IMG/VR virus record: IMGVR_UViG_2558860170_000008
Strand: one strand, 5' to 3'
Source: a virus
Taxonomy: Duplodnaviria > Heunggongvirae > Uroviricota > Caudoviricetes
DNA length: 53,298 nt
Shown here: piece after piece, positions 1-53,298 of the stretch
Layout of the letters: every line of letters begins with the position of its first letter
Numbering within the stretch: the stretch's first letter is position 1
The notes under the pieces: model-generated
Told to the model about the DNA's origin: nothing
Database searches by the model: none
Seen by the model: the letters and a program-made list of their open reading frames with translations, nothing else
Program-made: the position numbers and the translations under genes

Positions 1-9290: not shown

Positions 9291-9582
9291 TAGACTCGCC
9301 ACCCCAAGAAATATTAATGGGGTTCCCTTTGACGGGACGCAGGACATAAACATCACTTCTGGTATAACACAGCAGGATGCGGATTCCCGATATATCCAGG
9401 ATATCAGGCTGGGAGCAGAGAACAGGCAGGTAATGTACGGTGGGGCATATTACTCTGCGTACGGTAATGTTATGGCAGGCCTGCAGATTGACAGTAAAGT
9501 TGATGCTTCAAACGATTTTATAGCATTCAGACCCCTGCAAAAATTAATCGGAGGTACATGGATTACGGTATCTCAGTTATAA
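9291..9582 (+). other. Silent alternative tail-fibre C-terminal cassette (S'v-like), promoterless in the present orientation
   Basis: Open frame continuous with the repeat-encoded peptide [26 protein letters not shown] then [21 protein letters not shown]...TVSQL*; would fuse to the constant part of S after inversion. Confidence 0.6.
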
Positions 9583-9633
9583 ATAGTCAGTAAATAATAT
9601 ATTTTAAAACAGATTTATTTCCAGGAGGATTTT

Positions 9634-10155
9634 ATGGAACTAAAAAATATAACCCGTTATTATCCTGAAAATATGCCATATGGTAATAATGTTCAGTATT
9701 TCCAGAGTGAAGATGGTAAGGATTTCTACGAATCCCTGCCATTATTCACCAAAAAATATAAACTTTGCATAACACCTGACAGCGGCGTTATCTGCTCAAT
9801 ATCACAGGACGCCTCGGCGCTGTATCCTGCGGGGTTTTCTGTGGTTGAGGTCGATGAACTCCCTGAAGGCACGGATATTTCAGGAAACTGGAAGTTTGAT
9901 AATGGCATAATCTCCCGTATTCCGGTTAACTACGCAAGAAAACTGGAAGCAATGCGCCAGTCATATCTTAATCAGGCATATGAAAAAATTAATGACTGGA
10001 GAACGGAGCTACAACTGGGCACCATCAGCGATGAAGACAGAGCAGCACTTACCCAATGGATGGCATACATCAGTCAGGTGAAGAAAATGGAACTACCCGC
10101 CATTAAAACAGAAGCTGAATTTAACGCCATTAAATGGCCTGAGCAGCCACAGTAA
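9634..10155 (+). CDS. Tail-fibre assembly protein (Tfa/U family), paired with the silent cassette
   Basis: 173-aa ORF with ATG preceded by AGGAGG; C-terminal ...AEFNAIKWPEQPQ resembles Tfa-family termini. Confidence 0.75.
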   Translation: MELKNITRYYPENMPYGNNVQYFQSEDGKDFYESLPLFTKKYKLCITPDSGVICSISQDASALYPAGFSVVEVDELPEGTDISGNWKFDNGIISRIPVNYARKLEAMRQSYLNQAYEKINDWRTELQLGTISDEDRAALTQWMAYISQVKKMELPAIKTEAEFNAIKWPEQPQ

Positions 10156-10158
10156 TAA

Positions 10159-10178
10159 AGAAGGCCGGAAGGCCTTCT
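10159..10178. terminator. Perfect hairpin AGAAGGCC-GGAA-GGCCTTCT between convergent tail-fibre-assembly and tail-fibre genes
   Basis: 8-bp stem and 4-nt loop seen directly. Confidence 0.5.
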
Positions 10179-10186
10179 GAATATCA

Positions 10187-11068
10187 TTATATACTTGCAG
10201 CCGTCACCCATGCTCCATTTAACAGATACTGCAACGGCCGGTAATACACGCCGCCGACGTTATCTGCCGTATTCTTACCGACATCCTGTACTTTAATTCC
10301 GGTAAGAACATTGCCGCCCCCCAGATTCAGATCCCAGCTTTCCCATGTTCCGGGCATATGTGCGGTCACCGACCCCAGTCTTATGGCGGTTACTGTTCCT
10401 GATGAGATAGTGATATCCTGCGTCCCGTCAAAGGGAACACCATTAATTGTGTGGGCATTTGCCAGCCTGTTCGCGGCAACGGCGGTGCCGTCCGATGGCA
10501 GGGCATTCGCCGCCCTGTTTACCGTTTCCCGTAAACCGACGTTATCGATAAAAGCCCCTTTATCCGGAATGTCTGCGCCGTTCTGCTCCCTGCGCAGGTA
10601 ACGGTTATCACCTTCGCTTTTGCTGTAAACATCCAGATTATTACGGGCGGTTCCCTTATTCTCCAGGTCGGCGAGATTCTGATCCTTCGCCAGGGCATTA
10701 ACGTCAGCGGGACCAAGACTGTTTTTTGTGGCAAGCGTCCCCAGACCAAGATAACCACGGGCCAGACGCTGGGCCTCCGCACCGGCATCAGCAATTTCTT
10801 TCAGGTTATTTTTCCGGGAAAAGGCATTCGCAGCGATAATGGCTTTAATGGACAGCGTAAGCTGGTTTAACTGCGCCTTATCCGGCTGAATACTGGCTTC
10901 AGCCAGAATATTCAGCAGTTCGGCCTGGAGAATATTCAGCCAGTCCTGACCAATCCAGCTGATACCTTTTTGTCCGTCACCTTCGGTAAACCAGGTGGTG
11001 GTATTACTCTGCGCCGGTGCCAGCGCAGGCATATTCGCCACGCCGGAATTATTATCAACATGAAACAT
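10187..11068 (-). CDS. Tail fibre protein (Mu S-like): constant N-terminal part plus the currently fused variable C-terminus
   Basis: 293-aa ORF; residues 177-200 are encoded by the inverted repeat; the C-terminal 93 aa lie inside the invertible segment. Confidence 0.85.
10470..10539. repeat. 70-bp inverted repeat, right copy (inside the tail-fibre gene)
   Basis: Reverse complement of 9221..9290 with one mismatch; position calibrated from S codons 177-200. Confidence 0.85.
10526..10551. promoter_or_regulatory. gix-like recombination site (tail-fibre-proximal): TTATCGATAACG-TC-GGTTTACGGGAA on the minus strand
   Basis: Same inner half-site as the left site, different outer half-site. Confidence 0.55.
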
Positions 11069-11628
11069 TAAATAGTCTCCTCTTCATGGCTGTTTGCATA
11101 AACGTAAATAAACGTCTGCCATGCAGGCTTATAACGGTTCAGAATACATTCCAGCGCACCGCCTTCATAAATACGCAGCGGCGTGAGAATATCATCCAGC
11201 ACATTCATATTCCGGTAGCCGGTTTCACTGTTAATCGTGACAATACTGACCCACTGCGAATCCGGTGAGGGCTGAATGTCAATCTGATAACCAAACTCCG
11301 CCGCAAACCGGATATAAAATTCACGGTTCAGCGAGGGCTTCATCCGGTATTTATTTCCGGCATAACGCTGTCGCTCCGTGAGGGTGGCTCCGGCCATATC
11401 ACACTCGGGAAGCCCGAGATAACGCTCCCAGTCTTCCAGCAGCAGGCGCGACGTGTCAGGGAAACGCTCGGCAAGCAGCTGTTTACCCGTCCAGGATACA
11501 CGCGCTGTCGAATGACTGAGGCCCAGACATAATGATGCCAGTACGGATGACGGACGCTTGTCCCATGCCAGCCCGTCAGGCAGTAACTGCAACAGGGCGC
11601 GCTGATGCGGGGTCAGGGTTACAGCCAT
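11068..11628 (-). CDS. Baseplate/tail-fibre attachment protein (Mu gp48-like)
   Basis: 186-aa ORF between the baseplate J-like gene and the tail fibre; position conserved in Mu-type tail modules. Confidence 0.7.
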
Positions 11629-12701
11629 GTGATTTCTCCTACCGTCAGCAGCTCACTGTCTCCCGCCTGAACTGACGTCAGCGGACTGCGCACTTCAAAA
11701 TCCTCCAGATTTTTCACCCCTGCCACCGCCCGCCAGAAAGACGACGGCAGAACCAGACCGCCGGGCCGGGATTCGTTATACAACAGGTCGGTCAGCGCCT
11801 GTTTTACGGCCGCCTGATTCTCCGGTGTTTTCGGGATGATCCTGATGCTGAAGGGCACCGGCTTATTGGTCAGTTTAAACACGGTCACCGTCGGCCCCAG
11901 AGGCTGTCCGACAGGCTGGCCGGTCGCCGGATCATCATGACTGCGGATATAATCCGCCACCCGCTGAACATCACCGTCACCGGGGAAAATGTCCGGGTTA
12001 TTATCCTGAACAAACGTTACCCCCACGCTGCCCGCCTGCGGCCATTCCGGGCGGCACCATGCCCGCGTCACACCCGGCACTTCACGCGCCCAGCGTTCAA
12101 AATCATACTGCGTGCCGCCGGACGGTGGATTCTGCACCCGGAAAACCAGACGGGAAAGCAGCTCCGGCACGGTTTCCACATCCGCACCACCGGTGATCCC
12201 CGTTCCTGTCACCGTGGCCGTCTGGTTGATCCCCGCCTGCGGTGTGATAAATGTCAGTTTTGTCCCTGCCGGGGCATTCCCCGCACGACCGGCACTTTCG
12301 GCTTCCACACTGACATTCAGCGTACCGGCCTTACCGGTCAGTGAGGTGGTGATACGGTAAACCACGCCATCACTTCGCTGGAGAAGCACACCTTCCTTGA
12401 TCCCCGCATCCGTGGTCAGCATCAGCTGAACCGGCCCGTCCCCCCGAGAGGCAGGCTTACGCATGACGCCCCAGAATGCACAGTGTTTCAGCAGTTCGGC
12501 TTCATCGGCTTCGGTCGGGATGATCTGACGCGCAATCCAGGCCAGATGCTCATGCTCCTGAGCAGATAACCCTGCCTGAGCGTAAGCAATGGCATTCAGG
12601 GTGGTTTCATTCACACCCGGCTGCGAGCCGGGCAGGCGCTGGCTGATATCCTGCTGTGTCTGCGTGATTAACTGTGCCAGCGGTAAAGGCTGATAAGGCA
12701 T
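11619..12701 (-). CDS. Baseplate J-like wedge protein (Mu gp47-like)
   Basis: 360-aa ORF in conserved position, overlapping its neighbours by a few bp. Confidence 0.8.
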   Translation of the reverse strand: MPYQPLPLAQLITQTQQDISQRLPGSQPGVNETTLNAIAYAQAGLSAQEHEHLAWIARQIIPTEADEAELLKHCAFWGVMRKPASRGDGPVQLMLTTDAGIKEGVLLQRSDGVVYRITTSLTGKAGTLNVSVEAESAGRAGNAPAGTKLTFITPQAGINQTATVTGTGITGGADVETVPELLSRLVFRVQNPPSGGTQYDFERWAREVPGVTRAWCRPEWPQAGSVGVTFVQDNNPDIFPGDGDVQRVADYIRSHDDPATGQPVGQPLGPTVTVFKLTNKPVPFSIRIIPKTPENQAAVKQALTDLLYNESRPGGLVLPSSFWRAVAGVKNLEDFEVRSPLTSVQAGDSELLTVGEITWL

Positions 12702-13138
12702 TACTCCCCCTTAAGATCAGCATAAAAAATCATGGGCCTCACTGAACCATCAGGCAGGGTTATGCGCACCGAAAGCGCCAGCCGCGCGTGCCCCACACGT
12801 TCTGCATGACAGACCACGGATGACGCCACGCCATCCTGACTGAGCCAGCCCAGCGCCTCATCCGCATAGGCACGGGCACGGCTTATCACGGAGGCCAGCG
12901 TTTTTTCCCGGCGGAGAAGCCACAGACGGGAGCCAATGGGACGCGGGCGAAAACTGTCTCCCCACCATCCCCGGCGGTCACGCGTACCGTCAGGGATTTC
13001 ATCCGATGCCAGCGCCCGGCGGTCAGTAAACAGCGAAATCAGAACGGCCGTCAGCAGACTGTCATCCGTCAGCAGGTCGGCACCGTTCAGTTGCAGCGAA
13101 CCGCACCCCTGATCCCATACAATTGCAATATCAGCCAT
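12701..13138 (-). CDS. Baseplate protein (Mu gp46-like)
   Basis: Start at internal ATG (MADIAIVWDQGCGSLQLNGADLL...) overlapping the upstream gene end by 8 nt. Confidence 0.7.
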   Translation of the reverse strand: MADIAIVWDQGCGSLQLNGADLLTDDSLLTAVLISLFTDRRALASDEIPDGTRDRRGWWGDSFRPRPIGSRLWLLRREKTLASVISRARAYADEALGWLSQDGVASSVVCHAERVGHARLALSVRITLPDGSVRPMIFYADLKGE

Positions 13139-13742
13139 TCTCCGGCGCTCCTGTCTTACTGCCTTTGCCGTTATCCTGATGCACATGGCCGGAATAGGTG
13201 ATCCCGGCAATAACGGCATCAGACATCGTGAACAGCCCGTCTGATTTACCTGTACCATCAAGCACGAAATTACCCTTAACATGCAGGTTTTTATCCACCG
13301 TCACATTGCCCGTAAAGGTGGCCTCCGGCGTATCCACCCGCATCCCCTCATCGGCGTAAATCTCCAGCATTTTGCATGTCACAATAATGCGACCATCCTT
13401 TGTTAACCGTATCCGGTGCCCCTCATGGTGATACACCCCCGTATCTCCGGCTGTGAGTCCGGTCGGGCGGCTGCGCCGGTCTTCCACCACAAGCACCACA
13501 GTCTGATCCCGCTGTCCGCCCAGACAGGCAAAAAAGGTTTCCGCACCCGGCAGGGGAACGCTGATCTGCCCGTACTGCTGGGGACGCTCCACATCATCAA
13601 AGGTTTCGCCGTCCATGCCGGTGAGCTGCACATTCTGCATTTTCAGTTCGTCATGTGTGCCGGTCAGAACGCCCCGGCCAAACAACAGGCGAATACCGCG
13701 CGTTACCGGGGCAATCAGGCGGCTGAACACTTCATCATTCAT
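13131..13742 (-). CDS. Baseplate spike/assembly protein (gpV-like, Mu gp45-like)
   Basis: 203-aa ORF, ATG at 13740-13742; conserved position. Confidence 0.75.
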   Translation of the reverse strand: MNDEVFSRLIAPVTRGIRLLFGRGVLTGTHDELKMQNVQLTGMDGETFDDVERPQQYGQISVPLPGAETFFACLGGQRDQTVVLVVEDRRSRPTGLTAGDTGVYHHEGHRIRLTKDGRIIVTCKMLEIYADEGMRVDTPEATFTGNVTVDKNLHVKGNFVLDGTGKSDGLFTMSDAVIAGITYSGHVHQDNGKGSKTGAPENG

Positions 13743-14859
13743 CAAAGCTGATCCCCTGTTTTTTCATCTGCTGGCGAATAAAGGCATCAACATCGTCACC
13801 GGAACCACCCCGGCCCTTACTGTCCGGCTCTGCCGGAACGATAAAGCCGTCACGCGGTGCCAGTACCAGCCGGGTGACTTCCCCGTTATGTTCATCAAGT
13901 AAAAACTCTACCTGACAGACCAGCAGTTCAGTCTGTTCTATACCGAAACGCAGGGCTGAAACACCGGTCAGCAGATTGACATCCCATAACCGGCCATCAT
14001 CCCGGAACCAGCCACGCACGGTGGCAGAAAACCGTTCTGAACGGGCAATCGCACGGCGCATTTCACGCAGGGCACGCTGCCGTGCACCGGTGGTGTCTGT
14101 CTGTTGATCGGCGAGGATGATTTTCGGCCGGTAGCGGCCGATCTGCTCATCACTGATGACGCCCACAGGTGCTGCCAGACGGGCGGCGGATTCGCTGTCT
14201 CCCCGTTTGCCACCACCGCGCCCGTGTCCCCGGACACGGTATTCGCTGTATCGTCCTCGCCAGTCCGTGTTGTAATCGGCATCAAGCAGGTTATCTCCCA
14301 GCACCAGTCTGTCCGTCTGCTGGCTTCCTGCCTGGGTGAACACCAGATCGCCGTCAGCATTACTGGTCACCAGCACCCCGCGATGCCGGGCAGCACGGGT
14401 CAGCGCATCCGCCACGGTTTCTGAGTTTTCCAGCGTAAAAGAGCTGAAGGGGCGTGCAGCCGTGTCGTCGTTAACCTGCCAGCGCACGGCTATCCCGAAG
14501 GGCGCACATAAATCTGCGGCAATCTGTGCCAGCGTCCGGTTGCGCCACTGGCTGCCGGGATGGATGGCGGCACAGTCCACCAGGTCGCCGGTTTTATCCC
14601 GACCGCTGATGCTGATCTGATGACGGGTTGCACTGATCCGCTGACTGACCTGATCCAGCCAGCCACTGATGACCGTCTGCCCGTTAATTCTGAGCGTCAG
14701 GGACTGACCGGTTCGCAGGGCTGAGGGGATGCGCTCACCGGGCAGCATCAGCCCCAGTTCAAACGACCCGGCCAGATGCTCCAGCGAGCGACGGACGCTG
14801 ACCGTCAGCCAGCCGGAAAAAATACTGCCACCGATATACAGTTCAATCCTGCTGCTCAC
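13735..14859 (-). CDS. Baseplate hub protein (Mu P / P2 gpD-like)
   Basis: 374-aa ORF, GTG start; conserved position after the DNA circularization gene. Confidence 0.8.
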   Translation of the reverse strand: MSSRIELYIGGSIFSGWLTVSVRRSLEHLAGSFELGLMLPGERIPSALRTGQSLTLRINGQTVISGWLDQVSQRISATRHQISISGRDKTGDLVDCAAIHPGSQWRNRTLAQIAADLCAPFGIAVRWQVNDDTAARPFSSFTLENSETVADALTRAARHRGVLVTSNADGDLVFTQAGSQQTDRLVLGDNLLDADYNTDWRGRYSEYRVRGHGRGGGKRGDSESAARLAAPVGVISDEQIGRYRPKIILADQQTDTTGARQRALREMRRAIARSERFSATVRGWFRDDGRLWDVNLLTGVSALRFGIEQTELLVCQVEFLLDEHNGEVTRLVLAPRDGFIVPAEPDSKGRGGSGDDVDAFIRQQMKKQGISFDE

Positions 14860-16201
14860 TGATCACCTCCACGCTGCGGCCACCCGGAACAAAAACCGGA
14901 TCGGGGATATTGTTTCTGCGGACAAAATACTGCCAGCGACTGCTGTTGCCGGTGGCACGGTACAGCGTGACCAGTGCCGGTTCGGTGGTGCGAACCATGA
15001 CCTGAAAAGCACCGGGAAGATGCACGCTCCGTGTGGTTAAATCTTCTGTCAGCGCAAGCCCTGCATCACGTAATGCAAGGGCAGTCCCGGTATAGCCCTG
15101 TGCGGACAGATCCAGCACCTGTTGTTCCATGGCATCGCTCAAATCCCGGTTGATACGCTGCACATCAGCAGAACTTTCCAGCCAGGCCAGTCCGCCCGAA
15201 CGGTCAGTATCCTGAACGTGCGTCGTATTCTGCCGGATGACCTGATCCAGCAGTTTTCCGAGCGTCTGTGCCTGCGACACCAGGGTTGCACTCTGCATCA
15301 CGCTCCGCAGCAGACGGATATTTTTCTGTGCCGCAGGCGTCAGGCCAATCAGGCGCTGTGGATCATCCTGTTCGCTGAGGGTGTAACGCAGAGAGGAAAG
15401 TGTGCGGTACAGCTGCGGCATGGCCTGCTCTGCTATGCTGTCACGGTTTGTGGTCAGGCTGCCGGACGGCGTTCCGGCTTTTCCGGTCAGAGACAGGGAA
15501 GGATCGTCGGGCAGCCCGGTCAGCACGGCAAACATTCCGGCCAGCGATTCAGCCATGCGACGGGGCGCATTAATCAGGGCGGCGGCATTGCCTTTCAGGG
15601 CAGTAAAACTGGCCGTAAAGGCACTGATATCCTGCACAATCCCCATCCCCGAAACGGCATTCTCCAGTGCATCAATCTTATCGCTGATGGTGTCGGTCAT
15701 GGCCTGTACATCATGCAGACCGTCTGAAATCACCGTCCAGCCGTCTGAAAGCGTGTTAAACAGCTGATTCATTGCTGAGCCGCTTTTCTGCTCCAGCGCA
15801 GCTGCCGTATCTTCTGCCACCGCAGGGGCGGTATCGTCACTGGCGGGGATCACGTTGATCGTGAACTCAACCGTTCCCTGCTCGCTGGCGTTATAACGGC
15901 TTTCAAAGCTGTTTATCAGCACGTTTAACGTGCCGTAATCCGGGTGCATCAGTTCACCGGCACCGGGTGCACGCAGCGCATCACGCAGGCGGCTTCGCTG
16001 TGTCTGAAGATCGTCTCCGGTCACCAGAACCGTGAATGTGAACTCCGGGAGTTTTGGCCCCAGATCATCCGCACCGCCGCTTTCACGCAGTGGGTATTCA
16101 CGGCGCACAATGTTACGTCCGCCCCGTTCCCGCTGCTCCTGATAAACCAGGAACGGTACGCCACGAAAGGAGCCACGCCCCGGCGTGTCAGTAGAGGCCA
16201 T
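14843..16201 (-). CDS. DNA circularization protein (Mu N-like)
   Basis: 452-aa ORF immediately downstream of the tape measure gene. Confidence 0.8.
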   Translation of the reverse strand: MASTDTPGRGSFRGVPFLVYQEQRERGGRNIVRREYPLRESGGADDLGPKLPEFTFTVLVTGDDLQTQRSRLRDALRAPGAGELMHPDYGTLNVLINSFESRYNASEQGTVEFTINVIPASDDTAPAVAEDTAAALEQKSGSAMNQLFNTLSDGWTVISDGLHDVQAMTDTISDKIDALENAVSGMGIVQDISAFTASFTALKGNAAALINAPRRMAESLAGMFAVLTGLPDDPSLSLTGKAGTPSGSLTTNRDSIAEQAMPQLYRTLSSLRYTLSEQDDPQRLIGLTPAAQKNIRLLRSVMQSATLVSQAQTLGKLLDQVIRQNTTHVQDTDRSGGLAWLESSADVQRINRDLSDAMEQQVLDLSAQGYTGTALALRDAGLALTEDLTTRSVHLPGAFQVMVRTTEPALVTLYRATGNSSRWQYFVRRNNIPDPVFVPGGRSVEVISEQQD

Positions 16202-18245
16202 AGTTCCCTCCGTTCCAGACGTTCACATCCAGGCCATGCTGTGCGGTATCATCCACATCAATACTGCGCGCCCGCCAGCCTTCAGGGGCCACAAGCTCCA
16301 CCCGTGCGGCGGTTTTCGCGGTGGCCTGTCCGCCGTTTTCGTCACTGCCGCCACGCAGTTTCTGCCAGGCCTGCGTCAGCCAGCCCCCCAGATAATCACC
16401 GAGATAGCTGCCCACCGTGGAACCAATGGCAACCCCGACCGGACCAGCAGCCGCCCCCAGCGCGCCACCGGCGATACTTCCGGCAAGGGAACCCACGGCA
16501 CCGGCTTTATCGGCTGCACTGGCGCTGCTGTCCAGCAGTACAGGAGCCGCCATGGCACCGGCCCACAGGGCACCACCACCCAGCCGACCGGCACCACGGA
16601 ACAGCCCGGCAAAACGCCCCAGCCCCATGCGGTTTCCGGCCGCCGTTAGCAGACCACCGGCACGGCTCATCATACGACCGAAGAAGCCCTGTTTACCGGC
16701 ACTCTCCGCCAGTTGCTCACCGGCAGTCACGACGGTCGTGACACCCCGTCCACGTCCGGGGCCGCGTTTTTTACGGCCGCGCACGGTTTTGCCGTCACCG
16801 CTGACCACCACATCCCCGCCACCTGAGGCCAGGCCACCCGCAGGCCAGTTGGTGACCAGCACGGGCTGAACGGCAGCCGGATTTACCCCGGTAAGGAAAT
16901 TCAGGAACCGGCCAGCGCGTCCGGGCTGCGTTCCCGGTACAGTGGTCTGCGGTTTGCGGAAGGGCGACGTCAGCACGGAGGTCATCGCCATGCCATAGCG
17001 TAAGGGGGTTGCGCCAAGACGTAATGCCCCCGTCCCCGCAAACCTGAGCACCTTCAGCGCACGGGAGGCGAGATACATATACATCAGGTACTTTGCGGCG
17101 GTCTGCGCACCCTGACCAATGCGATCCAGCGCATCGCCATAACCGGCGTCGCGCAGTGCCTGAAGCGTTTCCCTGACTTTCTGAATGACCCGGTAAAAGC
17201 CGGTCGCAGCGTCTCTGGCATACTCAAATCCCTGATTCAGAGCTGAGGCCGTCTGTGTGGCCAGCTTATCCTGTAAGCCGCTTTTCTGTGCCGCATCGGC
17301 ATAATCCAGGAAGCCTTTCAGGCTCTTTTTCAGGCTGTCAAACGGTCCCTTTGCCATCACCTCGCGGGCAAATCCGTCCCAGACGTCGCCCATCATGGAC
17401 GTCATTCCCGTCCAGGAATTCATGGCGTTTTTCTGGGCACCTTTTGCCTGTTCGGCCATCACCTGAAATAACAGGCGAATGCTGTCCGGCCCCAGTTTTC
17501 CTTTTTCGCCTTTCTCACGGATGATCTTCTGGTTTACGCCCAGCTTATCGGCCAGTAACTGGTAAACGTTAATCCCGTATCCGGTCAGAATATTGGCGTC
17601 CGCTGCCTGGATACTCTGGCGGGCAAACATCTGTTTGAGTTGCAGGGACGCACCCTGTGCATCTGACAGTGACCAGCCGTGATAGCCGCCCTGATCCTGA
17701 AGCATGGTAATAAAGCGACGGGCTTCCCTGTCACTCATGCCAAACCCGCGACTGGAGGCGTATTCCTGCATAACCCCCGCCAGCCCCCAGGTGGTGTCTT
17801 TGGCGTTCTGTACTGCCCAGGCTTTCACTGCTTCCGTTTTTGCCGTATCGCCATGATTAATGGCGTTGAGACGCAGAATATAGTTCTCCATCTCTGCGGC
17901 CGGGCGGATAAAGGCTTTATTAAAACCGTAGACCGCAGCCCCTCCCGCCAGCATCCCGTAAAGGTTGCTTATCCGCCCGATGGTGCCGGTAATGCTGCCC
18001 TGCAGGCGGTCAAAATCTGACGTTACCGTGCGGATGCTGCCACGAACACCGGCAAGCGTTCGCTGCATACGGGAGCCGACAAGTTCTGTTTCCTGACCGG
18101 CCCGGCGGGCTGCATTTCCAAGACCACCCAGGCCTGTCCTGCCGGAACGGGAGAACGCCCCCAGCTCCTGTGACCACTGGCGGGATTTGGCGGAAATATT
18201 GCCGAGTAAATCGACAATCAGGGAGGCTTTCAGGTTTTTTGCCAT
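16188..18245 (-). CDS. Tail tape measure protein
   Basis: 685-aa ORF with a Gly/Ala-rich central region and predicted coiled regions, between the chaperone and baseplate genes. Confidence 0.85.
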   Translation of the reverse strand: MAKNLKASLIVDLLGNISAKSRQWSQELGAFSRSGRTGLGGLGNAARRAGQETELVGSRMQRTLAGVRGSIRTVTSDFDRLQGSITGTIGRISNLYGMLAGGAAVYGFNKAFIRPAAEMENYILRLNAINHGDTAKTEAVKAWAVQNAKDTTWGLAGVMQEYASSRGFGMSDREARRFITMLQDQGGYHGWSLSDAQGASLQLKQMFARQSIQAADANILTGYGINVYQLLADKLGVNQKIIREKGEKGKLGPDSIRLLFQVMAEQAKGAQKNAMNSWTGMTSMMGDVWDGFAREVMAKGPFDSLKKSLKGFLDYADAAQKSGLQDKLATQTASALNQGFEYARDAATGFYRVIQKVRETLQALRDAGYGDALDRIGQGAQTAAKYLMYMYLASRALKVLRFAGTGALRLGATPLRYGMAMTSVLTSPFRKPQTTVPGTQPGRAGRFLNFLTGVNPAAVQPVLVTNWPAGGLASGGGDVVVSGDGKTVRGRKKRGPGRGRGVTTVVTAGEQLAESAGKQGFFGRMMSRAGGLLTAAGNRMGLGRFAGLFRGAGRLGGGALWAGAMAAPVLLDSSASAADKAGAVGSLAGSIAGGALGAAAGPVGVAIGSTVGSYLGDYLGGWLTQAWQKLRGGSDENGGQATAKTAARVELVAPEGWRARSIDVDDTAQHGLDVNVWNGGNYGLY

Positions 18246-18248
18246 GGG

Positions 18249-18443
18249 TTACTGCTTCGTTCTGAGAATTTTTTCGGTCTGTCGGCAGTGCCGGTAAAGC
18301 TGCGATAAAGGGAGGTTAAGCGCCCACTCCGGGCCGCTTTTTGTCACCATCCCCAGCACAATTGCGGCTTCTTCAATCTGATCCCGGCACTGCATCTGGT
18401 CGCCCCCGTTCAGCGACCAGCTTTCCTGCCATCGCGGAATCAA
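18249..18443 (-). other. Overlapping ORF in the +1 frame at the 3' end of the tail chaperone gene; candidate frameshift extension
   Basis: 64-codon frame overlapping 18373..18443 and ending 4 bp before the tape measure start. Confidence 0.3.
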
Positions 18444-18852
18444 GCAGGCTTACCGCCGCCATCAGACGGGAGAGATCGCGCTCGCTGAGCTGTCCGATCT
18501 GACGCGGAGACAATGGCCCCTCAATCTGGCCAACAGCGGCAATCTGACGGCGCAGCAGTGCAATGCCGCGCAGTGCCGGCGAGGCTATCAGAACCGGGCC
18601 GCCATTTCGGGTTTCCATAAGACGCTCGGCCTCGGTTTCCGCGTCAATGCTGTCTTTCGCCGTCAGTTCGCGGAAGGTGACGCGGTATTCACGGGATTCC
18701 CCGAACGGCAGACCGTCGAGCAGATCCACATAGCCGTTCGCCAGCTGTTCAGCCAGCCCGGCGGTGCGGGGATCGCCGTCTTCAAGTGCATCCCGGATAG
18801 CCTCCATCACGGCCTCGTCAGAAACCGCCGTTTTTTTCTTACGTGTGGTCAT
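18373..18852 (-). CDS. Tail assembly chaperone (Mu gp41-like)
   Basis: 159-aa acidic protein between the tail tube and tape measure genes. Confidence 0.6.
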   Translation of the reverse strand: MTTRKKKTAVSDEAVMEAIRDALEDGDPRTAGLAEQLANGYVDLLDGLPFGESREYRVTFRELTAKDSIDAETEAERLMETRNGGPVLIASPALRGIALLRRQIAAVGQIEGPLSPRQIGQLSERDLSRLMAAVSLLDSAMAGKLVAERGRPDAVPGSD

Positions 18853-18866
18853 TGCATTTTTCCTGA

Positions 18867-19232
18867 TTACTGGACACGGGTACTGGTGGCGCTGGCGAAC
18901 TTCGCGGAGATATCACCGCCACCGTCAAGCGAGGCCGGTTCACTGCTCCAGGCCTTCGTCATCATATGGACTTCACCGGTATCGGCCACGAACTCAATCG
19001 TGACCGCAGTCCAGGTGTTGATTTCATCGGCAGCCGGTGAACCTTCTCCGCCAGCCGGAAATTTACAGTCCAGCGTCGCCTCACGGGGTTTCTCACGATA
19101 GCCATAGACTTTCGCGCCTTTCACCACTTCACGCTCAAAGCCGGACGGGGAGAACGTGGCTCCCTCAAGGGTGGCGTACTCCTGTCCGTTCACACGGATG
19201 GTGGCCGTGCCCTGATGCTGTTTTCCGCTCAT
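18867..19232 (-). CDS. Tail tube protein (Mu M-like)
   Basis: 121-aa ORF directly downstream of the sheath gene. Confidence 0.8.
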   Translation of the reverse strand: MSGKQHQGTATIRVNGQEYATLEGATFSPSGFEREVVKGAKVYGYREKPREATLDCKFPAGGEGSPAADEINTWTAVTIEFVADTGEVHMMTKAWSSEPASLDGGGDISAKFASATSTRVQ

Positions 19233-19240
19233 GCCTTACC

Positions 19241-20743
19241 TCACAAAATGAAACGGATCTGCGCGGCCATGAAGCGGAACTGGTTAACCAGATCCGGTGT
19301 ACACATCACATCCAGACGGTTACGGTCTTTTGTGTTGCGCTCCACGAGCAGATTCTTTTTAAAGGTGTCCAGATTTTCGACCAGCCCGAGTTCCACCCAT
19401 TCTTCCCCCAGTGCAATCAGCTGGAGCGTCATAATCTCCGGCGTCACGATATTCTGACCGGGCCGGACGGGAGTACCGTTATCGGCCAGTTTGTGGCGCG
19501 GGAAACGCTGCGTGATAAAGGTGCGCAGGGAATAACGCAGATATGACAGGGTGTAGATGGTTTCTACATCCAGATAGCTGGGATCGCTTTCGCCGTATGC
19601 ATTCTGACGGTACATCGTCACCTGACGTTCAATCTGCACCACATCAGCGGCCGCAACGGTCACCGTGGACATGCCGGTATAAAGCAGGCTGTTTCGCTCT
19701 TCCCGCGTCAGACGATCCGGTGCTTCAGGTGCCATACGGGCAGGCAGCGCCAGTGTCTGTAATGGTCGGGCCGGATCCGTTGACAGGGAGGGCGCACAGA
19801 CCGCACAAATGGAGGCAGCCCAGACATAATCCGGCTCTGGTGCTTTAGGAATAGAAGTGCAGGTAAACAGGAAGTCATTACGGGATTCACCAAAACTGGT
19901 TGCCGTACCGAAGGTGCCGGTATGCGCCATCCAGACCATACCGTCCGACATTTTTACCGGTCCCCAGCGTTTCAGCAGTTCATCCGCCAGAATTTTGAGA
20001 TTTGCCGCATCCTTATAGGGCATGACGATGTAGTTGTACTGACGATTCCCCATCCCTGAGACGCTACGGGTGATATCGGGGTTTGTTGCCTTCTGTGTTG
20101 GCGCGACGAGCTCCAGCGTAAGACCGGCCGGTGTAGTTTCACCGTCATAATAGTTCACCCGTAAATCATGAGCTGAGCATTCACCGATAAAGCGGGCGTT
20201 AACCCCCATGCTGCCTTTAAGTCCTTCAGCATTATCACCACTGACTTCAGCTGCGATAGCAGTGAATGGCGCATCAGTGTCAGCGTTAATGACCTTAGCC
20301 AGCTCTTCCACAAGCTCTTTACCTTTTTTCCCCTTACTGACGGGCAGGAGGTAACGGCGACCGCCGATGTAAACACTTAACACCCCGTCTGCCAATGCTG
20401 TTCCAATGATATTCATCACGCATGCCCTGGACTGACCTGTTCCAGCCCCCTGTGCAATGGCATATAACTCTGTGTCAGGGTTAATGGCGATAAATTCCTC
20501 TACCATCAGTGCAATCATGGAACCTCGCCCCCAGAGTTCTCTTGCTTGTGAAGCTCGGGTAATACGTACTGGTACATCAAGCTGACCGCGCCCCTGAATG
20601 GTGGTGTCTTTCATTGCAGCCTGACCAAACAACAGTACCGCCTGACGCTGTGGTGGAGTGCCGGTCACGGCCATTGAATTATTGATTTCAATCTGTACCA
20701 GCGGAATGCGATTGTTATCGCCGATATAATCAAAGTTAATCAT
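19241..20743 (-). CDS. Contractile tail sheath protein (Mu L-like)
   Basis: 500-aa ORF in conserved position. Confidence 0.9.
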   Translation of the reverse strand: MINFDYIGDNNRIPLVQIEINNSMAVTGTPPQRQAVLLFGQAAMKDTTIQGRGQLDVPVRITRASQARELWGRGSMIALMVEEFIAINPDTELYAIAQGAGTGQSRACVMNIIGTALADGVLSVYIGGRRYLLPVSKGKKGKELVEELAKVINADTDAPFTAIAAEVSGDNAEGLKGSMGVNARFIGECSAHDLRVNYYDGETTPAGLTLELVAPTQKATNPDITRSVSGMGNRQYNYIVMPYKDAANLKILADELLKRWGPVKMSDGMVWMAHTGTFGTATSFGESRNDFLFTCTSIPKAPEPDYVWAASICAVCAPSLSTDPARPLQTLALPARMAPEAPDRLTREERNSLLYTGMSTVTVAAADVVQIERQVTMYRQNAYGESDPSYLDVETIYTLSYLRYSLRTFITQRFPRHKLADNGTPVRPGQNIVTPEIMTLQLIALGEEWVELGLVENLDTFKKNLLVERNTKDRNRLDVMCTPDLVNQFRFMAAQIRFIL

Positions 20744-21021
20744 CAGGACGTCCCCTTATCTGATGCTGCGGTTTTTTCAGCCACCGCCGCAGTTTTTTCT
20801 GCTGCCGCTCCCGCTGGTTTTGCCGCCGCGCCGGTATTACCTGTTGTGGCAGCCGGGGCAGGCTCCTCCGTTTTATCCACCACAATGACGTCACCATCAT
20901 TAAGACGGCGGCACCAGAACGGAGTGAAGGGTTTCTCTTCACCGTCCTGTGAGAGCGGAGTCATCGTGTCGGGATCGCGAATCAGGCATCCCGGCGCAGG
21001 TTTAATAAAAATGGTTGTCAT
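20743..21021 (-). CDS. Small tail/neck-associated protein (Mu gp38-like)
   Basis: 92-aa ORF with Ala-rich C-terminus, abutting the sheath gene. Confidence 0.55.
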   Translation of the reverse strand: MTTIFIKPAPGCLIRDPDTMTPLSQDGEEKPFTPFWCRRLNDGDVIVVDKTEEPAPAATTGNTGAAAKPAGAAAEKTAAVAEKTAASDKGTS

Positions 21022-21024
21022 CTG

Positions 21025-21588
21025 TTATTCCTCTGACGGTCCGGCGTTTTCACCGGCGGCAGTTGCACCAGGCAGACGGATGTGTGCCTTAAACTCCGGC
21101 GTGCCTTCCGGTTCGGTAAAGGTTTCGTAATGGCGCAGGAAATCATCCAGCGAGCTGATATCCGTCAGCGGGTCGATCATTTCCTCGCATGAGAAATACA
21201 GGGCGTACATCACGGCACCGCTGCCTGCCTGCGTTTCGGTGTAACCGTTGACCGCCTTTTCAAAGTAAAGCGGTGAGGTTTTTTCTGCTCTGAAGCCGTC
21301 CAGCAAGGTAATCAGGCGGGCCACAATCTGATAAAGCCCGGGACGGCTGACCTCACGGCCATTGAGCATGTCGCCGATGACGTAGAACACCCAGTGACTG
21401 ACCAGACGCCCACGGGTACGCCCTTCACCGGCACCCAGCCAGGCAACATAGATAGCCGGGGCGTTAATCAGCATGGTACGCAGTACGCTGTCGCTCCAGT
21501 CGCCGGGATGTGTGTCAACAGACACCAGTTCATTCCCGAAATACTCACGGATACGGGCGATGTACGCTTGCTCGGTTTCCGTAATCAT
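21025..21588 (-). CDS. Head-tail joining/neck protein (Mu gp37-like)
   Basis: 187-aa ORF in conserved position. Confidence 0.65.
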   Translation of the reverse strand: MITETEQAYIARIREYFGNELVSVDTHPGDWSDSVLRTMLINAPAIYVAWLGAGEGRTRGRLVSHWVFYVIGDMLNGREVSRPGLYQIVARLITLLDGFRAEKTSPLYFEKAVNGYTETQAGSGAVMYALYFSCEEMIDPLTDISSLDDFLRHYETFTEPEGTPEFKAHIRLPGATAAGENAGPSEE

Positions 21589-22004
21589 ATAAAGCCCTTC
21601 TGGTTGCGCCCGAACACCGCCGCATCAGACTGCACCTGCGGTAAATCCCCGGATTCAGGGGCCGCACCGTCTGTATCCACGCCGACCGGCACGTTACCGT
21701 TCATGACATCTTTCAGCCAGGCCAGCGCCTCACGGTAACGGTCACGCGCCTGATCGGATGCCCGCTGATCGCACAGGTAATAAAAGGCAATCGTGCAGCA
21801 ATGCTGAACAAGGACCGCCGGAACCACCGCCAGCGGCAGCGTGTAACGGGCAGACAGGTAACTGTCGATAAGGGCAGACGCGTCCGTCAGTGCCCGGTTC
21901 AGCTTGCGTGTGTCCGGCTCATCCGAACGGGGCACGGCCAGTAATGGCCTGAGCAAATCCTCGCGGTAACGTGCCCGCATATCGGTTTCGGTGGCGTAAT
22001 TCAT
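21585..22004 (-). CDS. Head completion protein (Mu gp36-like)
   Basis: 139-aa ORF, 4-bp overlap with neighbours. Confidence 0.65.
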   Translation of the reverse strand: MNYATETDMRARYREDLLRPLLAVPRSDEPDTRKLNRALTDASALIDSYLSARYTLPLAVVPAVLVQHCCTIAFYYLCDQRASDQARDRYREALAWLKDVMNGNVPVGVDTDGAAPESGDLPQVQSDAAVFGRNQKGFI

Positions 22005-22354
22005 GCGCGAGCCTTTTTCGCCTGTCTGGCGTTATTGCCGGTCTTTTTCCGGGGAGCATCCTGTCCGGCTTCGGCTAAATCTGCACCGGTCTCTGCATGA
22101 ACCACACCCGCCACGGCTCCCGCATCATCACCAGGCGTCTGTAGTATTCGTACAGTGAGGCATGGCTCCGCTTCCAGTCGGGCAAGCTGCTCCGGGGTGA
22201 CGTCAACCTGCTGGCGTCCCCGCATGAACAGGAACCCCGCACGACGAAACTGCGCACGACTGCAACGCACTTCTGCCAGTACCGTGACAGGACTGTCACC
22301 ACTGACCTGAAGGCCTGAATCATCTGTTGCTGCCACAGTGTGATGTTCATTCAT
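22001..22354 (-). CDS. Hypothetical head-module protein (Mu gp35-like position)
   Basis: 117-aa ORF downstream of the major head gene; the alternative overlapping frame 22075..22350 is judged less likely. Confidence 0.5.
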   Translation of the reverse strand: MNEHHTVAATDDSGLQVSGDSPVTVLAEVRCSRAQFRRAGFLFMRGRQQVDVTPEQLARLEAEPCLTVRILQTPGDDAGAVAGVVHAETGADLAEAGQDAPRKKTGNNARQAKKARA

Positions 22355-22397
22355 ATTTGCCCTCCGCAGGGGCCGGGCCGTAAGCCCGGCTCACCGT

Positions 22398-23345
22398 TTA
22401 CAGATAATCCGCGACAACCAGCTCCAGCTTGCCCTTCATCTCGTTAGAGACGGTGGTGTTACCGTCCGCGAACAGCTCGCGCTCCAGCAGCTGCACCGCC
22501 TGTTTTTCCAGCGAGGTGGGGACAACAATATGGGTGGGTTTGATGCCGAGTTTGCGGCCACCGTCAGCCTTAAAGTCACGCATGGCTGACCAGCCGTGCC
22601 ACAGCGCATCCAGCGTCAGCGGTGACTGCATCATGTAGGCCATCTGCCAGAAGCCGTAGCCCACATTGCGACGGGCGGAAGCACCGAACACAAACTCGTT
22701 ATCAGTAAACGCACGGCCTTCATCGACTTTTGTCTGGGCAACCAGTTCGGCCTTGCGGCGATCCTGATAAATCAGCGGTTTTACCGCGCGGGAGCAGTCA
22801 AGCAGATACCAGGCCGGGCCGCTGTAATCCGCCTGTGCACCGACAGAGCCGGTTTTTGCCACAAACATATTGCTGACCATCTGTGCATCACCGGAGCCAT
22901 CCACTTTGGGGTAAACAGGGTGTTCGGTATCAAAGAAGTTCTGGCCGTCATAGCAGGCCGCATTCAGACCATCACGCAGTGCAGCAAAGACCAGTTCATC
23001 CGGTTGTGCCGCCGCAGCGCGCCCCATCTCCTGGAACAACGGGGAGTAGATGCCAAGATTGTCGTCTTCAAAGTCATCGCGGCTAATGGCAACGGTGCCT
23101 TCAAAGGTTTTGTTCACGATGGCGTAGCCATAGGCTTTCATCTTCTCGATGACGCGGGAGCCGATCCACTCACGGAACTGCGGGAACTGCCCCAGCCAGC
23201 CGTAGGTGTTGGATTTCGACGTGGACGGTACGGTCATCGCAATTTTCTGGTACTGAGACGGAGCCATGGACATCCCGGCCTGAAAATCAGAACGGTAGCC
23301 CGTCATCAGGGCGGTGATCATCGCCGGTGTGATCGGGGTAGGCAT
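22398..23345 (-). CDS. Major head (capsid) protein (Mu T-like)
   Basis: 315-aa ORF directly after the protease/scaffold gene. Confidence 0.9.
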   Translation of the reverse strand: MPTPITPAMITALMTGYRSDFQAGMSMAPSQYQKIAMTVPSTSKSNTYGWLGQFPQFREWIGSRVIEKMKAYGYAIVNKTFEGTVAISRDDFEDDNLGIYSPLFQEMGRAAAAQPDELVFAALRDGLNAACYDGQNFFDTEHPVYPKVDGSGDAQMVSNMFVAKTGSVGAQADYSGPAWYLLDCSRAVKPLIYQDRRKAELVAQTKVDEGRAFTDNEFVFGASARRNVGYGFWQMAYMMQSPLTLDALWHGWSAMRDFKADGGRKLGIKPTHIVVPTSLEKQAVQLLERELFADGNTTVSNEMKGKLELVVADYL

Positions 23346-24469
23346 TATTGCATTTCCTCTTTCATTTTCAGGAACTCGGCTTCGGTTTTACCCAGCAGAT
23401 GGGCGGCGGCGATATCTTCAGCCGACAGCGCAGCGGTGGCGGTCTTTTTATCCGGCACGGTTACGGTGTCGGTCTGAAGAGTGGTCAGAGCCGCAACCGG
23501 CTGGCGGGCGTCAAGCTGTGCAGAAAGTGCCGCAACACCAATCTGTTGTCCGAGTCCTTCCATGTATCCGCGTTCGCTTTTGAAAATGCGTCCTTCGGAC
23601 TCGGCCTTATCCAGCAACTGCTCCAGCGTGGTGCTGCCGTGTTGTGCCGACAACGCGACATATTCGGTACGCAGGGCGTTATACGTCTCAACGGGCACGT
23701 ATTTCGTCAGATCAATAGTGCCGCCAGTTGGTGTGCCTTTTGCGGTTTCCAGCTCTGCCGACAGGCTGGCAACCTGCGTTTTCAGGGTGTCGTGCGCATC
23801 CGCACGGGTTTTGATCCCGGTAAGGGCAGACAGCGCCGCCGTGCCCAGTTCCGGTGTAAATTCGTCACCGTCGGCCACGGTCAGACCGAGCGCCGTCAGC
23901 AACTGGCGTAATTGCTCATTCATGGAGGTGTCCTTTAAAGGAGGGTTTAAGGCGTTATAAAGGTCATCCGCCGACAGTGCGGCGACAGGATTCATGCCAG
24001 TCAGACCGGGGTCACCGGTAATAGCCAGCATCCGAAGCTCAACAGGTTCACCGGTGATTTCGTCATAACCAATCACCGGGGAAAACCAGGGAAATTCGTT
24101 ATTGCGCAGGTGTTCAATGGCCGGAGGGTTCCAGTCCGGACGCACTTCAAAACCCCGCTCTTCACTGAAGCGGAAGTTTTCCGGTGAGGCCATGACAAAA
24201 CCGGCAGCCGGTGCCGGATGCCCCTTAATCAGGGTCTGGTGGTTGTAGTCAATTTTTACCGGCTGATTGAGCGCCACAACCCGGGATACCATGCGCTCAA
24301 CGGCCGCATGGTTAATCAGCCAGCCTTCCGCCGGTTTTTCCGGGCGACCGTCACGGGCCTTTACCCGACCGGCTGGCATGATCTGACACCAGTCACCGTC
24401 CCCGTCTGCGGACAGGCTGATGGCATTCAGAATGGCATAAGCAAGTTTGGGCGTGTTTTTCGTCTTCAT
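23345..24469 (-). CDS. Head maturation protease/scaffold protein (Mu I-like)
   Basis: 374-aa ORF; C-terminal half Ala/Leu/Thr-rich with coiled-coil character, as in scaffold domains. Confidence 0.85.
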   Translation of the reverse strand: MKTKNTPKLAYAILNAISLSADGDGDWCQIMPAGRVKARDGRPEKPAEGWLINHAAVERMVSRVVALNQPVKIDYNHQTLIKGHPAPAAGFVMASPENFRFSEERGFEVRPDWNPPAIEHLRNNEFPWFSPVIGYDEITGEPVELRMLAITGDPGLTGMNPVAALSADDLYNALNPPLKDTSMNEQLRQLLTALGLTVADGDEFTPELGTAALSALTGIKTRADAHDTLKTQVASLSAELETAKGTPTGGTIDLTKYVPVETYNALRTEYVALSAQHGSTTLEQLLDKAESEGRIFKSERGYMEGLGQQIGVAALSAQLDARQPVAALTTLQTDTVTVPDKKTATAALSAEDIAAAHLLGKTEAEFLKMKEEMQ

Positions 24470-24646
24470 TCCGGCAGCATAAGCCGGTGTTTTTCGGGGC
24501 CGGTTTTGCGGGACTTCAGAAAGTGCTGACAGGGGAAAAATGAGAAAGGCGCTTCACGCAGATTTTAAAGCCCGTTAAATACAGGTTAGAAAATCACGAC
24601 ACGCGCCTGAAGAGGGTAAGGCAATGCGTTTGTATACCTTAAACCA

Positions 24647-25120
24647 TTACGGCGTTTCTGTGGCCTTTTTAAAGCGTTTTCTGATTTCGTCCATGATCTC
24701 CTGTTCTGCCACCTGATCAAAGCCCATATACGGACGTGCGCCAATGGCCGCCGGTCCCGGTGGCATACCAGGCAGGCCACCCCACTGATGAATGGCCGCA
24801 TAAGGTTCATTTGATCCAATCAGCGCCCAGGTATCGCCATAATCCGTGGTCAGGCGGCGGGCCAGATCGCCGTTCAATGTCAGGATTTTGCCGGGCGTGT
24901 ATCCCTTACGGGTACGCCACTTGCGGTAAGGATCTGACCAGTCATGCCAGCGTTCGCCGTCCGGCTCTTTTTCCTGTTCAAACGCCATTTCTGACGATGA
25001 CAGAAGACTCTCCGCCACACTGCGGGCCAGGTCTTTTCCGCCGCCCACAAACTGAAGCCGGGCAAACACCCGCTGGAGACGCGTAACGTCAACAACGACA
25101 GCGGCATCAATGGATGACAT
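24647..25120 (-). CDS. Virion morphogenesis protein (Mu G-like)
   Basis: 157-aa ORF between the F-like and I-like genes. Confidence 0.75.
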   Translation of the reverse strand: MSSIDAAVVVDVTRLQRVFARLQFVGGGKDLARSVAESLLSSSEMAFEQEKEPDGERWHDWSDPYRKWRTRKGYTPGKILTLNGDLARRLTTDYGDTWALIGSNEPYAAIHQWGGLPGMPPGPAAIGARPYMGFDQVAEQEIMDEIRKRFKKATETP

Positions 25121-25241
25121 ATTGCCTCCGCATAAAGGATGAATATAAAATAAACAGGCGGTCAGTGTACGCTTAACTGGTAAAGTCGGTGCCTGCCTCC
25201 GGGTGGATCATGTATGCGGGTTCGACCCCCGCCACTGACCG

Positions 25242-26573
25242 TTAATCAATTTGTCCTTCCAGCACCTCAAGCATTCCGCCCCGGATATCCGATTTCAGCT
25301 TATCCATATTGATAACCCGGTAAGCATTCACAATCACATCCAGTTTGTCGGGCTGACGTTTCAGACTGTACGGTGCATTAACGGCAATCTGCACACTGCC
25401 ATCCTTATTTTCCACGATATACATCAGATTTTTGTGCCGTTTGTCCCACAGCACCGCTTTTGGCTTTGCCAGCATTGCCGGTAAGCGCCCGAAGTCCTCT
25501 GACATCAGGGCGATGCCGTCATTCTGATGTTTCACACTGTCTGCATGGAGCACATTTTTACCGCTCATCGCCAGCAGGCGGGCCGGTGGCGTTCCCGTCC
25601 GGCTTTCCACTGCCTGCGCAATGCTTTCAGTCATAAAGCCCAGCGTGCGGATATCGTTACCACCTCGCCGGGTCTGCATGATGTTTTTTGCCCAGATGCG
25701 GAACGCCAGCTGCCGCTCCGGGCTGTTGTTCATCTCCTGAACCACCATTTCCCGTAACGCCGGGCTTTTCACCTCGATCAGTTTGCGGATCAGCGCCTGG
25801 TCTGTGCCGAACGCTGCCGAGCCGGGGTTATATGACCAGCCCACATCCGGTGTCATGGTTCTGGTGCCATCTGAATATGTGGTCACCGGCATTTCTCTGA
25901 CTTCTCCGGTCTGTTTATCCACGCCAGCCTCAACATTGCGGGTGGAGAGATGATCCTCACCGGATGAAACGGATAACCCCATTGCATCCAGACGAGCCTG
26001 AGACAATGGCCGCACACGGCAGCGGCAGTTCCAGCCATTAGGTGGGTAGTGTGTTTTCCAGAACGGATCGTCATAGCGGAATACCAGACCGTTAAGGGCG
26101 GAATGCGACGGGCGGGTACGGCTGTCCATGACCGCCACATACTGCCAGAACGGATGCGTGTCCGTGTTGTTCATCATCTGCGTGTAACGCCCGGCATTGT
26201 AAGCCACCCGGGTGTTCACGTTGTAAATCAGCGCCAGACGACGGGGACTGCCCAGTTGCACTTCTTCCGCGTTACCGTCGCTGTCCACCACAATCTGCTT
26301 TCCCCACCATCCCAGCTTTTGCAGGCGTGGCGTCAGCGTGCGGATAAATGCTTTCTGTGAAATTCCCTCATCAATGGCCCGCTGCACTTCGGCCTGTAAC
26401 GTGGTCACCACATCCAGGCGTGCCGCTTTTGCTGCCGTGAATGAGCGGGCATGAACATCCGCGGCTGTTTCGAACCAGTTCCAGCTGATATGCGCCCCTT
26501 TGACACGGAAGTATGCTACCGCCTCTTTTGAGGGAAGCGTGGCGGCATAACCTAAATCAATCCCCTGTGTCAT
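25242..26573 (-). CDS. Head morphogenesis protein (Mu F-like)
   Basis: 443-aa ORF overlapping the portal gene end. Confidence 0.85.
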   Translation of the reverse strand: MTQGIDLGYAATLPSKEAVAYFRVKGAHISWNWFETAADVHARSFTAAKAARLDVVTTLQAEVQRAIDEGISQKAFIRTLTPRLQKLGWWGKQIVVDSDGNAEEVQLGSPRRLALIYNVNTRVAYNAGRYTQMMNNTDTHPFWQYVAVMDSRTRPSHSALNGLVFRYDDPFWKTHYPPNGWNCRCRVRPLSQARLDAMGLSVSSGEDHLSTRNVEAGVDKQTGEVREMPVTTYSDGTRTMTPDVGWSYNPGSAAFGTDQALIRKLIEVKSPALREMVVQEMNNSPERQLAFRIWAKNIMQTRRGGNDIRTLGFMTESIAQAVESRTGTPPARLLAMSGKNVLHADSVKHQNDGIALMSEDFGRLPAMLAKPKAVLWDKRHKNLMYIVENKDGSVQIAVNAPYSLKRQPDKLDVIVNAYRVINMDKLKSDIRGGMLEVLEGQID

Positions 26574-28146
26574 CCAGCATCCCCTTCATTTCCGCAGCAA
26601 ACATGGCATCACTGAGCAGCGTCATCAGGCGGGAATCATCCATTTCACGATAAAGGGCAGGCAGGTCTGCCAGCGCATCCGCCAGCCCCCGCGTTCTGAT
26701 GGCATCAATGACCGGCTCCAGTACCGGGTCGATGGCCTCCTGTAAGCGGCGGGCAGGCACCGCGTCCCCCATATCATCCAGTTCATCACGCGGCGTGCTT
26801 TTCGCTTCCGGCAGTCTGGCTGACAGCGCCGTCTGCTCTGTTTTTTCCTGTTTTTCCGGTGGTGTTTCCCTGTCGGTCTGAGCCGGTTCATTGCCACTCT
26901 GACGGACACGGAATATGGCTTCACCGGGCGTGGGCTGCGGAATACCGGTCTGCTCACGTATCCAGGGATCAGAAATATCCATCCCCGTACTGAGCTGCAT
27001 CACCGCACTGGTGATTTTGGTGATATCACCTGGTTCTTTTGTCTGGAAGCAGATACGTGGCAGACGGCGGATATCAATAGTGTGCGTGGTGTTCAGGGCG
27101 TACAGCGGATACACCAGATCGCGGTTCAGGGTTGCAGCCAGCTGTCGTAAATCAGAATCCCTGATTTCCCGGCGCACCTCGTTATGTACCTCACCCAGTG
27201 AGCGCGCGCCTTTGTCTCCGGCTTCCGTGGTCAGCGTGCCGCCGAGTATTGCTTTGGAGATGGAACGCTCCCCCCACGAAATCATGGTTTCAAACGGATC
27301 GGCCTGACCGTTCGCTGCCGCCTGAAACTCCAGCGACATCCCGGCCGGGATGATCCCGCCTGTACGTCGCCCGATATCCATCACCGCCCGCATCAGGGCA
27401 CTTTTCTGCTCCGGTGTTGCCCCGGACGGGTATTTCCCGACCTTCATCGGCAGGCCGTACACCTCCAGAAATTCCGCCAGATCGCGCACGGAATAGTTTT
27501 TGAAAATGAACGGCCAGATAAGCGTCCGGACAAGCCCGGTTGCACCACCGTAACCGGTGCGTGAACGCGACTGATGCACTATCCAGCCAAAGGGCTGAAA
27601 CGCCACCCCGGAATGGCTGCCGTCACGCAGCCGCAGTTCGCTCAAATCATCCGGGTTAAGGCAGAAATGCCCGCTGTCACGCCAGCGGATGGCGCGGATG
27701 ATGTGCATTTTACCGAGCATCCCGTGCTCAATTTCCATGCAGGAATAGCCCTTCAGGATGGCATCCGTGGCGTCAAACAGCATGGCATCAAACCAGTCTG
27801 CGGAATGCAGATATTCGTCGAGCATTTCCGCGTCCTTTTTCTCATTCGCGCTGGCGTTCGGTGGCGGCTCAATACTCCATGGCACCCCCTGAATGGCAAG
27901 ACGTCGCTTGCCCAGCTCCGCAAAAAGGTGGGTGTCCTTTTCTTCAATATCAGCGGCCAGATCGGACTGGGCAATCAGATCGCCACGTTCAGCCCCGCGA
28001 AGGCACTGCGCCGCCCGGTTCGGGGTGATACCCGAAGCCGGATGTTCAATATAACGGCTGGCAATCTGCGGAATATCCAGCGCGGCACTCTGCATCTCCG
28101 GGTCAAAGGAGAAAGGTTTTCCGTCAGTATCAATGATGCGTCCCAC
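26557..28146 (-). CDS. Portal protein (Mu H/gp29-like)
   Basis: 529-aa ORF directly downstream of the large terminase gene. Confidence 0.9.
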   Translation of the reverse strand: MGRIIDTDGKPFSFDPEMQSAALDIPQIASRYIEHPASGITPNRAAQCLRGAERGDLIAQSDLAADIEEKDTHLFAELGKRRLAIQGVPWSIEPPPNASANEKKDAEMLDEYLHSADWFDAMLFDATDAILKGYSCMEIEHGMLGKMHIIRAIRWRDSGHFCLNPDDLSELRLRDGSHSGVAFQPFGWIVHQSRSRTGYGGATGLVRTLIWPFIFKNYSVRDLAEFLEVYGLPMKVGKYPSGATPEQKSALMRAVMDIGRRTGGIIPAGMSLEFQAAANGQADPFETMISWGERSISKAILGGTLTTEAGDKGARSLGEVHNEVRREIRDSDLRQLAATLNRDLVYPLYALNTTHTIDIRRLPRICFQTKEPGDITKITSAVMQLSTGMDISDPWIREQTGIPQPTPGEAIFRVRQSGNEPAQTDRETPPEKQEKTEQTALSARLPEAKSTPRDELDDMGDAVPARRLQEAIDPVLEPVIDAIRTRGLADALADLPALYREMDDSRLMTLLSDAMFAAEMKGMLDDTGD

Positions 28147-29810
28147 TACCAGCCCCCCCGATCAAATTCATGATATGCCTCATCGTCATCACGATAACCG
28201 CCCTCCATTGCCCGCGACCGCTCCGGTAGCGCCTGACAGGCTGATTCATCCAGGATGAAGCCCTCCATGTATGACGCCCGGTTTGCCATACAGAGCGCCA
28301 CGGCAAAATCACCATGGCGGCGGGCGTTCGCAGCCGTTGCGTTCTGGTCCTTCGTGCGCCCCTTGTCGATTTGCGGGATACCATTCACTACCTTCACATG
28401 GCGCAAATCATCAAGCGTGGTCTGATGGCGGGCGACGAGGATATTCTGATCTTCAAACTCGGCTTTCAGTTTTGGCATCCACTCGCCGTACCACTTCGGC
28501 GACAACATCACGCAGTCGATGATGTCCGGGCCAAAGGCCAGCAGTGCGGCCTCTGCCAGATAGCCGCCGTTACCGGTGGCGTCGAACGCCGCACCGACCA
28601 GCGCCGGAACGCGGGTCAGGATGTACATCATCACCTGTTCCTGCTGGGCATACGGCAGGTTGCGCAGCTCCACGCGAAACACCTCGCGCTTTGCCAGGGA
28701 TTCGGTGATTTCCAGCAGCACAAAGCAGGACAGGTCACCGGTGCGGGCAAAGTCTTCCCCGAAGCTGAAGCGGGAACGGGGATTTAATTTCTCTAAAAGC
28801 GGTTTTAAATGTTCTTCACACCAGGTTAAAACTTCCGATTCACGCAGCCATGCGGCACGGCTGATGAAGTTGTCCGGGGCTTCAAACGTCAGAATCGGGA
28901 TGTCGCGGATCATCGCCATTTCAATAAGCGCGTGGGGGATATAGGCACCGCCGGATTTTTTCGGGATACAGCCGTATTCCTCGTCGGCATCCTCACGGGT
29001 CGGGGCATTTTTGTAGAGATCATCACGCCATTTCTGCTCGCTTTCCGGTGACCATTCCTGATCGGTGACGTAACAGATACGACGGTACAGCCCGTCCGCA
29101 ATGGCATCATCCAGGGTTATGCGGTGGACGCTGTAATCCTTGCGCCCCTCGCGGGCTTCCTGAATGTACTGATTAAACAGATTATCGACGCCGTTATGCG
29201 TGGAGATAATACGCACGCGCGCGCCCCACATAGTGAGCGCCATTGCCGCCTTGAGAAGTTCATCCAGCGACTCGTGGAACGCGGCTTCATCAATCACCAC
29301 ATCCCCCTGAAGGCCGCGCAGGTTTGACGGACGGGAAGACAATGCCTGAATTTTGAATCCACTGTTCGGAAAGCGGATCATGTAGGTCAAAATTTCTTCT
29401 TTTTTATCCCGATCCCAGAATGTCTGCTCATACACATCAGCATCTGCCAGCTGGTTAAAGGCACGGGAGAACAGCGCGCAGGCAGAAATATATTCCAGCG
29501 CCATCTCCTGCTTTGATCCCACATAAAACACATTGCGGCCACCACGACGCTTCGGTTTTGCAGCAGTAATGACGTTACGCCCGGCTTCCGCCCAGGTAAG
29601 ACCGGTGCGGCGGGATTTTTCCGCAATGCAGACCTGACTTTCATCCTCAAACCAGCGGGCCTGATAATCCAGAAACACCGGCATATCACCGGGCAAATCA
29701 AGTCTGTCCGGCACATCCACGCCCAGCAGGGCTTTTTCACCGGACAGATCAATTTTGCGGGGAGGCGTCATTTGTATCAGTGAAGGAGACGTTTCTTTGG
29801 CTTTGTTCAT
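28146..29810 (-). CDS. Terminase large subunit
   Basis: 554-aa ORF; position and size fit the Mu-type large terminase. Confidence 0.9.
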   Translation of the reverse strand: MNKAKETSPSLIQMTPPRKIDLSGEKALLGVDVPDRLDLPGDMPVFLDYQARWFEDESQVCIAEKSRRTGLTWAEAGRNVITAAKPKRRGGRNVFYVGSKQEMALEYISACALFSRAFNQLADADVYEQTFWDRDKKEEILTYMIRFPNSGFKIQALSSRPSNLRGLQGDVVIDEAAFHESLDELLKAAMALTMWGARVRIISTHNGVDNLFNQYIQEAREGRKDYSVHRITLDDAIADGLYRRICYVTDQEWSPESEQKWRDDLYKNAPTREDADEEYGCIPKKSGGAYIPHALIEMAMIRDIPILTFEAPDNFISRAAWLRESEVLTWCEEHLKPLLEKLNPRSRFSFGEDFARTGDLSCFVLLEITESLAKREVFRVELRNLPYAQQEQVMMYILTRVPALVGAAFDATGNGGYLAEAALLAFGPDIIDCVMLSPKWYGEWMPKLKAEFEDQNILVARHQTTLDDLRHVKVVNGIPQIDKGRTKDQNATAANARRHGDFAVALCMANRASYMEGFILDESACQALPERSRAMEGGYRDDDEAYHEFDRGGW

Positions 29811-30058
29811 CAGGCTTTACCTGTCAGAATGCTTTTGATTCGGAACTCAAGCTCTTCAGTCATCACGTCCACGCCACTCAACTCATCAGTGACAGCCTCT
29901 GCCAGCAGCGAATGCAGTTGTTCCAGGGATATTTCCCCGGCAATGCTGAGTTCAGTCAACTCACGACACGCTTTTATGGTTTCAGGAGGTAACTGTGTTG
30001 CAAGACTGAATGCCTTCTGATGAGCACTACTCATCAGTGAGCGGTTATCTGTTACCAC
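29810..30058 (-). CDS. Small protein; divergent paralog of the C-terminal tail of the small terminase-like protein
   Basis: C-terminus EAVTDELSGVDVMTEELEFRIKSILTGKA versus NAVTDELRGVDGMSEQIEFRIRQMLLGKA at the end of 30069..30650. Confidence 0.5.
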   Translation of the reverse strand: MVTDNRSLMSSAHQKAFSLATQLPPETIKACRELTELSIAGEISLEQLHSLLAEAVTDELSGVDVMTEELEFRIKSILTGKA

Positions 30059-30068
30059 GATTCACCTC

Positions 30069-30650
30069 CTACGCCTTACCAAGCAGCATCTGCCTGATAC
30101 GGAATTCTATCTGCTCGCTCATGCCATCCACGCCGCGCAACTCGTCGGTGACGGCGTTCGCCATCTCTTCAGCAAATGCGGCCCGGATTTCTTTTTCACG
30201 CTTAATGCTGCGCTCGGCGGCACTTTCCGCACGCTGTGCCGACAGGAGGATGTCCTTAATAAGGCGCATATCCACATCGCTGTCGCTGTTCAGGGATTCG
30301 GTGGCAGCACGCAGACGGCGGTACATCAGGGCGCGGGACATTTCCAGAATCAGTGCCGTGGTTTCACCGGTCGGCTTGTCCCCCAGTTCGGCCATCATGG
30401 CTTTTGTCTGCTCGCGTAAATCACGCAGGTTACGGGCAATCAGCTCATTACGGGAGGCCTCCCGGCTGATGGCCGCCGGTGAAAGCTGCTGCTCTTCCGG
30501 CAGACCCGCCTCACGGATCAGGCGGTTGATTTCCTCGCGGATCTGGACCTGCGTCAGGCGTTTTTCACGCAGCATTTCCAGCAGCGGCTTACGGATGCTG
30601 TCGGGGAGCAAATCCACCTTGCGTACACGGCCACGCGTTGGCTTATCCAT
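30069..30650 (-). CDS. Terminase small subunit-like DNA-binding protein (Mu gp27-like)
   Basis: 193-aa basic protein upstream of the large terminase. Confidence 0.7.
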   Translation of the reverse strand: MDKPTRGRVRKVDLLPDSIRKPLLEMLREKRLTQVQIREEINRLIREAGLPEEQQLSPAAISREASRNELIARNLRDLREQTKAMMAELGDKPTGETTALILEMSRALMYRRLRAATESLNSDSDVDMRLIKDILLSAQRAESAAERSIKREKEIRAAFAEEMANAVTDELRGVDGMSEQIEFRIRQMLLGKA

Positions 30651-30652
30651 CG

Positions 30653-30943
30653 TTACCCCCTTGCGCGTGGTTTCTTCACACCCGGAACAGTGGCACGACC
30701 TTCCGCCACATCCTGACCCCGGCCGGTCAGTTCAGCGATGAAATAACCGTTAACAAGCGTGCGCTTACGCACCAGTCCCTGCTCGGCAAGCCAGGCAATG
30801 TGGGTGTGAACGGTGTCGCGGGACACACGGTGGCCGTAATCATCCAGGCAGTCCTGAAGCACGGATTCGCCCAGTTCGCCGTTGTAATCCGCCAGCGACC
30901 GCAGAATGACAAGACGCTGATCTTCAGTAATGAAATCACTCAT
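30653..30943 (-). CDS. Hypothetical protein (Mu gp26-like position)
   Basis: 96-aa ORF with ATG start. Confidence 0.5.
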   Translation of the reverse strand: MSDFITEDQRLVILRSLADYNGELGESVLQDCLDDYGHRVSRDTVHTHIAWLAEQGLVRKRTLVNGYFIAELTGRGQDVAEGRATVPGVKKPRARG

Positions 30944-31242
30944 TGTGTTTTTTTCCTTACAGCCTGCTCCAGCAGCAGTTCGTTCTGGTGGGAGACGGAT
31001 TTCAGGGTGGCATTGGTGGCCTTAAGCTCACCGCGCAGGGTGGTGATTTCGATATTGAGTCTGTTCACCTCCTGCTGCGTGGGCAGGCCGGAAATCCGGC
31101 TCTCCACCCGCTCAACCCGGTCGGAGAGTTTTTCAAAGGCCTCGCGGGGGACAAAGGTTTTGCGCATCAGCGCCATAAAGATCCCCCCGGCCGTGGCCGA
31201 CAGGATCGGCACGACATAATCTTTAACGATACTGACCCACAT
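30940..31242 (-). CDS. Small membrane protein (holin-like by position)
   Basis: N-terminal hydrophobic segment VPILSATAGGIFMALM followed by coiled region; lies in the lysis-cassette neighbourhood. Confidence 0.45.
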   Translation of the reverse strand: MWVSIVKDYVVPILSATAGGIFMALMRKTFVPREAFEKLSDRVERVESRISGLPTQQEVNRLNIEITTLRGELKATNATLKSVSHQNELLLEQAVRKKTQ

Positions 31243-31450
31243 GACCGGCCTCCATGATGTTCTGGCAGTTCACACAACGGATGGCATCCGGCACGGCAAC
31301 CAGACGGGCGGCCGGAATGTCACCCCCGCAGTCCGCGCATGCACGCCTGCCCGGTGTCTCCGCCACCCGGCGCTTACGTGTCAGCCGGTCACAAAGGGCG
31401 CGTTCTGTTGCCCGCTCCACGACTGCCTGAGCACAATCTGAATCATCCAT
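31223..31450 (-). CDS. TraR/DksA-family C4 zinc-finger protein
   Basis: Start at internal ATG (MDDSDCAQAV...); CADCGGDIP...CVNCQ four-Cys motif. Confidence 0.6.
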   Translation of the reverse strand: MDDSDCAQAVVERATERALCDRLTRKRRVAETPGRRACADCGGDIPAARLVAVPDAIRCVNCQNIMEAGHVGQYR

Positions 31451-31460
31451 ACCTTTTTCC

Positions 31461-31832
31461 TTACTTCGTCTTTCCTGCCGGAACAGCAGTCGTTCCGGCC
31501 ATATCAGTAAATTCATGCTGTCGCTGTGCCTCCAGACGGCGGATGCTGGCCTTGTCCACGTTGCAGTTTTTAATCACCGCCAGCAGTTGCAGGTTGTAAG
31601 TGACCGATGCGCCAAATGTGAACGGCTGCGGCACAGGAGGGACCAGACAGTCAGCCAGCCATTCAGCGGGGATCGGCACCGGCTTCACCGGCACGTATTT
31701 CACAGACGGCCCGCCGCACCCGGTCAGCCACATCATCAGGCACAGGAACAGAGGCCGCAGGCACCGTTGCCAGCGACCGGCGGACAATGCTCTGCTGTTC
31801 CTCGCTGTGCTGCATGTTCTGCTGTTTTTCAT
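31461..31832 (-). CDS. Outer-membrane spanin (lipoprotein, Rz1-like); start uncertain
   Basis: Lipobox LTGC followed by a Pro-rich segment PSVKYVPVKPVPIPAEW; overlaps the inner spanin in another frame. Confidence 0.5.
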   Translation of the reverse strand: MKNSRTCSTARNSRALSAGRWQRCLRPLFLCLMMWLTGCGGPSVKYVPVKPVPIPAEWLADCLVPPVPQPFTFGASVTYNLQLLAVIKNCNVDKASIRRLEAQRQHEFTDMAGTTAVPAGKTK

Positions 31833-32013
31833 TCGTGGCCGCCTTGCTGATTTGTGAAATGAGTTGCAGGGTGCGTTGCTGGTTTGCCAGCACCAGACGG
31901 GCTTCGTCCCGTTCACGCACAAGCACATGATTATTGTCCTCAAGGCGCTGCGTCTTCTGGTGCATTCCCCATACCACGGCAGCCAGCACGCTCATCACCC
32001 CCAGCGCCGCCAT
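31663..32013 (-). CDS. Inner-membrane spanin (Rz-like); start uncertain
   Basis: From the internal ATG: N-terminal transmembrane segment MAALGVMSVLAAVVWGM then a coiled region rich in Q/E/R. Confidence 0.5.
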   Translation of the reverse strand: MAALGVMSVLAAVVWGMHQKTQRLEDNNHVLVRERDEARLVLANQQRTLQLISQISKAATNEKQQNMQHSEEQQSIVRRSLATVPAASVPVPDDVADRVRRAVCEIRAGEAGADPR

Positions 32014-32125
32014 ACAGCCTCCGGCAATCAGGGCCGGTAAGGGATTGTTCACCGCAGCCACAGCACACCCCGCAGCAGCACAACGGCACACAGCAGCGCA
32101 ATCATGAGCGGTCGCCAGAAGCGGT

Positions 32126-32626
32126 TCAGACTTTCGGCAAATCGTAACGACATAACCATTCATCCGCCGAACGGCGGGCCTCAAGACCGGGGAGTTTTAC
32201 CCCCTTTGAATAAATCCAGCGGATATACTGCTTACAGGACGCGGGCATCTGCCCGGCATTGATAAGGCACAGGAGCGTGGAGTTGCGAAAGTTCGTTTCA
32301 CCGGCCCAGAAAATCCAGGAGGCCAGCGCCACCGTCTGACCACGGGTAAGCGGCACCTGAACATGACGATCGATAGCCGCAAAGGCCCATTTCATGTCCT
32401 TTTCCAGCAGCTCCAGACACTCTTCATCAGTTTTTGTCATCCCCGGTTTCACATCCGGGCCGGTATGGCCGTAACAGATGGTGGGGGTGCCGGTGGGATC
32501 AATGTACGTGGTGTTTTCTTTCCCTTCCCAGTAGCCGGTGTAGTGCGTGGCAATGGTGAACGTCCCGGCTCCGGCCAGAACAAGGGCAATCAGCTTTTTA
32601 CGCAGGGGTGCGGGGAGTTTTGGCAT
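32126..32626 (-). CDS. Endolysin, glycoside hydrolase family 24 lysozyme with N-terminal signal-anchor-release-like hydrophobic segment
   Basis: 166-aa ORF; catalytic-region pattern E...YIDPTGTPTICYGHTG; N-terminal KLIALVLAGAGTFTIA. Confidence 0.85.
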   Translation of the reverse strand: MPKLPAPLRKKLIALVLAGAGTFTIATHYTGYWEGKENTTYIDPTGTPTICYGHTGPDVKPGMTKTDEECLELLEKDMKWAFAAIDRHVQVPLTRGQTVALASWIFWAGETNFRNSTLLCLINAGQMPASCKQYIRWIYSKGVKLPGLEARRSADEWLCRYDLPKV

Positions 32627-32697
32627 TGTTACGCTGTCTCATGGTGTTCTCTGAGTCAGCGTAACCGTGGGAAAAAGTGGGCAGGATTTGCGGAATA

Positions 32698-33120
32698 TCA
32701 GAAAAGCCGTGGCTGCGTGCGTTCCTGATGCAGGCGACGCTGGTTGCGGATAACGGAGTAAATCTGCGTCTCTGACATCTGGTAGTGGCGGCGCAGGGTT
32801 TCAATTTTTTCGCCCTGGCTCCAGCGGGAAAAAATTTCATTATTGCGCAGTTCGGTGAAAAGGGATTCACCGACCGGGAGATAATAACCACGCCCGCCCA
32901 TGTACCCGGCCTGTGCGGCTGCAACCTTACGGGCAAGCATTCCCGCCTGAGCAGGTTCAATCCCCTGACGGTGCAGTTCAGCACTGATCACATCAACCAG
33001 GTCCCGCAGCGTGCCGGGCCAGTTCTTTTTCAGCTCATCATCAGGAATATCATCCAGACGGTCAATCAGCGCGTGCAGCTGTTCGCTGTCACCAAACATG
33101 CTCATCTGTGTTTCAGCCAT
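32698..33120 (-). CDS. Mor/C-family phage transcriptional activator
   Basis: 140-aa ORF; C-terminal HTH region ...GGRGYYLPVGESLFTELRNNEIF...ETQIYSVIRNQRRL matches the Mu Mor/C pattern. Confidence 0.75.
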   Translation of the reverse strand: MAETQMSMFGDSEQLHALIDRLDDIPDDELKKNWPGTLRDLVDVISAELHRQGIEPAQAGMLARKVAAAQAGYMGGRGYYLPVGESLFTELRNNEIFSRWSQGEKIETLRRHYQMSETQIYSVIRNQRRLHQERTQPRLF

Positions 33121-33190
33121 ACCCGCCTCCGGTCATCATTACACAGGGCAAGTTTAAAATAAAAATCCCGCGCTGTGGCGGGGTTTGGGG

Positions 33191-33703
33191 TTAAAAGGGG
33201 GAGGATTCTTCATACAGCCTGCAAACGCGCTCATAACTCATCACTGTACGCGCTGGCATCCCCAGCACATCCAGCATCTTGCGGCGGTGCCAGCGTTTGA
33301 GACGCTCCAGCACATCAGAGGCCAGCGCGGGGTGTTGTTCCAGCCACTGCCAGTTAGCCACACCTTCGCCGCCGTTCTGAGCGGCCGTCTGCGATTTCAC
33401 CCAGCGGTTAAGGGCTGTTTCCCCGCCATCAGAGATAAAGCCCTGCCGGTGCATCACCTTCCAGATGGCGCGAATTTTGGCGGTCACCGTACCCGGTTTT
33501 AAGGCCCGGTTAACCGGCTTCTGACGCACTTTAAAACCGCGTTTTTTGAAAACATCCAGCACGCGGGATAACTCATCCGGTGACATATCCCGGCAACTGG
33601 GTTTGCCGGTGGCTGCCAGTAGTACGGATGTGTAGGTCTCATGGTCAAGCTGTAGATCGCGTTTTGCGACATGTATTAAGGTAATCAGGGAAGCGCGATT
33701 CAT
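33191..33703 (-). CDS. GemA-like early regulatory protein (Mu gp16-like)
   Basis: 170-aa ORF immediately upstream of the Mor/C-like gene. Confidence 0.5.
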   Translation of the reverse strand: MNRASLITLIHVAKRDLQLDHETYTSVLLAATGKPSCRDMSPDELSRVLDVFKKRGFKVRQKPVNRALKPGTVTAKIRAIWKVMHRQGFISDGGETALNRWVKSQTAAQNGGEGVANWQWLEQHPALASDVLERLKRWHRRKMLDVLGMPARTVMSYERVCRLYEESSPF

Positions 33704-33767
33704 TATCGTGTCTCCGTAACAACAGGCGGCATGGCAACGCCGCCCGGATAAAACTAAAGGTATCGAT

Positions 33768-34178
33768 ATGAAAATAGATTACGATGAAGTATTAAGTATT
33801 CTCACAACTTTTCAGGATGCTGAAACACCTTTCCTTACACTACAGGATCTGGGCATGGCTGAGGCAGAAGGAGAGGAAAAGGATAAAAAAGTTTTTCATC
33901 TTATGCTTCTCGCTGATAATGGCTCAATTGTTAATGGTGATATGCAGTCAGAAACACCCAAATATATTGGTTTCTTTTTCCATTCTCTGGGCGTTGGTTT
34001 CAGAAACACGCCCATTATGCTTACCCAGCAGGGGCATGATTTAGCTAACGCCCTGAGAAAAAAACCAATCCTTGAAAGAATCAAAAAGGAGTTTACAGAC
34101 GCACCATTTGATCTAATTAAAGAAGTTACCAAATCAATGTTAACCAGGTTCGTCAAAGAACGTATTGGGATTGACTGA
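33768..34178 (+). CDS. Hypothetical protein on the opposite strand within the early operon; low-GC insert
   Basis: 136-aa ORF, ATG start, markedly AT-rich relative to flanking prophage DNA. Confidence 0.5.
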   Translation: MKIDYDEVLSILTTFQDAETPFLTLQDLGMAEAEGEEKDKKVFHLMLLADNGSIVNGDMQSETPKYIGFFFHSLGVGFRNTPIMLTQQGHDLANALRKKPILERIKKEFTDAPFDLIKEVTKSMLTRFVKERIGID

Positions 34179-34448
34179 ACAACTTAATTCAGCCAGTAAT
34201 CGCAGGGCGGCGACAGCCGCCTGCTTGTCACTTCTTTTAGCTATTTCCGCAAGAGTATGCACAATCCATAACGGACTTAACGCCACGGCTGAATCCAGAA
34301 TCATGTCATCCATAATAATTTCTGGCATATCCCGCTTGTCACATTCTTTATCCATAAAAGAAACGAATTTCTCTGCATCTTCCGGTTTCATGCCTCCGGC
34401 GATAAGGATTTTGCGATATTCATAAGACGATCTTAATTCAATACTCAT
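34140..34448 (-). CDS. Hypothetical protein (low-GC block)
   Basis: 102-aa ORF; overlaps the convergent 33768..34178 gene by 39 bp, so one of the two boundaries may be wrong. Confidence 0.4.
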   Translation of the reverse strand: MSIELRSSYEYRKILIAGGMKPEDAEKFVSFMDKECDKRDMPEIIMDDMILDSAVALSPLWIVHTLAEIAKRSDKQAAVAALRLLAELSCSVNPNTFFDEPG

Positions 34449-34463
34449 TATTCACCTGCCTGC

Positions 34464-34856
34464 TTAATCTGTTTCCAGTGCTTTGCTACGGGCTATAGCC
34501 TCACATTCAAAAAACACCGACTCCGGCACGCGCTCTTTTAATTCACGAACAAGGAAATCATTAACGCGTTCATGACGTCTTATATTTCTTTCCTTTTCCT
34601 CCTGGCGCAATACAGCAAGGCGGTATTCAACAGCCCGGCGTTGTTTCTGAAAGACAGCCAGTGCTTTTCTGGCAGCATTACGCCATGCATCATCGCCACA
34701 TGGTGCGTATTCAAGCTGAAATTTAATCTCTTCAATAGTTTCTTTGATTTTTGCCAGCAAGCTAAGACAGTCGCTTATTGTCTCCAGCTTTTCATTATCA
34801 ATATAACTTCTCACGCATTCACCTCCCGTAATTCCGGTAAAGCCGAAATATGACAC
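34464..34856 (-). CDS. Hypothetical protein (low-GC block); start uncertain
   Basis: 130-aa ORF overlapping the upstream gene by 46 bp; a GTG start near 34814 is an alternative. Confidence 0.45.
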   Translation of the reverse strand: MSYFGFTGITGGECVRSYIDNEKLETISDCLSLLAKIKETIEEIKFQLEYAPCGDDAWRNAARKALAVFQKQRRAVEYRLAVLRQEEKERNIRRHERVNDFLVRELKERVPESVFFECEAIARSKALETD

Positions 34857-35140
34857 CAGTGCGTCACCTGTCCGTCTTCATCTTCAAGGCAGGCTCCGGT
34901 TTCTTCATCAACAAAAAAGCCTTCATACCCCATATGGCCGATGCGCAGCTCCTGACGGTGACCATACTGAACAATCAGCACGGCAGCCTCCATATCAGGT
35001 GGGAAAGCATCATTCAGTGAATGCCAGGGATAACCGCGTAAATCCCCGAAATAAACACCGGTCAGCGTTCCGCCACAGAGCGGCATTCCGGCGGCACACA
35101 CAAGAGGTTCATCTGATTCAACAAATAAGGTCGTTATCAT
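34811..35140 (-). CDS. Hypothetical early-region protein
   Basis: 109-aa ORF with ATG start, 4-bp overlap with upstream gene. Confidence 0.5.
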   Translation of the reverse strand: MITTLFVESDEPLVCAAGMPLCGGTLTGVYFGDLRGYPWHSLNDAFPPDMEAAVLIVQYGHRQELRIGHMGYEGFFVDEETGACLEDEDGQVTHWCHISALPELREVNA

Positions 35141-35688
35141 GGCGTTAACTCCCGTAATACAGCGTCCTCGGCAGTCCGGCGACGGTAATAAACTGCGTGA
35201 GCAGAATGTTCAGATATTCCAAACTTTTCGCCAATTTCCCGGAATGACAGACGGCGTGGGTAATCGGAATCACGCAGCGCACGTATAAGACGTACATCAT
35301 CATCAGATATGTGCGTGCCGGGGCGTAACTCTCCGCACTTTGTTAATCCAGCACCAATCATTCCTGCCCGACATCTGACAGAATCTTTATTACGTCCGAG
35401 ATATTCTCCCATTTGCTGGCAGGTCATTGTTCTGGCATTTTTTCGAATAAACTTATCTTCATCAGGTGTAAATCTTGGGTGTTTATATTTCAGTAACTCC
35501 GGGTATGAACTGCGCAATACACCAGTCCGGTTATATACAGCCCAGACAGTTCTTTTTATTCTGGCAGCAATATCCTTAACCGGGGTGGATGAATAAAGCG
35601 CAATCAGCAGCGCATCTTCTTCAGGTGTCCACGGACGGACATGAGCGGGGGCGCGACCTTTTAGTCCCATGGGTTGTAATTTCATCAT
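35137..35688 (-). CDS. DNA-binding protein with three tandem HTH-like repeats
   Basis: Three copies of a (W/F/I)(T/S)(P/D)(E/D)(E/D)D...repeat: WTPEEDALLIAL..., FTPDEDKFIRKN..., ISDDDVRLIRAL... Confidence 0.55.
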   Translation of the reverse strand: MMKLQPMGLKGRAPAHVRPWTPEEDALLIALYSSTPVKDIAARIKRTVWAVYNRTGVLRSSYPELLKYKHPRFTPDEDKFIRKNARTMTCQQMGEYLGRNKDSVRCRAGMIGAGLTKCGELRPGTHISDDDVRLIRALRDSDYPRRLSFREIGEKFGISEHSAHAVYYRRRTAEDAVLRELTP

Positions 35689-35691
35689 GCA

Positions 35692-36207
35692 TCACCCCCT
35701 GACTCGCTTTTCAGCAGCATAAAACTCATCAGACAGTATTTCGGTCATTTTCTGTTTTGCGGGTTTTACGCCGCACTGAAGGTAAATCACATCGTCAACG
35801 CAGAACCACTTCACAGGGCCAAACAGGATTGCCGAGAAATCAATACCCAACCAGAACAACAGCGCATCGGTTCTGGCATACGTGACGGGCGAATATTCAC
35901 GCCACAGACTGTTCAGTTCATCAGAGGCAACACGCAGGGTTTTAGGGATACGTGATGTGCGCGGTGTGCAGCTCCAGCCATTCGACGCAGTCGGTTTTCG
36001 CCATAAGTCGCGATGAAAAGGATATTTGTCCTCCGTAAAACGCAGTCCCTTAAAGTAAAATCCACTGATACCGGATACAAATACCGACCGGCACGCAACA
36101 TTCAGCACGGCCTCAAGGCGTTTTGCCTCATCCTTAACTTTCTGGCAGTCCTGCTGGTATTTTTGCCACGCAGCCAGCGCGGAAGGGTTTGATGTTTTAA
36201 AGAACAT
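35692..36207 (-). CDS. Hypothetical early-region protein
   Basis: 171-aa ORF with ATG start. Confidence 0.5.
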   Translation of the reverse strand: MFFKTSNPSALAAWQKYQQDCQKVKDEAKRLEAVLNVACRSVFVSGISGFYFKGLRFTEDKYPFHRDLWRKPTASNGWSCTPRTSRIPKTLRVASDELNSLWREYSPVTYARTDALLFWLGIDFSAILFGPVKWFCVDDVIYLQCGVKPAKQKMTEILSDEFYAAEKRVRG

Positions 36208-36740
36208 TACGCCACCTCCGCAGATATCCCGGCAGGCGCTGCTGTCCGGTCAACAATCAGGTAGCGCAGAACATGTTCAGTGATATTCCAGCCGCTTAAA
36301 CCGCAGATAATGACGCCCAGGCGTATGTCGATATACGCCATCACAAACTGGGGCACGCCTTCTTTCATGGCCTGCTCATCAACTTCAGCCACCACATAAA
36401 CGGTTTCACAGGTCAGAACGCCCTGAGCAAATTCCCACGCCATCGACGGAATATCATGCCCCTCAATCCATGGCAGGGATTTTCTGAAGCCGCACCACTG
36501 AACATCATCAGCCGCAGATTCCTGGCTGCATTTGCGACGAACCGGCTGCACCGGGCGGGGGCGCGGAATATCATAAAAACCGTTACATTCCGTCAGCACG
36601 CCTGCATCAACCGCATCACGCAGAAAATAAACCATGGAGGATGGCGGCATATTCATTTTTTCAGCCAGTACACCGCAGGTCAGGCGGCCATAAATACACA
36701 GCCAGTTTTTAACCCCTTCAAGCACTTTTGCATCAATCAT
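36207..36740 (-). CDS. Hypothetical early-region protein
   Basis: 177-aa ORF with ATG start, preceded by a 145-bp AT-rich intergenic region. Confidence 0.5.
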   Translation of the reverse strand: MIDAKVLEGVKNWLCIYGRLTCGVLAEKMNMPPSSMVYFLRDAVDAGVLTECNGFYDIPRPRPVQPVRRKCSQESAADDVQWCGFRKSLPWIEGHDIPSMAWEFAQGVLTCETVYVVAEVDEQAMKEGVPQFVMAYIDIRLGVIICGLSGWNITEHVLRYLIVDRTAAPAGISAEVA

Positions 36741-36885
36741 GATTTATTTCCCCACCACATTATTAATGACGATATAAACGTATTTCATATTTCTTAACCC
36801 TTATTTTCTGTTTTCAGGCGCAAGCAGTCCCCTGACGCGAGCGCCATAATTAAAATGAAGTGATATTTAATTGATTAATGTGGTG

Positions 36886-37416
36886 TTATTTATTCAGTCC
36901 GGCGTCCTGTTCAAAAGGCTCGACATAAAAACTTTCAGCGCCTTTATTCACCTTGATACCGGCAATGCCTTTCACAGCATCCGGCTCCGCCAGGACGGCT
37001 TCCTTGTTCACTTCCTCTTTCGTGCGGATGAAACGCTCAAGCCCCATACGGCGCAGCATTTCAATCACACCTTCCACATCACGGCTGACGCTGCATGATG
37101 GCGTTCCCAGCCGCCATGACACCGTTCCGGTGGTCAGATTGGCTGTTTTGGTTTTGCCGCCGTTCGTCAGCTCATCACGGTTGGTTTTGCACCAGTCCTG
37201 AATCCCTTTAAAAAGCACTTTGATTTGCTTTTTAAGATTTTCAATCTGCGGCGTATAACGGGCGGTGATTTCTGCCACTTCGTCATTCATCGCCGTTTCC
37301 AGGCGCAGCGCCTCTCGCTGAATATCTCCCAGGGTGCGGATATCACGGCTGACTTCTTCCCGGGTCTGCGGTGCCGCCTCGGCTGCGGCCTTTAATTTTG
37401 TAACGCGTTTAGCCAT
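36886..37416 (-). CDS. gam: Gam-like host-nuclease inhibitor (DNA-end-binding, Ku-like)
   Basis: 176-aa ORF; ...LGDIQREALRLETAMNDEVAEIT...CKTNRDELTNGGKTKTANLTTGTVSWR...ERFIRTKEEVNKEAVL matches Mu Gam closely. Confidence 0.85.
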   Translation of the reverse strand: MAKRVTKLKAAAEAAPQTREEVSRDIRTLGDIQREALRLETAMNDEVAEITARYTPQIENLKKQIKVLFKGIQDWCKTNRDELTNGGKTKTANLTTGTVSWRLGTPSCSVSRDVEGVIEMLRRMGLERFIRTKEEVNKEAVLAEPDAVKGIAGIKVNKGAESFYVEPFEQDAGLNK

Positions 37417-37427
37417 TTTGTTTTTCC

Positions 37428-37721
37428 TTATTGCAGTGTGCCTGATGCTTTATGCACGCGGTGGCGTTTAATGATGGCATCCGCTCCAAAAGACTGTGCA
37501 GATGCCTGAAATTCCGCTGAGAGAAACTGAATAATTGCAGGACTGTGATACTGGAGAATACTTGCATAAACGTCACAGAGTGACGTCGGCCTGTTATCCG
37601 TATCACGTTCTGTTTTCACATCCACTCCAATCTTTTCATGCACTTCAACACAGTCATTGCCTGCCAACTTTTCGTCATGCGAAACATGATTAAATTCAAA
37701 AATAACGCGTACTTTGCTCAT
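37428..37721 (-). CDS. Hypothetical small protein, tandem paralog 1
   Basis: Start at internal ATG (MSKVRVIFEFNHVS...); N-terminus similar to the next gene. Confidence 0.5.
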   Translation of the reverse strand: MSKVRVIFEFNHVSHDEKLAGNDCVEVHEKIGVDVKTERDTDNRPTSLCDVYASILQYHSPAIIQFLSAEFQASAQSFGADAIIKRHRVHKASGTLQ

Positions 37722-37725
37722 GGAA

Positions 37726-37998
37726 TTACCCCTGTTGATTAAATTCATTACCGTTAATAACCCCGGAAGCCATGCCTCTGTCTTTCATGAATGCACTGGC
37801 TTTCATTGCCACAAACTCTGCGAAGTTTCTGCTTTCTGCCAGCATAACCACCCCAAAAATCATGGCGGGTCCATTATCTTTCTTCTTTATTCCGGTTGAA
37901 CGTATATCCAGACTTACCCCTCTGTGCGTGCTGCCATCAGAGTTTTTGCAGATAACATCTTCCTTGTATTCGAAAATAATGCGTACGACTTTACTCAT
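37726..37998 (-). CDS. Hypothetical small protein, tandem paralog 2
   Basis: MSKVVRIIFEYKEDV... shares its N-terminal ~12 residues with 37428..37721. Confidence 0.5.
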   Translation of the reverse strand: MSKVVRIIFEYKEDVICKNSDGSTHRGVSLDIRSTGIKKKDNGPAMIFGVVMLAESRNFAEFVAMKASAFMKDRGMASGVINGNEFNQQG

Positions 37999-38276
37999 CC
38001 TCTGGTCCTCGTTCTGTTTGGATAACTGACCCGGCGTCTAACCTCACGGCAGAACCGAATCATGGCATTAAAGGCTTCTTCCTCCGTCACCGCTTCCGGT
38101 ATCCCCGGAACCAGTAACTGCTCCTGTTCATCACGTCCATGACGCGCCATAACCTCAATCACATGCCGTACCGTGGCAGGCTTTCCGGCAACTATCGGCA
38201 ATGCACCTTCCGGCAGGACGTAACCAAACTCAATAAGACCACTCGACCACGCCCATGCAATGAGATTTTTTTTCAC
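37995..38276 (-). CDS. Hypothetical early-region protein
   Basis: 93-aa ORF, 4-bp overlap with downstream gene. Confidence 0.45.
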   Translation of the reverse strand: MKKNLIAWAWSSGLIEFGYVLPEGALPIVAGKPATVRHVIEVMARHGRDEQEQLLVPGIPEAVTEEEAFNAMIRFCREVRRRVSYPNRTRTRG

Positions 38277-38277
38277 C

Positions 38278-38544
38278 TCACACCTCCCAGTAAACCGTGC
38301 AGCCGCTGATGCGGGTGGCCTTCACACGGCGGCGCAGGCCGTTGGTCTGTATGGTGATTTCAATTTCACCGGTTCCCTGCACGTTGCCTACCGGCGGCGT
38401 GGTTTTCAGTGCAAAACGTTGCGGATAGCGCTTACTGCGTTCCAGTACCGCACCGGCAAGTTCGGTCAGACGGCGCGCGCTGTTCAGGGAGTCGAATAAA
38501 TTCATTTTGTTACCGCAGGATTGCATATTCATATAACACCTCAT
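38278..38544 (-). CDS. Hypothetical early-region protein
   Basis: 88-aa ORF. Confidence 0.4.
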   Translation of the reverse strand: MRCYMNMQSCGNKMNLFDSLNSARRLTELAGAVLERSKRYPQRFALKTTPPVGNVQGTGEIEITIQTNGLRRRVKATRISGCTVYWEV

Positions 38545-38772
38545 TTAGCTGACTTGTTTCGCACCAACAGAACGGCATATTCCGCTGTAAACTTCTGTCG
38601 CACCTTCGCGATCAAGTCCGGCAGATATCACCATTCGTGTGCGGTCATTAAATTCAAAAAGTAAATCGCCACATTCTTTATTTTCGGCCAGTGAAATCAC
38701 CTTCACGTTATCGAAATTAACCAGGTAAAAGCGTCCGTAAATATCAGGAATATTAAATACCGCCATAATCAC
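38545..38772 (-). CDS. Hypothetical small protein in the position of Mu kil
   Basis: 75-aa ORF immediately downstream of the B-like gene. Confidence 0.4.
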   Translation of the reverse strand: MIMAVFNIPDIYGRFYLVNFDNVKVISLAENKECGDLLFEFNDRTRMVISAGLDREGATEVYSGICRSVGAKQVS

Positions 38773-39710
38773 ACCTGTGAGAGTAATTCAGGGTTGGTAT
38801 AAACCTCTTTAAAGGCCGCATTAATATGTTTTTCTGTCAGCGCCGCGCCTTCACCGCTGGCGGTGAGCCACGCCTGGTTAAGCGTATGTGTCAGAACGCG
38901 TAACGCTCCCGGCTTTTCAGCGATAGCCTGCATGACGGCCAGCTCGGCCTCACCACTGATCCCCCACGCCATGGCAATGGCCAGCACATCCGCCTTTTTG
39001 GCCTTGCGAAGTTGTTTTGTACGGGCAAGACGGCTGAACAGGCGCGATAAATCATCAAAGGCGCGGCGTCCACCTTTAAACAATCCGCGCGGGTTACCAA
39101 TAAGCACCATCCCGATCCCCGTGGCGTCCTGAATTGCCCGGAGTTGCTCCAGACCGTCAATACCAAGATGATCCGCCTCATCCACAATCACCAGTCCACG
39201 CGTTCCCATCAGGCGACGGCGGATGGCGCGGGATAATGCCCCTTTGTTCGCGCGGGTGTAATCAATCCCCAGCGCATCGGCCAGCTCCAGCAGACACTCC
39301 GTGACGCTGGAGTGCGCGGGTGACAGGGTGATCATCCAGGTGTTTGGTTGCTCCTGGCAGTAATTACGGGCAGTGGCCGTTTTACCCACACCCGGTACGC
39401 CCACAATAACGTTAATACAGCCCATCAGGCGAACCGCCTGAAACAGTGCGCGCAGCTCCTGGACTGTCTGAGTTTCCACAAACTGCGGCGGTTCCGGCAG
39501 TGCGCTTTGTTTATTCCAGTTCTCATACCAGGAGCGCAGGGAAGCAGCCACAGCAGCGTTATCGCCTTTATATTTTCCCTTACGGAAAGCCGATAATGTG
39601 CCGTCGGAAATTCCCGCCTCTCTGGCGATGGCATACTGCGTCAGTACGCCGCCATCAATAAGTTCATCAATGGTCTTGATTACATCGTTAATATCGGTCA
39701 TATTATTCAC
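38769..39710 (-). CDS. MuB-like transposition ATPase / target DNA activator
   Basis: 313-aa ORF; N-terminal HTH, Walker A GVPGVGKT, ...LVIVDEADHLG..., C-terminal ...KPGALRVLTHTL; strong resemblance to Mu B. Confidence 0.85.
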   Translation of the reverse strand: MNNMTDINDVIKTIDELIDGGVLTQYAIAREAGISDGTLSAFRKGKYKGDNAAVAASLRSWYENWNKQSALPEPPQFVETQTVQELRALFQAVRLMGCINVIVGVPGVGKTATARNYCQEQPNTWMITLSPAHSSVTECLLELADALGIDYTRANKGALSRAIRRRLMGTRGLVIVDEADHLGIDGLEQLRAIQDATGIGMVLIGNPRGLFKGGRRAFDDLSRLFSRLARTKQLRKAKKADVLAIAMAWGISGEAELAVMQAIAEKPGALRVLTHTLNQAWLTASGEGAALTEKHINAAFKEVYTNPELLSQV

Positions 39711-39783
39711 CTCGCTTGAGACAGCATTCTCCGAGACTGAAACCTCAAATAACCTGAGTCACCCCTCGGGTTATTTTTTTATT

Positions 39784-41874
39784 TCAGGCCAGCGGATCAC
39801 TTTCTTTTAATTTCGCTTCGAGCAGTTGCAATCCCCGCTGGAAATTACGCTCGTATTCTTCATCAGGTTCATCGTCAGCGACCGGTTGCTGAACGGTCAC
39901 CGTATTACCCACAGGGCGGTATATGTTTTCCAGCCAGGGCTCCTGCGGCTTGTGCTCCAGCACGTTGACAACCTCATCCTCGGCATCACGGATTTTTTCC
40001 TCTGCGCGTTTACGCATGCCTTTAAGGCGCTGCTGCTGTTTGTAGTATTCCGCGCTGACAGGGAAGGCTTCGCGTTTATTGCCGTCCCATACCGCCTCGC
40101 AAATCACGCTGCCATCCGGGCGGCGCACGGTAATTCGTTCGGCATCATGAATGTCATAGCTGATAAGTACCTTACGGCCATGCTCGTCACGCAGCTCGGG
40201 CGCGTAGTAAATATTATTCAGCCAGCGTATTTCACAGCGTCTTACAGGGCGCTCCACCATCGGCCGGAACATATCCCGCAGTTCAACATCGGACAGCCAT
40301 TCAATTTCCGTGTCCTCTTCCGCCAGGCGTTTTTTTCTGAACTCCGCCGGGCTGTAATGTTTACCGTTCGGCTTCATGGGTAATTCATCGTGCGGCCGGT
40401 TGTTGTACCACTCAACACCGTCACGAATGGCATCAATCAGTTCAGACCAGGACGGTAAATCACGCATCGCTGACTGCTGCCGGGCGTTCAGCCGTTTGCC
40501 CTGTTGCAGGGCACTGAATGCCGAGCGTAAATCGCGGTTGGTTTTACGTAACGTCTCGCGATCTGCTCCTTTCCCGAAATAGGTGCGGTATTTACGGGCT
40601 ATGCGCATCGGTAATGTGCGGTTAAGCCGTTCGATAATGCCCCGTCCCTGCGGATTACCGGCAATCCCTGTCGGGTGATTAATCCCCAGTCGTGGCAGTA
40701 TCCCCACAATCTCCTTATCCAGGACGTCGGCGGTTTCCCCGGAGCCATTATCCGAGTAATACAGAAACGGTTTGCCATGATGGCGAATACCGTGCTGTAT
40801 GGCACCGGCTACGGCGAAAACATTTTCAGCCAGGTCAAGGCTCCAGCCCACCACAAAGCGCGTGCCACCGTCGATAACAAAGGTCACTTCCGGTGCGAAT
40901 GGCCGCCCGTGAACCGGGTGCGCGCATTTCAGCTTCATGCCGTGACCGTCACCAATCCAGACATAATTCACCGGCATTCTGGACCAGTCGCGGCGCGTGA
41001 ATCCCTCAAGCTGACGGTATTCACTGCCAGTTACCCGGCCTTTTTGTTTCACCACTTCCGGCAGTTTCTTCATTGCGCGGCGAATGGTGTCATAAGAGGG
41101 CATGATATCGAGCATATAAGGCTCATCAGCGTGCCGGTGCTGCCATTCAGCAACAAAATCCTCGTAAGCCTCGGTCATTGGTCGGCCGTTTGACTGGCGA
41201 TACTGCGCCAGAAATTCGGGCAGCCAGTTAATATCTTCGGCTTTTATTTCCTGGCGTTTACCCGGTGCCAGTAAAAGCAGGCGTTCAGCGGCGTTCTGTG
41301 CCTTGTTAAAGGCCGCAATCCAGCGTTTCAGCGTGATTTCACTCAACGCGCGGCTGTTTCCCTTTTTGGCGTTCGCCGTCTCAACCATTGCCACAATGCG
41401 CTCGTCCAGTTGTGATCGTGCCAGGCTGTTAACGAGGAACCGGATAGCCTTAGCGCAACTAAAGCCGGGTTGTTGCGCGATTTTCAGCACCTCGCTGACG
41501 ATCGCTATTCGTGCCTCTGCCACTTTACGTTGGTTTTCAGTCAGGGCATTGAGGCGTTCGACCATCAGTTGGGGTGATCCGCGATATGCCTCCACCGCAT
41601 CAACCACGGCAGGTGAGCGTCTGGCCTTTGTCACCACCGGAGCCGGTGATTCATCGGCTTTTTGCGTCATCAGTTGCAGGGCGTAGCGTTCACGTAATGC
41701 CTGCTGCGTCACTTCAGGTAAACAGTCGATGCTGTATTCAGTTGCTTTAGAGCCTGAGCGACGACGGGAACAACAGCTTTTCCCTTGTACGTAACGTTGT
41801 AATGCCTGGCGAATACCTTTTGTTGTAGCAGGCATTCCGGGCGCGCCAATCAGTTCTTTTGCAATGACATACAT
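39784..41874 (-). CDS. MuA-like DDE transposase
   Basis: 696-aa ORF directly after ner; N-terminal end/enhancer-binding-like region and central catalytic region of Mu-family transposases. Confidence 0.9.
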   Translation of the reverse strand: MYVIAKELIGAPGMPATTKGIRQALQRYVQGKSCCSRRRSGSKATEYSIDCLPEVTQQALRERYALQLMTQKADESPAPVVTKARRSPAVVDAVEAYRGSPQLMVERLNALTENQRKVAEARIAIVSEVLKIAQQPGFSCAKAIRFLVNSLARSQLDERIVAMVETANAKKGNSRALSEITLKRWIAAFNKAQNAAERLLLLAPGKRQEIKAEDINWLPEFLAQYRQSNGRPMTEAYEDFVAEWQHRHADEPYMLDIMPSYDTIRRAMKKLPEVVKQKGRVTGSEYRQLEGFTRRDWSRMPVNYVWIGDGHGMKLKCAHPVHGRPFAPEVTFVIDGGTRFVVGWSLDLAENVFAVAGAIQHGIRHHGKPFLYYSDNGSGETADVLDKEIVGILPRLGINHPTGIAGNPQGRGIIERLNRTLPMRIARKYRTYFGKGADRETLRKTNRDLRSAFSALQQGKRLNARQQSAMRDLPSWSELIDAIRDGVEWYNNRPHDELPMKPNGKHYSPAEFRKKRLAEEDTEIEWLSDVELRDMFRPMVERPVRRCEIRWLNNIYYAPELRDEHGRKVLISYDIHDAERITVRRPDGSVICEAVWDGNKREAFPVSAEYYKQQQRLKGMRKRAEEKIRDAEDEVVNVLEHKPQEPWLENIYRPVGNTVTVQQPVADDEPDEEYERNFQRGLQLLEAKLKESDPLA

Positions 41875-41875
41875 A

Positions 41876-42124
41876 TCATGACGCCTTTCTCATATAGCTC
41901 TTAACCTGGTATCGACTGGGCCAGATTTCTTCAGGTGATACCCCAAGAGCATCAGCAATTATTTGCTGATACGGTCGGCAAGGAGTACGTAATACGCTTT
42001 TCAGCGAATCCCTGCTGTAACCAGCCTTTAAAGATAAAGAGCGCAGTGATAAGCCTGCCATGTGTAAGCGCGCCTTGATGATTTCAGGCGGCCAATCGTG
42101 ATCTGAAACTTCTCTTCTACTCAT
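41876..42124 (-). CDS. ner: Ner-like DNA-binding early regulator
   Basis: 82-aa ORF; ...QQIIADALGVSPEEIWPSRYQ matches Mu Ner (...EQIIANALETKPEVIWPSRYQ). Confidence 0.8.
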   Translation of the reverse strand: MSRREVSDHDWPPEIIKARLHMAGLSLRSLSLKAGYSRDSLKSVLRTPCRPYQQIIADALGVSPEEIWPSRYQVKSYMRKAS

Positions 42125-42195
42125 ACTTCCTCTATTCTAAAAAGTTACCCGCGCGGATATTCGTGCGGATATCTGTACGGGTAAATAATGCATCA

Positions 42196-42232
42196 CCAAA
42201 AATACCAAATCAAGGTATTTTTGGTATTTTGG
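42196..42232. promoter_or_regulatory. Operator-like palindrome CCAAAAATACC-N7-GGTATTTTTGG (plus a further TATTTTGG) in the divergent c / ner-A-B control region
   Basis: Inverted repeat seen directly between the repressor and ner starts. Confidence 0.45.
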
Positions 42233-42314
42233 CTAATTTTTGCTTTTATCCTTATTTTTCAATTGGATAAATAGAAAGAAACCTTTCCTTAGAAAAGCAC
42301 CAAGAGGTATCTTT

Positions 42315-42845
42315 ATGTCGCAGGGAAAAGAACCTGTTATTGAACGTATTGGAATGCTTACAAAGCGCTACCCTTCAAGAAGTGCAGCTGCCAGAGCGTG
42401 GGGAATCAATATCAACACATTAAACAGCTATTTCAAGGGAGGACAAACACAACCAGCCCCCAGAGAAAGTATCCTTATACGAATTTCTGAAAGTGAAGGC
42501 GTTAGTCTTGAGTGGCTTAAAGAGGGCAAGGGTGAATTACCAAACGATATTGGTATTTATGGTAATTTTGGTTGTTCTGGTGATAAGGGAGATCAGCTTA
42601 CACAGATGCTTTCATTCCTTACGAAAGACGAACGAGAACAGTTAACCAATCTCCTTGCTCGCAAAGGTGTAGAGACGGTTCTGACACTGCTGAATAAAGA
42701 AAACCAAGATTTATTACAACTAGAAGGCAGGAAGCGCCTGGCTGCGTTGATGATTGTAGATATGCCAGACGATTGCGTCAGAGAGATTTTGGAAAAAACC
42801 GAGACAAGTAGGCAATCAAATCCGGTAGAATCTAAAGCGGGTTAG
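42315..42845 (+). CDS. Mu c-like repressor
   Basis: Start at ATG 42315 (MSQGKEPVIERIGMLTKRYPS...); divergent from ner; C-terminal region resembles Mu/D108 repressors. Confidence 0.75.
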   Translation: MSQGKEPVIERIGMLTKRYPSRSAAARAWGININTLNSYFKGGQTQPAPRESILIRISESEGVSLEWLKEGKGELPNDIGIYGNFGCSGDKGDQLTQMLSFLTKDEREQLTNLLARKGVETVLTLLNKENQDLLQLEGRKRLAALMIVDMPDDCVREILEKTETSRQSNPVESKAG

Positions 42846-42922
42846 TTTGGCGAGGCTGGCCCGTATGTTAGTTGCCATATAGATTTAATGAAGTTTTAAA
42901 CGCTTTAAAAAGTTGAGATCGC

Positions 42923-43080
42923 AGTATCAAAAGTTTTGCCGATTTTAGAATAAACGATTAATTATTGCACAATCGATATCAAATAGACTTTAAGCGCTCA
43001 TCCAGACATCACCTGTTTTATTTCAGTATCTTACAGGTGATTTCACCTCCTTTCACTAAAACCCTCGTTGGTATCAAATG
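42923..43080 (-). repeat. Three inverted copies of the TTTGATA(C/T) terminal motif near the prophage left end
   Basis: GGTATCAAAT at ~43070, GATATCAAAT at ~42978, AGTATCAAAAG at ~42925; mirror the three copies at 4094..4160. Confidence 0.45.
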
Positions 43081-43707
43081 ATTCACCTGGTTACACAGCG
43101 CATTCCTTACCCAGGCCAGGAAATCACTCTTAGTGTCAAAACGGATAACATCTTCAGGCAGAAAAGCACACCCAAAGCCGAATGCGCCGGGTATCGCCAG
43201 ACGGCCTTTTGTCCGGTCGTAAATGTCGCTCTGTGCTTCCATCGTGGCCGCACTTTTCAGCCCCAGATTATCCCGGGACTTCTGTTGTGCCTTTTCGCCT
43301 GCTGCTGCGATTTCAGACAGATGGTTAGCCGTTTTCAGAGTGCCGGTCAGCGCAGCATCAATGTCATTTTTGGCCTGCTCTGCTGCGCGGGCATAACCTG
43401 CGGCTGCCGCCACATCCTGCGCCGTCTGCTGTGCGTTTCCGGCTGCGGCCCCGGCGCTCTGCTGCGCCTGCGCCACCATTTCCTCAAAGCGTTTGACGAC
43501 ATCCGGTTTCAGGTCGCCCTCATCAGGAGCAATCAGAAAGTCATTCAGCGTGCCGGGCTTTGAGTCCTCATATACAGCAATGTCGCCAACGTTGTACTCG
43601 TTGTGCCAGCCCGGTTTCAGATACACACCATATTTTCCAGTCCGCGCATGGAAACAGTATTCACCATCGTTTCCTGTCATCACATCAGCAACAGTGTGCA
43701 TCACCAC
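43018..43707 (-). pseudogene. Lambdoid side tail fibre (Stf) N-terminal fragment, truncated at the 5' side by the IS66-family element and interrupted at the 3' side by the Mu-like prophage
   Basis: ...DIAVYEDSKPGTLNDFLIAPDEGDLKPDVVKRFEEMVAQAQ... then an Ala/Gln-rich segment, matching the N-terminal region of E. coli Stf proteins; the last ~20 codons read into the prophage end. Confidence 0.7.
43081..43090 (+). repeat. 10-bp direct repeat ATTCACCTGG, copy 2 (high-coordinate prophage junction)
   Basis: Identical to 4063..4072; position calibrated from codons 206-209 of the stf fragment. Confidence 0.7.
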
Positions 43708-43760
43708 TTCCGGGGTGTTTACCGTAAGCGTGCAGCAAGAACCGTATTGACGGGAATGTG

Positions 43761-44219
43761 TTATTCAGTCGGCAGTGCTACGCGCCAGGGGAGCAGTTCG
43801 CCGACCCGGTTTATCGGCCAGTCGGCTATGACATCAAGGACATAGCGGAGGTAGCTTTCTGGCTCCACTCCGTTCAGTTTGCACGTCCCGATCAGGCTGT
43901 ACAGCAGCGCTCCCCGCTCTCCTCCATGATCCGAACCGAAGAACAGGTAGTTTTTGCGGCCCAGACTGACCATCCGCAACGCATTTTCAGCGATGTTATT
44001 GTCCGCCTCAGCCCAGCCATCATCTGCATAGTACGTCAGCGCCGGCCACTGGTTCAGGGCATATGCGAACGCTTTCGCCAGTTCTGAGTGTCGCGACAGG
44101 GTTTTCATCTTTTCACGCAGCCAGCTTTCCAGGGATTTCAGCAGCGGTTTCGTTTTCAACTGACGTTCGGCAAGGCGCTGTTTCAGCAGGAAGATGTCGT
44201 CAGAAGAGATGTCGTTCAT
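43761..44219 (-). pseudogene. IS66-family tnpC with a large internal deletion (152 aa versus ~500 aa expected)
   Basis: N-terminal MNDISSDDIFLLKQRLAE joined directly to the conserved C-terminal region ...NIAENALRMVSLGRKNYLFFGSDHGGERGALLYSLIGTCKLNGVEP...; catalytic core absent. Confidence 0.7.
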
Positions 44220-44268
44220 AAGCCCGTATTTTACCGGGCTTATTCTGTGACAACCAGGATAAAGAGAT

Positions 44269-44616
44269 TTACAGCATGGTCAGGGAGGTCAGCAGCCGCT
44301 TAGGCTGTCGCCAGTCGATACCTTCCAGCAGCATCGCCAGCTGCGCCTGTGTAAGGAACACTTTGCCATCACGGGCTGACGGCCAGGCGAAGCGCCCACG
44401 CTCCAGCCGTTTGGTCAGGAGGCACAGTCCGTCACTGGTGGACCACAGCAGTTTAACCTGACTGCCGCTGCGGCCCCGGAAAATGAAAACATGGCCGGAC
44501 ATGGGATCGTCTTTCAGCGCCGTCTGTACTTTCGCAGCCAGGCCGTTGAAGCCATTTCTCATATCGGTGATACCGGCAACCAGCCAAATTTTGATCCCGG
44601 AAGGTAACGGGATCAT
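44269..44616 (-). CDS. IS66-family TnpB accessory protein
   Basis: 115-aa ORF MIPLPSGIKIWLVAGITDMRNGFNGLAAKVQ...; 4-bp overlap with tnpA end. Confidence 0.85.
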   Translation of the reverse strand: MIPLPSGIKIWLVAGITDMRNGFNGLAAKVQTALKDDPMSGHVFIFRGRSGSQVKLLWSTSDGLCLLTKRLERGRFAWPSARDGKVFLTQAQLAMLLEGIDWRQPKRLLTSLTML

Positions 44617-44811
44617 CGCTTCAGTTCCTGTATCAGCAGAGTCAGGAGCTTTTCGCTGACATTGCCATTGAAGCGGAGCGTCCCGTGCCGGAACGTTACC
44701 TCACAGCTGATACTGAGGGTTTTCGGGTCCTCTGCGAGCGATTCTGGCTGTTCGGCAGCTGCATCGAGAGTCACAGGAAGTAGCTGGGGGCTCTCTGAAG
44801 AAGGTAATAGC
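44613..44811 (-). pseudogene. IS66-family tnpA, 3' part (downstream of the IS600 insertion)
   Basis: Frame continues from the IS600 end into ...TPQLLPSSESPQLLPVTLDAAAEQPESLAEDPKTLSISCEVTFRHGTLRFNG... Confidence 0.6.
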
Positions 44812-44854
44812 TGAGGTGTACTGGCAATAGCGGACACTACCATTTGTTCTTTTT

Positions 44855-45673
44855 TTAAGCAGCCATCTGATGATATTTTTCCCTGAAGGCTGCCGGGGAG
44901 ATATTCCCCAGACGAGAGTGACGACGCTGACGATTGTAGAAAATCTCAATGTATTCCCGTATTACTGAGATGGCTTCATCCCGGTTATTAAAACGATAGT
45001 GGCTCAGGCTCTCATTTTTCAGCGTTCCCCAGAAGCTTTCCATCGGAGCGTTGTCGTAACAGTTACCTTTACGCGACATTGATGTTTTCAGACCAGACTG
45101 CTCCTGTATGACCCGGTAATCGTATGCGCAGTACTGTGAACCTCGATCAGAGTGGTGGATTAGCCCGGCAGGTGGGCGCTGGCTCCTGAGCGCCATAAAC
45201 AGGGCTTTACCTGTCAGCTCTTTTGTCATGCGCTCTCCCATGGCGTAGCCGACAATTTCGCACGTATAAACATCTTTGATGCCAGCGAGGTACAACCATC
45301 CCTCCTGTGTGGCAACATACGTCAGGTCCGCCACCCAGACCTGATTTGGTGCTGTAGGAGCGAACGTCTGGTTCAGCAGATTTGGCGCAACTGGCAGATT
45401 GTGGTTCGAGTTCGTAGTCGCTCTGAACTTGCGTTTCTGCTTACAGCGTAGCCTTAGCTCCTTACGAAGACGTGCCAGTCGGTCACGACCAACGATGATG
45501 CCATTCTCTGCCAGCTCCGTCTGGAGCCGCCGGGTTCCATATGTTTCGCGAGTGCGGATATGTGCCACCTTAATCTCCAGTTTTAGCCGCTCATCACTTT
45601 GTTTTCTGTCTGAGGGTTCATGCTGTACCCAGTTGTAATAACCGCTCCTGGATACACCAAATACCTGACACAT
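44855..45673 (-). CDS. IS600 OrfB (IS3-family transposase catalytic part)
   Basis: 272-aa ORF ...QVWVADLTYV...HHSDRGSQYCA...YDNAPMESFWGTLK... (DDE motif region). Confidence 0.9.
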   Translation of the reverse strand: MCQVFGVSRSGYYNWVQHEPSDRKQSDERLKLEIKVAHIRTRETYGTRRLQTELAENGIIVGRDRLARLRKELRLRCKQKRKFRATTNSNHNLPVAPNLLNQTFAPTAPNQVWVADLTYVATQEGWLYLAGIKDVYTCEIVGYAMGERMTKELTGKALFMALRSQRPPAGLIHHSDRGSQYCAYDYRVIQEQSGLKTSMSRKGNCYDNAPMESFWGTLKNESLSHYRFNNRDEAISVIREYIEIFYNRQRRHSRLGNISPAAFREKYHQMAA

Positions 45674-45708
45674 CGCTTCAATGGGAAATTGTTGTCGCCA
45701 TTGTTCGA

Positions 45709-46011
45709 TTAACGCGTATTTTTCAGCGACTCCTGTGCAAAATACGCTGTTGCTTTTTTTAATATATCTCGCTCAAGGCGAGCTTCATTTAACGCCTTAC
45801 GCAGTTGCAGAATTTCAGATTCCAGTTCAGCCACCGTGCGGGAACCAGGAGTACCGAGCCCTTTTCTGGCGGCGGTAACCCATTGTCCTAAAGTGCCTTC
45901 AGGAAGAGATAATCGGGAAGCGCCTTCACTGATCGAAAGTTGATTTTCAAGAACCGTTCTGACAGCTTCGGCTTTGAACTCTTTAGAGTAACGTTGGGTT
46001 TTTCTGCTCAT
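45709..46011 (-). CDS. IS600 OrfA (HTH protein)
   Basis: 100-aa ORF MSRKTQRYSKEFKAEAVRTVLENQLSISEGASRLSLPEGTLGQWV... Confidence 0.9.
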   Translation of the reverse strand: MSRKTQRYSKEFKAEAVRTVLENQLSISEGASRLSLPEGTLGQWVTAARKGLGTPGSRTVAELESEILQLRKALNEARLERDILKKATAYFAQESLKNTR

Positions 46012-46075
46012 TATTAGCTCCTTCTGATGCCATTCTATTTCAGGAAGGAGTGTCCGTTAAACTCAGGCTACCTCA

Positions 46076-46281
46076 AGCAGCTTTCCCTCGCGCCATTGTT
46101 GTCGCCATTTGAACAACAGATTGGCGTTAATGCCATTTTCAAGAGCAAGTTTTGAGATGGATATCCCGGGTTCACAGGAGGCAGCAACGAGCTGCTGTTT
46201 AAATTCGGGAGGATAATTAGGGCAGCCTTTTCGCCTGCCGGGAGTCACATTTTTCTGCATATCTGACACTTTGGTTCCCAC
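46076..46281 (-). pseudogene. IS66-family tnpA, 5' part (upstream of the IS600 insertion)
   Basis: ...PEFKQQLVAASCEPGISISKLALENGINANLLFKWRQQW... HTH region; frame runs into the IS600 end. Confidence 0.6.
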
Positions 46282-46606
46282 TACTTATTTGGTGGACACC
46301 ACTTTGTCTAATTCGTCAGATTCTGACCAGACGGTTCGGCTGATATGACTTTCCGTGTCAAACCGGAATCTCTAATTTTGACGATTTTCTTTTTAGGTTT
46401 AATTCCCTGAGGGCGACGTAGCAGTAAATCCGACGGTGAATCACGCTGATATTCGCGGGTTGGATACCGCATTACAGAGGTCCGTCATATGAGCCTGCCA
46501 CTTTCTTACGTCGCGAATCAGCTTTGTTCCGCCGTCGCCAAGCGCTAACGTGGGTTACTCTTGTACCGGGCTACGTCGCCTTCAGGGAACTGGTTATTCT
46601 CATTTT

Positions 46607-47734
46607 TTATTTGTGACATTGTGGTTGTTGTGCGACAGACATTGCTATTCGGCCCATATCCCAGATAAAACCCGCCAGCTCACGTGCAACAGCAACAATT
46701 GTAATATTGACATTCTTTCCTTTGGCCTGAAGTTTTCGATACCTCTTACAAAGCCTGAGTTGAGCATCCCATGCTCTGTCAATGACGGGGCGGGGTAAAT
46801 TTTCCTGCCTTTTTTGTATTGCCGGACTGATGCGTGCCGGATGACGGTAACTCCACGCTGCCTCGACCAATAGCTTTCTGGCATAGCTGTTTCCGGCTTT
46901 GGTAATGCTGCCCTGATGTCTGCTTCCACCCGATGAATATTCTGATGGCGTGATACCAAACCATGACATCAGTTGTCGTGGATGTTCAAAACGGGTCAGA
47001 TCACCCAGTTCAGAAATTAATCCAACCGCAGTAATAAACTGAATCCCTCGCATGGCTTGCAGCGCCTCTACTACCGGATACAGCCTCCATTCGGTAACGG
47101 CCTCCTTCAGGGCGGATTCCAGCCGTTCACATTGTGCCTGCCGATCTTCTATTGTACGACGGTGTTCGTCAAAAGCTAATTGTCGCCAGGGACTTTCGAA
47201 TGAGTATTTGCTGAGCCAGCGTCGGTGTGCAGGGCCCCAATCTGCTCGCCCGACATAATGGACCCCATGAACCAGAAGAAACGATTTCAGACGTTGCCTT
47301 GCATGCCGTAAATCATCGCGGGCAGATGCCCATGCCCGGGCCAAATCCCGGAATGCCTCATCTTCAATGCCGGGTACGTAGACAGCAGAAAGATCTCCTG
47401 CACGCAGTGAACGCACAAGTCTGATGGCATCACGGCGATCGGTTTTAACCCGCTCCCCCGGTTTTTTCGGGATAAGTGAGGGGGCGCAGACCATGCAGTC
47501 AAAACCGGATTTCACCAGCCGACGATAAAGTCCATAACCACAGGGCCCCGCTTCATAAACGATACTGACCTGCGATGACTTTGACCTGAGACGTTTACAA
47601 AGATTCTGAATATCAGTAGGTGATGTGCCAATTTTACCCATCAGTTCAACAGGTTCTGAATTGATAGCATAAGCGACAGTAATCGATTCTTTGTGAACAT
47701 CTAACCCGACGTACAATGTGTTATTGTTGTTCAT
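46607..47734 (-). CDS. IS110-family transposase
   Basis: Start at internal ATG (MNNNNTLYVGLDVHKESITVAY...); N-terminal YVGLDVHK-type motif and C-terminal ...GIGFITAVGLISELGDLTRF... region typical of IS110/IS1111 transposases; element ends not located. Confidence 0.8.
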   Translation of the reverse strand: MNNNNTLYVGLDVHKESITVAYAINSEPVELMGKIGTSPTDIQNLCKRLRSKSSQVSIVYEAGPCGYGLYRRLVKSGFDCMVCAPSLIPKKPGERVKTDRRDAIRLVRSLRAGDLSAVYVPGIEDEAFRDLARAWASARDDLRHARQRLKSFLLVHGVHYVGRADWGPAHRRWLSKYSFESPWRQLAFDEHRRTIEDRQAQCERLESALKEAVTEWRLYPVVEALQAMRGIQFITAVGLISELGDLTRFEHPRQLMSWFGITPSEYSSGGSRHQGSITKAGNSYARKLLVEAAWSYRHPARISPAIQKRQENLPRPVIDRAWDAQLRLCKRYRKLQAKGKNVNITIVAVARELAGFIWDMGRIAMSVAQQPQCHK

Positions 47735-48108
47735 GCTGGCCTCCGTGGTGGAAATACCGGGGTGTAACAACAGCTCACCCATGCGGCTCTGACAACGATG
47801 TTAACCCGCGTTAAATATCCCACGTTGGCCAGCATCTGTCTCACGGAAAGTCATACTGCCTTACTTTTGTTTGGGGTAACTGGCAAGTTTTCTCAGCATC
47901 AGGGATGCTGTCACTGTTCCCTGTTTTATTGAGGTCGCCAGACGTAGCACTTCACGCCAGTGAATTTCTATTTCTTTCAGATTAATGCGGGTCGGAGATA
48001 TCAGAGAATGAAGTGCCGGATATTGATCCGCTTTACCTTTAATGAAAAGTTTTTTATCGTGAAGGTTGAACCGCCCCGGGTTTCCTGGAGAGTGTTTTAT
48101 CTGTGAAC

Positions 48109-48991
<883 letters not shown>

Positions 48992-48995
<4 letters not shown>

Positions 48996-49318
48996 TTTTT
49001 CCAGAGGCGGTCAAACTCCGCCTTCGCAAAATAAGCGGAAGCCTGGCGAAGGATATCGTTACTGCGGCGCAGTTCACGATTTTCACGCTCCAGCTCTTTC
49101 AGACGCTGACGTTCAGCGGTGGTGAGCCCTCCATCACCGCCCCCGGTATCCCGCTCATGCTGGCGAACCCGGACACGCAGAGTCTCCGGCGTACAGCCAA
49201 TCTTTGGAGCAATGGAACAAATTGTCGCCCATTGTGAGTCATATTCGCCCTGACTTTCCAGAACCATACGGACTGCCCGTTGACGGACTTCGGGGGAAAA
49301 ACGAGTATTTTTAGTCAT
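48992..49318 (-). CDS. IS629-like OrfA
   Basis: 108-aa [45 protein letters not shown]...; ATG at 49316-49318. Confidence 0.85.
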
Positions 49319-49415
49319 CCTGTTTACCTCTTTCTCAGGAAGTTTAGTCTCCAGGATTCCCGGGGCGGTTCAATGATTTTTACCTGTCAGAACATTATCA
49401 GATGGAACGTGCAGG

Positions 49416-53298: not shown

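Follow-up and report, generated by a model that had tools for sequence, protein, structure and literature searches.

The open reading frame ORF82, which lies between the genes for the small and the large terminase of a Mu-like E. coli prophage, is a chimera of two unrelated parts. It is probably a recombination scar that is translated and retains the native stop/start coupling to the large terminase gene, and not a working decoy of the small terminase.

Every gene in the terS-terL region of the window (the whole stretch of 53,298 nucleotides that was analysed) is encoded on the minus strand. As context only, a gene for a gp26-like winged-HTH protein (30653..30943) lies 5' of the small terminase gene; the protein matched NF050184 (VpaChn25_0724 family, E=3e-34) and phrog_436, and its counterpart is Mu_26. 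It is followed by the gene for the gp27-type small terminase TerS (30069..30650, 193 aa), the last 31 codons of which, recognized by their conserved motif, are called tail A (MANAVTDELRGVDGMSEQIEFRIRQMLLGKA, 30072..30164). Direct reading of the sequence revealed a spacer of 10 nt (30059..30068) with a strong Shine-Dalgarno (SD) sequence for ORF82, i.e., TAGGAGGTGAATC-GTG. ORF82 itself (29810..30058) starts with GTG, encodes 82 aa, belongs to phrog_30922, and is found in RefSeq as 'hypothetical protein' WP_000255658.1. Codons 1-51 (29906..30058) form an N-module, which is similar to a Salmonella ORF, and codons 52-82 (29813..29905) form tail B (LAEAVTDELSGVDVMTEELEFRIKSILTGKA), which was found by BLASTP against gp27 and is a diverged copy of a gp27 tail. 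The last gene encodes the large terminase TerL (28146..29810, 554 aa), a homologue of Mu gp28/E. Its N-terminal leader (codons 1-17, 29760..29810) is hypervariable and is part of the variable cassette of the junction. The TerL start and the ORF82 stop overlap in the sequence TGATG.

The gp27-like protein matched PF11985 (Phage_Mu_Gp27, E=3e-33, 116 bits with a cutoff of 28) and phrog_426 ('terminase small subunit', E=9e-55), and it is 57% identical to gp27/D of Mu. TerL matched phrog_2 (E=2e-43) and is 72% identical to Mu gp28. An alignment of seven gp27 tails from Pseudomonas, Vibrio, Mu, E. coli and Salmonella revealed the motif E.RG.DG.SE..E.RI...L.GKA with 14 invariant positions. The tail is still 76-89% identical in Pseudomonas and Vibrio phages, and tail A is the same in the locus variants L011 and L020. 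The Mu-type terminase is not known to have been dissected biochemically, a literature search yielded nothing on the Mu gp27 tail or on ORF82, no gp27 homologue with a solved structure was found, and the AF2 model of gp27 was too poor for use (pLDDT 51). A profile search of genome contigs with the gp27 alignment returned two loci only, the search patterns being over-specific, and a TerL search among viral contigs led back to those already found.

Residues 52-82 of ORF82 are homologous to the tail of gp27 (gene D of Mu; PF11985, DUF3486). They aligned without gaps with residues 163-193 of the neighbouring gp27 (BLASTP, E=1e-12), with 20 of the 31 residues identical (65%) and 26 positives; the identity to the Mu tail was 57% (E=7e-9), and among the gp27s listed the best tail match had 22 of 31 identical residues. 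A small HMM made from gp27 tails matched tail B with E=1e-12 to 1e-16. The earlier note had put the identity to the last ~30 residues of the small terminase at about 70%, which is close to the value found, and the pairwise alignment of the C-termini that it proposed as a check placed the similarity well above chance. It had also named the ORF a stand-alone paralog of the tail. This is true for the last 31 residues, but no relation to gp27 was detected for residues 1-51, and the name is incomplete because ORF82 is a chimera.

Tail B keeps 10-11 of the 14 invariant positions, and three to four are lost. The sequence RG.DG.SE is replaced by SG.DV.TE or SS.DV.TE: the exchanges R to S, G to V and S to T are present in all ORF82 haplotypes, G to S is present in about half of them, and one haplotype carries an L to P exchange in the last helix. 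The distal part E..E.RI...L.GKA is kept, which counts against a scar. The gp27 tail and tail B have the same predicted layout of a helix end, a loop and a short helix, and the same terminal sequence ...GKA-stop, with which ORF82 overlaps the TerL start. On the DNA level the 93 nt of tails A and B have an identity of 66-67%, in register and with an offset of exactly 259 nt, and their synonymous sites are saturated (pS=0.78). The tail of E. coli prophages without ORF82 (L001-type) is closer to tail B, with 77% identical nucleotides and pS=0.42. The saturation indicates that different alleles were exchanged and that no recent duplication had taken place.

The N-module has a different origin. It is 35% identical to a Salmonella ORF of 65 aa in the same slot (BLASTP, E=2e-7), and it resembles P0012 (67 aa) and a 57-aa ORF of Tongde (E=1e-4 to 1e-5). 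A profile search with these junction ORFs retrieved 47 clusters, every one of which is annotated as hypothetical. They are located between gp27 and TerL in Mu-like phages of Salmonella, E. coli and Yersinia and form an unnamed family of 'hypothetical proteins' with size classes of 65, 87, 56-58 and 67 aa. ORF82 fits this family in sequence over its N-terminal ~50 residues (LxxSxAHxxAF ... CR ... IAxG) and also in position, i.e., it starts 7-10 nt past the gp27 stop, has its own SD and lies upstream of TerL. The Salmonella ORF matched phrog_30922 with E=0.007, and ORF82 matched it over the full length (residues 1-82 on profile positions 1-82, E=1.1e-55). The gp27-tail HMM matched solely the 82-aa E. 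coli subgroup (E<=1e-12), and for all other junction ORFs E was >0.3. Homology between the N-module and the gp27 body (residues 1-160) was not detected with hhalign (probability 0.1, E=0.56).

AF2 predicted three helices for the N-module (pLDDT ~80) and, with moderate confidence (pLDDT 72), a small helical domain for the whole ORF82, which counts against a scar. A Foldseek comparison of the ORF82 model with the PDB gave no match (best E=1.2), and the junction-ORF family as a whole had no match in Pfam, in NCBIfam or among structures. ORF82 matched no Pfam family at E<=0.1, PF11985 included, and its C-terminus does not conform to the conserved motif of the gp27 tails. Apart from the E. coli family and P0012, an exhaustive HMMER search with ORF82 retrieved just two proteins, of 426 and 269 aa, which are repetitive and match through low-complexity repeats; these matches were judged spurious.

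ORF82 together with its spacer comprises exactly 259 nt, and this segment is absent from the closest phage records. Of 5426 complete E. coli genomes, 24-25 carry the ORF, and it is missing in about 205 of the 230 E. coli genomes with this prophage type. The comparison with Mu and D108 that the earlier note had suggested was performed, and both phages, as well as SfMu, are without ORF82. Between the window and a relative without the ORF, gp27 codons 1-162 are 96.3% and TerL codons 18-333 are 96.8% identical, whereas the values are 77-78% for the tails and 59% (nt) for TerL codons 1-17. The comparison with variant L011, which carries an ORF of 67 codons (ORF67), gave 95.3% for gp27 and 96.2% for tail A plus spacer, then 77.8% for codons 1-36 of the junction ORF, then an unalignable part, and then 97.3% for TerL. 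The junction is thus a hypervariable cassette between flanks of 95-97% identity, and different TerL leaders are found in every state of the junction. In L020 and L025 the junction ORF is reduced to the SD and four codons, a mini-ORF of nine codons that overlaps the TerL start, which indicates that the slot is dispensable. The fusion with the tail happened a single time, within one narrow E. coli lineage. The earlier note had suggested a recombination scar left by an exchange of modules, and this has good support from the clean 259-nt indel in this cassette, and also from the saturation of the tails and from the family of N-modules without tail elsewhere. A recent deletion by recombination between tails A and B as the origin of the allele without ORF82 was considered and rejected: the tail of that allele has an A-like 5' half and a B-like 3' half, but at synonymous sites the 5' half is equidistant to both (pS 0.47 versus 0.44), and the pattern is due to amino-acid conservation, not to a fresh crossover.

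The selection on ORF82 is relaxed. The dN/dS values are ~0.69 for the N-module, ~0.57 for tail B and 0.55 for the whole ORF, compared with ~0.02 for the gp27 tail and ~0.04 for both the gp27 body and TerL codons 21-300. Unlike gp27, ORF82 lacks the gp27 body, has lost RG.DG.SE, and has a tail with a dN/dS about 25-fold higher. For the TerL leader (codons 1-17) the value is ~1.5, calculated from 12 changes only. One gp27 protein accession is common to five strains, whereas their ORF82 accessions all differ. The whole-ORF value is nominally below 1 (p=0.006), with a count that is possibly inflated by recombination. The ORF has 82 codons and is intact in all 19 loci, representing 11 haplotypes, which counts against a scar; full neutrality would predict ~2.4-2.9 stop mutations, and the probability of finding none is 0.055-0.09. 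The ORF82 peptide is under very weak constraint and evolves nearly neutrally, and for this reason it is most likely a scar. In the Salmonella junction ORF, dN/dS is 0.33, indicating some purifying selection; a genuine function of the family, possibly shared by ORF82, is therefore conceivable.

The SD of ORF82 (GGAGGTGA) is perfect, conserved and located 5 nt upstream of the conserved start codon; such a strong SD counts against a scar. The 10-nt spacer is conserved in all variants with ORF82, ORF67 or the mini-ORF, and the GTG of the window is an ATG in relatives. The ATG of TerL is reached or crossed by the ends of ORF82, of the junction ORFs of 65 and 87 aa and of the mini-ORF. Phages of this group can do without the coupling, as the gap before TerL is 119 nt in L011 and 7 nt in Mu. 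A sigma-70-like promoter was not found between 29500 and 31000, and a convincing terminator was not found around ORF82; four terminator-like matches are inside the coding sequences of gp27, a gp25-like protein (DUF2730) or TerL, three of them on the non-coding strand. Folding of the RNA at the two start codons showed nothing unusual (z=+0.97 and -1.35), and a hairpin of 5 bp that covers the TerL SD together with the ORF82 stop is too weak for interpretation.

According to the preferred explanation, a mosaic recombination joint at the terS-terL junction would have created ORF82. The first ~51 codons would have been donated by the small, fast-evolving junction-ORF family, and the last 31 codons would be what remained of the 3' end when a second gp27 allele was displaced. 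This allele would have been closest to that of E. coli prophages without ORF82, and it would have brought its own TerL start region. The joint would be in frame by chance, and, as a result, ORF82 would be translated within the late operon and end on the native TGATG. Ending there, it would deliver ribosomes to the TerL start, as gp27 itself would do in the relatives without the ORF. ORF82 would most likely no longer perform the ancestral job of the tail, presumably TerL docking by analogy with lambda and P22, and would be dispensable. Of these points, the chimeric makeup, the indel with its mosaic pattern, the age of the split between the tails, the relaxed selection and the lost motif are shown by the sequences; translation, the coupling and the failure to bind TerL are inferred.

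A working decoy or modulator is an unlikely alternative. ORF82 would be expressed from its strong SD, and its tail would bind whatever the gp27 tail binds, presumably TerL. It would in this way titrate the assembly of the terminase or set its timing, or else disturb other Mu-like phages in the same host. The extraordinary conservation of the gp27 tail argues for an important interaction peptide; judged from the conservation between Pseudomonas and E. coli and the low dN/dS, the key peptide of Mu-type small terminases is probably formed by their last ~24 residues. In lambda (gpNu1 and gpA) and P22 (gp3 residues 140-162 with gp2 residues 1-58) it is the flexible C-terminal tail of TerS that docks the N-terminus of TerL (review PMC9611059), and tail B is clearly homologous, retains the terminal helix and most conserved positions, and stays in an open frame in all copies. 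Also here a TerS C-terminal peptide is encoded beside the TerL N-terminus, and the tail and the TerL leader form one variable cassette. The mechanism would resemble that of satellite terminase interference proteins such as the SaPI small terminase and PICI Rpp, which are small, satellite-encoded and exploit the TerS/TerL interface; but ORF82 is phage-encoded and is not known to be related to them in sequence. Against a decoy stand the relaxed selection on tail B compared with the true tail, the destruction of RG.DG.SE in every haplotype with further losses in some, and the single origin in a narrow lineage, about 90% of the sister prophages being without ORF82. In addition, a peptide that competes in large amounts with an essential interaction should be costly, yet gp27 and TerL of the phages with ORF82 are still under strong purifying selection. 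An allele-specific pairing of tail and TerL leader, as known for lambda and phage 21, is unlikely and not evident from the sequences of the Mu-type terminase, because the tail is highly conserved while TerL residues 1-17 are hypervariable; moreover, two different leaders are found in combination with tail A.

It is also rather improbable that the junction ORF is a genuine packaging accessory factor working with TerS and TerL and ORF82 a Rosetta-stone fusion, which might act as an adaptor that tethers this factor to the terminase via its gp27-type tail. Members of the family always lie between terS and terL, each behind an SD of its own and usually with a stop that overlaps the TerL start, and the Salmonella dN/dS, the conserved length classes and the three predicted helices are in accordance with a function. 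However, the family is confined to Salmonella, E. coli and Yersinia, Mu, D108 and most relatives have no member of it, and it is fast-evolving and without any match in Pfam, NCBIfam or structures; it is reduced to a nine-codon remnant in L020 and L025, and the N-module of ORF82 itself is nearly neutral. A wider version, for which the odds are similarly low, would treat the junction as a diversifying cassette for a hitherto unrecognised small terminase-associated protein, with ORF82 as a fusion to the TerS docking tail and as an expressed adaptor or decoy that binds the terminase and tunes packaging or excludes co-resident Mu-like phages. If an adaptor or decoy were real, ORF82 would be a natural probe of the TerS-TerL interface of transposable phages.

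It is highly doubtful that ORF82 is no gene at all, but an untranslated leftover that is open by chance. The near-neutral dN/dS would be compatible with this, and the lack of stop codons is no more than slightly unexpected. On the other hand, the SD is perfect and conserved together with the start, the late operon is tightly packed and co-directional, the length is constant at 82 codons, and in the metagenomic variants P0002 and P0003 in-frame deletions of 2-3 codons have kept the frame. An in-situ tandem duplication of the gp27 3' end as a 259-nt unit, the upstream part of which would later have diverged to give a new N-terminus, is very nearly discounted: the exact in-register spacing of the tails and an identity of 32.5% over the upstream 166 nt (25 +/- 3.5% after shuffling, z ~2.2) would fit, but it is largely refuted by a tail pS of 0.78 when haplotypes differ by a dS of only 0.1-0.25, by N-module homologues without tail in other phages, by the negative hhalign result against gp27, and by the closer synonymous-site similarity of tail B to another gp27 allele.

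With the scar as the preferred reading, a striking local paralogy becomes an ordinary product of phage mosaicism with identifiable donor modules, which is mostly a clarification. Like mosaic joints and morons, ORF82 is a small lineage-specific insert between conserved genes with near-identical flanks, the slot has several alternative states, and the frame at the joint is chimeric. A classical moron has its own promoter and terminator. In contrast, ORF82 appears from its sequence context to have neither, to be embedded in the late operon and to be translationally linked to TerL. Since nature provides in ORF82 a copy of the tail under weak constraint, it offers a yardstick for the constraints on the real gp27 tail. 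The terS-terL junction of enterobacterial Mu-like prophages holds small ORFs of an uncharacterised family and, next to them, a hypervariable TerL leader.

ORF82, the 82-aa ORF between the gp27-type small terminase and the large terminase (TerL), is real and is explained as a chimeric reading frame located at a mosaic joint of the phage. The region belongs to the late operon of the Mu-like prophage, in which all genes are on the minus strand. A gp25-like gene (DUF2730) is followed by a gp26-like winged HTH gene (30653-30943, -), the gp27 gene (30069-30650, -; 193 aa, 57% identity with Mu gp27, gene D), a 10-nt spacer, ORF82 (29810-30058, -; GTG start), the TerL gene (28146-29810, -; 554 aa, 72% identity with Mu gp28, gene E) and a Mu-type portal gene. 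The spacer (TAG-GAGGTGAATC-GTG) carries a near-perfect Shine-Dalgarno (SD) sequence 5 nt from the ORF82 start, and the stop codon of ORF82 overlaps with the start codon of TerL (GCC TGA TG). A scan of the region revealed no promoter and no credible terminator inside it, and RNA folding showed nothing remarkable.

The earlier note had described ORF82 as a stand-alone paralog of the gp27 tail. This held for residues 52-82, whose gap-free alignment with gp27 residues 163-193 had 20 identical and 26 positive positions out of 31 (E=1e-12); they also aligned to the gp27 tail of Mu itself (57%, E=7e-9). It did not hold for codons 1-51 (the N-module), for which neither BLASTP nor profile comparison revealed any similarity to gp27. 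At the DNA level the last 31 codons of gp27 (tail A) and ORF82 codons 52-82 (tail B) were 66-67% identical over 93 nt, in register and at an offset of exactly 259 nt. ORF82 plus spacer is a clean 259-nt indel, which was absent from Mu and D108, the phages that had been proposed for comparison, as well as from SfMu and the closest deposited phage sequences, i.e., Mu-like inserts in two Stx phages (~90% identical). The 65 deposited phage genomes containing a gp27 tail had one each. The gp27/TerL type of the window was found in 230 of 5426 complete E. coli genomes, and the ORF82 segment in only 24-25 of these 230. Homologues of ORF82 (phrog_30922, function unknown) were confined to E. coli, with identities of 80-99%, and every fetched locus had the same order of gp27 (193-194 aa), 10-nt spacer, 82-codon ORF and TerL.

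Judged by sequence similarity, the N-terminal two thirds of ORF82 is a member of a gene family other than gp27, the junction ORFs of the terS-terL slot. An exhaustive HMMER search yielded P0012, a 67-aa protein at the same position that has the first ~36 codons in common with ORF82; it differs in its C-terminus and is separated by 119 nt of non-coding DNA from TerL, whose N-terminal leader is also different. In Yersinia phage Tongde the slot is occupied by a 57-aa ORF whose N-terminus is similar (E=1e-4 to 1e-5). A second inserted ORF of Tongde (vB_YpM_Tongde, L002 1733-1927, -; 64 aa, phrog_21398, function unknown) sits between the junction ORF and TerL, and thus the slot can carry two small genes. 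In Salmonella-type Mu-like prophages from IMG/VR the slot holds a 65-aa ORF (L037/L040, 3090-3287) or an 87-aa ORF (L039, about 3090-3353), both preceded by an SD of their own and overlapping TerL at an ATGA. The 65-aa form was 35% identical to ORF82 residues 4-46 (E=2e-7); it also matched phrog_220 ('minor head protein and DNA pilot') weakly, at profile positions 917-974 (E=2.5e-5). An N-module profile search retrieved 47 protein clusters, from Salmonella or E. coli only and all annotated as hypothetical, with lengths of 56-58, 65-67, 82 and 83-89 aa; a small number of further entries were truncated or partial. Only the 82-aa class matched a gp27-tail HMM (E=1e-12 to 1e-16; remaining classes E>0.3). 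The N-module had no match in Pfam or NCBIfam. In an AF2 model of ORF82 it was predicted to form three helices (pLDDT ~80), the tail being a floppy loop followed by a short helix, and the model had no neighbour in the PDB.

Compared with an ORF82-less relative (L001), nucleotide identity of the window was 96.3% in gp27 codons 1-162, 77-78% in the tails, 59% in TerL codons 1-17 and 96.8% in TerL codons 18-333. Compared with a variant carrying a 67-codon junction ORF (ORF67, L011), it was 95.3% in gp27 codons 1-162, 96.2% in tail A plus spacer, 77.8% in junction-ORF codons 1-36 and 97.3% in TerL from PPRKIDL onward, the segment after junction-ORF codon 36 being unalignable. Therefore, near-identical phages differ by a hypervariable cassette, which begins in mid-tail and ends around TerL codon 17. 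At least six cassette states were distinguished in 31 IMG/VR loci, surveyed together with L011 and the records of Mu and Tongde: a direct TGATG overlap of gp27 with TerL; ORF82; ORF67 followed by a gap; a 9-codon remnant (MATDWFSYE*), in which the SD and codons 1-4 of the junction ORF persist and the TerL start is still overlapped; the 65-aa and 87-aa ORFs with their ATGA overlaps; and short non-coding gaps of 7-43 nt. The remnant (L020 and L025, 3083-3115) appears to have arisen by deletion from the ORF67 state. TerL codons 1-17 (29760-29810, -) form a hypervariable leader ahead of the conserved PRKIDL motif; the relative with 59% identity in the leader was 97% identical in the rest of TerL, and the leader differed in each junction state, Pseudomonas and Vibrio phages included.

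The last 21-27 residues of the gp27 tail were 76-89% identical in Pseudomonas phages (JBD67, JBD25 and many others) and a Vibrio phage, and the pattern E.RG.DG.SE..E.RI...L.GKA was invariant in seven tails (Pseudomonas, Vibrio, Mu, E. coli, Salmonella). The motif is changed in ORF82: every haplotype had R->S, G->V and S->T, and roughly half also had G->S; L->P in the final helix occurred in one haplotype, and the terminal Ala was changed in several. The terminal GGTAAAGCC-TGA-TG, conserved at the DNA level as far as Pseudomonas and Vibrio phages, is also the SD-like element and overlap for TerL, and thus there is a non-protein reason to keep the very end of the tail. In these phage records (including L080-L082) the last ~24 residues of PF11985 small terminases are thus conserved across E. 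coli, Vibrio and Pseudomonas transposable phages, and the rest of the protein is divergent; this stretch is a candidate interaction peptide, apparently unstudied. According to a review (PMC9611059), TerS of lambda and P22 uses its C-terminus to bind the N-terminus of TerL; for Mu-type terminases such binding would be only an analogy. By-products worth noting are this deeply conserved motif of the gp27 tail, the family of uncharacterised junction ORFs and, in TerL, the hypervariable leader.

Selection was quantified by dN/dS counts along minimum spanning trees for 19 loci with 11 ORF82 haplotypes. The values were about 0.04 for the gp27 body, 0.02 for the gp27 tail and 0.04 for TerL codons 21-300; 0.69 for the N-module (p=0.14 against neutrality), 0.57 for the ORF82 tail (p=0.13) and 0.55 for the whole ORF82 (p=0.006, with counts possibly inflated by recombination); and about 1.5 for TerL codons 2-20, with only 12 changes. 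Five strains shared the gp27 accession WP_000360580.1 and each had a different ORF82 accession. The Salmonella 65-aa ORF had a dN/dS of 0.33, its flanks 0.05-0.06. No ORF82 copy contained a stop or frameshift (neutral expectation ~2.4-2.9 stops, P(none)=0.055-0.09), which is weak evidence for maintenance of the open frame as such. The earlier note had also considered a peptide competing for the TerL docking site. That the ORF82 peptide acts as a decoy or adaptor is possible, in line with its retained terminal helix, its intactness in every copy and its strong ribosome binding site, but disfavoured by a constraint relaxed roughly 25-fold versus the true tail, the narrow distribution and the ~90% of sister prophages without it.

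The other reading of the note, a recombination scar from module exchange, is supported, because ORF82 is chimeric, of single origin and weakly constrained and has lost the motif core. The simplest history would be a single illegitimate in-frame crossover, joining junction-ORF codon ~52 to codon ~163 of the resident gp27. The donor would have carried a junction ORF, its SD and a gp27 with tail A, and the resident tail and TerL start region would remain as the scar. As the joint is in frame, ORF82 would be translated from a strong SD and would have inherited the stop/start overlap, presumably the one normally coupling gp27 to TerL; this inherited coupling may be the main reason for the open frame. 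The haplotypes differed from each other by a dS of only 0.1-0.25, similar to the flanks, and among the 120 gp27 proteins listed no tail was closer to tail B than 22/31. A local tandem duplication was rejected, because 78% of synonymous sites differ between tails A and B of the same phage, i.e., they are saturated, and the ORF-less E. coli allele has a tail nearer to tail B (pS 0.42, 77% nt).

In some ORF82 haplotypes (L051 and L052, E. coli strains 48 and M18) the tail reads ...ESRIRGILTGKA and is thereby more similar to the gp27 tail that ORF-less prophages have (ESRIKGILLGKA). A gp27-TerL query had four matching places in strain 48, which suggests that the tails of co-resident prophages still recombine or undergo gene conversion with each other. 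Three places matched the region in E. coli JE86-ST05 (L049, NZ_AP022815.1), a genome with more than one Mu-like prophage copy. The one identical to the window lies in citF and has many 'frameshifted' CDS annotations, probably assembly errors; TerL is among them, though intact in the window. RefSeq annotates a 'tRNA-OTHER' in L049 between the virion-morphogenesis and head-morphogenesis genes, and ARAGORN found no tRNA in the window. P0016 (291 aa, one Logan assembly) is a gp26-gp27 read-through fusion of the wHTH protein and the small terminase, reflecting either a genuine fusion variant or an error in sequencing the stop codon of gp26. A DUF2513-family ORF in the early/middle region (33768-34178, +), annotated in the identical RefSeq copy, lies on the strand opposite to all neighbouring prophage genes and may be an inserted accessory gene. 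Lastly, an ALIL pseudoknot was identified at 48921-49037 (-; Rfam RF01497, 117 bits). This element serves for frameshifting in IS3-family insertion sequences and points to an IS element outside the prophage, in the flank.

Follow-up and report, generated by a model that had tools for sequence, protein, structure and literature searches.

The Mu-like prophage of E. coli analysed here (the window, 53,298 nt, integrated in flgK) carries a genuine gene, ORF A, which is read against the early operon just upstream of gemA. The reading we favour, tentatively and with slightly less than even confidence, is that ORF A is an accessory module, exchangeable within a reverse-gene slot that is itself conserved, and that it encodes an independently transcribed winged-helix protein with an accessory role in trans. 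So far, ORF A ranks as an ordinary accessory gene, located in a mosaic part of the prophage. The features of the region are listed in Table 1.

Table 1 Features of the early region around ORF A (positions in the window)
Feature	Position	Strand	Description
mor (middle operon regulator)	32698..33120	-	Downstream of gemA; PF08765 6.7e-31; RefSeq
gemA (gp16 family)	33191..33703	-	Divergent to ORF A; PF06252 2.8e-28; RefSeq
Exchanged cassette	33677..34203		gemA 5' tip, intergenic region, ORF A and last 21 ORF B codons
Divergent intergenic region	33704..33767		64 nt, between gemA and ORF A start codons
GC-rich inverted repeat GGCGGC N8 GCCGCC	~33722-33747		Within intergenic region
ORF A	33768..34178	+	Intact ORF, 136 aa; RefSeq WP_000687317.1 'DUF2513 domain-containing'; phrog_585
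ORF A/ORF B tail-to-tail overlap	34140..34178		39 nt
ORF B	34140..34448	-	Acidic early protein of 102 aa, phrog_1988; conserved, convergent with ORF A
Terminator-like hairpin (34202-34224) and U-rich tract	34202..34238	+	-17.7 kcal/mol; inside ORF B codons DKQAAVAAL
ORF C	34464..34814	-	116-aa early protein, phrog_6158, start GTG 34814
ORF D	34811..35140	-	109-aa early protein, phrog_6925; upstream limit of low-GC stretch

GemA (PF06252) and Mor (PF08765) flank the block, so the Mu-like early-region context given in a preliminary description of this DNA was correct, and the plus-strand gene was convergent with the minus-strand genes as described there. The AT-rich block of ~1.1 kb was also confirmed by computation: the GC content of 33704-34814 was 0.419 versus 0.538 for the prophage, which placed it in the lowest 1.1% of the 1111-bp windows of the prophage, with lower values solely in the regulatory region c/ner near 42000. 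The GC content of ORF A was 0.387, and those of the two minus-strand genes ORF B and ORF C were 0.424 and 0.430. The dip is thus real, and the early region has further low-GC patches, e.g., ~37400-37900 at 0.42. No flanking direct repeats or insertion scars beyond chance were found around the block, and no known RNA family was found in the region, bar one snoRNA match at chance level. The 130-aa call of the third gene (to 34856) was over-extended, because RefSeq and phrog_6158 (residues 15-130) support the GTG start of ORF C, and the end of the block moves accordingly. From this start, ORF C overlaps the stop of its upstream gene by 4 nt. The PDB searches gave only designed coiled coils for ORF C and only a weak 'Art22' match (E 0.006) for the ORF B profile.

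The block had been described as a three-gene insert, and this did not stand. The cassette was delimited against the Mu-like variant that is common in E. coli (2013C-4081 type): blastn homology to the loci L003 and L005 stopped at 33676 and restarted at 34204, and from 34204 on the window was 97.6% identical to the common variant. The stretch 33704-34203 was present in only 6 of 5426 complete E. coli genomes, while the same gemA was present in 231 of them, and ORF B and ORF C were found in 217 and 124 of these 231 genomes, respectively. E. coli JE86-ST05, JKHS016 and TOE17 are examples of strains with this cassette. ORF B and ORF C are therefore ordinary members of this prophage family, the three genes are neither one compositional nor one evolutionary unit, and the rare exchangeable part is ORF A only. 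ORF A is polymorphic among close relatives. The slot in E. coli has at least three alternative cassettes: forward 98-aa and 65-aa genes (215 genomes), gp14/gp15-like genes (14 genomes) and the DUF2513 gene (6 genomes). A precedent comes from Pseudomonas Mu-like phages, whose accessory genes keep to fixed loci (PMC4378225).

The product of ORF A was identical to the RefSeq protein of that name, and the gene was 99-100% conserved across the 6 genomes and a cluster of 91 sequences. Its match to PF10711 (DUF2513) covered residues 2-111 with 23.6 bits (E 6.6e-5), under the gathering cutoff of 29.6, and its match to PHROG 585 was essentially full-length (E 7.1e-18, residues 1-134 versus profile positions 1-126 of 128). 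We obtained 51 relatives by profile search and also 251 cluster representatives, and 41 of 45 aligned relatives matched PF10711 at E<=0.01. Based on these matches, the ORF A protein is best described as a divergent DUF2513 subfamily. Membership in DUF2513 explains no mechanism; our literature search on DUF2513 found no paper naming it, the NCBIfam search of the region gave no match, and the longer relatives of ORF A showed only DUF2513 and YjcQ-type matches as domain fusions.

The structure model of the ORF A protein had a pLDDT of 92.9 and replaced an earlier, poor model from 4 sequences (pLDDT 62). Fold searches with the model gave winged helix-turn-helix proteins of MarR/PadR-like type, among them MexR-ArmR (PDB 3ech), with modest Foldseek statistics (E 0.02-0.3, TM ~0.4), and the best PDB sequence match was 2eth (E 0.021). 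Neither the protein nor its aligned relatives matched MarR or MarR_2 in Pfam, and the BFVD fold search gave no named match. Judging from the model, ORF A probably encodes a DNA-binding protein, which would most likely act as a sequence-specific dimer.

At two positions where at least 90% of the relatives have Arg and Phe, the protein of the window carries Met84 and Leu92, respectively, and Met84 is a wing position, which also counts against our favoured reading. Such replacements would fit a gene that is nonfunctional here, either because it is a decaying hitch-hiker or because an antisense minus-strand frame is the true coding sequence. This frame 'b' was unusually open, with 1-4 stops in Mu-like loci, and in Klebsiella phage Kp4866-3 it was a 149-aa ORF abutting both neighbours exactly. 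But ORF A is intact and conserved as given above, the 251 cluster representatives and the pLDDT-93 model back the plus-strand family, and the antisense frame was rejected as a real gene in the window, where it has 3 stops. We regard the loss of function as very improbable.

The position of ORF A recurred in other phages. DUF2513 genes were found in ~10 Mu-like lineages, on the strand opposite to the early operon and tail-to-tail with an ORF-B-family gene. The opposite-strand DUF2513 gene adjoined gemA in the window, in L007-L009, L016 and L033, and in the majority of ~22 IMG/VR Mu-like loci. Three Kluyvera loci (L022, L023 and L059) had it on the mor side of gemA, between these two genes; in L011-type loci, no full gemA match abutting it was found. 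An opposite-strand ORF overlapping the 3' end of the last early gene, before gemA, was found in the window, and the overlap of the DUF2513 gene with the ORF-B-family gene was 18-39 nt in 27 loci (39 nt in 18 loci, 30 nt in 6, 29 nt in 1, and 18 nt in 2). The DUF2513 occupants of the slot were 30-54% identical to each other, which points to an old association of DUF2513 with Mu-like phages. Reverse ORFs of other families also occupied the slot: in Mu, an 88-aa ORF at 7896-8162(-) (phrog_8747, 6.6e-60) overlaps gp14 (7655-7957), and AST46-type E. coli prophages have a 79-aa ORF (phrog_32893). The reverse orientation had been taken as a sign of late insertion, and the recurrence of reverse genes upstream of gemA in Mu, AST46-type and ~10 DUF2513 lineages removes this argument. 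Of the two findings that would have refuted the preliminary description, conservation across Mu-like phages and an unremarkable local GC content, the first thus applies to the module, but the second does not, as the GC dip is real. As a side observation, the current Mu GenBank record annotates the ORF at the equivalent slot on the strand without family support, which, like the over-extended third-gene call, is a gain for annotation.

ORF A behaves as a mobile unit, and this was supported by three lines of comparison. The GC content of ORF A was below that of its own locus in 23 of 23 loci, its relatives include integron cassettes, and its divergence did not follow that of GemA (rho 0.17, p 0.21). 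Long vertical residence with co-divergence of ORF A and GemA was therefore unsupported. The similarities of ORF A and ORF B did co-vary (rho 0.89), and codons 1-81 of ORF B were common to prophages without ORF A, with a C-terminal tail that varied with the cassette. In our favoured reading, ORF A would move together with the overlapped 3' end of the ORF-B-family gene.

The same co-variation could also indicate an antagonistic pair, of repressor/antirepressor or toxin-antitoxin-like type, in which the ORF A protein of the lysogen is neutralised by acidic ORF B upon induction. The two genes were always tail-to-tail in Mu-like phages, the Kluyvera pair lies across gemA from the usual position, which would suit a joint move, and MexR-ArmR is a precedent in which a small protein antagonises a repressor of the MarR family. 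The partner genes of Kluyvera and Klebsiella were ORF-B-like (hhalign 87.7%, E 3.4e-6). However, each gene also occurs without the other: ~210 E. coli genomes carry ORF B but lack ORF A, and integron cassettes are among the settings in which ORF A has no ORF B beside it. The physical overlap alone can account for the co-variation, convergent genes are atypical for toxin-antitoxin systems, and no toxin or antitoxin family was found in Pfam, NCBIfam or PADLOC. A pair of this kind is, in our estimate, quite improbable.

The divergent intergenic region was compared among lineages for signals. The inverted repeat was kept, with arm changes, in Mu, L004, L007, L033 and L035, and the Mu counterpart (8193-8211) lies inside the region annotated as 'semi-early promoter'. 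MarR regulators are usually placed divergently to their target gene. ORF A could accordingly be a regulator intrinsic to the phage, whose reverse gene and transcript control the step from the early operon to gemA-mor. One possible mechanism would limit read-through into mor, either by convergent transcription or by pairing of an antisense RNA with the Pe transcript; another would be a MarR-style repressor that binds the intergenic inverted repeat and controls the gemA-mor 'semi-early' promoter. The MarR-like fold and the divergent gene fit the usual MarR arrangement, and the position and orientation are fixed: the gene is always upstream of mor, and its head-to-head neighbour is gemA or, in the Kluyvera loci, a 119-aa gene that precedes mor. 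But the repeat also lies beside unrelated reverse genes (Mu gp15-type, AST46 79-aa) and is missing in the DUF2513 lineages L016, L038 and L050, 215 E. coli genomes, the majority of this prophage type, have no reverse gene at all, and relatives occur as lone integron cassettes or in a lambdoid late region, with no gemA or mor. So we consider an intrinsic regulator unlikely, but the least unlikely of the alternatives to the accessory module.

Under our preferred reading, the accessory module, ORF A would fill the slot at the junction of the Pe-driven early operon and gemA-mor. ORF A lies on the strand of the c repressor gene, opposite to Pe, so it would need transcription of its own. The window consensus scan showed no sigma-70-like promoter upstream of 33768, and in 9 of 12 lineages no site with at least 8/12 matches was found within 200 nt upstream of the DUF2513 gene, in scans that may overlook weak or activator-dependent promoters; this negative result counts against the proposed independent transcription of ORF A. 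The ORF A transcript would end at the hairpin and U-tract within ORF B. The consensus terminator scan of the window did not call this hairpin, and the equivalent hairpin of L007 and L016 was canonical, with an 8-bp GC stem followed by UUUUUAU. The hairpin was also present in prophages without ORF A and may be a mere reflection of the AAVAA codons of ORF B. On this model, ORF A would be expressed in the lysogen, as its shared orientation with the c repressor gene suggests, and antisense transcription from Pe across the gene would silence it upon induction. The prophage would most likely use the protein for an accessory role in trans, e.g., to regulate or exclude competing DNA or to modulate the host, and a core step of Mu development seems a less likely role. 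A Mu-like phage provides the precedent of an exclusion gene co-transcribed with the repressor (PMC9936078).

The relatives outside Mu-like phages showed a different context. In V. qingdaonensis and V. aquaticus, relatives with 29-38% identity were lone genes between attC-like repeats TAACAAAC...GGCGTTAG. No neighbour gene was common to the relatives outside Mu-like phages, which, like the lone Vibrio genes, speaks for an autonomous gene. Their mobile-element contexts included type I HsdR with AAA_13 and DUF4062, a NucS-like nuclease and a Tn3 transposase; in the first of these, one relative is flanked by type I HsdR/YgjP on one side and by AAA_13/DUF4062 genes on the other. Small defence systems are over-represented among integron cassettes; one of them, Lugos, is reported to be distantly HTH-like and to cause lysis of the culture at high MOI (bioRxiv 10.1101/2024.07.02.601686). 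These contexts would agree with a single-protein anti-phage defence or abortive-infection factor, whose winged helix senses or binds incoming phage DNA or protein. However, the PADLOC-DB v2 HMMs gave 0 matches for six proteins of the region and 45 relatives of ORF A, the 136 residues have no enzymatic or membrane effector domain, and no V. cholerae member was among the relatives found. A defence factor is therefore doubtful in our view, even more so than the intrinsic regulator. We give the same low credence to a more far-reaching form of the module, in which the DUF2513 and ORF-B-family genes would be a convergent overlapping module that marks an undescribed slot, and ORF A a minimal single-protein exclusion or defence factor that is lysogen-only, shut off by antisense Pe transcription, and of a family also stocked as Vibrio integron cassettes.

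If the accessory-module reading is true, Mu-family phages maintain, at a constant position, an exchangeable slot whose gene runs counter to the early operon, and the slot of the window carries a free-standing winged-helix protein with integron-cassette relatives. The locus would then be an inexpensive test case for the role of lysogen-side genes inside lytic operons, and also for DUF2513 in phage exclusion versus regulation.

Compared with Pfam DUF2513 and PHROG 585, which are small prophage- or island-borne proteins, ORF A belongs to the same length class, but its subfamily has an added C-terminal helical region and a conserved DAPF motif. With winged-helix proteins of MarR/PadR/TubR type it shares the predicted fold without significant sequence membership, and it differs from them in an acidic loop that replaces the first helix of the canonical HTH in the model and in its acidic pI (5.2; the median of the relatives was 5.7, which is mildly acidic); both features also count against our favoured reading. 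The relatives in Vibrio are lone cassettes like the single-gene integron cassettes including Lugos, whereas the window copy is prophage-borne. The 88-aa reverse ORF of Mu ('gp15' position) and the 79-aa ORF of AST46 share the slot and the opposite orientation with ORF A, together with a similar gap to gemA of 64-70 nt and the same inverted repeat. The overlap with the preceding early gene is 62 nt in Mu, 20 nt in AST46 and 39 nt in the window, and the partner gene is gp14 (phrog_6075) in Mu versus ORF B (phrog_1988) in the window. ORF A was judged non-homologous to the reverse proteins of Mu and AST46 (hhalign probability ~1%), as was ORF B to Mu gp14 (0.3%), and between the Mu and AST46 reverse proteins themselves BLASTP was not significant, with a weak PHROG cross-match (5.9e-4) as the sole link. 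Finally, the block had been called a moron, and this applies in part. ORF A shares with morons the deviant GC content, the presence/absence polymorphism (6 versus 231 genomes) and the orientation against the operon, and the terminator-like hairpin downstream may be a further shared feature, but it has no recognisable promoter, and in Mu-like phages it keeps to one fixed slot linked to ORF B instead of varied sites.

The Mu-like prophage sits in flgK, and the window was 99.9% identical to E. coli JE86-ST05. The minus-strand genes run in the order ner, A and B, then gam, gemA and mor, and then the tail genes, and the c repressor gene is on the plus strand; a Mu Gp11 C-terminal domain (Pfam) lies close to GemA and Mor. 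The preliminary description had placed a likely AT-rich three-gene moron of about 1.1 kb at 33768-34856 in the early operon. This was confirmed in part. All three ORFs, including the plus-strand gene of 136 aa, were found, and the low GC was real, with 33704-34814 falling in the lowest 1.1% among equal-sized windows of the prophage. The end at 34856 came from an over-extended start, since RefSeq and the phrog_6158 match both put the start of ORF C at a GTG where it overlaps the stop of the gene upstream by 4 nt. Within the prophage, GC is lowest in the c repressor/ner regulatory region, and shorter AT-rich patches also occur among small early genes (about 37400-37900 and 38500-38800). Searches for known RNA families, tRNAs and flanking repeats found none that mark the block.

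Features of the prophage region and their positions in the window
Feature	Coordinates	Strand	Length	GC	Remark
ORF A	33768-34178	+	136 aa	0.387	
ORF B	34140-34448	-	102 aa	0.424	
ORF C	34464-34814	-	116 aa	0.430	start GTG 34814, end 34464; RefSeq annotation and phrog_6158 match (residues 15-130)
GemA	33191-33703	-			Pfam
Mor	32698-33120	-			Pfam
Low-GC block	33704-34814			0.419	
Whole prophage				0.538	
c repressor/ner regulatory region	41950-43100		1.1 kb	0.40	lowest GC
Hairpin	34202-34224	+			-17.7 kcal/mol
Inverted repeat	~33722-33747				GGCGGC N8 GCCGCC
flgK fragments	~3796-4899 and 43269-43856				split by prophage
RefSeq 'tRNA-OTHER'	~25154-25233				L006 22660-22739

Judged from the two partial fragments in the JE86-ST05 annotation, flgK (flagellar hook-associated protein) appears to be split by the prophage, so motility should be lost in the host unless it has another copy of flgK. 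RefSeq also annotates a 'tRNA-OTHER' in JE86-ST05 between the virion morphogenesis and minor head genes, but ARAGORN found no tRNA anywhere in the window.

Blastn of the region against other E. coli Mu-like prophages showed that, relative to the common type (strain 2013C-4081), homology was absent only across 33677-34203 and picked up again at 34204 with 97.6% identity, which means that the exchange took in ORF A, the spacer upstream of it and the final 21 codons of ORF B. At the equivalent place 2013C-4081 has two forward genes of 98 aa and 65 aa, and its ORF B is 110 aa with a different, longer tail. In strain AST46, 33723-34824 is swapped for a different convergent pair, made up of a reverse gene of 79 aa and a forward gene of 95 aa. 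Presence of these DNA segments was counted in 5426 complete E. coli genomes. This gemA was present in 231 genomes, ORF B-C DNA in 217 by any match and in 124 with at least 80% covered, the forward 98-aa plus 65-aa cassette in 215, the AST46-type cassette in 14 and the ORF A cassette in 6. Thus ORFs B and C are ordinary members of the prophage family and the rare gene is ORF A only. The block is not a single insert, and the moron reading is partly supported, for one gene only. The JE86-ST05 chromosome (NZ_AP022815.1) contains three Mu-like prophage copies, at 714846, 1436273 and 837667; two carry the DUF2513 (ORF A-type) cassette and one a gp14/gp15-like cassette, which means that both slot alleles coexist within one cell.

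The opposite strand had also been taken as a mark of an acquired insert, but an opposite-strand gene in this slot recurs across the Mu family. In phage Mu (AF083977) the gp14-gemA gap has an 88-aa reverse-strand ORF (7896-8162), which matched phrog_8747 along its entire length (6.6e-60); it shares 62 nt with the 3' end of gp14, and its start is 70 nt away from gemA. The GenBank record annotates instead a 55-aa forward ORF, Mu_54 (7960-8127, +), which had no match in PHROG; the strand assignment in this record looks doubtful. The reverse ORF of Mu has a RefSeq-annotated positional analogue in AST46, where the arrangement is the same as in Mu: the 95-aa gene is gp14 (phrog_6075) and the 79-aa reverse gene is phrog_32893, to which the Mu ORF also matched weakly. 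No relatedness of the Mu and AST46 reverse proteins to ORF A was detected. The slot itself is therefore a recurrent Mu-family feature. The spacer between the divergent start codons holds a GC-rich inverted repeat that the window, Mu (GGCGGTG N6 CACCGCC), AST46 and the loci L007, L033 and L035 share, with arm changes; it is absent in L016, L038 and L050. The Mu copy lies inside the region annotated as the semi-early promoter for gemA, so the repeat belongs to the gemA upstream region and not to the cassette.

Relatives of ORF A in Mu-like prophages are always on the strand opposite the early operon, which applies to metagenomic contigs (L007-L009), Edwardsiella (L016), Pantoea (L011), Klebsiella phage Kp4866-3 (L033) and about 22 of 28 IMG/VR loci. 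Most of these loci have the order gemA(-), A(+), ORF-B-family gene(-), and the last two genes overlap tail-to-tail, usually by 39 nt (18 loci) and otherwise by 30 nt (6 loci), 18 nt (2 loci) or 29 nt (1 locus); no full gemA match abutting A was found in Pantoea-type loci. In Kluyvera (L022, L023, L059) the A+B pair is on the opposite side of gemA, but again upstream of mor. By hhalign (87.7%, E 3.4e-6), the partner proteins in Kluyvera and Klebsiella are distantly related to ORF B, and the Kluyvera partner also matched the ORF B family phrog_1988 weakly. Some IMG/VR loci (L050-L057) have the A+B module though their GemA and Mor are 87-99% identical to Mu's own. Pairwise similarity of A followed that of B (rho 0.89, with pairs that are not independent) and did not track GemA (rho 0.17, p 0.21), which indicates that A and B travel together and were split from gemA by recombination. 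That the two form an antagonist pair is less likely. In Kp4866-3 (OK490420) a 149-aa ORF (6925-7374, -) runs antisense to the DUF2513 gene; its start coincides exactly with the stop of the early gene upstream, and its end overlaps the gemA start. The antisense frame has 1-4 stops in all Mu-like loci versus 2-8 elsewhere; its openness is probably a frame and composition effect, but gene callers could be misled by it.

Downstream of ORF A, on its strand, a hairpin is followed by a U-rich tract, and the equivalents in L007 and L016 (Edwardsiella) are textbook intrinsic terminators. The hairpin lies in ORF B codons 75-82, which encode the invariant DKxAAVAAL motif of that family. These codons exist also in loci without ORF A, so a role as terminator of ORF A is plausible but not established. 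The DNA for this motif reads on the opposite strand as a GC hairpin and then a T-run (from Lys/Asp codons), so that protein motif and antisense terminator-like structure coincide, and the right-hand mosaic junction (34204) falls exactly at this site. A search upstream of ORF A found no sigma-70-like promoter in the window or in most lineages, which weakens the moron reading even for this gene. Transcription of ORF A would have to be independent of the early promoter Pe, on the strand of the c repressor gene, and on induction it would run against transcription from Pe.

ORF A matched phrog_585 (7e-18) and, weakly, Pfam DUF2513 (23.6 bits, cutoff 29.6), and RefSeq names the identical protein 'DUF2513 domain-containing'. 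Profile search gave 51 relatives and exhaustive HMMER search 251 cluster representatives; almost all stand alone as proteins of 130-150 aa, and PF10711 matched 41 of 45 aligned relatives. The AlphaFold2 model from this 45-sequence alignment had pLDDT 92.9, and its best Foldseek matches in PDB were almost all of the MarR family, with weak E-values (0.02-0.3). In a profile search of PDB sequences, the conserved LxxxGLI...PIRLTxxGHDFA aligned with the recognition helix and wing of MarR protein 2eth (E 0.021). ORF A is thus predicted to be a winged-helix, probably DNA-binding protein. Caution is warranted, since proteins of the family are slightly acidic (median pI 5.7) and an acidic loop takes the place of the first HTH helix in the model. 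ORF A, like its 99%-identical cluster of 91 sequences, also carries Met84 and Leu92 in the conserved PIRLTxxGHDF wing motif, positions that are Arg and Phe in at least 90% of relatives. Function may therefore be altered or weakened in this lineage; a non-functional gene is less likely. No defence-system model matched ORF A or the 45 relatives, and a literature search found no mention of the family. ORF A is a new member of a known, uncharacterised family.

In 23 of 23 loci the GC of the gene was below that of its locus. Outside Mu-like phages, no neighbour gene common to the relatives was found. The Vibrio relatives are lone genes flanked by attC-like repeats of about 120 nt (TAACAAAC...GGCGTTAG) in chromosomal integrons; V. 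qingdaonensis and V. aquaticus have single-gene DUF2513 cassettes (L018 4487-4954 and 7178-7684; L027 3622-4107), and L018 holds two diverged copies within one array. In a lambdoid Klebsiella phage, a relative is found between lysis genes and terminase genes, and others adjoin a NucS-like nuclease or a Tn3 transposase. In a Thiopseudomonas MAG (L028 1806-9683) genes for type I restriction HsdR and a YgjP metallopeptidase precede or follow the relative on one flank, and genes for AAA_13 (PrrC/RloC-like ATPase) and DUF4062 lie on the opposite flank, which looks like a defence-island neighbourhood. The main rival explanation is that ORF A gates gemA-mor expression. Strict positional conservation speaks for such gating, but many prophages have no reverse gene, unrelated proteins fill the same slot, and relatives occur in non-Mu contexts. 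The best-supported reading takes ORF A as an accessory gene that can be exchanged and that fills a conserved slot for reverse-strand genes, and its stand-alone occurrence as an integron cassette favours a generic trans-acting role (exclusion, defence or host modulation) over a Mu-specific developmental step. Its significance is modest unless a lysogen-specific function is demonstrated. As a lead, ORF A could be a defence factor akin to small integron cassettes such as Lugos (bioRxiv 10.1101/2024.07.02.601686). The accessory-gene reading has two precedents in Mu-like phages of Pseudomonas: accessory genes are kept to fixed loci (PMC4378225), and an exclusion gene is co-transcribed with the repressor (PMC9936078).
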